From: Escherichia coli | GTDB taxonomy: Bacteria > Pseudomonadota > Gammaproteobacteria > Enterobacterales > Enterobacteriaceae | NCBI RefSeq assembly: GCF_029227855.1 | Contig: NZ_CP074356.1 | DNA: 64,000 nucleotides | Reading direction: 5' to 3' (one strand) | Notes under the pieces: generated by a model | The model's database searches: none | The model's input: the letters and a program-made list of their open reading frames with translations, nothing else | What the model was told of the DNA's origin: nothing | Program-made: the position numbers and the translations under genes | In this document: positions 1 through 64,000 of the stretch, in pieces | How the letters are laid out: the number at the start of each line of letters is the position of its first letter | Position numbering within the stretch: the first letter of the stretch is position 1

Positions 1-125
<125 letters not shown>

Positions 126-133
126 TTATCTCC

Positions 134-1132
134 TTATAACGCCTGGATTTTGGCCCACACGCTGTCATCAACGGTAATACCGTTACGGCGGTTTTCGGCC
201 AGCAGGGTAGTAAATTCGTGGCCGGGTAAGCGGATGGCCTGGTTTTCGTCAGCGCGTTCAGCGGTAGTAACGTAATCCATGATACGTTGCAGCTTGGCAT
301 CGCGGGTGGGACCGTCGATAAGCTTGTCCACTTCAATGGCAATAAAAATTTGTGAAATGCCGTATTCGTCGCTGTTGTCCTGGGTGACTTCGGCAACCGA
401 TGCGCCGTCGGAAAGGAGAGTAGCGATCATATCCAGCACAATCGACATGCCAGAACCTTTCCAGTAGCCCATCGGCAAAATGCGGCGATTCTTCTCGATA
501 ACGCCAGGTTCTTTGGTCAAATTGCCCTCATCATCAAAGCCACCATCGACCGGGAGCTGACGGCCCGCCAGGCGGTTAACTTCTAACATGCCGTAAGAGA
601 ACATCGACATCGACATATCGACCATGGTGATCGGCGTGGAAGGAATGGCGACGATCAGCGGGTTAGTGCCAATGCGACACTCTTTTGCGCCCCACGGCGG
701 CATTACGGCGATGGAGTTGGTCCAGCAAATGCCAATATAGCCTTTTTCCGCCGCCTGCCAGCCGTAGCTGCCGCCGCGCATCCAGTGGTTGGCATTACGA
801 AGTGCCACCAGACCAATACCGTGATCGGCAGCCAGTTCAATGGCGCGATCCATCATCTTTTTCGCCGTCAGGTTGCCGATCGAACGCTGGGCATCCCACT
901 GTTCAATTGCGCCGAGGCTGGTTATACGTTTGGGTTGGGCATCAGGAATGATATCGCCGTTTTCCAGTTGTTGAATGAAACGAGGGAAACGATTAACGCC
1001 GTGAGAATAAACGCCGGATTCGGTGGTGCGGGCGAACATCTCTGCACAGGCGTCAGCCGTTTCGCTGTCAACGCCGCGTGAAATTAAGACCCGATTAAAG
1101 GCTGCTTTTAACTGCTCAAATGTCACTTTCAT
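134..1132 (-). CDS. yiaK: 2,3-diketo-L-gulonate reductase (Ldh_2 family oxidoreductase)
   Basis: 332-aa ORF in track; sequence recognised as E. coli YiaK/DlgD. Confidence 0.9.
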
Positions 1133-1332
1133 CCCAGGCTTCCTTGTTTTTTTGATCGCTTTTTTGGCTTAAAATTTCAATATGCGAAACTTGATTTCAA
1201 ATATATCGATCACTTTTTAACAAAGCAATCTGATTGATGAATTTCAAAAGACATAAAAATCAAGTGGTTATAAATTATCTGTCGAGATCGTGAACTACGG
1301 CACACTTTGCGCTACCATCAGGACGCGACAAA
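1133..1332. promoter_or_regulatory. Divergent yiaJ / yiaK promoter-operator region (AT-rich)
   Basis: 200-bp AT-rich spacer between divergent yiaK and yiaJ start codons; established that YiaJ represses the yiaK operon; individual sites not resolved. Confidence 0.4.
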
Positions 1333-2181
1333 ATGGGGAAAGAAGTGATGGGAAAAAAAGAGAACGAGATGGCGCAGGAAAAAGAGCGTCCAGCCGGAAG
1401 CCAGAGTCTGTTTCGCGGGTTGATGCTGATTGAGATTTTGAGCAACTATCCAAACGGTTGTCCGTTGGCGCATCTTTCGGAGCTGGCTGGTTTAAATAAG
1501 AGTACCGTCCATCGCTTATTGCAGGGATTACAGTCCTGCGGCTATGTGACCACCGCGCCCGCCGCAGGGAGTTACCGCCTGACTACCAAATTTATTGCCG
1601 TCGGGCAGAAGGCGCTGTCTTCGCTGAATATCATTCATATCGCCGCTCCGCATCTTGAGGCACTGAACATCGCCACTGGTGAAACCATTAACTTCTCCAG
1701 CCGCGAAGACGATCACGCTATTTTGATTTATAAGCTGGAACCCACAACCGGGATGCTGCGAACCCGTGCCTATATTGGCCAGCATATGCCGCTCTACTGT
1801 TCCGCAATGGGCAAGATCTACATGGCGTTTGGTCACCCGGACTACGTGAAGTCATACTGGGAAAACCATCAGCATGAGATCCAGCCGTTAACCCGCAATA
1901 CCATTACCGAGCTGCCCGCGATGTTCGACGAACTGGCGCACATTCGTGAAAGCGGAGCGGCGATGGACAGAGAAGAAAACGAACTCGGCGTCTCCTGTAT
2001 TGCTGTTCCGGTGTTTAATATTCATGGGCGGGTGCCGTACGCCGTGTCGATTTCGCTTTCGACATCACGTCTGAAACAGGTGGGGGAGAAAAATCTCCTG
2101 AAACCACTGCGTGAAACCGCGCAGGCTATTTCTAATGAACTGGGATTTACTGTCAGGGACGACCAGGGCGCGATCACATAA
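1333..2181 (+). CDS. yiaJ: IclR-family transcriptional repressor
   Basis: 282-aa ORF; N-terminal HTH and C-terminal IclR effector domain; recognised as YiaJ. Confidence 0.9.
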   Translation: MGKEVMGKKENEMAQEKERPAGSQSLFRGLMLIEILSNYPNGCPLAHLSELAGLNKSTVHRLLQGLQSCGYVTTAPAAGSYRLTTKFIAVGQKALSSLNIIHIAAPHLEALNIATGETINFSSREDDHAILIYKLEPTTGMLRTRAYIGQHMPLYCSAMGKIYMAFGHPDYVKSYWENHQHEIQPLTRNTITELPAMFDELAHIRESGAAMDREENELGVSCIAVPVFNIHGRVPYAVSISLSTSRLKQVGEKNLLKPLRETAQAISNELGFTVRDDQGAIT

Positions 2182-2282
2182 CGCTTTGGACAAGTGCCAA
2201 AACTTTAACATTTCCTTCGTTGGATCAAAGCAGTAGGGACGCGCTCTCTGGCACTCTGCTGTTTTAGTGCAAAGGAGTGATC

Positions 2283-2756
2283 ATGAACCGGTTTATTATT
2301 GCGGATGCGACGAAATGTATCGGTTGCCGTACCTGTGAAGTGGCTTGCGCAGTGTCGCATCAGGAGAATCAGGATTGCGCTGCGTTGTCACCAGACGAGT
2401 TTATTTCCCGTATTCGTGTCATTAAAGACCACAGCTGGACCACGGCAGTAGCCTGTCATCAGTGTGAAGATGCACCGTGCGCGAATGTCTGCCCTGTTGA
2501 CGCGATAAGCCGCGAACATGGGCATATTTTCGTTGAACAATCACGTTGTATTGGCTGTAAAAGCTGTATGCTGGCTTGCCCGTTTGGTGCGATGGAGGTC
2601 GTTTCTTCGCGCAAAAAGGCGAGGGCGATTAAGTGCGATCTGTGCTGGCATCGGGAGACGGGGCCGGCCTGTGTTGAAGCCTGCCCGACAAAGGCGTTGC
2701 AGTGCATGGATGTCGAGAAAGTGCAGCGGCATCGGCTACGGCAGCAGCCTGTTTGA
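2283..2756 (+). CDS. ysaA: 4Fe-4S ferredoxin-type protein
   Basis: 157 aa from ATG 2283 (AAGGAG RBS at 2272-2277; track ORF starts at upstream GTG 2277); multiple CxxCxxCxxxCP clusters. Confidence 0.85.
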   Translation: MNRFIIADATKCIGCRTCEVACAVSHQENQDCAALSPDEFISRIRVIKDHSWTTAVACHQCEDAPCANVCPVDAISREHGHIFVEQSRCIGCKSCMLACPFGAMEVVSSRKKARAIKCDLCWHRETGPACVEACPTKALQCMDVEKVQRHRLRQQPV

Positions 2757-2769
2757 AACGTTTTTCCGG

Positions 2770-2900
2770 CGTTTCTCAACGCCGGAATAGTGCGCTTTGT
2801 TTATGCCAGATGCGGCGTAAACGCCTTATCCGGCCTACAAATTCTTGCAAATTCAATATATTGCAGAAATCATGTAGGCCTGATAAGCGTAGCGCATCAG
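2770..2900. repeat. REP/BIME palindromic elements between convergent ysaA and avtA
   Basis: Imperfect palindromes of REP type: gcctgataagcgtagcgcatcaggc and ggcgtaaacgccttatccggcctac. Confidence 0.6.
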
Positions 2901-2907
2901 GCAATTT

Positions 2908-4161
2908 TTAGTGACTTTCAGCCCAGGCTCTTTCTATCTCTTCCGCCAGAATCTTCACCCCCGCCTCAATTTTCTCCGGCTCTGGTACGTAGTTCATGCG
3001 CATACATTGATGCGTATGCGGCCACGGTTTATCCAGCCCTGGGAAGAAGTTGTGCCCCGGCACCATCAGCACGCCGCGTGCTTTCAGGCGCTGGTAGAGT
3101 TGCTCGGTCGTAATGGGCAAATCCTTAAACCATAGCCAGAGGAAAATGGCTCCTTCTGGTTTATGAATTAGGCAGCGATCTTCCGGTAAATAGCGGCGAA
3201 TGATGGCGATAGTTTCCTGAACACGCTGGTAGTAAAACGGTTTGATGACTGTTTCAGACAGGCGCAGCAGATCGTTACGCTTAATCATTTCACACATCAT
3301 CGCCGGACCAATACCGCCAGGTGCCAGGCTGATAATGCCGTTCATATTGGTGATGGCAGTGATGATTTTTTCATTGGCGATGATAATGCCGCAGCGGGAG
3401 CCAGGCAGCCCCAGCTTGGAAAGACTCATGCACAGCACGATATTCGGATTCCATAGCGGGCGCGCTTCACTGAAGATGATACCCGGGAACGGGACGCCAT
3501 AAGCGTTATCAATCACCAGCGGAATGCCGTGTTGATTCGCCAGCGCGTCAAGCTTCAGCAACTCTTCGTCAGTAATCACATTGCCTGTTGGATTCGTCGG
3601 CCGGGAGACGCAAATCATCCCGGTTTCTTCGCCAATATGCAGATGCTCAAAATCGACGTGGTATTTAAACTGGCCTTCCGGCAGCAGTTCAATATTCGGA
3701 CGCGCAGAGACAAACAGATCTTCTTCCAGTCCGGCGTCAGCGTAGCCAATGTATTCCGGTGCCAGCGGGAACAGCACTTTTTTGACCCGACCATCGGCAC
3801 GGCGTCCGGCAAACAGATTAAATAAGTAGAAAAACGCGCTCTGGCTGCCGTTTGTTAGTGCAATATTCTGTGCTTCGATATCCCAACCCAACTTCTCGCG
3901 CAGCATTCCGGCAAGCAGTGTGAGTAGCTCCGTTTTCCCCTGTGGACCGTCGTAATTGCACAGTGCATCAGTCGCTTTGCCACTTTCCAGCATGTCGGTC
4001 AGTAGCGTCTGGAAGTAGTCCTGCATTTCCGGGATCTGCGCCGGATTACCGCCGCCGAGCATAATCGCGCCAGGCGTGCGTAAACCGTCGTTCAGATCTT
4101 CCATCAGCAGCGTAATGCCGGAGTGGCGGGTAAATTTGTCACCAAAAAGGGAGAATGTCAT
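2908..4161 (-). CDS. avtA: Valine-pyruvate aminotransferase (transaminase C)
   Basis: Track ORF 2908-4266; canonical start MTFSLFGDKF at 4161 gives 417 aa; class I aminotransferase. Confidence 0.9.
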   Translation of the reverse strand: MTFSLFGDKFTRHSGITLLMEDLNDGLRTPGAIMLGGGNPAQIPEMQDYFQTLLTDMLESGKATDALCNYDGPQGKTELLTLLAGMLREKLGWDIEAQNIALTNGSQSAFFYLFNLFAGRRADGRVKKVLFPLAPEYIGYADAGLEEDLFVSARPNIELLPEGQFKYHVDFEHLHIGEETGMICVSRPTNPTGNVITDEELLKLDALANQHGIPLVIDNAYGVPFPGIIFSEARPLWNPNIVLCMSLSKLGLPGSRCGIIIANEKIITAITNMNGIISLAPGGIGPAMMCEMIKRNDLLRLSETVIKPFYYQRVQETIAIIRRYLPEDRCLIHKPEGAIFLWLWFKDLPITTEQLYQRLKARGVLMVPGHNFFPGLDKPWPHTHQCMRMNYVPEPEKIEAGVKILAEEIERAWAESH

Positions 4162-4338
4162 AGCGGGATATCTGTCGAACTCTGTAGCAAGGAAGGTAAC
4201 AATAACGCTACATTTGCTGGGGTGCAAATCGGTCTGTTGGAGAGTGAGCGGTGCTTTATCCTGCAACGCTGATTAGGGCTGACATTTTATCCTGGTTGGC
4301 GGCTTCCCGAGGTACTGACGAACGGGAAGCCGGAAAAG

Positions 4339-6369
4339 TCACTGTTGCCCAGCCCAGATGACCAGCACTTTATCGTCGCCATGCTCACGAACAAAGCCGT
4401 AGCCCTGCTTCAGCGAAAGTGTCGTTTGTTTGCCCGCGCCAATTGCGGGATGGCGGGCGCGGAACTGGCTGATTTTCTGCCAGTGCGCGACGTTGGCGGC
4501 AGATTTACCGCTAACATCCTGCCAGTTCATATCCGAACGTGTACCTTGCAGCGGATCAGAACCTGTAGGACCGAACGGACGCGAGGATTCATCGCCATAA
4601 AAGATTTGTACCGCGCCTGGCGCTAATAGTAATAACTCTGCTGCTTTGTCGCCCCCTTCACGGAACAGACGGGTATCATGCGACGAGAGGTAGCTCAACA
4701 CGTTGAAACCCTGCAATTTCTCCGCCATTTGCTGCCAGGTCGTATCCATCTGCGCCAGACAATCGACTGCTTTCGCCGCCTGCTCCTGATAATCGAAATT
4801 GATCATCGCATCGAAGCCGTGGCGATAGTAGTCACTTTGCATCACGCCGTGGCCCCAGGCTTCACCGGTCATCCAGAAAGGTTTGTCATCTAATGCTTTG
4901 TCGGGGTTAGCTTTTTTCCATTCGCGAAGCGCGGCGCTGGCTTCGGTTTTCAGTTGCTGCCAGGCGGGCAACTCAACATGTTTGGCGGTATCGACCCGAA
5001 AACCATCAATCCCATAGTCGCGGACCCACTGACTTAACCAGTGGGTTAAGTAATCGCGAGGTGTAAAGCCTTCGATGACTTTAGCGTGAGTATCCGTTTT
5101 GTTTTTATAGAACACCGGCAGACCAGAAGCGGTAGTTGATTCGGTTTTGATATCCGGCAAAAAGGCCAGCGACATAGTGAGATCGTCGAATCCAGGATTG
5201 TCGTAATCGCCGATATCCGTTCTGATCCAGTTTTTTCCCCACCATTTATCCCAGCCTGTTTTGTCGCTGAAATTAATGTAATCGTTAAAGCTATGCCAGG
5301 TTTGCCCGGCGGCAGGTTTCCAGTCGCTCCAGCGTTCACCCAGCGTTTTTTTCACCTCGTCACCAGAAAGATATAACGCGCCAAACTGATACTCCTGCAT
5401 ATCCGCCAGCGTGGCATAGCCGGTGTGGTTCATCACGACATCAAAGAGAATACGAATACCGCGCTGATGTGCGCTATCAACCAGCGTCCGTAGATCGGCT
5501 TCGTTGCCCATATTGGCATCAAGATTCGTCCAGTCCTGTGTGTAATAACCGTGGTAGGCATAATGCGGGAAATCGCCTTTTGTACCGCCGCCGACCCAGC
5601 CGTGAATTTGCTCAAATGGGGCGCTTATCCATAAAGCATTAACGCCCAACTGCTGGAGGTAATCCAGTTTGTTGGTCAGGCCGCGTAAATCGCCGCCGTG
5701 AAAAGTGCCAATTTCCGCCATACCGTCTTTATGACGTCCGTAACTCTGGTCATTACTGGGATCGCCGTTTTCGAAACGATCTGTCAGCACAAAGTAAACC
5801 GTGGCGTTATGCCAGTCGAAAGGGGCAGGGGCGTCAGTTTCTGCCCGTTCCAGCAGGAGTAAACCGTTGCTGGTAGCAGCGGGTTGTAACGTTATTTGAC
5901 CGTTCTTCACTATCGCAATTTGCTGGCTGTAATAATCCCGTACGGCGGCTCCTTCCGGGAAAGTGGCGCTGACATCCAGCGTGAGCGGTAATCCATCCCA
6001 TTTCGGGCATTCACGGACCAGGTTTGCTACCGGTTCGGCGGCGTTCTGGATGGAAATCATCAATGTTGGCGTACCGGAGCGGGTGTCTATTTGCAGCGTA
6101 TATTTGCCGTCTCTGAACAATCGCCATTGAGGCGGCGTGTTGCTACAAGGTTGCAGGGAAAGCATCTGATTGAGTTTTATCGCATCTGCAGGCTGCCAGC
6201 ACTGTTGGTCAAAATTTAGCGTGAGTGGACGCGTACCTTTGGGCAACTGCGCGTGGCTGACAAATGTTCCCGTTCCCTGTTCGCTAAAGGCAGGGAACCC
6301 CGGAGAAGTCCAGCTGGCGGCAACGGCGAAGCCAGGAAGGAGTGTCAGAAAACAGGCGGCGAGTTTCAT
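4339..6369 (-). CDS. malS: Periplasmic alpha-amylase
   Basis: 676-aa ORF with signal peptide; GH13 catalytic motifs (GFRVDTAKH); recognised as MalS. Confidence 0.92.
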   Translation of the reverse strand: MKLAACFLTLLPGFAVAASWTSPGFPAFSEQGTGTFVSHAQLPKGTRPLTLNFDQQCWQPADAIKLNQMLSLQPCSNTPPQWRLFRDGKYTLQIDTRSGTPTLMISIQNAAEPVANLVRECPKWDGLPLTLDVSATFPEGAAVRDYYSQQIAIVKNGQITLQPAATSNGLLLLERAETDAPAPFDWHNATVYFVLTDRFENGDPSNDQSYGRHKDGMAEIGTFHGGDLRGLTNKLDYLQQLGVNALWISAPFEQIHGWVGGGTKGDFPHYAYHGYYTQDWTNLDANMGNEADLRTLVDSAHQRGIRILFDVVMNHTGYATLADMQEYQFGALYLSGDEVKKTLGERWSDWKPAAGQTWHSFNDYINFSDKTGWDKWWGKNWIRTDIGDYDNPGFDDLTMSLAFLPDIKTESTTASGLPVFYKNKTDTHAKVIEGFTPRDYLTHWLSQWVRDYGIDGFRVDTAKHVELPAWQQLKTEASAALREWKKANPDKALDDKPFWMTGEAWGHGVMQSDYYRHGFDAMINFDYQEQAAKAVDCLAQMDTTWQQMAEKLQGFNVLSYLSSHDTRLFREGGDKAAELLLLAPGAVQIFYGDESSRPFGPTGSDPLQGTRSDMNWQDVSGKSAANVAHWQKISQFRARHPAIGAGKQTTLSLKQGYGFVREHGDDKVLVIWAGQQ

Positions 6370-6688
6370 GGTGGATGAGTCCTTATTGCTGCGATTTCAG
6401 ACAGTTTGCCAGCGATAAGCCAGACAAAACTCATCCCTGAGCGGTAAGTCCACAGGATGAGAAGCAAGGGTGAGCGATCTCGCGCAAAAAACGGCTGAAT
6501 TTTGCGATAAACCCCACATTTTCTGCGATTTAGCGCCAATCTGAATCGTTAACACGTGACATAGTTTCAGATTTGGACTATTCCTTGGGGTGCTCTTGAC
6601 AGCTATTTTTGATATGATTTGAGATTCAACTCTCAAATTTGTGAAAAATATAAGGTGTTGGAATGATTAAATCCGACCAGGAGACCTG

Positions 6689-7513
6689 ATGATTTTGACT
6701 CCCATACGACGATATGGGGCGATGATTCTTATGTTACTCACTCTGGTGTTTTCGAGTGAGGTGTTAGCGAAGACGCACACAACAACAGCGAGTCAAAAGT
6801 CCCACTTAACTAAAGCTAGTAATAAACAGGTAAGCAGTAAACAAGAGTATTCTCGCAATAGTGCAAAGAGTAGTTCACTTCCTGATTTGCGAAAATACCC
6901 TTCCGGAACACCAAGGAAAAAGGCGTTTCTCCGGACCGTAATGCCTTACATTACCAGCCAAAATGCAGCCATTACTGCAGAACGTAACTGGCTGATTTCA
7001 AAACAGTATCAGGGCCAATGGTCACCTGCTGAGCGTGCGCGTCTGAAAGACATCGCCAAACGCTACAAGGTGAAGTGGTCTGGTAATACGCGAAAAATCC
7101 CGTGGAATACCTTGCTTGAACGCGTAGACATTATCCCTACCAGTATGGTGGCGACGATGGCTGCAGCAGAAAGCGGTTGGGGAACGTCGAAGCTGGCGCG
7201 CAACAACAACAATCTTTTCGGCATGAAATGCATGAAAGGACGTTGTACCAATGCGCCGGGTAAAGTGAAAGGGTACTCACAGTTTAGTTCTGTCAAAGAA
7301 TCGGTGAGCGCCTATGTCACTAACCTCAATACGCATCCGGCTTACTCTTCGTTCCGTAAATCGCGTGCGCAGCTGCGTAAAGCGGATCAGGAAGTGACTG
7401 CCACAGCGATGATTCACAAGCTGAAGGGCTACTCGACCAAAGGGAAGAGTTATAATAACTACCTGTTCGCAATGTACCAGGATAACCAACGGTTAATCGC
7501 GGCGCATATGTAA
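6689..7513 (+). CDS. bax: Bax protein (putative glucosaminidase, FlgJ-like domain)
   Basis: 274-aa ORF with N-terminal signal sequence; recognised as E. coli Bax. Confidence 0.85.
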   Translation: MILTPIRRYGAMILMLLTLVFSSEVLAKTHTTTASQKSHLTKASNKQVSSKQEYSRNSAKSSSLPDLRKYPSGTPRKKAFLRTVMPYITSQNAAITAERNWLISKQYQGQWSPAERARLKDIAKRYKVKWSGNTRKIPWNTLLERVDIIPTSMVATMAAAESGWGTSKLARNNNNLFGMKCMKGRCTNAPGKVKGYSQFSSVKESVSAYVTNLNTHPAYSSFRKSRAQLRKADQEVTATAMIHKLKGYSTKGKSYNNYLFAMYQDNQRLIAAHM

Positions 7514-7620
7514 TTGCATTTCCTTGAGCCTTATCTGATTTGTTGGTCGGATAAGGCTTTTGCTCGCATCAGGTGGCTGTGCTGAGTTCCCTGATGTGAC
7601 GCCGACAATTCTCATCATCG

Positions 7621-8799
7621 CTACAACATGACCTCGCTATTTACATCGCGATACTCTTTTGGCGTTGTGTCATATGCTTTTTTAAAAACAGAGTAGAAAT
7701 ATTGCAGCGATGGATAACCGCACATTTGCGATATCTCATTGATCGACAAGGTGGTTGAAATCAGCAGACTGCGCGCTTTCTCCAGCTTCTCGGCATGAAT
7801 CATGGCATGGATGGTTTCACCCACCTCTTCTTTAAAACGCTTCTCAAGATTGGAGCGCGAGATCCCGACCGCATCCAGTACCTGATCCACTTTAATCCCT
7901 TTACAGGCGTGATTACGAATGTAATGCATGGCCTGAATAACGGCGGGATCGGTCAGCGAGCGATAATCTGTTGAGCGCCGTTCAATGACGCGAACTGGTG
8001 GGACCAAAATTCGCTGTAGCGGCATTTCTTCTTTATCTAATAATCGATGCAACAGTTTTGCCGCCTGATAGCCCATTTGCCGCGCGCCCTGAGCGACCGA
8101 AGAAAGGGCGACACGCGACAGATAGCGGGTCAATTCTTCGTTATCGATGCCAATCACGCATAATTTTTCCGGTACGGGAATATGTAGATGTTCACATACT
8201 TGCAGAATATGCCGCGCTCGGGCGTCAGTAACGGCAATAATCCCGGTTTGCGGTGGTAGCGTTTGTAGCCAGTCTGCCAGCCGATTTTGCGCGTGTTGCC
8301 AGTTCTCTGGCGCGGTTTCTAACCCCTGATAAACCACTCCGCGATACTTTTCTTCGGCGACAAGCTGACGAAATGCATATTCGCGCTCAGTGGCCCAACG
8401 TTTGCCGCTTGATTCCGGAAGACCATAAAAAGCAAAGCGGTTAACGCCTTTCTCTTTTAAATGCAAAAATGCGCTTTCAACCAGCGCATAGTTATCGGTG
8501 GCAATGTAATGAACGGGTGGGTAACTTTCTGCAAGGTGATACGAGCCGCCAACCCCAACAATGGGGACGTCGACATCAGCCAGCGCTTGCTCGATCTGTT
8601 TGTCGTCGAAGTCGGCAATGACGCCATCTCCTAACCAGTCCTTGATTTTATCAATGCGGGCGCGGAAATCTTCTTCAATGAAAATATCCCATTCCGATTG
8701 TGACGCCTGTAAATATTCCCCTACGCCTTCTACTACCTGCCGGTCATAGGCTTTATTGGCATTGAACAGTAATGTGATGCGGTGACGTTTAGTAAACAT
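7621..8799 (-). CDS. xylR: Xylose operon activator (AraC family with periplasmic-binding-like N-domain)
   Basis: 392-aa ORF; C-terminal AraC HTH; adjacent to xylFGH. Confidence 0.92.
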   Translation of the reverse strand: MFTKRHRITLLFNANKAYDRQVVEGVGEYLQASQSEWDIFIEEDFRARIDKIKDWLGDGVIADFDDKQIEQALADVDVPIVGVGGSYHLAESYPPVHYIATDNYALVESAFLHLKEKGVNRFAFYGLPESSGKRWATEREYAFRQLVAEEKYRGVVYQGLETAPENWQHAQNRLADWLQTLPPQTGIIAVTDARARHILQVCEHLHIPVPEKLCVIGIDNEELTRYLSRVALSSVAQGARQMGYQAAKLLHRLLDKEEMPLQRILVPPVRVIERRSTDYRSLTDPAVIQAMHYIRNHACKGIKVDQVLDAVGISRSNLEKRFKEEVGETIHAMIHAEKLEKARSLLISTTLSINEISQMCGYPSLQYFYSVFKKAYDTTPKEYRDVNSEVML

Positions 8800-8876
8800 G
8801 GTTCTTTTCCTGCTGAATCATGCAAAAACTCAAAACCGGTAATACGTAACCGGCTTTGAGAAAATTTTAATCAAAA

Positions 8877-10058
8877 TCAAGAACGGCGTTTGGTTGCGGA
8901 GTCCATCCATACTGCCAGCAACAGAATCGCACCTTTAACGATATACTGCCAGAAGGTCGGTACATCCATCATACTCATGCCGTTATCCAGTGAAGCCATG
9001 ATAAATGCCCCCATTACTGCTCCGGCAACGCTTCCCACACCGCCAGCCAGGCTGGTGCCGCCAATCACGCATGCTGCAATTGCGTCCAGTTCGGCGATAT
9101 TTCCCGCAGAAGGTGAACCAGCGCCAAGTCGAGAACTAAGGATTAATCCGGCGATGGCTACCATTAATCCGTTAATCGCGAACACGGCAAGTTTGGTGCG
9201 TTCAACGTTAATCCCGGAGAGACGTGCTGCTTCCAGATTGCCGCCGATGGCATAAATGCGTCGTCCAAATGCCGTCCGCGTTGCCATAAACATTCCGCCG
9301 AGTAACAGCAACGTCAGCAGCAGAACAGGAGTGGGAACGCCACGGTAATCATTCAACAGCCAGATTGCGCCTAATACGATGATAGCGGTTAAAGCCTGGC
9401 GACCGACTACTGCGGTAGAGGCCGGAGACTGTAAACCCAAAGCCTGACGGCGCATTCTTCCGCGCCATTGCCAACCAACAAAAGCCATTAAGCCAAGCGC
9501 GCCAATGATGAAGCCGGTACTGGCGGGGAGATAGCTTTGCCCAATTTGTGACATCGCGGCGCTGGTGGGGGATACAGTCGTGCCGTTGGTGATGCCAATG
9601 AGTATGCCGCGAAATGCCAACATGCCCGCGAGGGTGACAATAAATGAAGGGACTTTGCGGTACGCGACCCACCATCCGTTCCAGGCACCGAGAAGCAGTC
9701 CCAGAACCAACGTCACAATGATGGTAAGTGGCAAAGGCCAGCCTAACCAGACGTCACAAATCGCCGCGACGCCACCTAATAGCCCCATCATTGAGCCGAC
9801 GGAAAGGTCGATTTCAGCAGAAATTATGACGAACACCATTCCTACCGCGAGGATGCCGGTAATCGCGGTCTGGCGTAACAGGTTGGAGACGTTACGGGCG
9901 CTTAAGTAGGCACCATCGGTGGTCCAGGTAAAGAACAGCATGATTGCGATGATAGCTGCAATCATCACGAAGACCTGCAAATTCAGTGATTTCAGCCCAG
10001 AAAAGCCACCGGATGTCGGTACGGCCAATTTCACTTCAGACGGATTGCTTTTCGACAT
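8877..10058 (-). CDS. xylH: Xylose ABC transporter permease
   Basis: 393-aa polytopic membrane ORF; overlaps xylG 3' end by 23 nt. Confidence 0.92.
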
Positions 10059-11577
10059 GATGTTCGCTCCTCAATGCGGCTTCCATCACCTGCTCCTGAG
10101 TCAGGTTATGATTTATCAGGTTGGCTTTTAGTTTCCCTTCATGCATCACCAGTACACGATCGCTAAGGCCGAGCACTTCAGGTAATTCGGAAGAGATGAC
10201 AATAACGGCAATACCCTGCTGGACGAGTTGGTTAATTAATTTGTAGATCTCATATTTCGCGCCAATATCAATACCCCTGGTAGGTTCATCAAGAATGAGA
10301 ATGCGCGGGTTGAGTAACAGACAGCGGGCGAGGATCGCTTTTTGCTGATTGCCGCCGCTCAAACGTCCAATAGCAAGATCGGGGGACGACGTTTTAACTT
10401 TGAGTTGCTGAATTGATTCCAGAATACATTTTTGCTCTTCCGCGTCATCAAGCTGGCTAATGCCACCGGTAAATTTATTGAGTGCGGCGAGGGTAATATT
10501 TTTACCAACCGCCATTACCGGAACGATGCCGTCGCGCTTTCTGTCTTCGGGTACCATCGCAATCCCCTGGGCGATGGCTTGCTGACAGTTACGAATATCT
10601 ACCTGTTTGCCATCAATATAAATTTTTCCTTCCCATTGTCCGGGCCACACGCCAAACAGGCACTGAATGGTCTCGGTACGTCCGGCACCAACGAGTCCGG
10701 CAATACCCAGTATTTCGCCACGTTTCAGGGAAAACGAGACATCATTAACTCGTTTAATATGACGATTGACCGGATGCCATGCCGTCAGATGTTCAATACG
10801 TAATATTTCATCTCCGGTGGTATGTGGTTCATTAGGGTAAAGCGCGGTTAACTCTCGCCCGACCATCATGGTGATAATATCGTCTTCACTCATTCCGGCA
10901 GCATCACGCGTACCAATGTGCTGTCCGTCGCGAATAACGCAAATCGTATCGGAAATCGCTTTGACTTCGTTGAGTTTGTGCGAAATATAAATACAGGCGA
11001 TACCGTGCTGTTGTAGATCGCGAATAATATCCAGTAAAACCGACGTTTCCTGCTCAGTTAATGAGGCTGTCGGTTCATCGAGAATTAACAAGCGCACCTG
11101 TTTATTAAGTGCCTTGGCAATTTCAACCAGTTGTTGTTGCCCAAGCCCTAAATCGCCAACGCGGGTATCAGGTGAAATGGATAAACTGACCTGTGCGAGC
11201 AGCTTCTGACAGCGTAGCGTCATCAGGTCATAATCCATAATGCCATTGTGGGTTATTTCGTTACCCAGGAAGATATTTTCCAGCACGGTCAATTCTTTCA
11301 CCAGGGCCAATTCCTGATGAATGATGGCGATACCTTTGCGTTCGGTATCGCGGATGTGACTCGCCTGAATCTCTTCTCCCGCAAAAATAATTTCGCCTTC
11401 GTAGGAGCCATGGGGATAAATACCACACAGCACTTTCATCAGCGTTGATTTACCAGACCCATTTTCCCCACAAAGTGAGACGATTTCGCCAGCATTCAAC
11501 CGCAAGCAGACGTTATCAATCGCCTTCACACTGCCGAAGGTTTTGGTAATGTTCTTCATTTCAAGTAGATAAGGCAT
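10036..11577 (-). CDS. xylG: Xylose ABC transporter ATP-binding protein (duplicated ABC domains)
   Basis: 513-aa ORF with two Walker A motifs ([18 protein letters not shown]). Confidence 0.92.
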
Positions 11578-11654
11578 AACGACTCCACCTAAGCCAATTC
11601 ATTCACGCGGCATGGAGAGAAATCACGCCCCCGCTCCGCGCCGGGGCGTAACGC

Positions 11655-12647
11655 TTACAGCTCGCTCTCTTTGTGGAATCCGTCTTTAACTACCGTGTCT
11701 TTGATGTTGTTTTTATTCACATCGATCGGTGTCAGGAGGCGGGAGGGCACATCTTTCAGGCCATTATTCAGTGTGGTATCTGCTTTTGGTTCCTGACCAT
11801 TGCCCAACTCAACGGCAATTTCTGCGGCAGTATTTGCCAACAACGTAATAGGTTTATACACCGTCATAGTTTGCGTACCGGCAGCAATACGTTTAATACC
11901 TGCGAGATCCGCATCCTGGCCGGAAATTGCTACTTTCCCTGATAAACCTTGCGCGCTTAATGCCTGAATTGCCCCACCTGCGGTGGCATCGTTTGAGGCA
12001 ACTACAGCATCAATTTTGTTATTATTGGCGGTTAGCGCGTTTTCCATAATTTTCAATGCGTTTTCCGGTAACCAGCCATCAACCCATTGGTCACCAACGA
12101 CTTTAATTTTTCCGGAATCAACGTAAGGTTTTAACACTTTCATTTGTCCGGCGCGGAACAGCTTGGCGTTGTTATCTACCGGCGAGCCGCCCATCAGGAA
12201 GTAATTACCTTGCGGAACAATATCGACCAGGGCTTTTGCCTGCAGTTCACCGACTTTTTCGTTATCGAAAGAAATATAAAAATCGATATCCGCATCGTTA
12301 ATCATACGATCGTAAGCTAATACTTTAATACCTTCTTGTTTGGCTTCTTTTACAACGTTACTTAATACCTGACCGTTATACGGAATAATGACAAGAACAT
12401 CGACACCCCGGTTTATCATGTTTTCAATCTGCGACATTTGTGTTTCTTCATTGCCATTTGCAGACTGTACAAATACTTTCGCGCCGAGAGATTCTGCCTT
12501 TTTCACAAAAATATCTCGATCTTTTTGCCAGCGTTCAAGACGGAGATCATCAATCGCCATACCTATTTTGACTTCTTTGGCGTGTGCCGCAACGTTGGTA
12601 AGCAGAAGTGAGGTGCAAAGGGTGAGTAGAATGTTCTTTATTTTCAT
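11655..12647 (-). CDS. xylF: D-xylose periplasmic binding protein
   Basis: Track ORF extends to 12725; canonical start MKIKNILLTLCTSLLLTNVAAHA at 12647 gives 330 aa with signal peptide. Confidence 0.9.
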   Translation of the reverse strand: MKIKNILLTLCTSLLLTNVAAHAKEVKIGMAIDDLRLERWQKDRDIFVKKAESLGAKVFVQSANGNEETQMSQIENMINRGVDVLVIIPYNGQVLSNVVKEAKQEGIKVLAYDRMINDADIDFYISFDNEKVGELQAKALVDIVPQGNYFLMGGSPVDNNAKLFRAGQMKVLKPYVDSGKIKVVGDQWVDGWLPENALKIMENALTANNNKIDAVVASNDATAGGAIQALSAQGLSGKVAISGQDADLAGIKRIAAGTQTMTVYKPITLLANTAAEIAVELGNGQEPKADTTLNNGLKDVPSRLLTPIDVNKNNIKDTVVKDGFHKESEL

Positions 12648-13012
12648 GGTGTAGGGCCTTCTGTAGTTAGAGGACAGCTTTAATAAGTAACAATCACCGC
12701 GATAAACGTAACCAATTTTTAGCAACTAAACAGGGGAAAACAATTACAGATTTTTATCTTTCGATTACGATTTTTGGTTTATTTCTTGATTTATGACCGA
12801 GATCTTACTTTTGTTGCGCAATTGTACTTATTGCATTTTTCTCTTCGAGGAATTACCCAGTTTCATCATTCCATTTTATTTTGCGAGCGAGCGCACACTT
12901 GTGAATTATCTCAATAGCAGTGTGAAATAACATAATTGAGCAACTGAAAGGGAGTGCCCAATATTACGACATCATCCATCACCCGCGGCATTACCTGATT
13001 ATGGAGTTCAAT
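12648..13012. promoter_or_regulatory. Divergent xylF / xylA promoter region (XylR and CRP control expected)
   Basis: 365-bp intergenic region between divergent xylF and xylA; established regulation of the xyl operons; individual sites not resolved. Confidence 0.5.
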
Positions 13013-14335
13013 ATGCAAGCCTATTTTGACCAGCTCGATCGCGTTCGTTATGAAGGCTCAAAATCCTCAAACCCGTTAGCATTCCGTCACTACAATCCCG
13101 ACGAACTGGTGTTGGGCAAGCGTATGGAAGAGCACTTGCGTTTTGCCGCCTGCTACTGGCACACATTCTGCTGGAACGGGGCGGACATGTTTGGTGTGGG
13201 GGCGTTTAATCGTCCGTGGCAGCAGCCTGGTGAGGCACTGGCGTTGGCGAAGCGTAAAGCAGATGTCGCATTTGAGTTTTTCCACAAGTTACATGTGCCA
13301 TTTTATTGCTTCCACGATGTGGATGTTTCCCCTGAGGGCGCGTCGTTAAAAGAGTACATCAATAATTTTGCGCAAATGGTTGATGTCCTGGCAGGCAAGC
13401 AAGAAGAGAGCGGCGTGAAGCTGCTGTGGGGAACCGCTAACTGCTTTACAAACCCTCGCTATGGCGCGGGTGCGGCGACGAACCCAGATCCTGAAGTCTT
13501 CAGTTGGGCGGCAACGCAAGTTGTTACAGCGATGGAAGCAACCCATAAATTGGGCGGTGAAAACTATGTCCTGTGGGGCGGTCGTGAAGGTTACGAAACG
13601 CTGTTAAATACCGACTTGCGTCAGGAGCGTGAACAGCTGGGCCGCTTTATGCAGATGGTGGTTGAGCATAAACATAAAATCGGTTTCCAGGGCACGTTGC
13701 TTATCGAACCGAAACCGCAAGAACCGACCAAACATCAATATGATTACGATGCCGCGACGGTCTATGGCTTCCTGAAACAGTTTGGTCTGGAAAAAGAGAT
13801 TAAACTGAACATTGAAGCTAACCACGCGACGCTGGCAGGTCACTCTTTCCATCATGAAATTGCCACCGCCATTGCGCTTGGCCTGTTCGGTTCTGTCGAC
13901 GCCAACCGTGGCGATGCGCAACTGGGCTGGGACACCGACCAGTTCCCGAACAGTGTGGAAGAGAATGCGCTGGTGATGTATGAAATTCTCAAAGCAGGCG
14001 GTTTCACCACCGGTGGTCTGAACTTCGATGCCAAAGTACGTCGTCAAAGTACTGATAAATATGATCTGTTTTACGGTCATATCGGCGCGATGGATACGAT
14101 GGCACTGGCGCTGAAAATTGCAGCGCGCATGATTGAAGATGGCGAGCTGGATAAACGCATCGCGCAGCGTTATTCCGGCTGGAATAGCGAATTGGGCCAG
14201 CAAATCCTGAAAGGCCAAATGTCACTGGCAGATTTAGCCAAATATGCTCAGGAACATAATTTGTCTCCGGTGCATCAGAGTGGTCGCCAGGAGCAACTGG
14301 AAAATCTGGTAAATCATTATCTGTTCGACAAATAA
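13013..14335 (+). CDS. xylA: Xylose isomerase
   Basis: 440 aa from ATG 13013 ([15 protein letters not shown]; GGAG RBS at 13004-13007); track ORF starts 12 nt upstream. Confidence 0.92.
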
Positions 14336-14406
14336 CGGCTAACTGTGCAGTCCGTTGGCCCGGTTATCGGTAGCGATACCGGGCATTTTTTTAAGGAACG
14401 ATCGAT

Positions 14407-15861
14407 ATGTATATCGGGATAGATCTTGGCACCTCGGGCGTAAAAGTTATTTTGCTCAACGAGCAGGGTGAGGTGGTTGCTTCGCAAACGGAAAAGCTGA
14501 CCGTTTCGCGCCCGCATCCACTCTGGTCGGAACAAGACCCGGAACAGTGGTGGCAGGCAACTGATCGCGCAATGAAAGCTCTGGGCGATCAGCATTCTCT
14601 GCAGGACGTTAAAGCATTGGGTATTGCCGGCCAGATGCATGGAGCAACCTTACTGGATGCTCAACAACGGGTATTGCGCCCTGCCATTTTGTGGAACGAC
14701 GGGCGCTGTGCGCAAGAGTGCACTTTGCTGGAAGCGAGAGTTCCGCAATCACGAGTGATTACCGGCAACCTGATGATGCCCGGATTTACTGCGCCTAAAT
14801 TGCTATGGGTTCAGCGGCATGAGCCGGAGATATTCCGTCAAATCGACAAAGTATTATTACCGAAAGATTACTTGCGTCTGCGTATGACGGGGGAGTTTGC
14901 CAGCGATATGTCTGACGCAGCTGGCACCATGTGGCTGGATGTCGCAAAGCGTGACTGGAGTGACGTCATGCTGCAGGCTTGCGACTTATCTCGTGACCAG
15001 ATGCCCGCATTATATGAAGGCAGCGAAATTACTGGTGCTTTGTTACCTGAAGTTGCGAAAGCGTGGGGTATGGCGACGGTGCCAGTTGTCGCAGGCGGTG
15101 GCGACAATGCAGCTGGTGCAGTTGGTGTGGGAATGGTTGATGCTAATCAGGCAATGTTATCGCTGGGGACGTCGGGGGTCTATTTTGCTGTCAGCGAAGG
15201 GTTCTTAAGCAAGCCAGAAAGCGCTGTACACAGCTTTTGCCATGCGCTACCGCAGCGTTGGCATTTAATGTCTGTAATGCTGAGTGCAGCATCGTGTCTG
15301 GATTGGGTCGCGAAATTAACCGGCCTGTGCAATGTCCCAGCTTTAATCGCTGCAGCTCAACAGGCTGATGAAAGTGCCGAGCCAGTTTGGTTTCTGCCTT
15401 ATCTTTCCGGCGAGCGTACACCACACAATAATCCCCAGGCGAAGGGGGTTTTCTTTGGTTTGACTCATCAACATGGCCCCAATGAACTGGCGCGAGCAGT
15501 GCTGGAAGGCGTGGGTTATGCGCTGGCAGATGGCATGGATGTCGTGCATGCCTGCGGCATTAAACCGCAAAGTGTTACGTTGATTGGTGGCGGGGCGCGT
15601 AGTGAGTACTGGCGTCAGATGCTGGCGGATATCAGCGGTCAGCAGCTCGATTACCGTACGGGGGGGGATGTGGGGCCAGCACTGGGCGCAGCAAGGCTGG
15701 CGCAGATTGCGGCGAATCCAGAGAAATCGCTCATTGAGTTGTTGCCGCAGCTACCGTTAGAACAGTCGCATCTACCAGATGCGCAGCGTTATGCCGCTTA
15801 TCAGCCACGACGTGAAACGTTCCGTCGCCTCTATCAGCAACTTCTGCCATTAATGGCGTAA
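14407..15861 (+). CDS. xylB: Xylulokinase
   Basis: 484-aa FGGY-family carbohydrate kinase ORF directly downstream of xylA. Confidence 0.92.
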   Translation: MYIGIDLGTSGVKVILLNEQGEVVASQTEKLTVSRPHPLWSEQDPEQWWQATDRAMKALGDQHSLQDVKALGIAGQMHGATLLDAQQRVLRPAILWNDGRCAQECTLLEARVPQSRVITGNLMMPGFTAPKLLWVQRHEPEIFRQIDKVLLPKDYLRLRMTGEFASDMSDAAGTMWLDVAKRDWSDVMLQACDLSRDQMPALYEGSEITGALLPEVAKAWGMATVPVVAGGGDNAAGAVGVGMVDANQAMLSLGTSGVYFAVSEGFLSKPESAVHSFCHALPQRWHLMSVMLSAASCLDWVAKLTGLCNVPALIAAAQQADESAEPVWFLPYLSGERTPHNNPQAKGVFFGLTHQHGPNELARAVLEGVGYALADGMDVVHACGIKPQSVTLIGGGARSEYWRQMLADISGQQLDYRTGGDVGPALGAARLAQIAANPEKSLIELLPQLPLEQSHLPDAQRYAAYQPRRETFRRLYQQLLPLMA

Positions 15862-16029
15862 ACGTTATCCCCTGCCTGACCGGGTGGGGGATAATTCACA
15901 TCTATATATCTCACTAATTAATTAATATTTAGTATGAATTTATTCTGAAAATCATTTGTTAATGGCATTTTTCAGTTTTGTCTTTCGTTGGTTACTCGTA
16001 ATGTATCGCTGGTAGATATGGAGATCGTT

Positions 16030-16371
16030 ATGAAAACCTCAAAAACTGTGGCAAAACTATTATTTGTTGTCGGGGCGCTGGTTTATCTGGTTGGGCTATG
16101 GATCTCATGCCCATTGCTAAGTGGAAAAGGCTATTTTCTTGGCGTGTTAATGACAGCAACTTTTGGTAACTATGCATATCTTCGCGCAGAAAAACTCGGG
16201 CAACTGGATAATTTTTTTACCCATATCTGCCAGTTAGTTGCGTTAATCACTATCGGTCTCTTGTTTATCGGTGTTTTAAATGCACCTATCAATGCTTATG
16301 AAATGGTGATCTACCCCATCGCCTTTTTTGTCTGCTTGTTTGGTCAAATGCGTTTGTTTCGCTCGGTATGA
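16030..16371 (+). CDS. yiaB: Small inner-membrane protein, YiaAB family
   Basis: 113 aa from ATG 16030 (MKTSKTVAKLLFVVGALVYLVGLW); hydrophobic; paralogous to the next gene. Confidence 0.75.
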   Translation: MKTSKTVAKLLFVVGALVYLVGLWISCPLLSGKGYFLGVLMTATFGNYAYLRAEKLGQLDNFFTHICQLVALITIGLLFIGVLNAPINAYEMVIYPIAFFVCLFGQMRLFRSV

Positions 16372-16416
16372 GCAACATAAAGCTCTTACACATTCAGGAA
16401 TGAAAGGAATACTGTG

Positions 16417-16854
16417 ATGGACAACAAAATATCAACCTATTCACCGGCCTTTAGTATTGTGTCATGGATAGCTCTCGTTGGTGGTATCGTTACCTATCTG
16501 TTAGGGCTATGGAATGCAGAGATGCAGTTAAATGAAAAAGGGTATTATTTTGCCGTACTGGTGTTAGGACTGTTTTCTGCTGCGTCTTATCAAAAGACCG
16601 TTCGGGACAAGTATGAAGGCATACCGACCACTTCCATTTATTATATGACCTGCCTGACTGTCTTTATTATCTCTGTTGCATTACTGATGGTAGGTCTGTG
16701 GAATGCGACATTATTACTCAGTGAAAAAGGTTTTTATGGACTGGCTTTCTTCTTAAGCTTGTTTGGTGCAGTAGCGGTGCAGAAGAATATTCGTGATACC
16801 GGAATAAACCCGCCAAAAGAAACACAGGTTACCCAGGAAGAATACAGCGAATAA
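16417..16854 (+). CDS. yiaA: Small inner-membrane protein with two YiaAB repeats
   Basis: 145 aa; internal duplication visible ([18 protein letters not shown]... / [18 protein letters not shown]...). Confidence 0.75.
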
Positions 16855-16895
16855 TTCACGTAAGCCCGGTCAGTCCAATGTGAACGGGCTTTTAC

Positions 16896-17891
16896 TTAAC
16901 TCACTAATCTGTTTCTGTCGATTCGTTGTACCAGCATAGAAAGTAACAAACTCGCTGCCAACGTCGCGCAAAAGATCCAAATAATATCCAGTATTGGCCA
17001 ATTTTTAAGCTCAATTCCCCGGGTGCGCAGCGCATGGATAATCAAGGCGTGGAATCCGTATATACCCAATGAATGGCGGGAGATTAAGCCAAGTCCGCGA
17101 ATGGTACGCGTATCCAGCGTGTTTTTAACCAGAGTCAATAGCGCGATTGCGCAGATAAAAACCATCGGCCCACAGTAAAGATACCAGGTATCGGCAAAAT
17201 TTCCGCGCCACTGCAATTCATATAATGTCCCGCGAGAGATAATAAAAACCCCCGTCGCAAACAGCGCGGCGCTCACCCACGACAGTGCTTTATGCTGTGT
17301 GTCCATCATCCCTATAGCGCGGCCCAACATGCCATACAGAATGTAGTAAAAAGTATCGCCATTGATATATAAGTTAATTGGCAGCCATTCAAAACCGTCA
17401 ATTTTCTGCGGCACTGTGTTTGGGTTAGCGATAATGCCAATCACCACCATTAGCACCAGCAACATTTTTCCGCCGACGTTCTTCACCTGAATCAGCGGTG
17501 AAACCAGATAAATCACCGCAATCGCGAAGAAAAACCACAAGTGGTAAAACACTGGCTTTTGCAGCAGGTTTTTCAGCGCTAACTCCATATTGATGGAGGT
17601 AAACAGCGCAATGTAGAGCAGTGCGATTGCGCTATAAAAAATCAGGCATAAGCCGATACGCAAGAAATGGCGCGGCTGGGCGCTGCGTTCGCCAAAAAAG
17701 AGATAGCCGGATATCATGAAAAATAGCGGCACGCTGACACGAGAGGCAGAATTCAGAACATTGGCGATATCCCAGGTGACGGGGCTAACACTATGAGCAT
17801 TGGTCACATACCAGGTAGTGGTGTGAATCATCACCACCATTAAACACGCTATCCCTCGCAGGTTATCAATCCAGTAAATTTTGGGCTGCAT
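16896..17891 (-). CDS. wecH: O-acetyltransferase (acyltransferase-3 family membrane protein)
   Basis: 331-aa polytopic membrane ORF; recognised as WecH/YiaH. Confidence 0.85.
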
Positions 17892-18065
17892 CTGTGTCTC
17901 TGTATCTGGTTAAAAAAAGTCTGACCGATAAATCATTCAGTTGGCGCACTGGAATAATCTGAGTTTTATCACTACAGCTTATAGAGGCTTAAGGAAATTC
18001 GTAAGATATCAGCCACTATACCGATATAAATAATAAGACTCACCTGCAAACCAGACGGTAATTTA

Positions 18066-18365
18066 ATGATGATGAACGCTTTCTTTCCGGCAATGGCGCT
18101 TATGGTGCTAGCGGGTTGTTCTACACCGTCACCCGTGCAGAAAGCACAACGGGTAAAGGTTGATCCTCTGCGTTCGTTGAATATGGAAGCGTTATGCAAG
18201 GATCAGGCGGCAAAACGTTATAACACCGGCGAGCAAAAAATCGACGTCACCGCCTTCGAACAGTTCCAGGGAAGCTATGAAATGCGCGGTTATACCTTCC
18301 GTAAAGAGCAGTTTGTCTGTTCTTTTGACGCAGATGGCCATTTTTTGCATCTTTCCATGCGTTAA
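18066..18365 (+). CDS. ysaB: Putative lipoprotein
   Basis: 99-aa ORF with lipobox (LAGCS) after the signal sequence. Confidence 0.75.
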   Translation: MMMNAFFPAMALMVLAGCSTPSPVQKAQRVKVDPLRSLNMEALCKDQAAKRYNTGEQKIDVTAFEQFQGSYEMRGYTFRKEQFVCSFDADGHFLHLSMR

Positions 18366-18459
18366 GCCCTGCTTTTTCCCGTTTCGTACTGTATATCTTC
18401 CATCCAGCGGGTATACTGATCCCTTCCTTTAAATCCACACGTATCCAGCACGAAATAAT

Positions 18460-19371
18460 ATGCAAAAGTTTGATACCAGGACCTTCCAGGGCTTGATCCT
18501 GACCTTACAGGATTACTGGGCTCGCCAGGGCTGCACCATTGTTCAACCATTGGACATGGAAGTCGGCGCGGGAACCTCTCACCCAATGACCTGTCTGCGC
18601 GCGCTGGGGCCAGAACCGATGGCGGCTGCTTATGTTCAGCCTTCTCGTCGCCCGACCGATGGTCGCTACGGCGAAAACCCCAACCGTTTACAGCACTACT
18701 ATCAGTTTCAGGTGGTCATTAAGCCATCGCCGGACAATATTCAGGAGCTGTACCTCGGTTCTCTGAAAGAGCTGGGCATGGACCCGACTATTCACGACAT
18801 CCGTTTCGTGGAAGATAACTGGGAAAACCCGACTCTGGGTGCCTGGGGACTGGGCTGGGAAGTGTGGCTAAACGGCATGGAAGTGACGCAGTTCACTTAC
18901 TTCCAGCAGGTTGGTGGTCTGGAGTGTAAACCGGTTACCGGCGAGATCACCTACGGTCTGGAACGTCTGGCCATGTACATTCAGGGCGTAGACAGCGTTT
19001 ACGACCTGGTCTGGAGCGACGGCCCGCTGGGTAAAACCACCTACGGCGACGTGTTCCATCAGAACGAAGTGGAGCAGTCCACTTACAACTTCGAATACGC
19101 GGATGTGGACTTCCTGTTCACCTGCTTTGAGCAGTACGAGAAAGAAGCGCAGCAGCTGCTGGCGCTGGAAAATCCGCTGCCGCTGCCAGCCTACGAGCGT
19201 ATTCTGAAAGCCGCCCACAGCTTCAACCTGCTGGATGCGCGTAAAGCCATCTCCGTCACCGAGCGTCAGCGCTACATTCTGCGCATTCGCACCCTGACCA
19301 AAGCAGTGGCAGAAGCATACTACGCTTCCCGTGAAGCCCTCGGCTTCCCGATGTGCAACAAAGATAAGTAA
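18460..19371 (+). CDS. glyQ: Glycyl-tRNA synthetase alpha subunit
   Basis: 303-aa ORF; highly conserved GlyQ sequence. Confidence 0.95.
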
Positions 19372-19380
19372 GAGGCGGCT

Positions 19381-21450
19381 ATGTCTGAGAAAACTTTTCT
19401 GGTGGAAATCGGCACTGAAGAGCTGCCACCAAAAGCACTGCGCAGCCTGGCTGAGTCCTTTGCTGCGAATTTTACTGCGGAGCTGGATAACGCTGGCCTC
19501 GCACACGGCACCGTTCAATGGTTTGCTGCTCCGCGTCGTCTGGCGCTGAAAGTAGCTAACCTGGCGGAAGCGCAACCGGATCGTGAAATCGAAAAACGCG
19601 GCCCGGCGATTGCCCAGGCGTTCGACGCTGAAGGCAAACCGAGCAAAGCGGCAGAAGGTTGGGCGCGTGGTTGCGGTATTACCGTTGACCAGGCTGAGCG
19701 TCTGACTACCGATAAAGGCGAATGGCTGCTGTATCGCGCCCATGTGAAGGGCGAAAGCACCGAAGCACTGCTGCCGAATATGGTTGCGACTTCTCTGGCG
19801 AAACTGCCGATCCCGAAACTGATGCGTTGGGGCGCAAGCGACGTGCACTTCGTGCGTCCGGTGCACACCGTGACCCTGCTGCTGGGCGACAAAGTCATTC
19901 CGGCAACCATTCTGGGCATTCAGTCCGATCGCGTGATTCGCGGCCACCGCTTTATGGGCGAACCGGAATTCACCATCGACAACGCCGATCAGTATCCGGA
20001 AATTCTGCGTGAGCGCGGGAAAGTCATCGCCGATTACGAAGAACGTAAAGCGAAGATTAAAGCCGATGCCGAAGAAGCAGCGCGTAAGATTGGCGGTAAC
20101 GCTGACTTAAGCGAAAGCCTGCTGGAAGAAGTGGCTTCGCTGGTGGAGTGGCCGGTCGTTCTGACCGCAAAATTCGAAGAGAAATTCCTCGCGGTGCCGG
20201 CTGAAGCGCTGGTTTACACCATGAAAGGTGACCAGAAATACTTCCCGGTGTATGCGAACGACGGCAAACTGCTGCCGAACTTTATCTTCGTTGCCAACAT
20301 CGAATCGAAAGATCCGCAGCAGATTATCTCCGGTAACGAGAAAGTCGTTCGTCCGCGTCTGGCGGATGCCGAGTTCTTCTTCAACACCGACCGTAAAAAA
20401 CGTCTGGAAGATAACCTGCCGCGCCTGCAAACCGTGCTGTTCCAGCAACAGCTGGGTACGCTGCGTGACAAAACTGACCGCATCCAGGCGCTGGCTGGCT
20501 GGATTGCTGAACAGATTGGCGCTGACGTTAACCACGCAACCCGTGCGGGCCTGCTGTCTAAGTGTGACCTGATGACCAACATGGTCTTCGAGTTCACCGA
20601 CACCCAGGGCGTTATGGGGATGCACTATGCGCGTCACGATGGCGAAGCGGAAGATGTCGCGGTGGCGCTGAATGAGCAGTATCAGCCGCGCTTTGCCGGT
20701 GATGACCTGCCGTCTAACCCGGTAGCCTGTGCGCTGGCGATTGCTGACAAGATGGATACTCTGGCGGGTATCTTCGGTATCGGCCAGCATCCGAAAGGCG
20801 ACAAAGACCCGTTTGCGCTGCGTCGTGCCGCACTTGGCGTGCTGCGAATTATCGTTGAGAAGAACCTCAACCTTGATCTGCAAACGCTGACCGAAGAAGC
20901 GGTGCGTCTGTATGGCGATAAGCTGACTAATGCCAACGTAGTTGATGATGTTATCGACTTTATGCTCGGTCGCTTCCGCGCCTGGTATCAGGACGAAGGT
21001 TATACCGTTGACACCATCCAGGCGGTACTGGCGCGTCGTCCGACTCGTCCGGCTGATTTCGATGCCCGTATGAAAGCGGTATCGCATTTCCGTACCCTGG
21101 ATGCAGCTGCTGCACTGGCGGCGGCGAACAAACGTGTATCTAACATTCTGGCGAAATCTGACGAAGTGCTGAGCGACCGCGTGAATGCCTCTACCCTGAA
21201 AGAGCCGGAAGAAATTAAACTGGCGATGCAGGTTGTGGTGCTACGTGACAAGCTGGAGCCGTACTTTGCGGAAGGTCGTTACCAGGATGCGCTGGTCGAA
21301 CTGGCAGAGCTGCGTGAGCCGGTTGATGCTTTCTTCGATAAAGTGATGGTCATGGTTGATGACAAAGAATTGCGTCTCAACCGTCTGACCATGCTGGAGA
21401 AACTGCGCGAACTGTTCCTGCGCGTTGCGGATATTTCGCTGTTGCAGTAA
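19381..21450 (+). CDS. glyS: Glycyl-tRNA synthetase beta subunit
   Basis: 689-aa ORF 9 nt downstream of glyQ. Confidence 0.95.
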
Positions 21451-21463
21451 TAACGCCGTTATT

Positions 21464-21494
21464 AAAAAGCCTGCCATCTGGCAGGCTTTTTTTA
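21464..21494 (+). terminator. Rho-independent terminator of glyQS
   Basis: GC hairpin gcctgcc-atct-ggcaggc followed by T7 run. Confidence 0.75.
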
Positions 21495-21775
21495 TTATCG
21501 CTAAATAATACAGCAACCTTTAATAATCTTCTGCTGAATAAAGATTATCTCATATATTAATTTTATGAGGTTTTTTTAGGATTATATCAAGGAGAAGAAA
21601 CAAACTTATTAAGCTAGAATAGCCACGGGTGCTTGAGACTGTTTGTCTCAGGTATTCACCGAAAGGCAGACAGAGAAAAGCCCCACCTGACTATAAATCA
21701 AAGTGAGGCTACCCTATGCCTGAACACCATAAGGTTAGCCTCTTACTCGTTGGAAATCAACACAGGGGGCTGGGA

Positions 21776-21928
21776 ATGCCGCAGAAATATAGATTACTTT
21801 CTTTAATAGTGATTTGTTTCACGCTTTTATTTTTCACCTGGATGATAAGAGATTCACTGTGTGAATTGCATATTAAACAGGGGAGTTATGAGCTGGCGGC
21901 ATTTTTAGCCTGCAATTTAAAAGAGTAA
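21776..21928 (+). CDS. hokA: Hok-family type I toxin (50 aa), locus not interrupted by an IS element
   Basis: MPQKYRLLSLIVICFTLLFFTWMIRDSLCELHIKQ...; the track ORF 21716-21928 adds an in-frame upstream ATG; GC hairpin ggcgggaa..ttcccgcc downstream. Confidence 0.8.
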   Translation: MPQKYRLLSLIVICFTLLFFTWMIRDSLCELHIKQGSYELAAFLACNLKE

Positions 21929-22057
21929 GAGTCTTCGGCGGGAAGTTATTCCCGCCTTTCTTACGGCGTTGCGCATTCTCATTGCACCCAAATTTATTTT
22001 TCACAAAAATAATACTAGATTTTATTACGCGATCGATTATTTATTTCCTGAAAAACA

Positions 22058-22092
22058 AATAAAAAAATCCCCGCCAAATGGCAGGGATCTTA
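22058..22092 (-). terminator. cspA transcription terminator
   Basis: On the minus strand an imperfect GC stem (tccctgcc / ggcgggga) followed by a T run, just 3' of the cspA stop. Confidence 0.55.
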
Positions 22093-22115
22093 GATTCTGT
22101 GCTTTTAAGCAGAGA

Positions 22116-22328
22116 TTACAGGCTGGTTACGTTACCAGCTGCCGGGCCTTTAGCGCCGCTTTCGATGGTGAAGGACACTTTCTGACCTTCGTCCAGAGAT
22201 TTGTAACCATCGTTCTGGATAGCAGAGAAGTGTACGAACACGTCTTTAGAGCCATCGTCAGGAGTGATGAAGCCGAAGCCTTTGTCAGCGTTGAACCATT
22301 TTACGATACCAGTCATTTTACCGGACAT
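22116..22328 (-). CDS. cspA: Major cold shock protein CspA
   Basis: 70-aa [24 protein letters not shown]... with RNP1/RNP2 motifs. Confidence 0.95.
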
Positions 22329-22487
22329 AGTGTATTACCTTTAATAATTAAGTGTGCCTTTCGGCGATATGGCGTGCTTTACAGATTTTGAAGCGTTAAA
22401 GGAATGTGCACTACGAGGGGTATCAACGATAACTCTTGAAGGGACTTGCCTTACTACACTGCTTTAATGGTCTGTACGTCAAACCGT
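22329..22487 (-). promoter_or_regulatory. cspA long 5' UTR (cold box / RNA thermosensor region)
   Basis: About 160 nt of untranslated leader upstream of the cspA start; extent taken from established knowledge of the cspA mRNA, not mapped here. Confidence 0.55.
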
Positions 22488-22608
22488 TGATGTGCATTAA
22501 GCCACGCATTGGCGGGTGATGCAACAATTATTTTTCATATTTATGATTAATCGGTTGGAAAACGGTCCTGTCATCAGGACCGTAAACAGCAATAAAGTGG
22601 ATAAAAGT

Positions 22609-22899
22609 CTATTCCATCAACTGCTTACTTAATGCCGGGTTGGCTTGAATCAAACGCATCAATTTTAGTTCGGCACTTGAAGGCTTCACGCGTCTGGATT
22701 CCCATTCCTTTACCATGGCGACTGATACGCCCAAAACCCGGGCGAAATCATCGATTTTTAACCCTGTCCCTTTTCGTAACTGCTCAATTTCGGTACAGGA
22801 CGTTGTTCTGTGCGTCAGGGTAATTTTCTGCGTTTCATCTTTAAAAACAATCTGTTCCAGGCTGCTCAACAGCTCATGCATTGGATCTTTATATTCCAT
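22609..22899 (-). CDS. yiaG: XRE-family HTH protein
   Basis: 96-aa ORF with C-terminal HTH (IDDFARVLGVSVAMVKEWE). Confidence 0.85.
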   Translation of the reverse strand: MEYKDPMHELLSSLEQIVFKDETQKITLTHRTTSCTEIEQLRKGTGLKIDDFARVLGVSVAMVKEWESRRVKPSSAELKLMRLIQANPALSKQLME

Positions 22900-23332
22900 T
22901 GAAAACTCCTCAAATCACACTGCGGGATCGTGAATTGCATCGAAGCTCATTAAGAATAGTCGGGAAAAGCAGACACAGCGGGGTGAAGTCAGGGCATGCT
23001 CTGGCTATGATTCGATTCAGCCTGTCATTTAGCGTGACTTATAGCCACCTAACGATCTGATAAATGCCGATATATCTCTTACCACTCCTGTTTTGTAAAG
23101 ATTTCGAAAATCTAACCTTCTGCGAAGGCGTAAATCTCTGGCTACAAAAAAAGCAACGGCACTATCATTTTTTAACAATGAAACAACAAATTAACCTTGT
23201 TTCATTTTCTCCATGATTTTACCAGGAAGATTACGTAGAAAGGGTATCCTGCAAGCCTGTCCTGGACTATCCTTGTCACGTCAGACACGCGTGTGTCGTT
23301 GTGCGCTTTTTTTGGGTGAAAGGAGTAAGAAA

Positions 23333-24043
23333 ATGGCGACAGGAAAGTCCTGCTCTCGCTGGTTTGCGCCTCTTGCGGCGTTATTAATGGTAGTTAGCCT
23401 GAGTGGGTGTTTTGATAAAGAAGGCGATCAGCGTAAAGCGTTTATCGACTTCCTGCAGAATACAGTGATGCGTAGCGGTGAACGTCTACCAACCCTGACT
23501 GCCGATCAGAAAAAACAGTTTGGTCCTTTTGTCTCTGATTACGCGATTCTGTATGGTTATTCTCAGCAGGTGAATCAGGCGATGGATTCCGGTCTGCGCC
23601 CGGTCGTAGACAGCGTTAACGCAATTCGCGTACCGCAGGATTACGTTACGCAAAGCGGTCCGCTGCGTGAAATGAACGGTTCGCTGGGTGTGCTGGCGCA
23701 ACAACTGCAAAATGCGAAGTTGCAGGCCGATGCTGCGCACTCTGCGCTAAAACAGACCGATGATTTGAAACCGGTCTTTGATCAGGCATTCACCAAAGTG
23801 GTAACGACGCCAGCTGATGCATTGCAACCGTTGATTCCGGCTGCACAAACTTTCACGCAACAACTGGTGATGGTTGGAGACTACATTGCTCAGCAAGGTA
23901 CTCAGGTGAGCTTTGTCGCAAATGGCATCCAGTTCCCGACTTCACAGCAGGCAAGTGAATATAACAAACTGATTGCGCCATTACCGGCACAACATCAGGC
24001 GTTTAATCAGGCCTGGACTACAGCAGTTACTGCAACCCAATAA
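23333..24043 (+). CDS. yiaF: Lipoprotein YiaF (DUF3053)
   Basis: 236 aa from ATG 23333 (AGGAGT RBS at 23321-23326); lipobox LSGC; track ORF starts 120 nt upstream. Confidence 0.85.
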   Translation: MATGKSCSRWFAPLAALLMVVSLSGCFDKEGDQRKAFIDFLQNTVMRSGERLPTLTADQKKQFGPFVSDYAILYGYSQQVNQAMDSGLRPVVDSVNAIRVPQDYVTQSGPLREMNGSLGVLAQQLQNAKLQADAAHSALKQTDDLKPVFDQAFTKVVTTPADALQPLIPAAQTFTQQLVMVGDYIAQQGTQVSFVANGIQFPTSQQASEYNKLIAPLPAQHQAFNQAWTTAVTATQ

Positions 24044-24047
24044 AGAG

Positions 24048-24076
24048 TAAAAGCCCGAGCGATTATCGGGCTTTAC
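24048..24076. terminator. Bidirectional hairpin between convergent yiaF and ghrB
   Basis: agcccga-gcgattat-tcgggct stem-loop flanked by A and T runs. Confidence 0.55.
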
Positions 24077-24092
24077 TTCACGCAGTCGCGGC

Positions 24093-25067
24093 TTAGTCCG
24101 CGACGTGCGGATTCACACAGTTCTTCTCAACCTTTCCTTGTAACGCATCAATCAAATTATCCACGGCACAGGCGGCCATGCCATAACGCGTCTCATGGGT
24201 GGCAGATCCAATATGCGGTACTGCGACGACGTTGGCCATTGAGAGCAACGGCGAATCTAGGGACAGTGGCTCTTGTTCGAAGACATCCAGCCCGGCAGCG
24301 TGAATTTCGCCTTTCTGCAATGCAGCAATCAGTGCATTTTCGTCAACCACCGGGCCACGTCCGGCATTAATGAAAATGGCGGAGGATTTCATTTTGGCGA
24401 ATTGTTCTGCGCCAAACAGATGATGCGTCTCATCAGTTAACGGCAGGATCAGGCAAACGAAATCTGACTCTTGTAACAGAGTATCCAAATCGCAGTAGCG
24501 GGCGTTGAAGCGTTCTTCTGCTTCTTTATGGTGGCGGCGCGCGTTATAGAGGATGGGCATGTTGAAGCCAAAGTGCGCACGTTGTGCCAGCGCCATGCCG
24601 ATCCCTCCCATCCCGACAATGCCCAGTGTTTTATGGTGAACGTCAGTGCCGTACCAGTCCAGGCCTATGCTCGCGGTCCATTCGCCAGCTTTTACCCGTT
24701 CTGCTACCTCCACAACCCGACGAGCGGTAGACAACACCAGCGCCATCAGCGTATCGGCGACAGTTTCTGTTAATACGGTTGGCGTGTGCATCAGCAGAAT
24801 TTTTCGGGCGGTAAGCGCATCGACATCAAAATTGTCATAGCCGACGGAGATCGTTGATGTGGCACGCAGTTTCGGCATTTTTTCCAGCAATGCGGCATCT
24901 ACATTCTCGTTTGAACCCAGTAAACCTTCAGCTTCGGCAAAAATTGCTGCATTTTGTTCGACGGTTTGTGGGCTGAGGTTTGCCACCTGGTGAACGGTGA
25001 AATGCTCTTGCAGGCGTTGCAGTAAATCATCAGGTAAGGCTTTGTAGAGGATAACGGACGGCTTCAT
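24093..25067 (-). CDS. ghrB: Glyoxylate/hydroxypyruvate reductase B (D-2-hydroxyacid dehydrogenase)
   Basis: 324 aa from [16 protein letters not shown]; NAD-binding GxGxxG (GIVGMGGIG). Confidence 0.9.
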
Positions 25068-25170
25068 GCTTCTCTCCATTCACTGATAAGGCGATCACCT
25101 TAGCCTGAAATATGATGAAGGAAAACTGAAGAATGCCAGGTGATTTCTGCATCACCTGGCATGAAAGGGA

Positions 25171-25830
25171 TTACAGCGGGCTTAAGGTAATTTCTACACG
25201 GCGGTTTTGCGCCTTACCTTCTGCGGTGCTGTTGCTGGCGATTGGGTTAGCCGGGCCAAGGCCCTGAGTACGGATGCGGCTGGCGTCCACGCCCTGGGTG
25301 ATCAACGCGCTGGCAACGGAATCCGCACGTTGCTGGGAGAGACGCATGTTCAGGTCGTGACCACCCGTGCTGTCGGTATAACCAATCACGTTAACCGCCG
25401 TTTTCGGATACTCTTTCAGCACCATTGCCACGCCGGTCAGGGTGTTAGCGCCTGCCGGTTTCAGGGTCGCGCTGCTGCTGTCGAAGGTCACATTGTTCGG
25501 CATATTGAGGATAATGTTATCCCCGCTGCGGGTTACGCTAACACCAGTGCCGCGCATTTTGTCACGCAGCTTCGCTTCCTGCACATCCATGTAATAACCC
25601 ACGCCGCCGCCCAGAGCTGCGCCTGCTGCTGCGCCAATCAGCGCGCCTTTACCGCGATCTTTCTTCGAAGAAGAGAGCGCACCAATACCCGCGCCCACGA
25701 GAGAGCCCAGACCTGCGCCGATAGCAGATTTGCCTGCTTCGCGTTCGCCGGTGTAAGGGTTAGTTGTGCAGCCAGATACCGCCAGAGCGCCACTCACTAC
25801 GGCGGCAATAAGATAAACACGTTTCTTCAT
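25171..25830 (-). CDS. yiaD: OmpA-domain lipoprotein
   Basis: 219-aa ORF; lipobox (VSGCTT), Gly-rich linker, C-terminal OmpA-like domain. Confidence 0.88.
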   Translation of the reverse strand: MKKRVYLIAAVVSGALAVSGCTTNPYTGEREAGKSAIGAGLGSLVGAGIGALSSSKKDRGKGALIGAAAGAALGGGVGYYMDVQEAKLRDKMRGTGVSVTRSGDNIILNMPNNVTFDSSSATLKPAGANTLTGVAMVLKEYPKTAVNVIGYTDSTGGHDLNMRLSQQRADSVASALITQGVDASRIRTQGLGPANPIASNSTAEGKAQNRRVEITLSPL

Positions 25831-25982
25831 TGTTAATCCTTAATAACCTTTTTATTCTTTGCCACGGGTTCCGTGGCGGGAGATTATGCCGCGTGAACAT
25901 GAAGATTATTCCTGGGAATACTCGGAAATTTGTAAGTAATATTTAACTGCTCAATACATCTAACCTTTCAGGAGTCTTCGGT

Positions 25983-28316
25983 TTGGCCAACTCATCCTCA
26001 CGATATTCCGTTCTGACTGCCGCCCACTGGGGGCCCATGCTGGTTGAAACCGACGGCAAAACCGTGTTTAGCTCGCGTGGCGCGTTAGCCACAGGAATGG
26101 AAAACTCCTTGCAGAGCGCGGTTCGCGACCAGGTTCACAGCAATACGCGGGTACGATTTCCAATGGTGCGCAAAGGCTTTCTCGCGTCACCGGAAAACCC
26201 GCAAGGCATTCGTGGGCAGGATGAATTTGTTCGCGTGAGTTGGGATGAGGCGCTGGATCTTATTCACCAACAACATAAACGCATTCGTGAGGCTTATGGT
26301 CCGGCATCGATTTTTGCTGGTTCCTACGGCTGGCGTTCAAACGGCGTGCTGCATAAGGCCTCGACATTATTACAACGCTATATGGCGCTGGCAGGCGGTT
26401 ATATCGGGCATCTGGGGGATTATTCGACCGGTGCGGCACAGGCGATCATGCCGTATGTCGTGGGTGGCAGCGAAGTTTATCAACAGCAAACCAGTTGGCC
26501 GCTGGTGCTGGAACATAGCGATGTCGTGGTGTTGTGGAGTGCTAACCCACTCAATACGCTGAAAATTGCGTGGAATGCATCTGATGAGCAGGGGCTTTCT
26601 TACTTTTCTGCACTGCGTGACAGTGGGAAAAAGCTGATCTGCATTGATCCAATGCGATCGGAAACCGTCGATTTCTTTGGCGATAAAATGGAGTGGGTGG
26701 CACCGCACATGGGCACCGATGTTGCGCTGATGCTGGGGATCGCCCATACGCTGGTGGAAAATGGTTGGCACGACGAAGCGTTTCTGGCGCGTTGCACCAC
26801 AGGTTATGCCGTCTTCGCCTCTTATTTGCTGGGCGAGAGTGACGGAATAGCAAAAACCGCCGAATGGGCAGCAGAGATTTGTGGTGTTGGCGCAGCGAAA
26901 ATCCGCGAGCTGGCGGCTATTTTCCACCAAAATACCACCATGCTGATGGCAGGCTGGGGAATGCAGCGCCAACAGTTTGGTGAGCAAAAACACTGGATGA
27001 TCGTCACGCTGGCAGCAATGTTGGGGCAAATCGGCACACCCGGCGGCGGTTTTGGTCTTTCTTACCATTTTGCCAATGGTGGTAACCCCACGCGGCGTTC
27101 TGCGGTGCTCTCTTCCATGCAGGGCAGCTTGCCGGGTGGCTGCGATGCGGTGGATAAAATCCCTGTTGCCCGCATTGTTGAAGCACTGGAAAACCCTGGT
27201 GGCGCATATCAACACAACGGTATGAACCGACATTTCCCGGATATTCGTTTTATCTGGTGGGCGGGCGGTGCCAACTTTACTCATCATCAGGATACCAATC
27301 GTCTGATCCGTGCCTGGCAAAAACCGGAGCTGGTGGTGATCTCTGAATGCTTCTGGACGGCGGCGGCGAAACACGCGGATATCGTTCTGCCTGCGACTAC
27401 CTCTTTTGAGCGTAATGATCTCACCATGACCGGTGATTACAGTAATCAGCATCTGGTGCCGATGAAGCAAGTGGTGCCGCCACGCTATGAAGCGCGTAAT
27501 GATTTTGATGTTTTTGCCGAGTTAAGTGAACGCTGGGAGAAGGGCGGTTATGCACGTTTTACGGAAGGAAAAAGTGAGCTGCAATGGCTGGAAACGTTTT
27601 ATAACGTTGCCCGGCAGCGCGGGGCAAGCCAGCAGGTTGAATTGCCGCCATTTGCTGAGTTCTGGCAAGCCAACCAGTTAATTGAGATGCCGGAAAACCC
27701 GGACAGCGAGCGGTTTATTCGCTTCGCTGATTTTTGCCGCGATCCGCTGGCGCATCCGTTAAAAACCGCCAGCGGCAAGATTGAAATCTTCTCACAGCGT
27801 ATTGCCGATTACGGTTACCCGGATTGCCCTGGGCATCCAATGTGGCTGGAGCCGGACGAATGGCAGGGCAATGCCGAACCAGAACAGTTGCAGGTACTTT
27901 CTGCCCATCCGGCGCACCGCCTGCACAGCCAGCTGAATTACAGTTCTCTGCGCGAATTGTACGCGGTAGCAAACCGTGAGCCTGTCACCATTCATCCTGA
28001 CGATGCTCAGGCGCGCGGCATAACCGAAGGGGATATGGTGCGGGTGTGGAACTCCCGTGGGCAGATCCTTGCCGGAGCGGTCATTAGCGAGGGAATTAAA
28101 CCTGGCGTGATTTGCATTCACGAAGGGGCATGGCCGGATCTGGATTTAACCGCTGACGGTATTTGTAAAAACGGCGCAGTGAACGTGCTGACCAAAGATC
28201 TCCCCAGCTCGCGGCTGGGGAATGGCTGTGCGGGTAATACGGCGCTGGCATGGCTGGAAAAATACAACGGTCCGGAACTGACACTTACAGCGTTTGAACC
28301 ACCGGCCAGCTCATAA
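25983..28316 (+). CDS. bisC: Biotin sulfoxide reductase (molybdopterin oxidoreductase)
   Basis: 777-aa ORF as given in the track (begins at TTG 25983, [10 protein letters not shown]...); DMSO-reductase family. Confidence 0.9.
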
Positions 28317-28725
28317 TCCAGGTGGGTAGTTGGGTTTCATCCTGCCATGCGCAATCGACAATGTGAAAACCCTGCGCACGGTAAAAATCTATCGCCGGTT
28401 GATTTTTTTGATAAACCTCCAGCATCAGATGGGGATAGCGCTGCTGCACATACTGCATCAGCGCCTTACCAATACCGCGTCTGACGGCCTTCGGTGCGAC
28501 AAACATTGCTGCCAGAAATCGGCCTTCCATAATGCTGACAAAACCGAGAAGCTTACCGTCCTCTTCCCAGACCCAGTTTTGCGCGTTGGCAAGATAGGCA
28601 TCCCGCACCAGCGGAATGCAGTCACGCCAGTAATTCGCTTTTATAAAGGGATGCCCCCAGGTTGTACTTTCCAGCCACAGTTCGAGGATCGCGGGGAGTT
28701 CTGAACGTTGCGCTTCCCGAATCAT
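28285..28725 (-). CDS. yiaC: GNAT family N-acetyltransferase
   Basis: 146-aa ORF; 3' end overlaps the bisC 3' end by 32 nt (convergent). Confidence 0.85.
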
Positions 28726-29285
28726 GGTTTATTTCCCGGATAGCAACAGCAGCCAACCACATGATCATTCACCAGCCCACATGCCTGCATAAAGGAGTAA
28801 CAGATTGTGGTGCCGACAAACTTAAAACCACGCTTTTTCAGGGCTTTAGATAGAGCGTCGGAGGCGGACGTAGATGTGGGAATTTCGCTCAACGTTGTGG
28901 CTTGTGTCACCTGTGGCTGATGATTTACAAACGACCAGACAAAGTCGGCAAACGGTTCGCCGTTCTGTTCCATTTGCAGGTACGCCCGCGCATTACCAAT
29001 AATTGCCTGAATTTTCCCTCGATGGCGGATAATCCCGGCGTCCTGTACCAGTCTTTCGACATCCTCTTCCTGCATTGCTGCGACCTTCACCGGATCGAAC
29101 TGATGAAAGCAGGCGCGATAGTTTTCGCGTTTTTTGAGGACGGTGATCCACGATAACCCAGCCTGCTGCCCTTCAAGGCAGATCATTTCGAACAGTTTTT
29201 TACTGTCAGTTTCAGGCACGCCCCATTCATTATCATGGTAGGCAATATAAAGCGGGTCCTGACTCACCCAGCCGCAACGTTCCAT
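28722..29285 (-). CDS. tag: 3-methyladenine DNA glycosylase I
   Basis: 187 aa from MERCGWVSQDPLYIAYHDNEWGVPETD; track ORF extends 237 nt further upstream into the intergenic region. Confidence 0.9.
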   Translation of the reverse strand: MERCGWVSQDPLYIAYHDNEWGVPETDSKKLFEMICLEGQQAGLSWITVLKKRENYRACFHQFDPVKVAAMQEEDVERLVQDAGIIRHRGKIQAIIGNARAYLQMEQNGEPFADFVWSFVNHQPQVTQATTLSEIPTSTSASDALSKALKKRGFKFVGTTICYSFMQACGLVNDHVVGCCCYPGNKP

Positions 29286-29436
29286 ACTTTCCCTCGCTAT
29301 GTACCCGATCGTAAAAATTTCAGCCGCTTTTCTTGACGCATCGGTGAAAAAGTCAATATTTAATACAGGGCTACTATGCCCGATATCCTTCATACAATGA
29401 CAATAATATTGCCGAATTCGGCTCTTCCCTGGAGTC

Positions 29437-30141
29437 GTGTTAATGATCATAAAAAAAAGCGGTGGTCGCTGGCAGCTAAGCCTGCTGGCGAGCGTGGTAA
29501 TCAGTGCCTTTTTTCTCAACACAGCTTACGCCTGGCAACAAGAATATATCGTTGATACGCAATCCGGACATTCCACAGAGCGTTACACCTGGGATAGTGA
29601 TCATCAACCTGATTACAACGATATTTTGTCGCAACGTATTCAAAGTAGCCAAAGGGCGCTGGGACTGGAAGTCAATCTGGCGGAAGAAACTCCTGTGGAT
29701 GTGACCAGCAGTATGAGTATGGGCTGGAATTTTCCTTTATATGAACAGGTTACAACCGGCCCGGTCGCGGCATTACATTACTATGGCACAACCACCTCGA
29801 TGTATAACGAGTTTGGCGACAGTACTACCACGCTGACCGATCCGTTATGGCATGCCAGCGTGAGTAGCTTAGGCTGGCGTGTTGACTCCCGGCTTGGCGA
29901 TCTCCGACCCTGGGCGCAAATCAGCTATAACCAGCAATTTGGCGAGAATATCTGGAAGGCGCAATCAGGCTTAAGCCGGATGACGGCGACAAACCAGAAC
30001 GGCAACTGGCTGGATGTCACCGTAGGCGCTGATATGTTGCTCAATCAAAATATTGCTGCCTATGCCGCGCTATCTCAGGCAGAAAATACCACTAACAATA
30101 GCGACTATCTGTATACGATGGGGGTTAGTGCCAGATTTTAA
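29437..30141 (+). CDS. yhjY: Putative secreted beta-barrel / lipase-like protein
   Basis: 234-aa ORF with signal peptide; C-terminal aromatic residue. Confidence 0.75.
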   Translation: MLMIIKKSGGRWQLSLLASVVISAFFLNTAYAWQQEYIVDTQSGHSTERYTWDSDHQPDYNDILSQRIQSSQRALGLEVNLAEETPVDVTSSMSMGWNFPLYEQVTTGPVAALHYYGTTTSMYNEFGDSTTTLTDPLWHASVSSLGWRVDSRLGDLRPWAQISYNQQFGENIWKAQSGLSRMTATNQNGNWLDVTVGADMLLNQNIAAYAALSQAENTTNNSDYLYTMGVSARF

Positions 30142-30254
30142 CGCAACAGTCACAATTGAAACCATTGAATAACAATGCTTGTGGTGATAGTGGGTGCTAA
30201 CTTACAAAATGATAAATTTGGTGAATAATTGTCGCGTCATTCATTCCTGAACTA

Positions 30255-30285
30255 AGGCATTTCATTCCGTTCTGATGGCATTTCA
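30255..30285 (+). promoter_or_regulatory. Direct repeats GGCATTTCAT-N11-GGCATTTCAT upstream of yhjX (YpdB-type response regulator site)
   Basis: Exact 10-bp direct repeat at 30255-30264 and 30276-30285, 85 nt upstream of the yhjX start. Confidence 0.6.
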
Positions 30286-30369
30286 TGCCGTTTTTCCCCA
30301 GGCATAAAATGCACTTCGTTATGGTTGTCGGCAGAGATTTTTCCTTTTTATTACTGCAGGAATACTGCC

Positions 30370-31578
30370 ATGACACCTTCAAATTATCAGCGTACCCGCT
30401 GGCTGACACTCATCGGTACTATCATTACCCAGTTTGCACTGGGGTCGGTTTATACCTGGAGCCTGTTTAATGGCGCGCTTTCTGCCAAGCTGGATGCGCC
30501 GGTAAGCCAGGTCGCTTTCTCTTTCGGCTTGTTAAGTCTGGGGCTGGCAATTTCGTCTTCTGTTGCGGGCAAATTGCAGGAACGTTTTGGCGTTAAACGC
30601 GTCACCATGGCTTCCGGCATTTTGCTGGGATTAGGCTTCTTCCTGACCGCGCATTCCAACAACCTGATGATGCTGTGGTTAAGCGCCGGTGTGCTGGTCG
30701 GTCTGGCGGATGGCGCGGGTTACCTGCTGACGCTCTCTAACTGCGTGAAGTGGTTCCCGGAGCGTAAAGGTCTGATATCCGCGTTCGCTATCGGTTCTTA
30801 TGGTCTGGGTAGCCTGGGTTTCAAATTTATCGACACGCAGCTGCTGGAAACGGTGGGTCTGGAAAAAACCTTTGTGATTTGGGGAGCGATTGCGCTGGTG
30901 ATGATTGTTTTCGGCGCAACGTTAATGAAAGACGCACCAAAACAGGAAGTGAAAACCAGCAATGGTGTGGTGGAGAAAGATTACACGCTGGCAGAGTCGA
31001 TGCGTAAACCGCAGTACTGGATGTTAGCGGTAATGTTCCTGACTGCCTGCATGAGCGGCCTGTACGTGATTGGGGTAGCGAAAGATATCGCCCAAAGTCT
31101 GGCACACCTTGATGTGGTTTCCGCAGCTAATGCAGTCACTGTTATTTCCATCGCCAACCTTTCAGGTCGTCTGGTTCTGGGGATACTGTCTGACAAAATC
31201 GCCCGTATCCGTGTTATCACCATTGGTCAGGTGATTTCGCTAGTGGGTATGGCGGCCCTGCTGTTTGCACCACTGAATGCAGTGACGTTCTTTGCAGCGA
31301 TTGCCTGCGTGGCATTTAACTTTGGCGGCACTATTACCGTCTTTCCGTCACTGGTCAGTGAGTTCTTCGGCCTCAATAACCTGGCGAAAAACTACGGTGT
31401 GATTTACCTCGGTTTCGGTATCGGTAGCATTTTTGGTTCGATTATCGCCTCACTGTTTGGCGGCTTCTATGTGACCTTCTACGTGATTTTCGCCCTGCTG
31501 ATTCTGTCATTGGCGCTTTCTACGACAATTCGTCAGCCAGAGCAGAAAATGTTGCGTGAGGCGCATGGCTCCCTTTAA
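30370..31578 (+). CDS. yhjX: MFS transporter (oxalate/formate antiporter family)
   Basis: 402 aa from MTPSNYQRTRWLTLIGTII; 12 predicted TM segments. Confidence 0.88.
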   Translation: MTPSNYQRTRWLTLIGTIITQFALGSVYTWSLFNGALSAKLDAPVSQVAFSFGLLSLGLAISSSVAGKLQERFGVKRVTMASGILLGLGFFLTAHSNNLMMLWLSAGVLVGLADGAGYLLTLSNCVKWFPERKGLISAFAIGSYGLGSLGFKFIDTQLLETVGLEKTFVIWGAIALVMIVFGATLMKDAPKQEVKTSNGVVEKDYTLAESMRKPQYWMLAVMFLTACMSGLYVIGVAKDIAQSLAHLDVVSAANAVTVISIANLSGRLVLGILSDKIARIRVITIGQVISLVGMAALLFAPLNAVTFFAAIACVAFNFGGTITVFPSLVSEFFGLNNLAKNYGVIYLGFGIGSIFGSIIASLFGGFYVTFYVIFALLILSLALSTTIRQPEQKMLREAHGSL

Positions 31579-31901
31579 TGCTCAGCCGCGAGCTACTGGG
31601 CTTCAGCTTCCGTGTGCATCAAACGCATCAACGAAATGTATAAACAATGACTCGTAAAATTTGGGCCAGTTAACTGGCCCTTTTTACTGCTTTTTGTAAC
31701 GCTAAAGTCTCTTTTCAAACTTGCATTTTTGTAAATTTGTGCTTCATGCACACTCTTTCCCCACACTTTTTCGCTTTGCTGTGGTCTACTTATTCGCGCG
31801 TGTAGATTTTACTTATCTGACTACCTCCGCACTTTTCCCCTGCCGGGCCTGAAAAGCCGCTAAGCAGGGTGTTATCACCTGTTTGTCCAGGGTTTGTTTG
31901 C

Positions 31902-33593
31902 ATGAGATACATCAAATCGATTACACAGCAGAAGCTGAGCTTTTTGCTTGCAATCTATATTGGCCTTTTTATGAATGGCGCGGTTTTTTATCGCCGCTTC
32001 GGCAGCTATGCGCACGATTTTACCGTCTGGAAAGGCGTTTCTGCTGTTGTTGAACTGGCCGCCACCGTACTGGTGACCTTCTTTTTACTACGTCTTCTAT
32101 CGCTGTTTGGCCGCCGCAGCTGGCGTATTCTGGCGTCGCTGGTGGTGCTCTTTTCCGCAGGTGCCAGCTATTACATGACCTTCCTTAATGTGGTCATTGG
32201 TTATGGCATCATCGCTTCCGTCATGACCACCGATATCGACCTGTCAAAAGAAGTTGTTGGTCTGAACTTTATTCTCTGGTTAATCGCCGTTAGTGCATTG
32301 CCTCTTATCCTTATCTGGAATAACCGCTGTCGCTACACCTTGCTCCGACAACTGCGAACCCCAGGGCAGCGTATTCGCAGCCTGGCGGTCGTCGTACTGG
32401 CGGGTATTATGGTTTGGGCACCGATTCGTTTGCTGGATATCCAGCAGAAGAAAGTGGAGAGGGCGACCGGCGTTGATTTGCCGAGTTATGGCGGTGTCGT
32501 AGCGAACTCTTATCTGCCATCAAACTGGCTTTCTGCGTTGGGGCTGTATGCCTGGGCGCGGGTCGATGAATCTTCCGATAATAATTCATTGCTTAATCCG
32601 GCGAAGAAATTCACTTATCAGGCACCGCAAAACGTTGATGACACTTATGTCGTGTTTATCATCGGTGAAACCACGCGTTGGGACCATATGGGCATTTTCG
32701 GCTATGAGCGTAATACCACGCCGAAACTGGCCCAGGAGAAAAATCTGGCGGCGTTCCGTGGTTACTCCTGTGATACCGCAACCAAACTCTCACTGCGTTG
32801 CATGTTTGTACGTCAGGGGGGCGCGGAAGATAATCCGCAGCGCACATTAAAAGAACAGAACATTTTCGCGGTTCTGAAGCAGTTAGGATTCAGTTCTGAC
32901 CTCTACGCTATGCAGAGCGAAATGTGGTTCTACAGCAACACGATGGCGGACAACATTGCTTATCGTGAGCAGATTGGTGCGGAGCCACGTAATCGTGGCA
33001 AGCCGGTAGATGATATGTTGCTGGTAGACGAAATGCAGCAATCGCTAGGGCGCAACCCGGATGGTAAGCATCTGATCATTCTGCATACCAAAGGTTCGCA
33101 TTTTAACTACACCCAGCGTTATCCGCGTAGCTTCGCGCAGTGGAAGCCGGAATGTATTGGTGTTGATAGCGGCTGTACCAAAGCGCAGATGATCAACTCC
33201 TATGACAACTCGGTGACCTATGTGGATCACTTTATCTCCAGCGTGATTGATCAGGTTCGCGATAAGAAAGCGATTGTGTTCTACGCAGCTGACCACGGTG
33301 AGTCAATTAATGAACGCGAGCACCTGCACGGCACGCCGCGTGAACTGGCACCGCCGGAGCAGTTCCGCGTACCGATGATGGTCTGGATGTCAGATAAATA
33401 TCTGGAAAATCCGGCCAATGCTCAGGCATTTGCGCAGCTGAAAAAAGAAGCCGACATGAAAGTGCCACGCCGTCATGTAGAGCTGTACGACACCATCATG
33501 GGTTGTCTTGGCTATACTTCACCGGATGGTGGAATTAACGAAAACAACAACTGGTGTCACATCCCGCAGACAAAAGTGGCAGCGGCTAACTAA
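31902..33593 (+). CDS. eptB: Kdo2-lipid A phosphoethanolamine transferase
   Basis: 563 aa from [14 protein letters not shown]; N-terminal TM region plus sulfatase-like domain. Confidence 0.88.
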
Positions 33594-33643
33594 GCGGCCT
33601 GCTGACTTTCTCGCCGATCAAAAGGCATTTTGCTATTAAGGGA

Positions 33644-33672
33644 TTGACGAGGGCGTATCTGCGCAGTAAGAT
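33644..33672 (+). promoter_or_regulatory. proK promoter (-35 TTGACG, 17-bp spacer, -10 TAAGAT, GC-rich discriminator)
   Basis: TTGACG at 33644-33649, TAAGAT at 33667-33672, gcgccccgc discriminator, about 12 nt upstream of the tRNA 5' end. Confidence 0.6.
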
Positions 33673-33684
33673 GCGCCCCGCATT

Positions 33685-34018
<334 letters not shown>

Positions 34019-34110
34019 CGTAGGCCTGATAAGACGCGTCAGCGTCGCATCAGGCAACGGCACCGCACTTATTGTCGGATGCGGCGTGAACGCCTTATTC
34101 GACCTACACG
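34019..34110. repeat. REP/BIME elements upstream of dppA
   Basis: gcctgataagacgcg...cgcatcaggc and gtcggatgcggcgtgaacgccttattcgacctac palindromes. Confidence 0.55.
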
Positions 34111-34673
34111 CCACACATTTCCCTGCCAAATTTGCGCCCCATATCTCACTATCCATTAACGGATTTGTGACAGAAACCATTGTCTTTTTTTATATTTGCT
34201 TAAATCTTTTTTTTCGTAACTTATGGCTGGCGCTGGCATTTTCCGCTGTGCGTTTTAGCGTTCATGGTATTAATCGCTCAGATATCCACCTTTTCCTCAG
34301 ATTTTTTTCACTAAATGCATAAAACTTAATCACCAAATGTTGCTAAATATTAAGCTGATTGTTCTGGTCATGTTGGAGTAGCACAAATTTCTCTGCTGCA
34401 AATAGCTGTTTGAAGTTTTTTTAATCTTTGTTTGTGGATTCTCACCGTTGGTGTAAATCCCGGTTGGCTGTATTGACGTTTTCACATTCTGTTGACAGAT
34501 TGTAGGTCACGAGGGGCATTTTATGGAGGATCCGCACTGTTACACTGATGTTAATTAGTACGGCATCCCCACCTCATAACGTTGACCCGACCGGGCAAAA
34601 AACAAAAAAGGTCAGGCAGCGACAACCCACTGCAAAGGGTTAAAACAACAAACATCACAATTGGAGCAGAATA

Positions 34674-36281
34674 ATGCGTATTTCCTTGAAAAAGTCAGGG
34701 ATGCTGAAGCTTGGTCTCAGCCTGGTGGCTATGACCGTCGCAGCAAGTGTTCAGGCTAAAACTCTGGTTTATTGCTCAGAAGGATCTCCGGAAGGGTTTA
34801 ACCCGCAGCTGTTTACCTCCGGTACCACCTATGACGCCTCTTCCGTACCGCTTTATAACCGCCTGGTTGAATTTAAAATCGGCACCACCGAAGTGATTCC
34901 GGGCCTCGCTGAAAAGTGGGAAGTCAGCGAAGACGGTAAAACCTATACCTTCCATCTGCGTAAAGGTGTGAAGTGGCACGACAATAAAGAATTCAAACCG
35001 ACGCGTGAACTGAACGCCGATGACGTGGTGTTCTCGTTCGATCGTCAGAAAAACGCGCAAAACCCGTACCATAAAGTTTCTGGCGGCAGCTACGAATACT
35101 TCGAAGGCATGGGCTTGCCGGAGCTGATCAGCGAAGTGAAAAAGGTGGACGACAACACAGTTCAGTTTGTGCTGACTCGCCCGGAAGCGCCGTTCCTCGC
35201 TGACCTGGCAATGGACTTCGCCTCTATTCTGTCAAAAGAATATGCTGATGCGATGATGAAAGCCGGTACACCGGAAAAACTGGACCTCAACCCAATCGGC
35301 ACCGGTCCGTTCCAGTTACAGCAGTATCAAAAAGATTCCCGTATCCGCTACAAAGCGTTTGATGGCTACTGGGGCACCAAACCGCAGATCGATACGCTGG
35401 TCTTCTCTATTACCCCTGACGCTTCCGTGCGTTACGCGAAATTGCAGAAGAATGAATGCCAGGTGATGCCGTACCCGAACCCGGCAGATATCGCTCGCAT
35501 GAAGCAGGATAAATCCATCAATCTGATGGAAATGCCGGGGCTGAACGTCGGCTATCTTTCATATAACGTGCAGAAAAAACCACTCGATGACGTAAAAGTT
35601 CGCCAGGCTCTGACCTACGCGGTGAACAAAGACGCGATCATCAAAGCGGTTTATCAGGGCGCGGGTGTATCAGCGAAAAACCTGATCCCGCCAACCATGT
35701 GGGGCTATAACGACGACGTTCAGGACTACACCTACGATCCTGAAAAAGCGAAAGCCTTGCTGAAAGAAGCGGGTCTGGAAAAAGGTTTCTCCATCGACCT
35801 GTGGGCGATGCCGGTACAACGTCCGTATAACCCGAACGCTCGCCGCATGGCGGAGATGATTCAGGCAGACTGGGCGAAAGTCGGCGTGCAGGCCAAAATT
35901 GTCACCTACGAATGGGGTGAGTACCTCAAGCGTGCGAAAGATGGCGAGCACCAGACGGTAATGATGGGCTGGACTGGCGATAACGGGGATCCGGATAACT
36001 TCTTCGCCACCCTGTTCAGCTGCGCCGCCTCTGAACAAGGCTCCAACTACTCAAAATGGTGCTACAAACCGTTTGAAGATCTGATTCAACCGGCGCGTGC
36101 TACCGACGACCATAACAAACGCGTTGAACTGTACAAACAAGCACAGGTGGTGATGCACGATCAGGCTCCGGCACTGATCATCGCTCACTCCACCGTGTTT
36201 GAACCGGTACGTAAAGAAGTTAAAGGCTATGTGGTTGATCCATTAGGCAAACATCACTTCGAAAACGTCTCTATCGAATAA
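34674..36281 (+). CDS. dppA: Dipeptide ABC transporter periplasmic binding protein
   Basis: 535-aa ORF with signal peptide; long 5' leader upstream. Confidence 0.95.
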   Translation: MRISLKKSGMLKLGLSLVAMTVAASVQAKTLVYCSEGSPEGFNPQLFTSGTTYDASSVPLYNRLVEFKIGTTEVIPGLAEKWEVSEDGKTYTFHLRKGVKWHDNKEFKPTRELNADDVVFSFDRQKNAQNPYHKVSGGSYEYFEGMGLPELISEVKKVDDNTVQFVLTRPEAPFLADLAMDFASILSKEYADAMMKAGTPEKLDLNPIGTGPFQLQQYQKDSRIRYKAFDGYWGTKPQIDTLVFSITPDASVRYAKLQKNECQVMPYPNPADIARMKQDKSINLMEMPGLNVGYLSYNVQKKPLDDVKVRQALTYAVNKDAIIKAVYQGAGVSAKNLIPPTMWGYNDDVQDYTYDPEKAKALLKEAGLEKGFSIDLWAMPVQRPYNPNARRMAEMIQADWAKVGVQAKIVTYEWGEYLKRAKDGEHQTVMMGWTGDNGDPDNFFATLFSCAASEQGSNYSKWCYKPFEDLIQPARATDDHNKRVELYKQAQVVMHDQAPALIIAHSTVFEPVRKEVKGYVVDPLGKHHFENVSIE

Positions 36282-36431
36282 TTAAAAGCCATACCCGGTG
36301 GCGCTGTGCCTCTGCGTGCAGCGCCATCCGGCAGCAATACTTCATTCTCTGTCCGACAAGGGCGGGAATTGATTTGTGAGCAATACAGACACGCAGTTCC
36401 AGGCTGCGGGTCATTATAGAGAATCCGGGTT

Positions 36432-37451
36432 ATGTTGCAGTTTATTCTCCGACGTTTGGGACTCGTCATCCCCACGTTTATCGGTATTACCCTTCTCACA
36501 TTTGCCTTTGTCCACATGATCCCGGGCGATCCGGTGATGATCATGGCGGGCGAACGTGGGATCTCCCCTGAGCGTCACGCGCAGCTGCTGGCTGAACTCG
36601 GCTTAGATAAACCGATGTGGCAGCAGTATCTCCATTACATTTGGGGCGTAATGCACGGCGATCTAGGCATTTCAATGAAAAGCCGAATTCCAGTATGGGA
36701 AGAGTTCGTGCCGCGCTTTCAGGCCACGCTGGAACTTGGCGTCTGCGCGATGATTTTTGCTACGGCAGTCGGTATTCCGGTTGGTGTGCTGGCTGCGGTT
36801 AAACGCGGTTCCATTTTCGATCACACTGCAGTTGGCCTGGCGCTGACCGGCTACTCGATGCCGATCTTCTGGTGGGGCATGATGCTGATCATGCTGGTTT
36901 CGGTGCACTGGAACCTGACGCCCGTCTCCGGTCGCGTGAGCGATATGGTGTTCCTCGATGACTCCAATCCGTTAACCGGTTTTATGCTAATCGACACCGC
37001 CATCTGGGGTGAAGACGGCAACTTTATCGATGCCGTCGCCCATATGATCTTGCCTGCCATTGTGCTGGGTACTATTCCGCTGGCGGTCATTGTGCGTATG
37101 ACACGCTCCTCGATGCTGGAAGTGCTGGGCGAGGATTACATCCGCACCGCGCGCGCCAAAGGGCTAACCCGCATGCGGGTGATTATCGTCCATGCGCTGC
37201 GTAACGCGATGCTGCCGGTGGTGACCGTTATCGGCCTGCAGGTGGGAACATTGCTGGCGGGGGCGATTCTGACCGAAACCATCTTCTCGTGGCCCGGTCT
37301 GGGACGCTGGTTGATTGACGCACTGCAACGCCGCGACTATCCGGTAGTGCAGGGCGGCGTATTGCTGGTGGCGACGATGATTATCCTCGTCAACTTGCTG
37401 GTCGATCTGCTGTACGGCGTGGTGAACCCGCGTATTCGTCATAAGAAGTAA
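36432..37451 (+). CDS. dppB: Dipeptide ABC transporter permease
   Basis: 339-aa membrane ORF. Confidence 0.95.
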   Translation: MLQFILRRLGLVIPTFIGITLLTFAFVHMIPGDPVMIMAGERGISPERHAQLLAELGLDKPMWQQYLHYIWGVMHGDLGISMKSRIPVWEEFVPRFQATLELGVCAMIFATAVGIPVGVLAAVKRGSIFDHTAVGLALTGYSMPIFWWGMMLIMLVSVHWNLTPVSGRVSDMVFLDDSNPLTGFMLIDTAIWGEDGNFIDAVAHMILPAIVLGTIPLAVIVRMTRSSMLEVLGEDYIRTARAKGLTRMRVIIVHALRNAMLPVVTVIGLQVGTLLAGAILTETIFSWPGLGRWLIDALQRRDYPVVQGGVLLVATMIILVNLLVDLLYGVVNPRIRHKK

Positions 37452-37460
37452 GGGGACATC

Positions 37461-38363
37461 ATGTCACAGGTTACTGAAAATAAAGTGATTAGCGCACCGG
37501 TGCCGATGACCCCGTTACAGGAGTTCTGGCACTATTTTAAACGCAACAAAGGCGCGGTCGTCGGGCTGGTTTACGTCGTCATCGTGCTGTTCATCGCGAT
37601 CTTTGCCAACTGGATTGCACCCTATAACCCGGCGGAACAGTTCCGCGATGCACTGCTCGCCCCGCCAGCCTGGCAGGAAGGCGGCAGCATGGCGCACTTG
37701 CTGGGCACCGATGACGTAGGCCGTGATGTGCTGTCGCGCCTGATGTACGGTGCGCGCCTGTCGCTGCTGGTTGGCTGTCTGGTAGTTGTGTTATCGCTGA
37801 TTATGGGCGTTATTCTCGGCCTGATCGCCGGTTACTTTGGCGGCCTGGTCGATAACATCATTATGCGCGTGGTCGATATCATGCTGGCGCTGCCAAGTCT
37901 GCTGCTGGCGCTGGTGCTGGTGGCAATTTTCGGCCCGTCGATTGGTAACGCCGCGCTGGCACTGACCTTCGTTGCCTTGCCGCACTATGTGCGCTTAACC
38001 CGCGCCGCCGTGCTGGTGGAAGTTAACCGCGATTACGTCACCGCGTCTCGCGTGGCGGGTGCCGGGGCGATGCGTCAGATGTTTATTAACATCTTCCCGA
38101 ACTGCCTTGCGCCGCTGATTGTTCAGGCGTCGCTCGGTTTCTCTAACGCCATTCTCGATATGGCTGCTCTTGGTTTCCTCGGCATGGGGGCACAGCCGCC
38201 AACGCCTGAGTGGGGCACCATGCTCTCCGACGTGTTGCAGTTCGCGCAAAGCGCCTGGTGGGTCGTGACCTTCCCGGGTCTGGCGATCCTGCTGACGGTG
38301 CTGGCATTTAACCTGATGGGTGACGGTCTGCGTGACGCGCTCGATCCCAAACTGAAGCAGTAA
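37461..38363 (+). CDS. dppC: Dipeptide ABC transporter permease
   Basis: 300-aa membrane ORF. Confidence 0.95.
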
Positions 38364-38373
38364 GAGGTTCGAG

Positions 38374-39357
38374 ATGGCGTTATTAAATGTAGATAAATTA
38401 TCGGTGCATTTCGGCGACGAAAGCGCGCCGTTCCGCGCCGTAGACCGCATCAGCTACAGCGTAAAACAGGGCGAAGTGGTCGGGATTGTGGGTGAGTCCG
38501 GCTCCGGTAAGTCGGTCAGTTCACTGGCGATTATGGGGCTGATTGATTATCCGGGCCGCGTAATGGCAGAAAAACTGGAGTTTAACGGCCAGGATTTGCA
38601 GCGTATCTCAGAAAAAGAGCGCCGCAACCTGGTGGGTGCCGAAGTGGCGATGATCTTCCAGGACCCGATGACCAGCCTTAACCCGTGCTACACCGTGGGT
38701 TTCCAGATTATGGAAGCGATTAAGGTGCATCAGGGCGGCAACAAAAGTACCCGCCGTCAGCGAGCGATTGACCTGCTGAATCAGGTCGGTATTCCCGATC
38801 CGGCATCGCGTCTGGATGTTTACCCGCATCAGCTTTCCGGCGGCATGAGCCAGCGCGTGATGATCGCCATGGCGATTGCCTGTCGGCCAAAACTGCTGAT
38901 TGCCGATGAACCGACCACCGCGCTGGACGTGACCATTCAGGCGCAAATCATCGAACTACTGCTGGAGCTACAGCAGCAAGAGAACATGGCGCTGGTGTTA
39001 ATTACCCATGACCTGGCGCTGGTGGCGGAAGCGGCACATAAAATCATCGTGATGTATGCAGGCCAGGTGGTGGAAACCGGTGATGCGCACGCCATCTTCC
39101 ATGCGCCGCGTCACCCGTATACTCAGGCATTGCTGCGTGCGCTGCCAGAATTTGCTCAGGACAAAGAACGTCTGGCGTCGTTGCCAGGTGTCGTTCCCGG
39201 TAAGTACGACCGCCCGAACGGCTGCCTGCTTAACCCGCGCTGCCCCTATGCCACTGACAGATGTCGCGCTGAAGAACCGGCGCTGAATATGCTCGCTGAT
39301 GGGCGTCAGTCCAAATGCCATTACCCACTTGATGATGCCGGGAGGCCGACACTATGA
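38374..39357 (+). CDS. dppD: Dipeptide ABC transporter ATPase
   Basis: 327-aa ORF with Walker A GESGSGKS. Confidence 0.95.
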
Positions 39358-40358
39358 GTACGCAAGAGGCCACCTCGCAACAACCGCTGTTGCAGGCTAT
39401 CGACCTGAAAAAACATTATCCGGTGAAGAAAGGCATGTTCGCGCCGGAACGTCTGGTTAAAGCGCTGGATGGCGTTTCGTTTAACCTTGAACGTGGCAAA
39501 ACGCTGGCAGTAGTGGGCGAATCTGGCTGCGGTAAATCGACCCTCGGTCGGTTGCTGACGATGATTGAAATGCCCACCGGTGGCGAGCTGTATTACCAGG
39601 GGCAGGATCTGCTTAAGCACGATCCGCAGGCGCAGAAGCTGCGTCGGCAGAAAATCCAGATCGTCTTCCAGAACCCTTACGGTTCGCTGAATCCGCGTAA
39701 AAAAGTTGGGCAAATTCTCGAAGAGCCGCTGCTTATTAACACCAGCTTCAGCAAAGAACAGCGTCGGGAAAAAGCCCTGTCGATGATGGCGAAAGTCGGC
39801 CTGAAAACCGAGCACTATGACCGCTATCCGCATATGTTCTCCGGCGGACAACGTCAGCGTATCGCTATTGCCCGTGGTCTGATGCTCGACCCGGATGTGG
39901 TGATTGCCGATGAGCCGGTTTCTGCGCTGGACGTCTCAGTGCGTGCGCAAGTGCTGAATCTGATGATGGATTTACAGCAGGAACTGGGGCTTTCTTATGT
40001 CTTTATCTCCCACGACCTGTCGGTTGTGGAGCACATTGCTGATGAAGTGATGGTGATGTACCTGGGCCGCTGCGTGGAGAAGGGAACGAAAGACCAAATC
40101 TTCAATAACCCGCGCCATCCGTACACTCAGGCGCTACTCTCCGCGACGCCACGCCTGAACCCGGACGATCGCCGCGAACGCATCAAACTCACCGGTGAAC
40201 TGCCAAGCCCGCTGAATCCACCGCCGGGTTGCGCCTTCAACGCCCGCTGTCGTCGGCGCTTCGGCCCCTGCACCCAGTTGCAGCCGCAGCTAAAAGACTA
40301 CGGCGGTCAACTGGTAGCTTGTTTTGCTGTTGATCAGGATGAAAATCCGCAGCGTTAA
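39354..40358 (+). CDS. dppF: Dipeptide ABC transporter ATPase
   Basis: 334-aa ORF with Walker A GESGCGKS; 4-nt overlap with dppD. Confidence 0.95.
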
Positions 40359-40387
40359 CTCACAAAACCGGGGCCATGCGCTCCGGT

Positions 40388-41659
40388 TTACTCAATCAGC
40401 TTCAACAGTGGCGACAAGCATAGCAAAATGCCGTAAAGCAGAATTAGCCAGGCTTTAAATCCGCGAAGTTTTTCCAGTTGTGCGACTTTATAGATCAGGA
40501 AAAACGGAATGAGGCACGACACAATGCCATATAACGGGCTTCCCAACTGAAAGAACACCAGCACCGATACACGAAACGAAACCCAAATCGTCAATGTAAT
40601 GACGATAAAAGCGCAGATCGCCAGAGTCAGCATGCGTGAGTTAATTTTCTTGGTATCAATAATTCGGCTTAACAGATTGAGAATAATGCCTTTAATAGCC
40701 TCGTGGAAACCGAGATAAATGCCAAAGAATGCGGTCAGTACGGCAAAGATATTCAGCACCGTAGAGGTGATATGAATGATATGTCCAGGGATCACCTGCG
40801 CGGCCAGCGCCAGTGCCGAGATATTTTGTTCAAAGGCAGAAACGGCTTCTTCGTGGCTAATTGAGAAGGTAAACGAAAAGGCAAAAAACAGGATCACCGC
40901 GATGAGCGTGATATAACTAATTCGGTGGGTACGCAGCGCGAGCCGGGTTGCCAGTACTTTATCCGCTTCCCGTTTACGATAGGCAATATTCATTGGGTTA
41001 AGTACCTGAATAAATACTGCAGAAAAGAAGCAAAATGGAATGGTAAGCAAGACATCGCGGAAAAAGACGGAGGCTTGCGGGAAGGCGGTTATATTGGCGA
41101 AATTCCAGTGCGGGATCATCGCAAAACCGAACACGACAATAATCCCTACTTTGACCACCACCATTGGCCCGGAAATCTTAAACAGTAATCGTTCACCACC
41201 AGACGCAATCGCCACCAGTACGGCGAAAATAGCGACTTTATAAAGTAGAGATTGTGAAAGATCGGCATCGGTTAAACCGAAGGTTTTCAGGTACGAGGCG
41301 CTGTCGAAAACCACGGAGAGAGAGTAGATAAAAATCCCGTGGATAATCATCAAAAAGTAGATAACCCCGAGGAAAATTCCCCAGTTCTTCCCCAGGTAAT
41401 GACTGATAATATCGGTGTAGTCATTACAGGAATCGCTTTCAGAAAGGGTTTTTAAATAAATGTCCTGCACTACCCAGGTGGCAGGATAAGCAATGATCGC
41501 TGCGGTAATAAATACCCAAATTCCCTTCAAGCCAATTTGTACTGGCATCAGCACGGTTCCGGCACCAATCGCCATGCCTATGCATAATAAAACCCAGCCG
41601 AAGTCGTAGCGTGTAAACGGCAATTTCTGATTGTGTTTCGATAGTGTGTTGTGCTGCAT
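40388..41659 (-). CDS. yhjV: Amino acid permease (HAAAP / serine-tyrosine permease family)
   Basis: 423 aa from [22 protein letters not shown]; 11 TM segments. Confidence 0.85.
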
Positions 41660-42023
41660 AAAGTCCTGTCCAGAAAGAAGTCGGCCTCGCAAAAATGAAT
41701 AAACCCAGTTTCTCTTGCGCAACAGGTGGAGAAGTCGAATACGCAGTATGTAAAAAATGAGGCAACAGATTCACTGGGGAGGTCGCGAGGAGGCGCAATT
41801 CTACAAAATTGCGCATTTCACTACCAGTCTGGAGTCAGCCCGGATATGAACTGCAACTATTGCAAATAAAGAAATTAAGCTGGAAGGCATCGCGCAATGA
41901 GGAAGATTGCCGGGTGCTGACAGTAAAAAGCAATCGTAAAATCAGCGGCAAGCCGAAAGGGTTCCGGTGAGGCGCAATGTTGCGGGGGCTTTATCCCTGG
42001 TGGCATTGGTTGCTGGAGAGAGA

Positions 42024-42086
42024 AAACCCCCGCACGTTGCAGGTATGTACCTGACAACATAACGGGGGCTAATCTTGAACCTAGAC
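42024..42086 (-). ncRNA. Putative Rdl antisense RNA, copy 1 (approximate)
   Basis: Placed by analogy with known LDR loci, where the antisense RNA lies opposite the ldr leader; coordinates approximate, no ends mapped. Confidence 0.3.
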
Positions 42087-42134
42087 CACTCAAGAATAGC
42101 CGCGAAACGTTGTCATTACAACACAGGCGGCTAT

Positions 42135-42242
42135 ATGACGCTCGCAGAGCTGGGCATGGCCTTCTGGCATGATTTAGCGGCTCCGGTCATTGCTGGCATT
42201 CTTGCCAGTATGATCGTGAACTGGCTGAACAAGCGGAAGTAG
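42135..42242 (+). CDS. Ldr-family toxin peptide (35 aa), copy 1
   Basis: MTLAELGMAFWHDLAAPVIAGILASMIVNWLNKRK; single TM helix with basic C-terminus. Confidence 0.8.
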   Translation: MTLAELGMAFWHDLAAPVIAGILASMIVNWLNKRK

Positions 42243-42506
42243 CGTGTCATGTGGGCGTCAGGCTGCCGTAATGGCAATTTGCGCCCGGACCAGGCCGCAG
42301 GAGTGAAACTCTGCGGCCTTTTTCGTAAGAAAAATGCAACGGTTGCAAGCGGATAATATTCTGCGGAATGCGCAGCACAGAGTGAAGATGAGACGGATTC
42401 CGGAACAGAAAAACAGTCGTAGAATCAGCGTCAAGCCGGAAGGATTCCGGTGAGGCGCAATGTTGCGGGGGCTTAATCCCTGGTGGCATTGGTTGCTGGA
42501 GAGAGA

Positions 42507-42569
42507 AAACCCCCGCACGTTGCAGGTATGCACCTGACAACACCACGGGGGCTATTCTTGCATCCAAAC
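42507..42569 (-). ncRNA. Putative Rdl antisense RNA, copy 2 (approximate)
   Basis: Same position within repeat unit 2. Confidence 0.3.
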
Positions 42570-42617
42570 AATACAAGAATAGCCGCGAAACGTTGTCATT
42601 ACAATACAGGCGGCTAT

Positions 42618-42725
42618 ATGACGCTCGCAGAACTGGGCATGGCCTTCTGGCATGATTTAGCGGCTCCGGTCATTGCTGGTATTCTTGCCAGTATGATCGT
42701 GAACTGGCTGAACAAGCGGAAGTAA
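42618..42725 (+). CDS. Ldr-family toxin peptide (35 aa), copy 2
   Basis: Identical peptide; end of track ORF 42483-42725. Confidence 0.8.
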   Translation: MTLAELGMAFWHDLAAPVIAGILASMIVNWLNKRK

Positions 42726-42989
42726 CGTGCCATGCGGGCGTCAGGCTGCCGTAATGGCAATTTGCGCCCGGATCAGGCCGCAGGGGTGAAACTCTGCGGC
42801 CTTTTTCGTAAGAAAAATGCAACGGTTGCAAGCGGATAATATTCTGCGGAATGCGCAGCACAGAGTGAAGACGTGACGGATTCCGGAACAGAAAAACAGT
42901 CGTAGAATCAGCGGCAAGCCGGAAGGGTTCCGGTGAGGCGCAATGTTGCGGGGGCTTTATCCCTGGTGGCATTGGTTGCTGGAGAGAGA

Positions 42990-43052
42990 AAACCCCCGCA
43001 CGTTGCAGGTATGCACCTGACAACATCACGGGGGCCATTCTTGAACCTGAAC
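42990..43052 (-). ncRNA. Putative Rdl antisense RNA, copy 3 (approximate)
   Basis: Same position within repeat unit 3. Confidence 0.3.
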
Positions 43053-43100
43053 AACTCAAGAATAGCCGCGAAACGTTGTCATTACAACACAGGCGGCTAT

Positions 43101-43208
43101 ATGACGCTCGCAGAACTGGGCATGGCCTTCTGGCATGATTTAGCGGCTCCGGTCATTGCTGGCATTCTTGCCAGTATGATCGTGAACTGGCTGAACAAGC
43201 GGAAGTAA
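43101..43208 (+). CDS. Ldr-family toxin peptide (35 aa), copy 3
   Basis: Identical peptide; end of track ORF 42933-43208. Confidence 0.8.
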   Translation: MTLAELGMAFWHDLAAPVIAGILASMIVNWLNKRK

Positions 43209-43294
43209 CGTGTCATGCGGGCGTCAGGCTGCCGTAATGGCAATTTGCGCCCGGACCAGGCCGCAGGGGTGAAACTCTGCGGCCTTTTTCGTGC

Positions 43295-44974
43295 TTACTG
43301 CGGGTAAGGCACCCAGTCGCCGCCGTTCAGGCGAACGTACGGTTTATCCTGGTATTGAATAACTACTGCATTTGAGTTCTCGGAGACCGGTGCTGTTTGT
43401 GGCAACCCACTGGTGAGTTTTTTCCAGTCAACATTGTCTTCGGTGAAAATCTTGCCATCAAGAACGCGAACCACCAGATCGGAGATAGCCAGGAAGCTGC
43501 TCGGTTGGTCAATGACAATCGGTGCCCCCTGATGTGGTGCCTTCATGCCGAAGAATTTCACCCCAACGGGGACGTCTGTGATAGACGGGCTAGGGATATC
43601 ACGTAGGCCAGATACCTGCATTCTGTCGCCCTTCAGCGCGCCGCCGTGTTCCGGCACCACGACCACCATCACTTTACGACCCGATTTCTCCAGTTCAGTA
43701 AAGAAGGCGTCCAGTTCATCAAAGAATTTCTGCGCCCGCGCTTTGTAATCCGCTGTTTTGCTGACCCCCGGATAATGGTTGCCGTCATGCAGTGGAAGCG
43801 TGTTGTAGAACGTGGCACTACGGCTATTTTTATCTTTTTCGGTAACGTCCAGCCAGCGGTTAAGCACGGCGGTATCGTCATAAACCGGCGAACCATCAAA
43901 GCCCAGCAAAATAACCGGCAGATTTGTTTGATCCATCAATTCAGTCTGCATGCCGCCATTTTCGCGAACTTCTTTCAAAAAACCGCCGAACTGGCCGTTA
44001 TGCCCCATCATCAGGTGCTGGGTAAAGCCCAGTTTCGAAAGGTTATCAAACAGATAGCAGTCGTTATTTGCCGGTTGATACAGATTAGTGTGCGAAGTCT
44101 GCCCGCAGCTGGCGCGCAGTAAACGGATCGCCGCCGGGCCACTGTAGGAGGTGGCGGAGTTAAAGTTCTTGAACTCAATATCGAAATGCGACCACAGTGG
44201 ATGCGACATCAACCCGGCGGCTTCTATATCCGACCAGGAAAGCGAACAGATGTTAATCACCAGTAGTTCAAATGGCTGAGCATCAGCGGGCAGCGAAGAC
44301 GGGAAGGTCGATTTACGTTTCGCCTCCGCGTTATAGAAATTATTCAGCCAGGCGTTAAGGTTCGCCGTTGTTGGCGGTGCAGTTTGTGCGGGCATATCAC
44401 CCACTACCGGTGCGCCACCCGTCGCCGCAACGGTTGCCGCTGCGTTACCACCCGTCGTTGTTACAGTGGTCGTCGGTTGTCCGGCTGGCCACAAGGAGAA
44501 ACTTGGTCCCGCCAGGGTAAGTACGTTCAGCCATAGCAGTATGGCAACCACAAAAACGGTAATGCGAATCCATTGTGACAGGAATAACCAGGCCACTAAT
44601 AAAACAAAAATGGCCCCAATCATCTGCCAGTTAATAAAGCGTGTGACAAGGTCGATTAAATAATCGGTACTGAACCCCGCCACCTGCGAACCCTGGCTCA
44701 TTATGCTTTCCGGGCCAGGCAACCAGGTGTCATGCCAGAACAAAGCAAAGCCGATCGGCAGGGCAATCCAGTGGCGCAAGCGATGCAGGCTGTAGCGCGG
44801 AATGGGCATCAGCAGAAACGCGGCAAACACCAAATTGAGGAGCGGATGGAAGTTAAGATATCCCGCCCACAACAGGCCGAACTTAACCAGAAAATAGAAG
44901 TTCCAGCCGGAAAGACCGCGCCAGTATTGCCAGAGGGAAGAAGGCATGGCGGTATTTTGTGTAAATTGAGTCAT
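43295..44974 (-). CDS. bcsG: Cellulose phosphoethanolamine transferase
   Basis: 559-aa ORF; N-terminal TM helices and alkaline-phosphatase-like domain. Confidence 0.92.
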
Positions 44975-45162
44975 TTTTTGGTTGCCCTGGCTTTTTCCGT
45001 GCGGCGTAACGTCCCGGCCGGTTTAACATAACGAGGTTTAGCAAAGAACAAACGTAAGGTGTCGCGAATGCGTCGCAAAGAGTGCCGCGCCAGATAGCCC
45101 AGCGGGAAAAATATCAGTGCGCAAACGACAATAATTTCAATGATATCGCTGATGGTCATCAT
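44971..45162 (-). CDS. bcsF: Small membrane protein of the cellulose operon
   Basis: 63-aa ORF; 4-nt overlaps with bcsE and bcsG. Confidence 0.85.
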
Positions 45163-46730
45163 GATGAGCGCTCCACAGCATCATCTAACAGTCGCATGGG
45201 TTCTGGTATTCGTCGCCAGTGGCGACCATCGTGCTCGGCATTGATGACCGGTTTAGAACTTTGCGTTAAAGGCAGCGGCATGCCCCATTGTTCTGGGGCA
45301 AGCAAGCGCATCTGCACCAGCTCGGCACTGATTTGATCATCTTCAAACCAGACCATACGGTTTGAGAAAATGTCGCCAGTAGGCAATGGGAAAATATGAT
45401 TCAACGCGGTATCCAGATCGTTAATCCGACAGAATGAGAGAAACAGCACCAGCCGATTACCGCCAATGGTCATGATATCGCCGGTACGGTTAGGGCGACA
45501 CAGCGTCAGGGCTTGTTCAACGCGGATACCCGGTACCGGACGTAGGGCAACCAGAACGCCTTTACCGTGGGCAGGCAAGAGAGGGTTATTCATCATGTTG
45601 TTGACGGCATTACAGAACACATCCCACTTCTGGAAACCACGCAGTTTGAGCGGCTGGGTCATTGACAGCAAGGTAGTGATATCTTCCGGCACATAGCGAC
45701 TAAACTTCTGCCCTTGCACGCTTTCGATCATCGTCAGACAACGGGAGAGTGGCGCATTCCACGGAATAACCATATTTGCACCGCAGGCCAATAACAAACG
45801 TTCATCGGTGGCGCGCAGGCTAGCGGTATTTTCCCGCACGAGGATTTTCATCGCACTACCGCGCTGGCGACGCAGGGTATGAATGCTGCGGGCCAGTGGC
45901 TCGATTTGCGCATTTTGCTGTAAAGAAAAGACCACCGTCGCCGCCTGAGCGGTACGGGCTTCATTGAACAGGACTTCGTTATTGTTGAACAGTTGCCAGT
46001 GTTCCGATAGCGGCGGCGCACCTTCCAGTACAGCAACATTACTCAGAATGCGTTTTTCGTCGCTGCGTGGTTGGATCTCCGCCTCTTCGCTTTGAACTAA
46101 TGTCCAGATACCATTTTGTTGCTGAACGCTAAGCTGCTGACGGGCGCTGACCCCTTTTTCGTTGCACCAGAAGGCAATATCCAGCAAATGTTGGTCACCC
46201 TGAAAACGCAAACTGGCAAGACCAAAAAGTGAACGGTATTCCTCAAGCAACAATGAAAATTGTTTATCGTTATTATTTCCGGGATTAATTACCAAAAGCG
46301 AACAATGGTTTAACCTGCTCCATTTATTCATTTTATCCAACCATGAGCGAAGCCGCTCGGCAGGAATGTTTTGCCATGCGTTATTTGCGCAAACAAGAAT
46401 AAAAAGGTAATTATGGGGATCAATAGAACACTGCAAATCACGGGTCAAATAGTATAGACCTTTTTCATGATTTAGCATTGAAAATAATTTTATTTTTTCC
46501 GGCCCTTGAGAATCATCTAATTGAAAGATTTTCGCCGGATCGCTGTCCATGCTAATGACCGCGACGTGTGCGGTTGCAGCCTGGGATGCAATTGTTTGAT
46601 TCGCCAGACTGATAGCATCTTCATGGCGATCGACGTTAAACCACCAGACGCCGCCTGCTGGCATATGTCGCAGCTCATCCCATAATGATGAGATACCGAT
46701 AGAGAATACAGGGTCCACAATGTCCCTCAT
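45159..46730 (-). CDS. bcsE: c-di-GMP-binding cellulose biosynthesis protein (GIL domain)
   Basis: 523-aa ORF; recognised as BcsE. Confidence 0.9.
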
Positions 46731-47002
46731 GTCACCATTTTGTCTGATTATCAGTTTACTAGCGAAAGCTAAGAAATAAACCTACCATTGAAATTAAAAC
46801 TTATCAGATTTAGCATGTGAATCAATTTAGAAGGTCACAAGACGTGTGATTTTAGTCTTTTCGTTTTTAACTTTTTCTGTTGCGTAACGGAAAGTCAAAA
46901 AGTGAGCAAATTCCCGTCTCGCCGTAAACAATAAACCGGCGAAATGCTCACGGTTAGAATTGTCTCATGAACGGTACGGTTATTTCATAGGGATCAAGCA
47001 AA

Positions 47003-47191
47003 ATGAATAACAATGAACCAGATACTCTGCCTGATCCCGCGATAGGCTATATCTTCCAGAATGATATTGTGGCGTTAAAGCAGGCATTTTCACTGCCTGA
47101 TATTGATTATGCCGATATTTCCCAACGCGAACAGTTGGCCGCGGCATTAAAACGCTGGCCGTTGCTGGCAGAGTTTGCGCAACAAAAGTAG
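47003..47191 (+). CDS. bcsR: Cellulose biosynthesis protein BcsR
   Basis: 62-aa ORF immediately upstream of bcsQ. Confidence 0.85.
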   Translation: MNNNEPDTLPDPAIGYIFQNDIVALKQAFSLPDIDYADISQREQLAAALKRWPLLAEFAQQK

Positions 47192-47202
47192 GGGATTGGT
47201 GA

Positions 47203-47955
47203 ATGGCCGTACTGGGATTGCAGGGGGTGCGGGGAGGCGTGGGGACAACAACCATCACCGCCGCATTAGCCTGGTCATTACAAATGTTGGGAGAAAATGT
47301 TCTGGTGGTCGATGCCTGCCCGGACAACTTGTTGCGCCTGTCATTTAATGTTGATTTTACCCACCGTCAGGGCTGGGCCAGAGCGATGCTGGATGGCCAG
47401 GACTGGCGTGACGCTGGGTTGCGCTACACCTCGCAGCTCGATTTGCTGCCTTTTGGTCAGTTATCCATTGAAGAACAAGAAAATCCACAGCACTGGCAAA
47501 CCCGGCTGAGCGATATTTGCTCCGGCTTACAGCAACTAAAAGCCAGCGGGCGTTACCAGTGGATTTTAATCGACTTACCGCGTGATGCCTCGCAGATAAC
47601 CCACCAGCTGCTGAGTTTGTGCGATCACTCGCTGGCAATCGTCAATGTGGATGCCAACTGCCATATCCGACTGCATCAGCAAGCGCTGCCGGATGGCGCA
47701 CATATTTTGATTAATGACTTCCGTATTGGCAGTCAGGTTCAGGACGATATTTACCAGCTTTGGTTGCAAAGCCAGCGCCGATTACTGCCGATGCTCATTC
47801 ATCGTGATGAAGCGATGGCTGAATGCCTGGCGGCTAAGCAACCAGTAGGTGAATATCGCAGTGATGCGCTGGCGGCTGAAGAGATACTGACGCTGGCGAA
47901 CTGGTGCCTGTTGAACTACTCCGGGCTGAAAACGCCAGTCGGGAGTGCATCATGA
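47203..47955 (+). CDS. bcsQ: Cellulose synthase localisation ATPase (MinD/ParA-like), intact
   Basis: 250-aa uninterrupted ORF; codon 6 is TTG (Leu); P-loop GGVGTTT. Confidence 0.9.
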   Translation: MAVLGLQGVRGGVGTTTITAALAWSLQMLGENVLVVDACPDNLLRLSFNVDFTHRQGWARAMLDGQDWRDAGLRYTSQLDLLPFGQLSIEEQENPQHWQTRLSDICSGLQQLKASGRYQWILIDLPRDASQITHQLLSLCDHSLAIVNVDANCHIRLHQQALPDGAHILINDFRIGSQVQDDIYQLWLQSQRRLLPMLIHRDEAMAECLAAKQPVGEYRSDALAAEEILTLANWCLLNYSGLKTPVGSAS

Positions 47956-50570
47956 GTATCCTGACCCGGTGGTTGCTTATCCCGCCGGTCAACGCGCGGC
48001 TTATCGGGCGTTATCGCGATTATCGTCGTCACGGTGCGTCGGCTTTCAGCGCGACGCTCGGCTGTTTCTGGATGATCCTGGCCTGGATTTTTATTCCGCT
48101 GGAGCACCCGCGCTGGCAGCGTATTCGCGCAGAACATAAAAACCTGTATCCGCATATCAACGCCTCGCGTCCGCGTCCGCTGGACCCGGTCCGTTATCTC
48201 ATTCAAACATGCTGGTTACTGATCGGTACATCGCGCAAAGAAACGCCGAAACCGCGCAGGCGGGCATTTTCAGGTCTGCAGAATATTCGTGGACGTTACC
48301 ATCAATGGATGAACGAGCTGCCTGAGCGCGTTAGCCATAAAACACAGCATCTTGATGAGAAAAAAGAGCTCGGTCATTTGAGTGCCGGGGCGCGGCGGTT
48401 GATCCTCGGTATCATCGTCACCTTCTCGCTGATTCTGGCGTTAATCTGCGTTACTCAACCGTTTAACCCGCTGGCGCAGTTTATCTTCCTGATGCTGCTG
48501 TGGGGTGTAGCGCTGATCGTACGGCGGATGCCGGGGCGCTTCTCGGCGCTAATGTTGATTGTGCTGTCGCTGACCGTTTCTTGCCGTTATATCTGGTGGC
48601 GTTACACCTCTACGCTGAACTGGGACGATCCGGTCAGCCTGGTGTGCGGGCTTATTCTGCTCTTCGCTGAAACGTACGCGTGGATTGTGCTGGTGCTCGG
48701 CTACTTCCAGGTAGTATGGCCGCTGAATCGTCAGCCGGTGCCATTGCCGAAAGATATGTCGCTGTGGCCGTCGGTGGATATCTTTGTCCCGACTTACAAC
48801 GAAGATCTCAACGTGGTGAAAAATACTATTTACGCCTCGCTGGGTATCGACTGGCCGAAAGACAAGCTGAACATCTGGATCCTCGATGACGGCGGTAGGG
48901 AAGAGTTTCGCCAGTTTGCGCAAAACGTGGGGGTGAAATATATCGCCCGTACCACTCATGAACATGCGAAAGCGGGCAACATCAACAATGCGCTGAAATA
49001 TGCCAAAGGCGAGTTCGTGTCGATTTTCGACTGCGACCACGTACCAACGCGATCGTTCCTGCAAATGACCATGGGCTGGTTCCTGAAAGAGAAACAGCTG
49101 GCGATGATGCAGACTCCACACCACTTCTTCTCGCCAGACCCGTTTGAACGCAACCTGGGGCGTTTTCGTAAAACACCGAACGAAGGCACGCTGTTCTATG
49201 GTCTGGTGCAGGATGGCAACGATATGTGGGACGCCACTTTCTTCTACGGTTCCTGTGCGGTGATTCGCCGTAAGCCGCTGGATGAAATTGGCGGCATTGC
49301 TGTCGAAACTGTGACTGAAGATGCGCATACTTCTCTGCGTTTGCACCGTCGTGGATATACCTCCGCGTATATGCGTATTCCGCAGGCGGCGGGGCTGGCG
49401 ACCGAAAGTCTGTCGGCGCATATCGGTCAGCGTATTCGCTGGGCGCGCGGGATGGTGCAAATCTTCCGTCTCGATAACCCGCTCACCGGTAAAGGACTGA
49501 AGTTTGCTCAGCGGCTGTGCTACGTCAACGCCATGTTCCACTTCTTGTCGGGCATTCCACGGCTGATCTTCCTGACTGCGCCGCTGGCGTTCCTGCTGCT
49601 TCATGCCTACATCATCTATGCGCCAGCGTTGATGATCGCCCTATTCGTGCTGCCGCATATGATCCATGCCAGCCTGACCAACTCGAAGATCCAGGGCAAA
49701 TATCGCCACTCTTTCTGGAGTGAAATCTACGAAACGGTGCTGGCGTGGTATATCGCACCACCGACGCTGGTGGCGCTGATTAACCCGCACAAAGGCAAAT
49801 TTAACGTCACCGCCAAAGGTGGACTGGTGGAAGAAGAGTACGTCGACTGGGTGATCTCGCGGCCCTACATCTTCCTTGTTCTACTCAACCTGGTGGGCGT
49901 TGCGGTAGGCATCTGGCGCTACTTCTATGGCCCGCCAACCGAGATGCTCACCGTGGTCGTCAGTATGGTGTGGGTGTTCTACAACCTGATTGTTCTTGGC
50001 GGCGCAGTTGCGGTATCGGTAGAAAGCAAACAGGTACGCCGATCGCACCGCGTGGAGATGACGATGCCCGCGGCAATTGCCCGCGAAGATGGTCACCTCT
50101 TCTCGTGTACCGTTCAGGATTTCTCCGACGGTGGTTTGGGGATCAAGATCAACGGTCAGGCGCAGATTCTGGAAGGGCAGAAAGTGAATCTGTTGCTTAA
50201 ACGCGGTCAGCAGGAATACGTCTTCCCGACCCAGGTGGCGCGCGTGATGGGTAATGAAGTTGGGCTGAAATTAATGCCGCTCACCACCCAGCAACATATC
50301 GATTTTGTGCAGTGTACGTTTGCCCGTGCGGATACATGGGCGCTCTGGCAGGACAGCTACCCGGAAGATAAGCCGCTGGAAAGTCTGCTGGATATTCTGA
50401 AGCTCGGCTTCCGTGGCTACCGCCATCTGGCGGAGTTTGCGCCTTCTTCGGTGAAGGGCATATTCCGTGTGCTGACTTCTCTGGTTTCCTGGGTTGTATC
50501 GTTTATTCCGCGCCGCCCGGAGCGGAGCGAAACGGCACAACCATCGGATCAGGCTTTGGCTCAACAATGA
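47952..50570 (+). CDS. bcsA: Cellulose synthase catalytic subunit (GT2 plus PilZ)
   Basis: 872 aa from MSILTRWLLIPP; QRIRW motif; 4-nt overlap with bcsQ. Confidence 0.95.
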   Translation: MSILTRWLLIPPVNARLIGRYRDYRRHGASAFSATLGCFWMILAWIFIPLEHPRWQRIRAEHKNLYPHINASRPRPLDPVRYLIQTCWLLIGTSRKETPKPRRRAFSGLQNIRGRYHQWMNELPERVSHKTQHLDEKKELGHLSAGARRLILGIIVTFSLILALICVTQPFNPLAQFIFLMLLWGVALIVRRMPGRFSALMLIVLSLTVSCRYIWWRYTSTLNWDDPVSLVCGLILLFAETYAWIVLVLGYFQVVWPLNRQPVPLPKDMSLWPSVDIFVPTYNEDLNVVKNTIYASLGIDWPKDKLNIWILDDGGREEFRQFAQNVGVKYIARTTHEHAKAGNINNALKYAKGEFVSIFDCDHVPTRSFLQMTMGWFLKEKQLAMMQTPHHFFSPDPFERNLGRFRKTPNEGTLFYGLVQDGNDMWDATFFYGSCAVIRRKPLDEIGGIAVETVTEDAHTSLRLHRRGYTSAYMRIPQAAGLATESLSAHIGQRIRWARGMVQIFRLDNPLTGKGLKFAQRLCYVNAMFHFLSGIPRLIFLTAPLAFLLLHAYIIYAPALMIALFVLPHMIHASLTNSKIQGKYRHSFWSEIYETVLAWYIAPPTLVALINPHKGKFNVTAKGGLVEEEYVDWVISRPYIFLVLLNLVGVAVGIWRYFYGPPTEMLTVVVSMVWVFYNLIVLGGAVAVSVESKQVRRSHRVEMTMPAAIAREDGHLFSCTVQDFSDGGLGIKINGQAQILEGQKVNLLLKRGQQEYVFPTQVARVMGNEVGLKLMPLTTQQHIDFVQCTFARADTWALWQDSYPEDKPLESLLDILKLGFRGYRHLAEFAPSSVKGIFRVLTSLVSWVVSFIPRRPERSETAQPSDQALAQQ

Positions 50571-50580
50571 TGATAACGCG

Positions 50581-52920
50581 ATGAAAAGAAAACTATTCTG
50601 GATTTGTGCAGTGGCTATGGGGATGAGTGCGTTCCCCTCTTTCATGACGCAGGCGACGCCAGCAACGCAACCACTGATCAATGCTGAGCCAGCTGTAGCC
50701 GCCCAGACGGAACAAAATCCGCAGGTGGGGCAAGTGATGCCGGGCGTGCAGGGCGCTGATGCGCCAGTCGTGGCGCAGAACGGTCCTTCGCGTGATGTGA
50801 AGCTGACCTTTGCGCAAATTGCGCCGCCGCCGGGCAGCATGGTGCTACGTGGCATTAACCCGAACGGCAGCATTGAGTTTGGTATGCGCAGCGATGAAGT
50901 GGTGACGAAGGCGATGCTCAACCTCGAATACACGCCATCGCCATCGTTACTGCCTGTCCAGTCGCAGTTAAAGGTTTATCTCAATGATGAGCTGATGGGC
51001 GTGCTGCCAGTGACCAAAGAACAGTTGGGTAAAAAAACGCTGGCGCAAATGCCCATTAACCCACTGTTTATTACCGACTTCAACCGTGTGCGGCTGGAGT
51101 TTGTCGGCCATTATCAGGACGTGTGCGAAAACCCGGCCAGCACCACGCTTTGGCTGGATGTTGGGCGGAGCAGTGGACTGGATCTGACCTATCAGACCCT
51201 GAATGTGAAGAATGACCTGTCACACTTCCCGGTGCCATTCTTTGATCCGCGTGATAACCGCACCAACACCTTGCCGATGGTCTTTGCGGGTGCGCCGGAT
51301 GTTGGGCTGCAACAAGCCTCTGCCATTGTCGCCTCGTGGTTTGGTTCGCGTTCTGGCTGGCGTGGGCAGAACTTCCCGGTGCTCTATAACCAACTGCCGG
51401 ATCGTAATGCCATTGTCTTTGCAACCAACGACAAACGGCCGGACTTCCTGCGCGATCATCCGGCGGTAAAAGCCCCGGTGATTGAGATGATTAACCATCC
51501 GCAGAATCCTTACGTCAAACTGCTGGTGGTGTTTGGTCGTGACGACAAAGACCTGTTGCAGGCAGCGAAAGGTATCGCTCAGGGTAACATTCTGTTCCGT
51601 GGTGAAAGCGTGGTAGTGAATGAAGTGAAACCGCTGCTACCGCGTAAGCCGTACGATGCGCCGAACTGGGTACGTACCGATCGTCCGGTCACATTTGGCG
51701 AACTGAAAACCTATGAAGAACAGTTACAATCCAGCGGTCTTGAGCCAGCAGCGATTAACGTTTCGCTAAACCTGCCGCCGGATCTCTACCTGATGCGCAG
51801 TACCGGCATTGATATGGATATTAATTACCGCTACACCATGCCGCCGGTGAAAGACAGTTCGCGGATGGATATCAGCCTGAATAACCAGTTCCTGCAATCC
51901 TTCAACCTGAGCAGCAAACAGGAGGCGAACCGCCTGCTGCTGCGGATTCCGGTATTACAAGGTTTGCTGGATGGCAAAACAGATGTCTCTATTCCGGCGC
52001 TGAAACTGGGCGCGACCAACCAGCTGCGCTTCGACTTTGAGTATATGAACCCGATGCCGGGCGGTTCGGTGGATAACTGTATTACCTTCCAGCCGGTGCA
52101 GAATCATGTGGTGATTGGTGACGACTCCACCATCGACTTCTCGAAGTATTACCACTTCATCCCGATGCCGGATCTACGCGCCTTTGCTAACGCGGGCTTC
52201 CCATTCAGCCGGATGGCGGATCTGTCGCAAACCATCACCGTGATGCCGAAAGCGCCTAACGAAGCACAGATGGAAACGTTGCTGAATACTGTTGGTTTTA
52301 TCGGCGCACAGACGGGCTTCCCGGCGATTAATCTGACGGTGACCGATGATGGCAGCACCATTCAGGGCAAAGATGCCGACATCATGATCATCGGTGGTAT
52401 CCCGGACAAACTGAAAGACGATAAGCAGATCGACCTATTGGTGCAGGCGACCGAAAGCTGGGTGAAAACACCGATGCGCCAGACCCCGTTCCCCGGCATT
52501 GTGCCGGACGAGAGCGATCGCGCGGCAGAAACCCAGTCAACGCTGACCTCTTCCGGTGCGATGGCGGCGGTGATTGGCTTCCAGTCGCCGTATAACGACC
52601 AGCGCAGCGTGATTGCGCTGCTGGCAGATAGCCCACGCGGTTATGAAATGCTTAACGATGCGGTGAACGATAGCGGCAAACGCGCCACCATGTTCGGTTC
52701 GGTCGCGGTGATCCGCGAGTCCGGTATCAACAGCCTACGTGTTGGCGACGTTTATTACGTAGGTCATCTGCCGTGGTTCGAGCGCTTGTGGTATGCGCTG
52801 GCAAACCATCCGATTCTGCTGGCGGTGCTGGCGGCTATCAGTGTGATATTGCTGGCATGGGTACTGTGGCGTCTGCTGCGAATTATTAGTCGTCGTCGTC
52901 TTAACCCGGATAACGAGTAA
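50581..52920 (+). CDS. bcsB: Cellulose synthase periplasmic subunit
   Basis: 779 aa from MKRKLFWICAVAMGMSAFPS; C-terminal TM anchor. Confidence 0.93.
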   Translation: MKRKLFWICAVAMGMSAFPSFMTQATPATQPLINAEPAVAAQTEQNPQVGQVMPGVQGADAPVVAQNGPSRDVKLTFAQIAPPPGSMVLRGINPNGSIEFGMRSDEVVTKAMLNLEYTPSPSLLPVQSQLKVYLNDELMGVLPVTKEQLGKKTLAQMPINPLFITDFNRVRLEFVGHYQDVCENPASTTLWLDVGRSSGLDLTYQTLNVKNDLSHFPVPFFDPRDNRTNTLPMVFAGAPDVGLQQASAIVASWFGSRSGWRGQNFPVLYNQLPDRNAIVFATNDKRPDFLRDHPAVKAPVIEMINHPQNPYVKLLVVFGRDDKDLLQAAKGIAQGNILFRGESVVVNEVKPLLPRKPYDAPNWVRTDRPVTFGELKTYEEQLQSSGLEPAAINVSLNLPPDLYLMRSTGIDMDINYRYTMPPVKDSSRMDISLNNQFLQSFNLSSKQEANRLLLRIPVLQGLLDGKTDVSIPALKLGATNQLRFDFEYMNPMPGGSVDNCITFQPVQNHVVIGDDSTIDFSKYYHFIPMPDLRAFANAGFPFSRMADLSQTITVMPKAPNEAQMETLLNTVGFIGAQTGFPAINLTVTDDGSTIQGKDADIMIIGGIPDKLKDDKQIDLLVQATESWVKTPMRQTPFPGIVPDESDRAAETQSTLTSSGAMAAVIGFQSPYNDQRSVIALLADSPRGYEMLNDAVNDSGKRATMFGSVAVIRESGINSLRVGDVYYVGHLPWFERLWYALANHPILLAVLAAISVILLAWVLWRLLRIISRRRLNPDNE

Positions 52921-52926
52921 TTGAAG

Positions 52927-54033
52927 ATGAATGTGTTGCGTAGTGGAATCGTGACGATGCTGCTGTTGGCTGCCTTTAGTGTTCAGGCAGCCTGTACCTG
53001 GCCTGCCTGGGAGCAGTTTAAAAAGGATTACATCAGTCAGGAAGGGCGCGTCATCGACCCCAGCGACGCGCGCAAAATCACCACCTCCGAAGGGCAAAGT
53101 TACGGTATGTTCTTTGCCCTGGCGGCTAACGACCGTGTAGCTTTCGATAATATTCTCGACTGGACGCAGAACAATCTCGCTCAGGGCTCTTTAAAAGAAC
53201 GTTTGCCCGCCTGGCTGTGGGGCAAGAAAGAGAACAGTAAGTGGGAAGTGCTGGACAGCAATTCGGCCTCCGATGGTGATGTCTGGATGGCCTGGTCGTT
53301 GCTGGAGGCGGGGCGTTTGTGGAAAGAGCAGCGTTATACCGACATCGGCAGCGCGTTGCTAAAACGTATCGCGCGGGAGGAAGTGGTGACGGTGCCTGGG
53401 CTGGGTTCCATGTTGTTACCGGGCAAAGTGGGTTTTGCTGAGGATAACAGCTGGCGTTTTAACCCCAGCTACCTGCCGCCGACGCTGGCGCAGTATTTCA
53501 CCCGCTTTGGCGCGCCGTGGACCACGCTGCGCGAAACCAATCAACGTTTATTGCTGGAAACCGCCCCGAAAGGTTTTTCGCCAGACTGGGTGCGCTATGA
53601 GAAAGACAAAGGCTGGCAGCTAAAAGCCGAAAAAACATTGATCAGCAGCTACGACGCTATCCGCGTTTACATGTGGGTAGGCATGATGCCTGACAGCGAT
53701 CCGCAAAAAGCGCGGATGCTCAACCGGTTTAAACCGATGGCGACATTCACTGAGAAAAACGGTTATCCGCCGGAAAAAGTGGATGTGGCTACGGGGAAAG
53801 CGCAGGGTAAAGGACCGGTCGGTTTTTCTGCCGCCATGCTGCCCTTTTTACAAAACCGCGATGCGCAGGCCGTTCAGCGCCAGCGCGTGGCCGATAACTT
53901 TCCCGGCAGCGATGCCTATTACAACTATGTGCTGACCCTGTTTGGACAAGGCTGGGATCAACACCGTTTCCGCTTCTCGACAAAAGGTGAGTTATTACCT
54001 GACTGGGGCCAGGAATGCGCAAATTCACACTAA
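52927..54033 (+). CDS. bcsZ: Endo-1,4-beta-glucanase (GH8)
   Basis: 368 aa from ATG 52927 ([13 protein letters not shown]); track ORF begins at TTG 52921. Confidence 0.92.
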
Positions 54034-57000
54034 ACATATTCACGCTTTCCCTCGGTCTGGCCGTCATGCCGATGGTCGAGGCAGCACCAACCGCTCAGCA
54101 ACAGTTGCTGGAGCAAGTTCGGTTAGGCGAAGCGACCCATCGTGAAGATCTGGTGCAACAGTCGTTATATCGGCTGGAACTTATTGATCCGAATAACCCG
54201 GACGTCGTTGCCGCCCGTTTCCGTTCTTTGTTACGTCAGGGCGATATTGATGGCGCGCAAAAACAGCTCGATCGGCTGTCGCAGTTAGCGCCGAGTTCGA
54301 ATGCGTATAAATCGTCGCGGACTACGATGCTACTTTCCACGCCGGATGGTCGTCAGGCACTGCAACAGGCACGATTGCAGGCGACGACCGGTCATGCAGA
54401 AGAAGCTGTGGCGAGTTACAACAAACTGTTCAACGGTGCGCCGCCGGAAGGTGACATTGCCGTCGAGTACTGGAGTACGGTGGCGAAAATTCCGGCTCGC
54501 CGTGGCGAAGCGATTAATCAGCTAAAACGCATTAATGCGGATACGCCGGGCAATACGGGCCTGCAAAACAATCTGGCGCTATTGCTGTTTAGTAGCGATC
54601 GGCGTGACGAAGGTTTTGCCGTCCTGGAACAGATGGCAAAATCGAACGCCGGGCGCGAAGGGGCCTCTAAAATCTGGTACGGGCAGATTAAAGACATGCC
54701 CGTCAGTGATGCCAGTGTGTCGGCGCTGAAAAAATATCTCTCGATCTTTAGTGATGGCGATAGCGTGGCGGCTGCGCAATCGCAACTGGCAGAACAGCAA
54801 AAACAGCTGGCCGATCCTGCTTTCCGCGCTCGTGCGCAAGGTTTAGCGGCGGTGGACTCTGGTATGGCGGGTAAAGCCATTCCCGAACTACAACAGGCGG
54901 TGCGGGCGAACCCGAAAGACAGTGAAGCTCTGGGGGCGCTGGGCCAGGCGTATTCTCAGAAAGGCGATCGCGCCAATGCAGTGGCGAATCTGGAAAAAGC
55001 CCTCGCACTGGACCCGCACAGCAGCAACAACGACAAATGGAACAGTCTGCTGAAAGTAAACCGCTACTGGCTGGCGATCCAGCAGGGCGATGCTGCGCTG
55101 AAAGCCAATAATCCTGACCGGGCAGAACGCCTGTTCCAGCAGGCGCGTAATGTCGATAACACCGACAGTTATGCAGTGCTGGGGCTGGGCGATGTGGCGA
55201 TGGCGCGAAAAGATTATCCCGCCGCCGAACGTTATTATCAGCAGACCTTGCGTATGGACAGCGGCAATACTAACGCCGTGCGCGGGCTGGCAAATATTTA
55301 CCGCCAGCAATCGCCAGAAAAAGCTGAAGCGTTTATCGCCTCGCTCTCTGCCAGTCAGCGGCGTAGCATTGATGATATCGAACGCAGCCTGCAAAACGAC
55401 CGTCTGGCACAGCAGGCAGAGGCACTGGAAAACCAGGGCAAATGGGCGCAGGCGGCAGCACTTCAGCGGCAACGACTGGCGCTGGACCCCGGCAGCGTAT
55501 GGATTACTTACCGACTTTCGCAGGATCTCTGGCAGGCCGGACAACGCAGCCAGGCCGATACGTTAATGCGCAATCTGGCGCAGCATAAGCCGAACGACCC
55601 GGAGCAGGTTTACGCTTACGGGCTGTACCTCTCTGGTCATGACCAGGACAGAGCGGCGCTGGCGCATATCAACAGCCTGCCGCGCGCGCAGTGGAACAGC
55701 AATATTCAGGAGCTGGTTAATCGACTGCAAAGCGATCAGGTGATGGAAACCGCTAATCGCCTGCGAGAAAGCGGCAAAGAAGCTGAAGCGGAAGCGATGC
55801 TGCGTCAGCAACCACCTTCCACGCGTATTGACCTCACGCTGGCTGACTGGGCGCAGCAGCGACGTGATTACACCGCCGCCCGCGCTGCATATCAGAATGT
55901 CCTGACGCTGGAGCCAACTAACGCCGATGCCATTCTGGGGCTGACGGAAGTGGATATTGCTGCCGGTGACACAGCGGCGGCACGTAGCCAGCTGGCGAAA
56001 CTGCCCGCTACCGATAACGCCTCGCTGAACACACAGCGGCGCGTGGCGCTGGCGCAGGCGCAGCTTGGAGATACCGCAGCGGCGCAGCAGACGTTTAATA
56101 AGTTGATCCCGCAGGCAAAATCTCAGCCACCGTCGATGGAAAGCGCGATGGTGCTGCGCGACGGTGCGAAGTTTGAAGCGCAGGCGGGCGATCCAAAGCA
56201 GGCGCTGGAAACCTACAAAGACGCCATGGTCGCATCCGGTGTGACCACGACGCGTCCGCAGGATAACGACACATTCACCCGACTGACCCGTAACGACGAG
56301 AAAGATGACTGGCTGAAACGCGGCGTGCGCAGCGATGCGGCGGACCTCTATCGCCAGCAGGATCTTAACGTCACCCTCGAGCACGATTACTGGGGTTCGA
56401 GCGGCACCGGTGGTTACTCCGATCTGAAAGCGCACACTACCATGTTGCAGGTGGATGCGCCGTATTCTGACGGGCGGATGTTCTTTCGCAGTGATTTCGT
56501 CAATATGAACGTCGGCAGTTTCTCCACTAATGCCGATGGCAAATGGGATGACAACTGGGGCACCTGTACATTACAGGACTGTAGCGGCAACCGCAGCCAG
56601 TCGGATTCCGGTGCCAGCGTGGCGGTCGGCTGGCGAAATGACGTCTGGAGCTGGGATATCGGTACCACGCCGATGGGCTTCAACGTGGTGGATGTGGTCG
56701 GCGGCATCAGTTACAGCGATGATATCGGGCCGCTGGGTTACACCGTTAACGCCCACCGTCGGCCCATCTCCAGTTCTTTGCTGGCCTTTGGTGGGCAAAA
56801 AGACTCCCCGAGCAATACCGGGAAAAAATGGGGTGGCGTACGTGCCGACGGTGTGGGGCTAAGTCTGAGCTACGATAAAGGTGAAGCAAACGGCGTCTGG
56901 GCATCGCTTAGTGGCGACCAGTTAACCGGTAAAAATGTCGAAGATAACTGGCGCGTGCGCTGGATGACGGGCTATTACTATAAGGTCATTAACCAGAACA

Positions 57001-57488
57001 ATCGCCGCGTCACAATCGGCCTGAACAACATGATCTGGCATTACGACAAAGATCTGAGTGGCTACTCACTCGGTCAGGGCGGTTACTACAGTCCGCAGGA
57101 ATACCTGTCGTTTGCCATACCGGTGATGTGGCGGGAGCGCACGGAAAACTGGTCGTGGGAGCTGGGGGCGTCTGGCTCGTGGTCGCATTCACGCACCAAA
57201 ACCATGCCGCGTTATCCGCTGATGAATCTGATCCCGACCGACTGGCAGGAAGAAGCTGCGCGGCAATCCAACGATGGCGGCAGCAGTCAGGGCTTCGGCT
57301 ACACGGCGCGGGCATTACTTGAACGACGTGTTACTTCCAACTGGTTTGTTGGCACGGCAATTGATATCCAGCAGGCGAAAGATTACGCACCCAGCCATTT
57401 CCTGCTCTACGTACGTTATTCCGCCGCCGGATGGCAGGGTGACATGGATTTACCGCCGCAGCCGCTGATACCTTACGCCGACTGGTAA
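54015..57488 (+). CDS. bcsC: Cellulose secretion outer-membrane protein (TPR repeats plus beta-barrel)
   Basis: 1157-aa ORF; 19-nt overlap with bcsZ. Confidence 0.93.
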
Positions 57489-57569
57489 GTTTTCAGATAG
57501 CGCCTCTCTTAATGCCGCTGCGATCGGGTATACTCGGGCGGCAATCTGGGATTTCCGGGGGGAGACAAT

Positions 57570-59558
57570 TTGCGCGTAAGTCGCTCGTTAACAATCAAGC
57601 AGATGGCAATGGTGGCAGCCGTTGTCCTGGTGTTCGTTTTTATTTTTTGCACCGTTTTGCTGTTCCATCTGGTCCAGCAGAATCGCTATAACACGGCTAC
57701 GCAACTGGAAAGCATTGCTCGCTCTGTCCGCGAACCCTTATCTTCAGCTATTTTGAAAGGCGATATTCCCGAAGCGGAAGCTATTCTTGCCAGCATTAAA
57801 CCGGCAGGCGTGGTCAGCCGTGCCGATGTAGTGCTGCCTAACCAGTTCCAGGCGCTGCGTAAAAGTTTTATTCCAGAGCGCCCGGTGCCGGTAATGGTTA
57901 CTCGCCTGTTTGAGCTACCGGTTCAAATCTCGCTGGGCGTTTACTCGCTCGAACGTCCGGCAAACCCGCAGCCAATTGCCTATCTGGTACTACAGGCGGA
58001 TTCCTTCCGTATGTATAAGTTCGTGATGAGCACCCTCTCAACGTTAGTGACCATTTACTTACTTTTGTCGCTTATCCTGACCGTCGCCATCAGCTGGTGC
58101 ATTAACCGCCTGATTTTGCATCCGTTACGCAATATTGCTCGCGAACTTAACGCCATCCCAGCCCAGGAGCTTGTTGGTCACCAACTGGCATTACCGCGTC
58201 TGCATCAGGACGATGAAATCGGTATGTTGGTGCGCAGTTACAACCTCAACCAGCAATTGCTGCAGCGCCATTATGAAGAACAGAACGAAAATGCGATGCG
58301 CTTCCCGGTGTCGGATTTGCCGAACAAAGCCTTGCTGATGGAGATGCTGGAGCAGGTTGTCGCGCGTAAACAAACCACCGCGCTGATGATCATCACCTGT
58401 GAAACCCTGCGTGATACTGCGGGCGTGCTGAAAGAGGCGCAACGAGAAATTCTGCTGCTGACGCTGGTGGAAAAACTCAAATCGGTACTGTCGCCACGTA
58501 TGATCCTCGCGCAGATTAGCGGTTATGACTTTGCTGTCATTGCCAACGGTGTACAGGAACCGTGGCACGCAATCACCTTAGGTCAGCAAGTGCTCACTAT
58601 CATGAGCGAGCGCCTGCCGATTGAACGTATTCAACTCCGTCCGCACTGTAGCATTGGCGTGGCGATGTTCTACGGCGATCTCACCGCCGAACAGCTTTAC
58701 AGTCGCGCTATTTCTGCGGCATTTACCGCTCGCCATAAAGGCAAGAATCAGATTCAGTTCTTTGATCCGCAGCAGATGGAAGCCGCCCAGAAGCGGTTGA
58801 CGGAAGAGAGCGATATCCTTAATGCACTGGAAAATCATCAGTTTGCAATTTGGTTACAGCCACAGGTCGAGATGAGCAGCGGTAAACTGGTCAGTGCGGA
58901 AGTGTTACTGCGTATCCAGCAACCGGATGGCAGTTGGGACCTGCCGGATGGCTTAATCGATCGCATTGAGTGCTGTGGGCTCATGGTTACCGTCGGTCAC
59001 TGGGTGCTGGAAGAGTCCTGTCGATTGCTTGCAGCCTGGCAAGAGCGCGGCATTATGCTGCCCTTGTCGGTAAACCTCTCTGCGCTGCAACTGATGCACC
59101 CGAATATGGTGGCGGATATGCTGGAACTGTTAACCCGCTATCGCATTCAGCCGGGAACACTGATTCTGGAAGTGACAGAAAGCCGACGTATTGACGACCC
59201 TCATGCTGCGGTGGCAATCCTCCGTCCGCTGCGCAATGCCGGAGTTCGGGTGGCGCTGGATGATTTCGGCATGGGCTACGCAGGGCTGCGTCAGCTGCAG
59301 CATATGAAATCGTTGCCAATCGACGTACTGAAAATCGACAAAATGTTTGTTGAAGGCTTGCCGGAAGATAGCAGCATGATTGCTGCAATTATCATGCTGG
59401 CGCAGAGCCTGAACTTACAAATGATTGCCGAAGGCGTGGAGACTGAAGCACAACGCGACTGGCTGGCAAAAGCGGGCGTTGGTATTGCCCAGGGCTTCCT
59501 TTTTGCTCGCCCACTCCCTATTGAAATCTTCGAAGAGAGTTACCTGGAAGAAAAGTAG
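57570..59558 (+). CDS. pdeK: c-di-GMP phosphodiesterase (HAMP-GGDEF-EAL membrane protein)
   Basis: 662-aa ORF as in track (begins at TTG 57570, GGGGAG RBS upstream); EAL motif region present. Confidence 0.88.
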
Positions 59559-59704
59559 CTACCCCAAACTGATTACAAAACTTTAAAAAGTGCTGGTTTG
59601 TGCGAGCCAGCTCAAACTTTTTAACCTTTTTGTTTCAATTATGATCCAGGTACATTTCTGTGATGTTGTCTGGGTGTTATTTTAAGGCCGCAGGTACCCC
59701 ATAA

Positions 59705-61239
<1,535 letters not shown>

Positions 61240-61390
61240 TCTTTCATCGGATTCTGAAAACGGGTGGCAATGGCTGCCCGTTTTTATTTTCTCCGCACAT
61301 TGTGTGAGCTTTTGCGATATTCTGAAAAAATGAGAATTCAGGCATAACGTCTTTCTCAGATCATAAAAAACATCGCAAACAGGGAACGCA

Positions 61391-63038
61391 TGGAAATCTC
61401 TTCACCATACTGATAATGACCCTCGTGGTCTCGCTGTCCGGGGTGGTCACTCGTGTCATGCCCTTTCAGATCCCGCTTCCGCTTATGCAAATCGCCATCG
61501 GTGCGCTACTGGCGTGGCCGACGTTTGGTTTGCATGTGGAGTTTGATCCTGAACTCTTTTTAGTCTTGTTTATCCCGCCGTTGCTGTTCGCTGATGGCTG
61601 GAAAACGCCGACCCGTGAATTTCTCGAACATGGTCGAGAGATTTTTGGCCTCGCGCTGGCGCTGGTGGTGGTCACCGTGGTCGGCATTGGCTTCCTTATT
61701 TACTGGGTGGTGCCGGGCATTCCGCTGATCCCCGCCTTTGCGCTGGCGGCGGTACTTTCTCCGACCGATGCTGTGGCGCTCTCCGGATTGTTGGCGAAGG
61801 GCGTATCCCGAAAAAAATCATGGGCATTTTGCAGGGCGAAGCGTTGATGAATGACGCTTCCGGCCTGGTGTCGTTGAAGTTTGCCGTAGCAGTGGCGATG
61901 GGGACGATGATCTTCACCGTCGGCGGTGCGACGGTCGAATTTATGAAAGTAGCCATTGGCGGTATTCTCGCCGGTTTTGTGGTTAGCTGGCTGTACGGTC
62001 GCTCGCTGCGATTCCTCAGCCGCTGGGGCGGTGATGAACCCGCGACGCAGATCGTCCTGCTGTTCCTGCTGCCATTCGCTTCTTATCTGATTGCCGAACA
62101 TATTGGCGTTTCCGGCATCCTCGCTGCGGTTGCCGCCGGGATGACCATCACCCGCTCCGGTGTGATGCGCCGTGCGCCGCTGGCAATGCGCCTGCGTGCA
62201 AACAGCACCTGGGCGATGCTGGAATTTGTCTTTAACGGCATGGTGTTCCTGCTGTTAGGTCTGCAGCTGCCGGGTATTCTGGAGACGTCGCTGATGGCAG
62301 CAGAAATCGACCCTAACGTCGAAATCTGGATGCTGTTTACCGATATTATTCTGATATATGCGGCGCTGATGCTGGTCCGTTTTCGGCTGGCTGTGGACGA
62401 TGAAAAAGTTCAGCAACCGCTTCCTGAAGAAGAAGCCGATGGAGTTTGGTTCGTGGACCACACGAGAAATCCTGATCGCGTCTTTCGCCGGGGTGCGTGG
62501 GGCGATCACTCTGGCCGGTGTGCTCTCTATCCCGCTGCTCTTGCCGGATGGTAACGTCTTCCCGGCGCGCTATGAGCTGGTGTTCCTGGCGGCTGGCGTC
62601 ATTCTCTTCTCGCTGTTTGTCGGCGTGGTGATGTTGCCTATTCTGCTACAACACATTGAAGTCGCGGACCATTCGCAACAATTGAAAGAGGAACGTATTG
62701 CGCGAGCGGCAACGGCAGAAGTGGCGATTGTGGCGATCCAGAAAATGGAGGAGCGTCTGGCGGCGGATACCGAAGAGAATATCGATAACCAGCTGCTTAC
62801 GGAGGTCAGTTCTCGCGTCATTGGTAACCTGCGTCGTCGCGCCGATGGACGTAACGACGTTGAAAGTTCCGTGCAGGAAGAGAACCTTGAGCGTCGCTTC
62901 CGTCTGGCGGCATTGCGTTCTGAACGTGCTGAACTTTACCACCTGCGCGCCACGCGGGAGATCAGCAACGAAACGCTGCAAAAATTACTGCACGATCTCG
63001 ATTTGCTTGAAGCGTTGCTAATTGAGGAAAATCAGTAA
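61391..63038 (+). pseudogene. yjcE: CPA1-family Na+/H+ exchanger (YjcE-like), split by at least three 1-nt indels
   Basis: Track ORFs 61416-61847, 61820-62554 and 62400-63038 in three frames together form one exchanger; presumed start ATG near 61391 is followed by an early stop. Confidence 0.75.
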
Positions 63039-63075
63039 GCCGAAAGCGACGTAACCAGGCCCGAGGTAATCTGAA

Positions 63076-63099
63076 AAAGGTGCAATCTTTTGCACCTTT
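63076..63099. terminator. Bidirectional hairpin between convergent yjcE-like and yjcF-like genes
   Basis: aaaggtgcaa-tctt-ttgcaccttt perfect stem flanked by A and T runs. Confidence 0.5.
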
Positions 63100-63226
63100 A
63101 ACAGGTTAGCTCGGGCTAACATTCATGATTCTAAAAAAAATAAGTTATCTCTCTTGTAAAGTCAATTCATTGGCTGTTCTTCGACTTAACCTCAATCTGC
63201 GTGTTGCATAATATCTGCAGTAATCT

Positions 63227-64000
63227 TCATAGCGACTGCATTAATATTATCCTCAGTTTTTGTGACATGCCAGTATGAGAGGTACAATCTTCTTCAAAGA
63301 ATTTCTGTAGTGTTACCAGGGTATCACTATCAATGGGGATATTTTCCTCCCCACGGAGAATGGAAATGCCCATTCCCTGGACGCTAGCCTCATCAAAATT
63401 AACCCGATAGAGACGGGTATTAAACATACAGGCTTTTGTTAAAATAGAACAGTTGAAATGGCAGTTGCTTAAATTGGCATTATTAAAATTAACATTAGCC
63501 ATATTAGAGCCGGTACATATAACCATTTCGAGGAATGTATTTGTCAGCCACGTACAAAAGAGTTTGCTATCAATTAAGTTTATATTCTGGAGGATTGCTT
63601 TGTTCAGATTGACGCGAGACAGATCAGCATGTTCAAAGTTAATTAAATCGAGTTTAGAGAAACTAAGGTCGGCTTTAAATAAATTAACATATGGCGCTAT
63701 TACTTTATAAAGATTTACCTCAGCCATGTACGCCATATAAAATTTGAATAGTCAAGGAAGGTGTTTTTAATATTGGCTCTATTCATTGCTGCATTGTAGA
63801 ATTGAACATGCATAGCGGAGCATGCATTTAGAGTTCCGTCGGCCATTTTTATCTGAGCGAAATTTGAGTCATCGAGAATACAATTATCAAAAAGTATTTT
63901 TTCCATTATGGCGTAATAAAAATTCGTTTTATACATATTACAGTCCTGGAAAATAGCGTTTTGTAGTCTGCAACCTGCAAAATTCGAATTGGATAAATCT
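63227..64000 (-). pseudogene. yjcF: Pentapeptide-repeat protein (YjcF-like) C-terminal part, frameshifted and cut by the window edge
   Basis: Track ORFs 63227-63736 and 63715-63936 on the minus strand in different frames, both with pentapeptide repeats (ADLSRVNLNKAIL, NVNFNNANLSNCHF). Confidence 0.6.

Follow-up and report, generated by a model that had tools for sequence, protein, structure and literature searches.

The uninterrupted glyS-cspA interval of an Escherichia coli strain very probably holds an intact wild-type hokA/mokA/sokA locus built for R1 hok/sok-like regulation

The hok/sok locus of plasmid R1 (parB) is the system for which the names of the RNA elements and the tac/fbi and tac/ucb pairing model have been described (PMC9841398). 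In the chromosome of E. coli K-12, hokA, hokC and hokE have been reported to be inactivated by insertion elements (PMC12214031; PMC7232551), and the AIEC strain NRG857c has been reported to have homologues of every hok locus, hokA among them, that are free of IS (PMC7232551). The IS-free hokA of E. coli C was studied by Pedersen and Gerdes in 1999 (Mol Microbiol 32:1090-1102), as summarised in a recent preprint, according to which this locus gives neither post-segregational killing with plasmid stabilisation nor activation by rifampicin (bioRxiv 10.1101/2025.08.07.668861). HokA is toxic on overexpression, and unlike in HokB-E, both key cysteines are encoded in HokA without RNA editing (bioRxiv 10.1101/2025.08.07.668861).

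Here we describe the hokA locus of a 64,000-nt stretch of E. coli DNA (contig NZ_CP074356.1; hereafter the window). It has the same glyS-cspA position and the same gene as the IS-free loci of E. coli C and NRG857c, is likewise devoid of an insertion element, and shows nothing substantial that sets it apart from them. The glyS gene ends at 21450, with a terminator hairpin downstream of it at 21464-21491, while the 3′ neighbour of the hokA interval is cspA (22116-22328, minus strand), which together with its thermoregulator leader occupies 22061-22488 on the minus strand and gives an Rfam cspA match of 501 bits. The 681 bp from 21440 to 22120 are 100% identical to many complete IS-free genomes, for example EC93, in which the annotation of the interval comprises glyS, hokA, a small antisense ORF and cspA, and nothing more. 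A sequence-only reading had drawn attention to 21690-21960 as a hokA type I toxin locus; these coordinates fall inside the locus but cover only part of the transcription unit, whose limits are about 21615, at the promoter −10 box, and about 21996, at fbi and the 3′ end. The unit and its reading frames are as follows.

Positions 21627..21996, plus strand: predicted full-length hokA/mokA mRNA, with the 5′ end taken from the start of the Rfam model and an approximate 3′ end just past fbi.
Positions 21776..21928, plus strand: hokA toxin gene of 50 codons, with ATG at 21776, stop at 21926-21928, and Cys14, Cys29 and Cys46.
Positions 21716..21928, plus strand: mokA frame of 70 codons from the ORF listing, in frame with hokA and ending at the common stop codon.
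Positions 21705..21708, plus strand: mokA Shine-Dalgarno (SD) sequence GAGG, 7 nt upstream of the ATG at 21716, aligned with GAGGC of the R1-type locus and missing from K-12.

The 50-codon frame between glyS and cspA is exactly that quoted in the sequence-only reading. It matched the Pfam family HOK_GEF (PF01848) with an E-value of 9e-24 and 83.2 bits (cut-off 22 bits) and the NCBIfam HokA equivalog model NF007290 with 131.9 bits (cut-off 89) over residues 1-50 of 50, and these profile matches together with the cysteines identify the product as a member of the Hok/Gef family and a HokA orthologue. The gene at the same position in EC93 (WP_001135738.1) is annotated as hokA, a label that RefSeq routinely gives to this gene. 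Upstream, the region 21627-21778 matched the Rfam sok family RF01794 with 124.9 bits (gathering threshold 59) over model positions 1-157 of 157, and the leader hairpins noticed earlier belong to this full-length match. A short frame with hairpins could in principle be a chance open frame in AT-rich intergenic DNA, and the short length of the frame is all that speaks for such an origin. Against it stand profile matches far over the curated cut-offs, the full-length covariance-model match, conservation of the frame in thousands of genomes and a fold z-score of −7.9 for the full-length RNA; a chance ORF is thus extremely improbable, and this explanation was rejected on the Rfam RF01794, Pfam HOK_GEF and NCBIfam HokA matches.

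The ATG at 21716, which had been flagged as reminiscent of a mok-type upstream frame, indeed lies 20 codons ahead of the hokA ATG and in frame with it, and the 70-aa frame that it opens corresponds to K-12 mokA, whose remnant is annotated in K-12 as a pseudogene ending at the hokA stop. An overlapping upstream mok frame with its own SD sequence is therefore present, and its translation would be coupled to that of hokA if the locus behaves as R1 does.

Several observations concern the neighbourhood of the gene. A 19-codon ORF at 21917-21976 on the minus strand, antisense to the hokA 3′ end and 3′ UTR, equals the RefSeq hypothetical protein WP_212591412.1 and corresponds to K-12 ysaE (b4793); its annotated version has 23 codons in other lineages. 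The gene at 22116-22328 (minus strand) is labelled cspE by PGAP/RefSeq in most genomes and cspA in others for the same protein (WP_000014594.1), an annotation inconsistency, the leader being a full Rfam cspA thermoregulator match. In strain 1579, about 390 bp of extra DNA with an ORF annotated as yidD (WP_001521571.1) lies between hokA and cspA, and neither the window nor any other locus examined has this insert.

Elsewhere in the window, a 483-bp unit occurs three times in tandem at 41920-43292 (95% matches), and every copy has a full-length Rfam rdlD antitoxin match (42021-42086, 42504-42569 and 42987-43052). This makes the region an ldr/rdl type I toxin-antitoxin array in three copies, at a locus where K-12 presumably carries a single ldrD/rdlD copy.

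The regulatory elements of the hokA locus were located by alignment with the R1-type plasmid locus, by the Rfam match and by folding, and are listed below.

Positions 21615..21620, plus strand: putative hokA promoter −10 box TAGAAT, 7 nt upstream of the start of the Rfam match, assigned by position and homology only.
Positions 21627..21638, plus strand: tac, 5′-GGGUGCUUGAGA, paired in the predicted folds, invariant in seven diverse loci and aligned with R1-type GGCGCTTGAGG.
Positions 21679..21686, plus strand: ucb, AGCCCCAC, the anti-SD element for mok, paired in the predicted folds, with AGCCCC common to the R1-type locus.
Positions 21737..21745, plus strand: dcb-like element, AGCCUCUUA, complementary to the mok SD region, with TAGCCTCTTAC identical in the R1-type locus.
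Positions 21937..21956, plus strand: GC-rich hairpin GGCGGGAA-GUUA-UUCCCGCC followed by UUUCUU, from the scan for terminator-like structures.
Positions 21977..21989, plus strand: fbi, UCUCAUUGCACCC, paired with tac and invariant in seven diverse loci.
Positions 21670..21725, minus strand: predicted SokA antisense RNA, with a 5′ end estimated to within a few nt.
Positions 21732..21760, minus strand: putative sokA promoter, with −35 TTGATT (21760-21755), a 17-nt spacer and −10 TAACCT (21737-21732).

The downstream GC hairpin pointed out earlier is that at 21937-21956, and on the R1 model it is the presumed 3′ end of the processed (active) mRNA. The dcb-like element is paired with GAGGC in the Rfam consensus structure. 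Both promoters are putative and were placed by alignment with the R1-type locus; neither the hokA nor the sokA promoter reached the threshold of the consensus promoter scan. The hokA −10 box TAGAAT aligns with TATGAT upstream of GGCGCTTGAGG in the R1-type locus, and no good −35 box was recognisable for this promoter. The sokA boxes stand at the positions aligned with R1-type TTGCGC and TATCCT, the Sok promoter boxes of R1, which are separated by 17 nt; they are invariant in seven loci, yet below the scan threshold. The 3′ end of SokA (21670) was set by mapping the K-12 sokA pseudogene annotation on the window (21670-21704), and its 5′ end was put about 7 nt downstream of the −10 box. When the minus strand from 21730 to 21662 was folded, a stem-loop followed by a U-rich tail was obtained (−28 kcal/mol, z = −4.5), a predicted structure that fits a small antisense RNA. 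As to mutations of the kind that silence hok loci, the mok SD and start are present, and putative antisense promoter boxes were found through the R1-type alignment, although not at the strength that the consensus scan demands.

Compared with R1 (parB), the hokA locus shows the same order of elements, namely promoter, tac, ucb, mok SD and ATG, dcb with the putative Sok −10 box overlapping it, the putative Sok −35 box, the SD sequence of hok, hok itself, GC hairpin and fbi. The two share about 49% nucleotide identity, the same Rfam and Pfam families and the same predicted switch, and AGCCCC of ucb, GAGGC of the mok SD, TAGCCTCTTAC of dcb and the 17-nt spacer between the Sok boxes, putative in the hokA locus, are alike in both. 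They differ at the mRNA 5′ end, which reads GGGTGCTTGAGA in the hokA locus and GGCGCTTGAGG in the R1-type locus, and in the 3′ hairpin, which is GGCGGGAA...TTCCCGCC followed by a T-run in the former and GGCGGGC-GCAG-GCCCGCC followed by TTTT in the latter. In addition, mok of the hokA locus is in frame with hok and uses a common stop, whereas the R1-type mok frame is offset from hok; and the hokA locus is chromosomal, with IS-free hokA reported to lack post-segregational killing, whereas R1 is plasmid-borne.

Folding of the predicted transcripts, in line with the earlier suggestion to look for fbi, tac and ucb in the leader, yielded all three pairings (tac/fbi, tac/ucb and ucb/mok-SD). The full-length RNA (21627-21996) had a minimum free energy of −139.8 kcal/mol (z = −7.9 versus shuffles), and its two ends were paired with each other. 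In this fold tac paired with fbi (21627-21632 with 21984-21989, and 21634-21638 with 21977-21981), a closure also seen in the centroid structure, and ucb paired with the mok SD in both the minimum-energy and centroid folds (21679-21686 with 21703-21710), while the hokA SD and AUG were buried in a long stem. In the 3′-trimmed RNA (21627-21962), tac (21627-21634) was paired instead with ucb (21678-21684), and the mok SD lost its ucb partner. The predicted exchange from tac:fbi to tac:ucb is that described for R1. On trimming, the mean unpaired probability rose from 0.15 to 0.22 for the mok SD and from 0.14 to 0.30 for the mok AUG, so that opening of the mok start in the computed trimmed ensemble is modest, and the SD/dcb target hairpin of the Rfam consensus was not formed in the minimum-energy fold of the trimmed RNA. 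The divergent UTI89 allele folded with the same tac:fbi closure.

Conservation was evaluated in a diverse set of seven loci that lack an interruption, taken from O157:H7, UTI89 and strains of environmental, chicken, mouse and clinical origin. Essentially no variation was seen among them in the hokA frame, fbi, the stem of the 3′ hairpin, the two sokA boxes or the part of the leader between +1 and the mok SD, whereas the interval as a whole differs by 2-4% between these lineages, which supports constraint on the RNA elements. Compensatory changes in the tac/fbi and tac/ucb pairings were sought in the same seven loci and none was found, because the elements do not vary. The sole variable patch of the leader, at 21710-21724, carries 6-7 substitutions around the mok start and lies where the 5′ end of SokA is predicted. 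In the window and in strain M8 this patch reads GCTACCCTATGCCTGAA, and in O157, UTI89 and others it reads GCCCCTCTATG(C/T)ATAGA, which changes mok codons 2-3; by these sequences the predicted antisense recognition region exists as two alleles.

Taken together, the glyS-cspA locus is, with high confidence, an intact and uninterrupted wild-type hokA/mokA/sokA locus built for R1 hok/sok-like regulation. What the sequence shows is which gene and family this is, that no IS is present, that each element exists and is conserved, and that alternative pairings are predicted; how this strain transcribes and processes the RNA, expresses SokA and responds to the toxin would follow the R1 paradigm. By that paradigm, a weak promoter would give rise to an mRNA of about 370 nt, in which pairing of tac at the 5′ end with fbi at the 3′ end and masking of the mok ribosome-binding site by ucb would keep the message inert. 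Slow 3′ trimming to the GC hairpin would remove fbi, tac would then pair with ucb, and the mok start region would be freed, allowing mokA translation and, coupled to it, translation of hokA into a 50-aa membrane peptide expected to damage the inner membrane. The short antisense SokA, transcribed from within mokA, would base-pair with the trimmed mRNA at its mok start region, blocking translation and triggering decay.

The state of the K-12 locus was then compared with that of the window. MG1655 hokA (b4455) has the same flanking genes, its frame and 3′ UTR are about 97% identical, and the K-12 protein has E35 and K47 where the window HokA has G35 and N47. As stated in the sequence-only reading, K-12 hokA is associated with IS150: in MG1655 a 1443-bp IS150 lies between hokA and glyS. 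In K-12 the hokA promoter and leader are thereby split from the coding region, mokA (b4647) and sokA (b4614) are annotated as pseudogenes and sokA is truncated, whereas all of these parts are intact in the window. The absence of any IS near hokA here was borne out both by the identity of the interval to IS-free genomes and by a search of the whole window for the IS150 terminal repeats, which were absent, a single match with one mismatch being at chance level. Alignment and reading of the junctions showed that the glyS-side flank of K-12 stops at window position 21704 and the hokA-side flank resumes at 21744. Besides carrying IS150, K-12 thus lacks about 39 bp (21705-21743), among them the mok SD and ATG, the putative sokA −10 box and the predicted 5′ end of SokA, and this loss at IS150 explains the annotation of mokA and sokA as pseudogenes in K-12. 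For the K-12 junctions, plain insertion of IS150 with duplication of 3 bp of the target was considered and rejected, the flanks reading ...CAAAGT+T and TACTCG with about 39 bp missing.

The states of the interval were counted in 5426 complete E. coli genomes, a set that includes many laboratory K-12 derivatives and in which genomes were counted raw, irrespective of phylogeny. In this set, 21665-21780 was uninterrupted in 2800 of 5426 genomes, in agreement with 2830 for the whole 681-bp interval, and the K-12-type IS150/hokA junction, with IS150 in reverse orientation, was found in 1663. In a second class, exemplified by SCEC020022, IS150 has the opposite (forward) orientation and 3 bp (AAG, 21701-21703) are cleanly duplicated; it comprised 711 genomes by the right junction and up to 1133 by the left junction, a range given since the junction counts overlap slightly. 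The IS-free arrangement is therefore the commonest state of the interval and the one that keeps every element, and the uninterrupted locus is already known, having been described in 1999, so that any novelty that the sequence-only reading may have implied for the IS-free state falls away.

Other variants of the interval were also seen. The second type of IS150 insertion occurs in loci 95.5-99.8% identical to the window, a distribution that points either to repeated insertion at one site or to dissemination by recombination. In strain 53 (NZ_CP048359.1) the interval is 100% identical except for an inserted IS1B, a third kind of IS there. Strain Z1323HEC0399, otherwise uninterrupted, reads AAAGTGTGTACTGCC where others read AAAGTGAGGCC (window 21703-21709); the inserted TGTACT, which agrees with the terminal sequence of IS150, abolishes the mok GAGG, and by its sequence this change looks like the scar of an IS150 that was later lost.

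About 45% of complete genomes have IS150 within the 45-bp overlap of sokA and mokA, at 21701-21746 and in at least two configurations; these configurations, together with the one apparent IS150 end scar that removes the mok SD, were counted as evidence for repeated silencing. A reading in which the intact locus is a conditionally active module, costly enough to have been silenced repeatedly by IS150 in E. coli lineages, nevertheless seems unlikely to us. Were it true, there would be selection on hokA activity, or else a strong target preference of IS150, and not neutral decay, and strains like this one would keep a working HokA response.

Better placed, although still short of being the favored account, is the possibility of physiological silence despite an intact sequence: the locus would then be a relic, decaying or domesticated, that irrespective of SokA never yields enough toxin to be of consequence. 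The negative tests of IS-free E. coli C hokA for post-segregational killing and rifampicin activation, as summarised in the preprint (bioRxiv 10.1101/2025.08.07.668861), agree with such silence, as do the weak −35 region of the hokA promoter, the disruption of the locus tolerated in about 48% of complete genomes and the one genome with a small scar removing the mok SD. However, the leader, tac, ucb, fbi and sokA boxes are invariant against a surrounding difference of 2-4%, a strong conservation of RNA elements that argues for purifying selection and against plain decay. Moreover, none of the uninterrupted loci examined has a broken HokA frame, and HokA is a toxin when overexpressed (bioRxiv 10.1101/2025.08.07.668861). 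For R1 hok, one copy in the chromosome kills when Sok is absent (PMC9841398), and silence thus does not follow from chromosomal dosage alone. Our favored reading remains an intact hokA/mokA/sokA locus, the physiological output of which is probably low or conditional because the published tests of IS-free E. coli C hokA were negative.

The window presents a well-studied chromosomal type I toxin-antitoxin locus in its normal form, free of interruption, and by itself this matters little beyond correct annotation. The IS150 configuration of K-12 is a derived, broken state, which makes K-12 ill-suited as the reference for hok loci of the chromosome. What chromosomal hok/sok modules do is properly asked in a strain background such as this one, a question that the literature has already posed using IS-free strains.

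Follow-up and report, generated by a model that had tools for sequence, protein, structure and literature searches.

The perfect direct repeat in the intergenic region upstream of yhjX is, with high confidence, the operator through which the response regulator YpdB (PyrR) activates yhjX in response to pyruvate, and nothing contradicts this assignment. The yhjX operator is already known, down to its binding constants, and is not a discovery of this work. Its value here is that of a positive control, in which a reader working from the sequence only recovered an experimentally defined operator.

Two mismatch-free copies of GGCATTTCAT were located by motif search on the plus strand of the window (the whole 64,000-nucleotide stretch of Escherichia coli DNA that was analysed), at 30256-30265 and 30277-30286. 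They are separated by the 11-nt spacer TCCGTTCTGAT at 30266-30276, giving a period of 21 bp, and 83 nt lie between the end of the downstream copy (site B) and the yhjX ATG at 30370. The same motif and 11-bp spacer are reportedly given in the Fried 2013 abstract. A preliminary description of this DNA had reported an exact 10-bp repeat with an 11-bp spacer about 85 bp before the yhjX start; the repeat was recovered with zero mismatches and the distance agrees, while the coordinates it gave, 30255-30285, lie one base too far to the left, the true span being 30256-30286. The perfection that it ascribed to the repeat is real in the present strain but does not hold in all species, and among complete E. 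coli genomes only some two thirds have a perfect pair. Likewise, its 10-bp motif exists as exact copies, but the unit that is conserved exceeds 10 nt and is a 13-nt box. Features of the region are collected in Table 1.

Table 1 Features of the yhjY-yhjX region in window coordinates, with the number of invariant alignment columns in the non-motif ortholog set (see text)
Feature	Coordinates	Strand	Invariant columns	Basis
yhjY, upstream neighbour, autotransporter beta-barrel domain protein	29443-30141	+		RefSeq, Pfam Autotransporter; bounds the intergenic region
Distal intergenic region	30142-30234		20/93 (0.22)	Non-motif ortholog set
Stretch identical to the PyhjX SPR fragment	30233-30290	+		PMC4847170 Table 1 and methods against the window sequence
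Box 0, degenerate third copy CGTCATTCATTCC	30235-30247	+	7/13	Sequence; shares 9 of 13 bases with box A and precedes it by exactly 21 bp
Gap between box 0 and box A	30248-30255		0/8	Non-motif ortholog set
Site A, promoter-distal, high-affinity YpdB site; box A GGCATTTCATTCC, 10-mer 30256-30265	30256-30268	+	12/13	PMC4847170; column invariance
11-nt spacer TCCGTTCTGAT	30266-30276	+		First 3 nt (TCC) belong to box A, other 8 nt variable
Spacer remainder	30269-30276		3/8	Non-motif ortholog set
Site B, promoter-proximal, low-affinity, cooperatively occupied YpdB site; box B GGCATTTCATGCC, 10-mer 30277-30286	30277-30289	+	11/13	PMC4847170; column invariance
Inverted near-copy GGCATAAAATGC, reverse complement of GCATTTTATGCC	30301-30312	-		Sequence; 11/12 identical to the box B core
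Putative -10 hexamer TATGGT in the conserved block CTTCGnTAT(G/T)GT	30320-30325	+		T1, A2 and T6 kept in all orthologs
Shine-Dalgarno AGGA, 8 nt before the yhjX ATG	30358-30361	+		Sequence; kept in Escherichia and Citrobacter orthologs
yhjX, 402-aa MFS transporter, regulated gene	30370-31578	+		ORF MTPSNYQRTRW..., RefSeq 'L-lactate MFS transporter', Pfam MFS_1

The RefSeq gene order is yhjY, a feature-free intergenic region, yhjX and eptB, in agreement with the unannotated intergenic setting noted in the preliminary description. Of 5,426 complete E. coli genomes, 5,422 have a match to the 228-bp yhjY-yhjX intergenic region, and strain 120899 matches it at 100% identity. The regulator genes ypdAB are absent from the 64-kb window, and yhjX and ypdAB lie in different parts of the K-12 chromosome, going by RefSeq coordinates and the K-12 map. 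A ypdB gene, whose product carries Pfam Response_reg and LytTR domains, is present in 5,422 of the 5,426 complete genomes, and this near-universality makes its presence in the present strain very likely. The RefSeq record of MG1655 (b2380-b2381; positions 4672-7001 of locus L055) names ypdA and ypdB pyrS and pyrR, names also used in PMC7730263, whereas other E. coli records keep ypdB; a search of literature or annotation under a single name, ypdB or pyrR, will miss half of them.

The assignment to YpdB is carried by published binding experiments on this very sequence. Positions 30233-30290 of the window are base-for-base identical to the 58-nt core of the PyhjX oligonucleotide used for surface plasmon resonance (SPR; compared with Table 1 of PMC4847170), a fragment sized to span all nucleotides protected in DNase I footprinting. 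In that study, YpdB and its phosphomimetic variant YpdB-D53E were monomers in solution, and SPR with YpdB-D53E resolved two binding events, one with a KD of ~1.2 nM and slow on and off rates and the other with a KD of ~21 nM and fast on and off rates. Mutation of site A abolished all YpdB binding, mutation of site B left one binding event, and the control DNA PyjiY, a BtsR target, was not bound by YpdB (PMC4847170). The same authors proposed sequential cooperative binding followed by fast clearance (the 'AB-BA' model) as the basis of pulsed expression, and reported that flanking nucleotides affect expression in vivo. EMSA, footprinting and in vivo mutagenesis at yhjX (Fried 2013) are cited here as related in later papers from the same laboratory. 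A reporter carrying the E. coli yhjX promoter also responds in other YpdAB-bearing enterobacteria (PMC5552118). LytTR operators have been described as two direct or inverted repeats of 9-11 nt placed 11-13 nt apart (PMC4847170), and the present site, with 10-nt repeats, an 11-nt spacer and a period of 21, fits that definition. The preliminary description was therefore well founded both in recognizing a LytTR-type YpdB architecture at yhjX, given the identity of 30233-30290 to the published YpdB-bound fragment, and in calling it known biology, as operator, regulator, stimulus and kinetic model have all been published for the exact sequence.

Considered by statistics alone, the bare GGCATTTCAT repeat is unremarkable, because perfect direct repeats of at least 10 nt at offsets of 10-40 bp occur five times in the window against ~1.8 expected from first-order Markov simulations. 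With up to three mismatches allowed, the window contains a single pair of GGCATTTCAT copies and none of 100 dinucleotide-preserving shuffles contains one, a comparison that presupposes the motif. The weight of the repeat rests instead on its intergenic position, its conservation across species and the published experiments. The four further perfect 10-nt direct repeats in the window, at 37882, 38987, 44415 and 8909, have offsets of 21-34 bp, and the one at 37882 shares the offset of 21 with the yhjX pair. The sole other exact copy of the 12-nt core GCATTTCATGCC in the window, on the minus strand at 7220-7231, was rejected as an operator and attributed to chance: it lies antisense within a 274-aa open reading frame (6689-7513) and has no partner box 21 bp to either side.

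Conservation was followed in two sets of loci. A scan of ~100,000 species genomes for GGCATTTCAT-N(10-12)-GGCATTTCAT returned 44 loci, 20 of which belong to the Enterobacteriaceae (Escherichia, Citrobacter, Intestinirhabdus and Raoultella). None of the matches of this species-genome scan is apparently from E. coli sensu stricto, the one titled E. coli (L008) carrying a divergent, 97%-identical YhjX. All 20 enterobacterial pairs have a spacer of exactly 11 bp, occur once per genome and share the orientation of a yhjX ortholog with 88-99% protein identity, lying 81-84 bp upstream of yhjX in 19 species and 69 bp upstream in Raoultella. Invariance of the 20 motif bases is circular in loci selected by the motif, and a second, non-motif set was therefore fetched by protein. 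It comprises E. fergusonii, C. freundii, two orthologs at 89% identity and a divergent E. coli allele; it is small because nearly all of the 120 matches listed in the YhjX protein search were from E. coli.

In the non-motif set, both boxes are kept nearly intact while the intervening spacer diverges (Table 1), the pattern that binding of a protein to two boxes should leave, and no indel alters the 21-bp register in any ortholog. The conserved unit extends beyond the 10-mer to a 13-nt box, GGCATTTCAT[T/G]CC, with 8 nt between boxes: the trailing NCC is invariant, unlike the leading G. At position 5 of site B, T gives way to G or C in E. fergusonii, C. freundii and the two further orthologs, a tolerance that fits the published lower affinity of site B.

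Outside the enterobacteria, most matches to the exact pair were rejected as operators: Lachnospiraceae matches behave like coding sequence, several others are tandem arrays, and Bacteroidales matches belong to a dispersed repeat with inverted AAATGCCATTTCG. None has a yhjX homologue. In the Bacteroidales metagenome-assembled genomes (L014, L015 and L024), the 10-mer pair has a 12-bp spacer and sits inside a dispersed repeat of ~90 bp with inverted AAATGCCATTTCG arms, present in at least two copies in one genome. The only plausible LytTR operator among the non-enterobacterial matches is the Limosilactobacillus group, discussed below.

Within E. coli, the 31-mer spanning the pair was found with at least 28 exact bases in 5,386 of 5,426 complete genomes (99%), at a median of one place per genome, a maximum of two and never on a plasmid, even though the surrounding 228 bp are only 90-95% identical in 1,729 genomes. 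The first base of site A (window 30256) is G in 3,605 complete genomes, which carry a perfect 60-mer. A further 1,627, or ~30% of complete E. coli (among ~5,400 matching genomes; variant alleles L048 and L047), have T there and hence TGCATTTCAT in place of GGCATTTCAT at site A. The present strain has G. Genomes with T share a divergent intergenic haplotype that is ~92% identical over the 228 bp. Two other taxa have T here as well, so the first base of site A is probably not critical, and this variability of the first G means that perfection of the repeat is no functional requirement. The G-to-T change could tune the threshold of the pyruvate response, or the shape of the pulse, between lineages.

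Some strains lack an intact operator. In E. coli DX6 (NZ_CP126345.1; positions 3045-3830 of locus L046), an IS1 element flanked by the 9-bp target duplication TGGCATTTC lies within site B, at the equivalent of window 30276-30284, and places ~0.77 kb between site A on one side and site B with the promoter on the other. Because IS1 parts the two in this manner, DX6 is probably unable to induce yhjX via YpdB.

If TATGGT serves as the -10 hexamer of yhjX, transcription would start near 30332 and box B would end at about -43, beside a missing -35 element and close to the expected place of sigma region 4 or the alpha subunit. Such a placement would fit recruitment of RNA polymerase by the YpdB molecule bound at site B, as the authors of PMC4847170 propose. 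A consensus sigma-70 scan found no promoter downstream of the boxes and left TATGGT uncalled, as is to be expected of an activator-dependent promoter without a -35. Our literature search found no published mapped yhjX transcription start, and found nothing dissecting the promoter in the literature on PyhjX, pyruvate and biosensors. Two other candidates were rejected. The only match of the sigma-70 scan, CTTACA-17-AATAAT at 30201-30229, lies upstream of the operator and is unconserved in other genera; TAAAAT at 30304-30309 is TAAAGT in K-12 and has no counterpart in Intestinirhabdus, Raoultella or E. fergusonii, so that conservation favours TATGGT as the likelier -10.

An inverted near-copy of the box B core lies between box B and the putative -10 (Table 1) and overlaps the -10-like TAAAAT. 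It is probably not a functional site and is best regarded as incidental, because few orthologs beyond Escherichia and Citrobacter keep it well and the published footprint-sized fragment does not include it. Position 30309 is A in the present strain and G in K-12 (CATAAAAT against CATAAAGT), and A improves both the -10 match and the inverted match. In the present strain, the near-copy could conceivably act as a self-limiting site.

Further upstream, ~55-70 bp before site A, a conserved block TGATAGTGGGTGCTAAC occupies 30186-30202, and its GATAGT is invariant in all orthologs, including distant ones. The block has no match to any motif that we can name and may be a candidate site of a second regulator. 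A structured RNA element in the yhjX leader is unsupported, with no Rfam match at E<=1 on either strand of 29800-30700.

The working of the operator has been published for this very sequence. Extracellular pyruvate is sensed by the membrane kinase YpdA, resulting in phosphorylation of YpdB. An activated YpdB monomer first occupies site A, the upstream copy (KD ~1 nM, slow kinetics in both directions), and its presence there lets a second YpdB load onto site B, the downstream copy (KD ~21 nM, fast kinetics in both directions). The YpdB pair then brings in RNA polymerase for yhjX transcription, and fast release, from site B and then from site A, is proposed to make expression pulsed. On our reading, the functional unit would be the 13-nt box repeated every 21 bp; as 21 bp corresponds to two helical turns, both monomers would sit on the same face of the DNA, and the polymerase would act at the putative -10 lacking a -35.

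Several other explanations of the repeat were weighed against this one. Short-range perfect repeats of 10 nt or more are not rare in the window, and one of them has the same offset, so the pair might be a product of chance or a neutral, functionless 21-bp tandem duplication. However, different genera keep the boxes and not the sequence between them, and in 20 species the pair has a constant place and direction with respect to yhjX, which excludes such an origin; the persistence of the 31-mer amid divergent flanks in E. coli and the experimentally measured binding of YpdB (PMC4847170) also speak against it, and we give it practically no credence. It is very improbable, too, that the repeats serve mainly another regulator, for example the paralogous LytTR regulator BtsR (YehT). 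There is a functional link between BtsS/BtsR and YpdA/YpdB, and in some conditions active BtsS/BtsR reduces yhjX expression (PMC5552118), yet the BtsR motif ACCGCTTA-N13-ACCACTCA, taken from the published PyjiY oligonucleotide, is unrelated in sequence to the yhjX repeats. An ACC[G/A]CT[C/T]A repeat with a 13-bp spacer, the BtsR motif reportedly described in Kraxenberger 2012, has no match on either strand of 30101-30400; the failure of YpdB to bind PyjiY DNA shows that the two operators can be told apart, and direct YpdB binding to the exact yhjX sequence has been published (PMC4847170).

A different question is whether the operator, accepted as that of YpdB, contains more than two boxes. In a three-box array, a third YpdB would contact box 0, or box 0 would shape a DNA bend that aids loading of site A; this is compatible with the YpdB operator assignment, and we entertain it tentatively. 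Box 0 shares the exact 21-bp register and 9 of 13 bases with box A. It is conserved across genera: of the 18 species loci that the exact pair retrieved, 17 keep its GTCATTCATTCC and the remaining one has GACATTCATTCC, a conservation not imposed by the search, and TCATTC is invariant in the non-motif set. Box 0 also lies inside the footprint-sized fragment, and flanking nucleotides influence expression in vivo (PMC4847170). In the BtsR control oligonucleotide, too, the two motifs are preceded at 20 bp by a degenerate third copy, GCCGCTCA. Box 0 is not named as a site in the accessible literature. On the other hand, mutation of site A wholly abolishes binding with box 0 and site B intact, which means that box 0 cannot bind alone, and interaction-map analysis resolved two binding events, not three (PMC4847170). 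Box 0 is also less conserved than boxes A and B, and the Limosilactobacillus loci have no third upstream copy. An accessory half-site role is possible. The broader proposition that the operator exceeds its two 10-mers and varies naturally within E. coli, with box 0 acting in loading or bending, the G-to-T change at site A in tuning and the inverted copy in self-limitation, strikes us as unlikely.

For an operator as well characterized as this one, the additions made here are small: the 13-nt box, the natural G/T polymorphism of site A, the in-phase box 0 and the allele disrupted by IS1. Three points may be of modest use to those who employ PyhjX as a pyruvate reporter and to students of DNA recognition by LytTR regulators: the 13-nt box with its 21-bp period, the natural substitutions tolerated at the first base of site A and at the fifth of site B, and the want of an intact operator in some strains, such as DX6 with IS1 in site B.

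Among known systems, the yhjX operator of K-12 (Fried, Behr and Jung 2013, J Bacteriol 195:807; Behr, Heermann and Jung 2016, PMC4847170) is the same element, with the same 10-mers, spacer and downstream gene. There is no difference within the site, and the nearby change at 30309, A here and G in K-12, lies downstream of it. The operators of AgrA, ComE, PlnC, VirR and FsrA likewise consist of two repeats of 9-11 nt, 11-13 nt apart, upstream of activator-dependent promoters, where flanking sequence aids binding (PMC4847170), but they share no consensus with the yhjX site, and their systems respond to quorum-sensing peptides and not to a metabolite. Closer in function is the BtsR (YehT) operator of btsT (yjiY), known to us as cited in PMC4847170 (Kraxenberger et al. 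2012), which also belongs to a paralogous pyruvate-sensing LytS/LytTR system with direct repeats at a 21-bp period and a single transporter target. It differs in its unrelated 8-nt half-site and 13-nt spacer, and it is not bound by YpdB.

The nearest parallel outside the enterobacteria is the LytT operator of pftAB (ysbAB, lrgAB-like) in B. subtilis, which has two 13-nt boxes, each essential, placed 8 nt apart at the same 21-bp period (PMC5626966). LytT too belongs to a pyruvate-responsive LytS/LytTR system whose regulon is a single operon encoding a pyruvate transporter, and Charbonnier et al. 2017 call the YpdB site similar to that of LytT (PMC5626966). The B. subtilis target is a transporter of the LrgAB/PftAB type and adjoins its regulator genes, whereas in E. 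coli the target is the MFS protein YhjX and does not. In four Limosilactobacillus species (L. vaginalis, positions 4427-4457 of locus L032, and loci L007, L017 and L027), lytS-lytT and lrgA-lrgB-ldh flank an identical GGCATTTCAT-N11-GGCATTTCAT, whose repeats are conserved and whose spacer has diverged. The lytS and lytT products there have 5TM-5TMR_LYT/GAF/His_kinase and Response_reg/LytTR domains, respectively, and LytT is ~36% identical to YpdB. The pair is probably the LytT operator of a pyruvate-transporter operon, and these loci are a further, very clean instance of the resemblance already published for B. subtilis LytT. The 13-nt box and 21-bp period found at yhjX thus match the independently defined LytT site of B. 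subtilis, and the 10-nt core recurs unchanged at the lytST-lrgAB loci of Limosilactobacillus.

What the first reader, a model, noticed from the sequence alone, without database searches (positions are those of the whole stretch)
41946..43290. Three-copy tandem Ldr/Rdl type I toxin-antitoxin array between yhjV and bcsG
Three near-identical 483-bp units each encode the same 35-aa Ldr-type membrane toxin (MTLAELGMAFWHDLAAPVIAGILASMIVNWLNKRK), a leader region that would be opposed by an antisense Rdl RNA, and a strong terminator hairpin. The ATGs are exactly 483 nt apart. As I recall it, K-12 carries a single LDR-D unit at this position and its three-copy array is elsewhere, so this locus appears expanded here. 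The few substitutions between units lie in the leader/antisense region and could give copy-specific RNA pairing. The last unit's terminator abuts the bcsG stop and may also terminate the bcsEFG transcript.
Basis: partly seen in the sequence, partly recalled or inferred. Interest (0 to 1): 0.5.

Follow-up and report, generated by a model that had tools for sequence, protein, structure and literature searches.

The report
Three-copy LdrD/RdlD toxin-antitoxin array
This is an ordinary, already described E. coli feature: three tandem copies of the LdrD small-toxin / RdlD antisense-RNA module between yhjV and bcsG, a state found in about a third of complete E. coli genomes and published for strain BL21(DE3).

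Summary
A 483-bp tandem repeat (41920-43292) carries three identical 35-aa Ldr ORFs with ATGs exactly 483 nt apart. It also carries three minus-strand RdlD antisense genes (Rfam RF01813, 84-91 bits against a gathering score of 50) and three intrinsic terminators. The interpretation as a three-copy Ldr/Rdl type I toxin-antitoxin array is supported.

It is not unusual. A census using the inter-unit junction shows that 3,304 of 5,426 complete E. coli genomes have two or more copies here. Three is the median multi-copy state and five the maximum. Identical arrays are annotated in many closed RefSeq genomes. A 2017 paper states that BL21(DE3) has three ldrD/rdlD pairs between bcsG and yhjV.

The units differ by 12-23 of 358 nt and are positionally orthologous across strains, so this is an old array, not an assembly artefact or a recent expansion. 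K-12's single copy is identical to unit 3 of the B-lineage array and looks like a contraction.

Substitutions are enriched in a patch covering the 5' end of Rdl. Predicted pairing favours cognate partners there, but I found no clear sign of selection for discrimination between copies.

The idea that the last terminator also stops bcsEFG transcription is not supported, because the minus strand has no U-tract.

Verdict: already known, low interest.

The parts
41920..43292 (+). Whole LDR-D-type tandem array (period 483, 2.8 copies by TRF; three core units)
   Evidence: TRF; alignment of the three 483-nt periods, mean column identity 95%
41937..41942 (+). Unit 1 putative ldr -10 hexamer TAAAAT (TAGAAT at 42420-42425 and 42903-42908 in units 2 and 3). 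The transcription start is inferred at about 41945-41950.
   Evidence: Read from the sequence. Inferred only: the consensus promoter scan found nothing at its threshold. The position fits an mRNA of about 370 nt ending at the terminator (length recalled from Kawano 2002).
41949..42324 (+). Unit 1 ldr mRNA (inferred boundaries): 186-nt leader, CDS, 3' UTR and terminator
   Evidence: The homologous unit 2 mRNA folds at -185 kcal/mol, z=-9.5.
41977..42054 (+). Unit 1 conserved 25-codon upstream ORF in the leader (MLRGLYPWWHWLLERENPRTLQVCT); copies at 42460-42537 and 42943-43020
   Evidence: kept at full 25-codon length in 31 of 34 units; also conserved in K-12 LDR-A/B/C. Translation not shown.
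42021..42086 (-). rdl gene, unit 1 (66-nt antisense RNA)
   Evidence: Rfam RF01813 90.7 bits, gathering score 50; fold -31.7 kcal/mol, z=-5.95; terminator-like site on the minus strand
42093..42121 (-). Putative rdl promoter, unit 1 (TTGTAA - 17 nt - TATTCT, 6 nt before the Rdl 5' G). Equivalent sites at 42576-42604 and 43059-43087.
   Evidence: Read from the sequence. Nucleotide diversity is 0.0 in the -41..-22 window, which holds most of the spacer and the start of the -10 hexamer, and the hexamer columns show no change in the 39-sequence alignment. 8 of 12 consensus matches, so below the threshold of the scan. Inferred.
42060..42090 (.). Hypervariable patch of unit 1 (-75 to -45 from the ATG): the first 27 nt of Rdl plus bases just upstream of its start. 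Same patch at 42543-42573 and 43026-43056.
   Evidence: 13 of the 25 positions that vary among the three units lie here. In 34 units the 27-nt Rdl part differs by 4.1 nt per pair of units against 8.0 nt in the remaining 327 nt.
42135..42242 (+). ldr toxin CDS, unit 1 (35 aa, TAG stop)
   Evidence: Pfam PF13940 Ldr_toxin 1-35/35, E=1e-26
42292..42324 (+). ldr intrinsic terminator, unit 1
42325..42419 (+). Inter-unit spacer 1/2 (second spacer at 42808-42902). Part of the junction sequence 42317-42420 used for the copy-number census.
42432..42807 (+). Unit 2 ldr mRNA (inferred boundaries)
42504..42569 (-). rdl gene, unit 2
   Evidence: RF01813 84.5 bits; fold z=-3.8
42618..42725 (+). ldr toxin CDS, unit 2 (35 aa, TAA stop)
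42775..42807 (+). ldr intrinsic terminator, unit 2
42915..43290 (+). Unit 3 ldr mRNA (inferred boundaries)
42987..43052 (-). rdl gene, unit 3
   Evidence: RF01813 83.7 bits; fold z=-4.2
43101..43208 (+). ldr toxin CDS, unit 3 (35 aa, TAA stop)
43258..43290 (+). ldr intrinsic terminator, unit 3; its stem ends 9 nt before the bcsG stop codon
40388..41659 (-). yhjV (left flanking gene)
   Evidence: RefSeq annotation of identical or orthologous loci
43295..44974 (-). bcsG (right flanking gene, convergent with ldr unit 3)

Best explanation
The region holds three tandem, separately transcribed LdrD/RdlD type I toxin-antitoxin modules of the LDR-D type, at the same yhjV-bcsG locus where K-12 has one.

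Each unit makes a highly structured ldr mRNA of about 375 nt: a 186-nt leader, a 35-codon ORF for a small membrane toxin, and its own intrinsic terminator. From the opposite strand each unit makes a 66-nt Rdl RNA that is fully complementary to leader positions -114 to -49. This overlap lies upstream of the ldr ribosome binding site.

By the K-12 model, which is taken from the literature and not shown here, unstable Rdl pairs with the stable ldr mRNA. The duplex is cut by RNase III and toxin translation stays off. The predicted folds add that the ldr Shine-Dalgarno region sits in a conserved local hairpin, so the full-length mRNA is probably poorly translated even without Rdl.

The three units are old paralogues with positional orthologues in other strains. 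Copy number at this locus (1 to 5) changes by unequal crossing-over. A three-copy array is a common, normal allele.
For: - Anatomy.
- Each unit is intact. The three peptides are identical, with only two synonymous changes and a TAG/TAA change in the CDS. All three rdl matches are above the gathering score. The proposed rdl promoter hexamers show no change in the 39-sequence alignment, and diversity is 0.0 in the -41..-22 window between them.
- Same locus as K-12 LDR-D.
- Not an artefact. The best place is at least 99% identical to the 1.8-kb query in 889 records, and all 40 best-ranked complete genomes are 100% identical with Ldr x3 annotated. The units are distinguishable, with 12-23 differences per 358 nt.
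- Positional orthology. Window units 1, 2 and 3 equal units 1, 2 and 3 of four-unit arrays and units 1 and 2 of a two-unit array, with 0-2 differences.
- Census: 3,304 of 5,426 genomes have at least one junction; median 2, maximum 4.
- Literature: three ldrD/rdlD pairs between bcsG and yhjV in BL21(DE3), shown in a transcriptome figure (PMC5435950). LdrD toxicity and RdlD repression (PMC4147584). An ldrD/rdlD dsRNA captured in vivo and an effect of RNase III (PMC7373196).
- Shine-Dalgarno hairpin AUAGCCGC/GCGGCUAU in the consensus fold of 39 distinct units.
Against: - Nothing here shows transcription, toxicity or repression in this strain.
- The ldr promoter and transcription start are inferred, and the consensus promoter scan found none.
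- The consensus mRNA structure rests on conservation, not covariation: only 2 of 102 pairs show compensatory change. The single-sequence MFE fold differs from it.
- Unit 1 has a TAA five codons after the in-frame leader ATG at 42045, whereas units 2 and 3 read through into ldr. If that ORF is the proposed ldrX coupling ORF, unit 1 may be regulated differently or be silent.
- The physiological role of chromosomal Ldr/Rdl loci is unknown. No deletion phenotype has been reported for any Fst/Ldr system (PMC7472228).
Confidence: 0.9

Rival explanations
1. The three-copy count is an assembly artefact: a collapsed or expanded tandem repeat.
For: Tandem repeats of 483 bp can be mis-assembled from short reads. 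One paper suspected such an error for a different LDR array (PMC7232551).
Against: All 40 best-ranked complete genomes carry a 100% identical 1.8-kb region, among them NCTC8623, and 889 records are at least 99% identical. The three units differ at 12-23 of 358 positions and each has its own orthologue at the same array position in independent assemblies. This is not what duplicated or collapsed reads would give.
Confidence: 0.03
2. The array is a recent, lineage-specific expansion of the single K-12-type LDR-D unit.
For: K-12, O157:H7 and about 39% of complete genomes lack any inter-unit junction.
Against: Units are 3-6% diverged from one another, while orthologous units in different strains are 0-2 nt apart. 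Multi-copy arrays occur in a majority of E. coli genomes and in other Escherichia lineages, with two copies in Escherichia sp. E1V33 and in SCPM-O-B-8794. K-12's unit is identical to unit 3 of the three-unit E. coli B array, which points to a deletion in K-12.
Confidence: 0.07
3. One or more units, particularly unit 1, are decaying and no longer functional, so the array is effectively fewer than three modules.
For: In unit 1 the in-frame leader ORF stops after 5 codons (TAA at 42060). In close relatives (strain 8479, O111) the leader ATG is ATA. Unit 1's region upstream of the -10 hexamer comes from the flank and differs from that of units 2 and 3.
Against: Unit 1 has the best rdlD score (90.7 bits), an intact toxin ORF, a terminator and the same rdl promoter hexamers as the other units. 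The leader ATG is also absent from K-12 LDR-A/B/C. LdrA from that array is toxic when expressed according to the literature, so that ORF is probably not essential.
Confidence: 0.15

Closest known systems
Three ldrD/rdlD pairs between bcsG and yhjV in E. coli BL21(DE3) (Kim et al., NAR 2017, PMC5435950)
   Same: Same locus, same copy number, same unit length (483 nt) and same architecture. The B-lineage region is 98.3% identical over 1,801 nt, and its unit 2 is 3 nt from window unit 2.
   Different: B-lineage unit 3 carries the K-12 LdrD peptide (MTFAELG...) and is 11 nt from window unit 3. B-lineage unit 1 is closer to window unit 3 (7 nt) than to window unit 1 (13 nt).
K-12 LDR-D (ldrD/rdlD; Kawano et al. 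2002)
   Same: Same flanks and same module. The peptide differs at one residue (L3F). The core differs from window units 1 and 3 by 11 of 358 nt.
   Different: One copy instead of three. No inter-unit spacer.
K-12 LDR-A/B/C array (kdsA-chaA)
   Same: A tandem three-copy Ldr/Rdl array. The leader is nearly identical, including the 25-codon upstream ORF, the Rdl stem and the 3' UTR elements.
   Different: Different locus and different period (535 nt). About 77% identity overall, with a much more diverged CDS (MTLAQFAMIFWHDLAAPILAGIITAAIVSWWRNRK). It lacks the in-frame leader ATG.
hok/sok (mok) type I toxin-antitoxin system
   Same: A stable, highly folded toxin mRNA with a long leader. A short unstable antisense RNA pairs upstream of the toxin start. 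Regulation is proposed to be analogous (PMC4147584, PMC7472228). The ldr leaders give weak matches to the Rfam 'sok' model.
   Different: The toxin family differs (Ldr_toxin, not Hok). The sok model matches score 28-32 bits against a gathering score of 59, so they fail. A coupling ORF equivalent to mok (ldrX) is only hypothesised.
ibs/sib tandem type I modules with cognate discrimination (Han et al. 2010, PMC2943612)
   Same: Tandem, near-identical toxin/antisense units whose differences concentrate in the antisense-target region.
   Different: Cognate-only repression has been shown for Sib/Ibs. Here it is only predicted from pairing energies, and the sample of arrays does not clearly support it.

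Membership tests
Ldr/Rdl (LDR) type I toxin-antitoxin | 35-aa Ldr peptide: hydrophobic helix, conserved Trp, charged C-terminus (Pfam PF13940) | tested here: met
   Pfam Ldr_toxin 1-35/35, E=1e-26, 93.1 bits. Identical in all three units.
Ldr/Rdl (LDR) type I toxin-antitoxin | Cis-encoded Rdl antisense RNA of about 60-66 nt on the opposite strand, overlapping the ldr 5' UTR but not the RBS or start codon | tested here: met
   RF01813 full-length matches at 84-91 bits, gathering score 50. The overlap runs from -114 to -49 relative to each ATG.
Ldr/Rdl (LDR) type I toxin-antitoxin | Rdl folds as a long stem-loop with a single-stranded 5' tail and a U-rich 3' end | tested here: met
   MFE -30.5 to -32.3 kcal/mol, z -3.8 to -6.0, first 11 nt unpaired. 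Minus-strand terminator-like sites.
Ldr/Rdl (LDR) type I toxin-antitoxin | Long structured ldr mRNA ending at its own intrinsic terminator | tested here: met
   Three + strand terminators. The 376-nt unit 2 RNA folds at -185 kcal/mol, z=-9.5. The 5' end is inferred, not mapped.
Ldr/Rdl (LDR) type I toxin-antitoxin | LDR-D chromosomal context (between yhjV and bcsG) | tested here: met
   Same flanks as K-12 ldrD.
Ldr/Rdl (LDR) type I toxin-antitoxin | Peptide is toxic when overproduced, and Rdl represses its synthesis | not testable with these tools
   Known for K-12 LdrD/RdlD only (PMC4147584). The peptide here differs by one residue (L3 instead of F3).
Ldr/Rdl (LDR) type I toxin-antitoxin | Both strands are transcribed in vivo | not testable with these tools
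   Reported for the three BL21(DE3) pairs (PMC5435950) and for K-12 (PMC7373196). Not for this strain.
hok/sok | Match to the Rfam sok model at or above the gathering score | tested here: not met
   The ldr leaders score 28-32 bits against a gathering score of 59. The peptide matches only Ldr_toxin in Pfam.
Cognate-specific tandem type I modules (as shown for ibs/sib) | Each antisense RNA discriminates its own target from co-resident paralogues | tested here: inconclusive
   Tail duplex about -25 kcal/mol for cognate pairs against -7 to -18 for non-cognate pairs. Full duplexes of non-cognate pairs remain very stable (-105 to -120). Co-resident units elsewhere differ by as little as 1-2 nt in the patch. 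The within-array mean of 4.75 is close to the between-genome mean of 4.13.

The most novel reading that the evidence does not exclude
The 27-31-nt hypervariable patch could be a specificity code. It covers the Rdl 5' tail and upper stem, which in the consensus fold corresponds to the loop of a UCUUG/CAAGA hairpin in the ldr leader. Under this reading each Rdl preferentially silences its own ldr mRNA, so the tandem copies act as independent modules rather than as one dosage-amplified module. Cognate discrimination of this kind has been shown for Sib/Ibs but, as far as I found, never tested for Ldr/Rdl. The null alternative is that the patch is simply the least constrained part of a cis-antisense pair, because any mutation there keeps perfect complementarity.
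Probability: 0.3. Interest if true: 0.3.

Novelty: already known. Interest (0 to 1): 0.08.

Why it matters
It matters little as a discovery. The family, the locus and the three-copy state at this locus are all published and routinely annotated. The useful results are corrective. K-12 is a poor reference for copy number here, since multi-copy arrays are the majority state in E. coli and K-12 probably lost two units. The copy number in such assemblies can be trusted because the units are distinguishable paralogues. The one open biological question this locus could address is whether the variable patch at the Rdl 5' end gives copy-specific repression.

Tried and rejected
- The consensus sigma-70 promoter scan over 41700-43400 found no sites. 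The ldr and rdl promoters given in the report are therefore manual, sub-threshold assignments.
- NCBIfam gave no match for the 35-aa peptide or for the 25-aa upstream ORF. Pfam did match the toxin.
- I first read rows H90-H99, whose matches end at window 43292, as genomes with a different bcsG side. Fetching four of them (H90, H94, H97, H98) showed four-unit arrays split by the tool's place-joining rule. I corrected the copy-number estimate and replaced it with a junction-based census.
- RNAalifold on 39 distinct units gave almost no covariation, 2 of 102 pairs, so no mRNA structure is demonstrated. The long-range 5'-3' pairing in the single-sequence fold was not recovered in the consensus.
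- I tested for selection for discrimination between co-resident copies. The within-array and between-genome distances in the patch were 4.75 and 4.13, so there is no clear signal.
- The genome-contig scan used an exact 20-mer, so it reached only Escherichia. One Bacillus subtilis contig matched the 20-mer without any ldr, and one 503-bp contig looks like contamination. It cannot speak to Salmonella or other genera.
- I could not retrieve Kawano 2012. I did not try to retrieve Gerdes and Wagner 2007. So I could not determine which leader ORF is the published 'ldrX'.
Full report
**Observation**

Tandem Repeats Finder reports one array at 41920-43292 with period 483, 2.8 copies, 95% matches and no indels. 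Three ORFs at 42135-42242, 42618-42725 and 43101-43208 on the + strand encode the identical peptide MTLAELGMAFWHDLAAPVIAGILASMIVNWLNKRK. Their ATGs are exactly 483 nt apart.

Aligning the three 483-nt periods shows that the first ~65 nt of period 1 is only loosely similar to the spacer that precedes units 2 and 3. The near-identical core is therefore about 407 nt per unit.

**Identity of the parts**

- The peptide matches Pfam Ldr_toxin (PF13940) over its full length, E=1e-26.
- On the minus strand, Rfam rdlD (RF01813) matches full length at 42086-42021, 42569-42504 and 43052-42987. The scores are 90.7, 84.5 and 83.7 bits against a gathering score of 50.
- Each Rdl folds into a long stem-loop with an unpaired 5' tail and a U-rich 3' end (-30.5 to -32.3 kcal/mol, z -3.8 to -6.0).
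- Three + strand terminators follow the ldr ORFs, each a 10-11 bp stem with 7-8 GC pairs and a T5 run. Three minus-strand terminator-like sites end the rdl genes.
- The Rdl overlap covers -114 to -49 relative to each ATG. It lies in the leader, not on the ribosome binding site.
- A putative rdl promoter (TTGTAA, 17 nt, TATTCT, 6 nt before the Rdl 5' G) and a -10-like hexamer for ldr (TAAAAT or TAGAAT, about 193-198 nt upstream of each ATG) can be read from the sequence. Both are below the threshold of the consensus scan, which found no promoter, so they are inferences.
- The flanks are yhjV (40388-41659, minus) and bcsG (43295-44974, minus), the context of K-12 ldrD.

**How common it is**

The 1.8-kb region is 100% identical in all 40 best-ranked complete genomes, where PGAP annotates 'type I toxin-antitoxin system toxin Ldr family protein (x3)'. 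In 889 records the best place is at least 99% identical.

For a census I used the inter-unit junction (42317-42420) as the query. A local BLAST showed it to be specific: it has no significant match in the K-12 LDR-A/B/C array or in single-copy loci. The results were as follows.

- 3,304 of 5,426 complete genomes carry at least one junction, meaning two or more copies.
- There are 6,994 junctions in all. The median per positive genome is 2 (three copies) and the maximum is 4 (five copies).
- In an evenly spaced sample of 60 positive genomes, 9 had one junction, 35 had two, 15 had three and 1 had four.

Overall this gives roughly 39% of genomes without a junction (one copy), 9% with two copies, 36% with three, 15% with four and 1% with five. 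An independent spread sample with a 4.4-kb query agrees, after correction for four-unit arrays that the tool reported as truncated matches.

K-12 and O157:H7 are single-copy.

**History of the array**

The three window units differ from one another by 12, 15 and 23 of 358 core positions. Each is 0-2 nt from the unit at the same position in four-unit arrays (isolate 162, strain 8479). The two units of an O111:H8 strain equal units 1 and 2.

The units are therefore old paralogues with positional orthology. Closely related strains differ in copy number by loss or gain of whole units, as expected from unequal crossing-over. This also argues strongly against an assembly artefact.

An E. coli B derivative (B95.deltaA, which I take to be a BL21(DE3) derivative) has three units. 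Its third unit is identical (0 of 358) to K-12's single LDR-D, and its second is 3 nt from window unit 2. Two-copy arrays at yhjV-bcsG also occur in Escherichia sp. E1V33 and in strain SCPM-O-B-8794, and E. whittamii has one copy. The single copy in K-12 is best read as a contraction, not the window as an expansion. This is an inference.

**Where the units differ**

Of the 25 variable core positions among the three units, 10 fall in the 66-nt Rdl overlap (odds ratio 3.3, Fisher p=0.0125). Thirteen fall in a 31-nt patch at -75 to -45, which is the first 27 nt of Rdl plus a few bases just upstream of its start. The CDS is depleted, with 3 changes in 108 positions: two synonymous changes and TAG versus TAA.

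In 34 units from 13 loci the same patch is the diversity peak. It has 15 distinct versions and about 15% pairwise difference, against 2.5% elsewhere. In the RNAalifold consensus of 39 distinct units, most of the patch forms the loop of a conserved UCUUG/CAAGA hairpin in the ldr leader. The Rdl 5' tail is therefore complementary to a loop, a plausible first-contact site.

Predicted duplexes of the Rdl tail (nt 1-16) are about -25 kcal/mol with the cognate leader and -7 to -18 with the other two. It is not established, for three reasons.

- The remaining 39 nt of the three Rdl RNAs differ at one position only.
- Non-cognate full duplexes are still -105 to -120 kcal/mol.
- Co-resident units in other strains can differ by only 1-2 nt in the patch. 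The mean within-array distance (4.75) is close to the mean between unrelated units (4.13).

Neutral drift in the least constrained part of a cis-antisense pair explains the pattern equally well.

**Mechanism**

The shown steps are the parts and their conservation. The rest follows the K-12 model from the literature.

- LdrD overproduction kills cells and condenses the nucleoid, and RdlD prevents the toxicity (PMC4147584).
- An ldrD/rdlD double-stranded RNA is captured in vivo, and RNase III affects both RNAs (PMC7373196).
- Control is thought to resemble hok/sok, possibly through a leader ORF called ldrX (PMC4147584, PMC8167048).

The unit 2 mRNA is predicted to be very stable (-185 kcal/mol, z=-9.5). 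In the consensus fold the Shine-Dalgarno region is paired in a hairpin AUAGCCGC/GCGGCUAU that directly precedes the AUG. Only 2 of 102 consensus pairs show compensatory change, so the structure is supported by conservation, not covariation.

The leader is far better conserved between LDR-D and K-12 LDR-A/B/C than the coding region is (77% overall identity).

**The bcsG sub-claim**

The unit 3 hairpin stem ends at 43285 and the bcsG stop codon is at 43295-43297, so they do abut. On the minus strand the hairpin is preceded by AAAAA and followed by UGGUCCGG, and the scan calls no minus-strand terminator there. The next minus-strand terminator-like site is that of Rdl3 (43009-42995). Termination of bcsEFG at the ldr hairpin is therefore not supported. 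Read-through that is antisense to ldr unit 3 cannot be excluded. K-12 has the same geometry.

**Verdict**

This is a correctly recognised member of a well-known family, in a copy-number state that is common, annotated in RefSeq and published. Novelty: already known. Interest: low. The only untested idea of some value is copy-specific Rdl recognition through the hypervariable patch.

Noticed in passing
window 41977-42054, 42460-42537, 42943-43020 (+): A 25-codon upstream ORF in the ldr leader (MLRGL[Y/N]PWWHWLLERENPRTLQVCT) is kept at full length in 31 of 34 LDR-D units. It is also present in K-12 LDR-A/B/C with the same length and stop. In the copies with an intact G-run, the only nucleotide difference from LDR-D in the first 63 nt is synonymous (GAG/GAA). 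Its stop codon lies inside the Rdl target. Conservation could equally reflect RNA structure. It has no NCBIfam match.
   Followed up: partly
window 42045-42062 (unit 1), compared with 42528 and 43011 (units 2 and 3): An ATG in the apical loop of the Rdl target (-90) is in frame with ldr. It is open in units 2 and 3 and in K-12, giving a potential 65-aa extended Ldr. In unit 1 it stops after 5 codons (MYLTT*, TAA at 42060). In strains 8479 and O111 the ATG is ATA, and LDR-A/B/C lack it altogether. If this is the proposed 'ldrX', it is not conserved.
   Followed up: partly
window 41984-42137, 42467-42620, 42950-43103 (+): The ldr leaders give sub-threshold matches to the Rfam 'sok (CssrC)' model RF01794 (28-32 bits, gathering score 59, E 1e-4 to 2e-3). 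This hints at sequence or structure similarity between the ldr and hok leader regions.
   Followed up: no
window 21627-21778 (+) and 22061-22488 (-): A second type I toxin-antitoxin locus lies in the window: a strong Rfam sok match (124.9 bits) next to the cspA thermoregulator 5' UTR (501 bits). I take it to be the hokA locus, which lies near cspA in K-12 as I recall.
   Followed up: no
window 33685-34104 and 2839-2881: Other Rfam matches at gathering score: a tRNA followed by RtT RNA (33685-33929, +), naRNA4 (34023-34104, -) and the ES036 sRNA (2839-2881, +).
   Followed up: no
L009:2234-2609, L011:5517-5892, L014:7978-8353: Some units carry a 1-nt insertion in the leader G-run (GCGGGGGG). 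In the two units checked (L009 and L011) this shifts the upstream ORF into the ldr frame, giving one continuous 89-codon ORF, and gives a 484-nt spacing.
   Followed up: no
L017 (503-bp contig of a 'Bacillus sp.' assembly, coverage 0.66) and L016 (B. subtilis contig): L017 encodes an LdrD-like peptide (MPFAELGMAFWHDLAAPVIAGILASMIVNWLNKRK) and looks like E. coli contamination of a Bacillus assembly. L016 matched the 20-mer but contains no ldr, so it is probably a chance match.
   Followed up: partly
L013:1-172 (E. coli SC477): In this strain the gene next to yhjV is annotated as a HipA-family type II toxin instead of dppF, so the left-hand neighbourhood of the locus is rearranged.
   Followed up: no
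H89 (E. coli K_EC180, NZ_CP062203.1): The match stops inside bcsG and the listed features include bcsC next to the three-unit array. This suggests a deletion or rearrangement within the bcs cluster in that strain.
   Followed up: no

Follow-up and report, generated by a model that had tools for sequence, protein, structure and literature searches.

The stretch of DNA analysed here, 64,000 nucleotides long and referred to as the window, carries a bcs locus for cellulose synthesis and secretion. The locus raises the question whether an uninterrupted bcsQ, in a cluster where the other genes look complete, is enough to call the strain cellulose-proficient and not derived from K-12, as an earlier note on this DNA had done. 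We found a wild-type bcsQ and a full-length cluster in a strain that is not K-12, and we suggest that a substitution in the catalytic subunit, BcsA C432Y, probably reduces or abolishes cellulose synthesis.

The bcsQ gene and its product

The bcsQ gene encodes the SIMIBI/MinD-like ATPase BcsQ. The gene and the codon that separates it from the K-12 allele are:

47203..47955, plus strand, bcsQ, intact open reading frame of 250 codons with an ATG start
47218..47220, plus strand, bcsQ codon 6, TTG (Leu); TAG in the same place in K-12 MG1655 (NC_000913)

The list of open reading frames and the translation, which starts MAVLGLQGVRGGVGTTT and has no internal stops, agree with the earlier description of an uninterrupted gene of 250 codons with TTG at codon 6. 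Compared with MG1655, the gene has equal length and 751 of 753 nucleotides are identical, codon 6 accounting for one of the two differences. The corresponding K-12 pseudogene, b3534, has the same locus and length, but reads TAG at codon 6, so that the early stop ascribed to K-12 strains is indeed found in MG1655 and the K-12 null allele (TAG at codon 6, 17T>A) is absent from the window. This mutation, TTG to TAG, arose in the ancestor of K-12, and its repair, as in strain AR3110, restores cellulose (PMC5944007, PMC4287979).

To obtain allele frequencies, we placed codon 6 at the centre of a 61-mer, in its TTG or TAG version, and counted exact matches in 5426 complete E. coli genomes. The TTG version was found in 3551 genomes and the TAG version of K-12 in 349; all 60 of the matches listed for the latter are laboratory strains derived from K-12, among them MG1655, DH5alpha, C600, J53 and DH1. 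The remaining genomes, matching neither 61-mer, mostly possess the locus with other polymorphisms nearby. An intact bcsQ is the normal state in E. coli; the allele is the ordinary wild type, already known, and does not set the strain apart.

The same holds for the protein. BcsQ matches PF06564 (CBP_BcsQ) with 383.2 bits, against a cut-off of 21.3, over protein residues 1-236 and profile positions 1-234 of 234. It is 100% identical to WP_000279528.1 of strains NCTC8623 and O104:H4, and the exact sequence is present on at least 1000 contigs. The translation of K-12 BcsQ (BCSQ_ECOLI) is equal to it except at codon 6, a stop in K-12 and Leu here. All 250 residues align with PDB entry 6YBU, with 2 substitutions: where BcsQ of strain 1094 (structures 6YAR, 6YBU and 9FNN) has N172 and K249, the window encodes D172 and A249, positions that are not among the functional residues in PMC7840130. 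The deviant Walker A motif G8VRGGVGTTT is present, and the functional residues defined in PMC7840130 and PMC8892547 (R10, T16, T17, C39, D150, N152, R156 and N171) are all kept.

In brief, BcsQ belongs to the SIMIBI/MinD-type NTPases and has a deviant Walker A motif. It forms ATP-bound BcsR2Q2 'sandwich' dimers with BcsR, interacts with BcsE and is brought to the PilZ region of BcsA by way of BcsF; secretion requires BcsQ, and mutation of N152, R156 and N171 progressively abolishes calcofluor binding (PMC7840130, PMC8892547). ATP binding, the interaction with BcsR and BcsE and the role in cellulose secretion are known for a near-identical protein (PMC7840130).

Organization of the bcs cluster

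The bcsQ gene is located between bcsR and bcsA, and shares with the latter the 4-nt ATGA overlap expected of translationally coupled genes. The other features of the cluster, and the gene adjoining it, are:

43295..44974, minus strand, bcsG, phosphoethanolamine transferase of 559 aa, same length as in K-12
44971..45162, minus strand, bcsF, 63 aa, identical to K-12
45159..46730, minus strand, bcsE, c-di-GMP-binding regulator of 523 aa, intact
46731..47002, bcsE-bcsR intergenic region, divergent promoter region of 272 nt, identical to K-12
47003..47191, plus strand, bcsR (yhjR), partner of BcsQ, 62 aa, PF10945, identical to K-12
47952..50570, plus strand, bcsA, catalytic subunit of 872 aa with a PilZ domain, full length
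50581..52920, plus strand, bcsB, 779 aa, protein identical to that of O104:H4 and NCTC8623
52927..54033, plus strand, bcsZ, GH8 endoglucanase of 368 aa
54015..57488, plus strand, bcsC, TPR protein and outer-membrane channel of 1157 aa, identical to NCTC8623
57570..59558, plus strand, pdeK (yhjK/hmsP), c-di-GMP phosphodiesterase gene adjoining bcsC, intact

A gene-by-gene comparison with MG1655 bears out the view that bcsRQABZC and bcsEFG are complete and that the genes other than bcsQ are full length: all nine bcs genes have equal lengths and the same starts and stops, with no internal stops, and no nonsense or frameshift mutation was found in any of the nine. All nine Bcs proteins match their Pfam families far above threshold, and the 14.4 kb cluster has approximately 100% identity with bcs clusters annotated in numerous E. 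coli genomes; chance open reading frames are therefore no concern. The presence of bcsE and bcsG alongside bcsRQABZC and bcsF, in divergent operons, is that of a type II cluster. Compared with the E. coli-like type II Bcs secretion system (PMC8892547), the window has the same nine genes in the same order, divergent arrangement and lengths, but departs from it in the FFCGS motif of BcsA, which reads FFYGS.

The 4-nt overlaps that had been taken as typical of the operon hold for bcsQ/bcsA, bcsE/bcsF and bcsF/bcsG only. At the other junctions there are gaps of 11 nt (bcsR-bcsQ), 10 nt (bcsA-bcsB) and 6 nt (bcsB-bcsZ), and bcsZ and bcsC overlap by 19 nt.

BcsR, BcsQ, BcsB and BcsZ have the same protein sequences as in O104:H4, and all Bcs proteins except BcsA are identical to alleles found in other strains. 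The frameshift at codon 448 of bcsE in the O104:H4 outbreak strain was looked for; this codon is CCA in the window, and the frameshift is thus absent. At codon 80 of bcsG (window position 44736) the window, K-12 and O104:H4 all encode W80, so the L80 of NCTC8623 is private to that strain and does not belong to the window.

In two E. coli genomes, NZ_CP086391.1 and NZ_CP024155.1, an IS1-family element interrupts the stretch that matches window positions 46900-48100, covering bcsR, bcsQ and the start of bcsA. Such an insertion is a further natural route to disruption of bcsRQABZC.

A private substitution in BcsA

The departure in BcsA stems from one codon:

49245..49247, plus strand, bcsA codon 432, TAC (Tyr) instead of TGC (Cys), a private missense change

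Residues 430-434 read FFYGS in place of FFCGS (DATFFYGSCAV in the window, DATFFCGSCAV in K-12). Position 432 is Cys in K-12, O104:H4 and NCTC8623, and C432Y is the sole coding variant in the bcs genes that the window shares with none of K-12, O104:H4 and NCTC8623. The nearest genome, NCTC8623, shows 2 nt differences over the 14.4 kb cluster, one of them in bcsA codon 432. A 61-mer covering this codon gave no exact match among the 5426 complete E. coli genomes when it carried TAC, and matched 1108 of them when it carried TGC. The exact BcsA protein (WEP40879.1 / WP_275877466.1) is on record from 1 contig only, of 4.87 Mb, and the other proteins read from the same protein cluster have FFCGS in 14 of 14 cases.

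The bcsA gene differs from that of K-12 by 33 nucleotides and only 2 amino acids. Amino acid changes in BcsA were not seen in group A E. coli strains either (PMC5944007), and these two observations indicate that BcsA is under strong purifying selection.

The protein matches the GT2, Cellulose_synt and PilZ families of Pfam. The other motifs of a processive GT2 synthase with a PilZ domain are in place: DDG at residue 312, DCD (DxD) at 360, TED at 455, QRIRW (QxxRW) at 493, RRSHR (RxxxR) at 696 and DFSDGG (DxSxxG) at 723; FFCGS, the acceptor-site motif, is the one that is not. Taken as a whole, the sequence is plainly that of BcsA, with this one functional motif altered.

The site for the acceptor glucose lies where the membrane channel opens, with FFCGS at its back and QxxRW at its front, and in BcsA of R. 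sphaeroides the backbone carbonyl of Cys318 hydrogen bonds the acceptor glucose (PMC4849487, PMC10237404). Chitin synthases have VLPGA in the corresponding place. A literature search for mutagenesis of Cys318 (C318) in BcsA found nothing relevant, and the 2024 paper on the E. coli Bcs structure makes no mention of C432.

The range of residues accepted at this position was assessed by scanning 1.84 billion cluster representatives (clusters at 50% identity) in full with HMMER and taking the top 150 BcsA homologues, 35-100% identical. Among the 142 that cover the site, the Cys column holds C in 133, S in 4, A in 3 and T in 2; none of these 142 diverse homologues has an aromatic or large residue there. 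In a profile of segment 300-560, built from 131 homologues with less than 90% identity, Y432 scores 5.8 bits below C432, a modest penalty.

Cellulose phenotype

Since homologues take only small residues (C, S, A or T) at position 432, we consider that Tyr is most likely harmful. A Tyr in the FFCGS loop would hinder positioning of the acceptor or the donor, and poor positioning would in turn reduce cellulose synthesis or cause its loss. Judged from the sequence, the chance that C432Y impairs synthesis is somewhat better than even. It is about an even call that C432Y represents a genuine natural allele with lost or reduced function in the acceptor-site loop.

Cellulose synthesis also depends on the trans-acting genes csgD, dgcC and rpoS, which are all located outside the window. 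Strains BL21 and H10407 have full-length bcs genes and are nevertheless calcofluor-negative (PMC5944007). Of the earlier prediction that the strain is cellulose-proficient, the part that stands is the complete set of open reading frames; proficiency itself is not secure, given C432Y, regulators encoded elsewhere and the existence of full-length, calcofluor-negative strains. The integrity of the reading frames does not by itself justify the label, because C432Y is probably impairing. The earlier check was for nonsense and frameshift mutations and was blind to missense changes; C432Y was thus overlooked, and the prediction was over-confident.

It is possible, though we regard it as rather unlikely, that the cluster is fully functional, that C432Y is tolerated and that cellulose is made under inducing conditions. 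All nine reading frames are intact, the promoter region between bcsE and bcsR is the same as in K-12, the remaining BcsA motifs are all present, and the BcsR, BcsQ, BcsB and BcsZ proteins are those of O104:H4, whose operon is reported to be identical in the cellulose-positive EAEC strain 55989 (Richter et al., PMC4287979). The documented contact of the Cys is made by its backbone carbonyl (PMC4849487), so a change of side chain might be tolerated if it points away from the sugar. Against this, Tyr is found in 0 of 142 homologues at a column with only C, S, A and T, and C432Y, known from one genome alone, affects a protein that is subject to strong purifying selection. Strains with intact reading frames may also be calcofluor-negative (PMC5944007), and neither csgD, dgcC nor rpoS is covered by the window.

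Impairment through C432Y, the reading we prefer, has parallels in natural alleles with loss of cellulose. These include the bcsE frameshift of O104:H4, a bcsE stop in ATCC 8739 and, in ST95, a bcsA frameshift at aa 186, BcsA W55* and BcsQ Q178* (PMC5944007, PMC4287979, PMC10881479). Each is likewise a lineage-restricted mutation in an otherwise complete cluster. The known alleles are nonsense or frameshift mutations with measured phenotypes, whereas C432Y is a missense change with a predicted effect. Loss-of-function mutations in bcs genes recur across E. coli lineages (PMC10881479; for bcsE of O104:H4, PMC4287979).

The dctA junction and the last 4 kb of the window

Downstream of the bcs cluster, dctA (window 59741-59896) is truncated after approximately 50 codons, and the window stops being colinear with any E. 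coli genome at 59891/59892. Past this point the window continues with the ghxP-yjcE-yjcF locus, beginning exactly at the ATG of ghxP (yjcD). In K-12 the ghxP locus is approximately 600 kb from dctA and in opposite orientation, and the dctA-ghxP junction was found in 0 of the 5426 complete E. coli genomes. Compared with strain GB089, window positions 59897-64000 contain eight homopolymer-length differences, which frameshift ghxP, yjcE and yjcF:

60387, 60496, 61399, 61785, 62380, 63257-63258 and 63739, homopolymer-length differences relative to GB089

The preceding 59.9 kb, which contain the bcs genes, have no indels relative to the nearest genomes. For the dctA-ghxP join, one possible explanation is a genuine inversion across the origin region with local decay, the other a chimeric or mis-assembled artefact. 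The homopolymer pattern in 59897-64000 looks more like unpolished long-read sequence or artificial decay than like evolution.

This region bears on the idea that the deposited genome contains a base-calling or assembly error at codon 432, in which case the true BcsA would be wild-type and the locus unremarkable. The eight homopolymer-length differences and the unprecedented junction in the last 4.1 kb suggest local assembly problems, and the variant is known from a single record. We nevertheless regard an error as improbable: C432Y is a substitution (G to A) outside any homopolymer, and the site lies within 59.9 kb that show no indels and a handful of SNPs compared with the nearest genomes.

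Origin of the strain

The prediction that the strain is not derived from K-12 is borne out by the divergence around the cluster, by the ldr/rdlD copies and by a hokA without IS150. An alignment of 17 kb around bcs with MG1655 has 130 mismatches, including 33 in bcsA and 38 in bcsC. The closest relatives in the genome collection include NCTC8623 and ETEC and STEC isolates, and window positions 1-59896 are colinear with wild isolates, approximately 100% identical and free of indels.

Between yhjV and bcsG (window 41920-43292) we found three tandem units of approximately 483 bp, where K-12 has a single ldrD/rdlD; the Ldr difference described before thus consists of three copies here and one in K-12. 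Each unit encodes one Ldr toxin and one rdlD antisense RNA (Rfam RF01813):

42021-42086, minus strand, rdlD antisense RNA
42135-42242, plus strand, Ldr toxin open reading frame
42504-42569, minus strand, rdlD antisense RNA
42618-42725, plus strand, Ldr toxin open reading frame
42987-43052, minus strand, rdlD antisense RNA
43101-43208, plus strand, Ldr toxin open reading frame

The number of ldr/rdlD copies varies among strains; in O104:H4 there are four, including a frameshifted one.

The hokA difference from K-12 was also recovered. In the window hokA (21776-21928) directly follows glyS and has no IS150; this is judged from the annotation of EC23-1020, a genome with 0 differences over window positions 1-23151. 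In K-12, IS150 lies between hokA/mokA and sokA.

A K-12 derivative with a repaired bcsQ does exist in AR3110, which has a sense codon at position 6 (PMC4287979), and the window does not differ from K-12 in bcsR, in bcsF or between bcsE and bcsR, but we reject such a source as virtually impossible, as it is already refuted by the divergence from MG1655 (130 mismatches in 17 kb), with three ldr/rdlD units instead of one, hokA without IS150 and near-identity to wild isolates also against it.

Implications

The K-12 stop in bcsQ is a well-documented defect of a laboratory lineage, and the intact bcsQ mostly confirms that the source is wild-type and not K-12. The BcsA C432Y lead is of modest added value. 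The locus illustrates that integrity of reading frames is insufficient for predicting a phenotype, as the synthase of this cluster has a private and radical substitution within an active-site motif that hardly varies.

Should C432Y inactivate BcsA, the matrix of the strain would be curli-only or otherwise altered, a state that in other E. coli has been linked to stronger inflammation and greater virulence (PMC4287979, PMC10881479). The substitution would then be another independent case of convergent cellulose attenuation, as in ST95 and O104:H4, and a natural probe of the rule that only small residues occupy this position of FFCGS.
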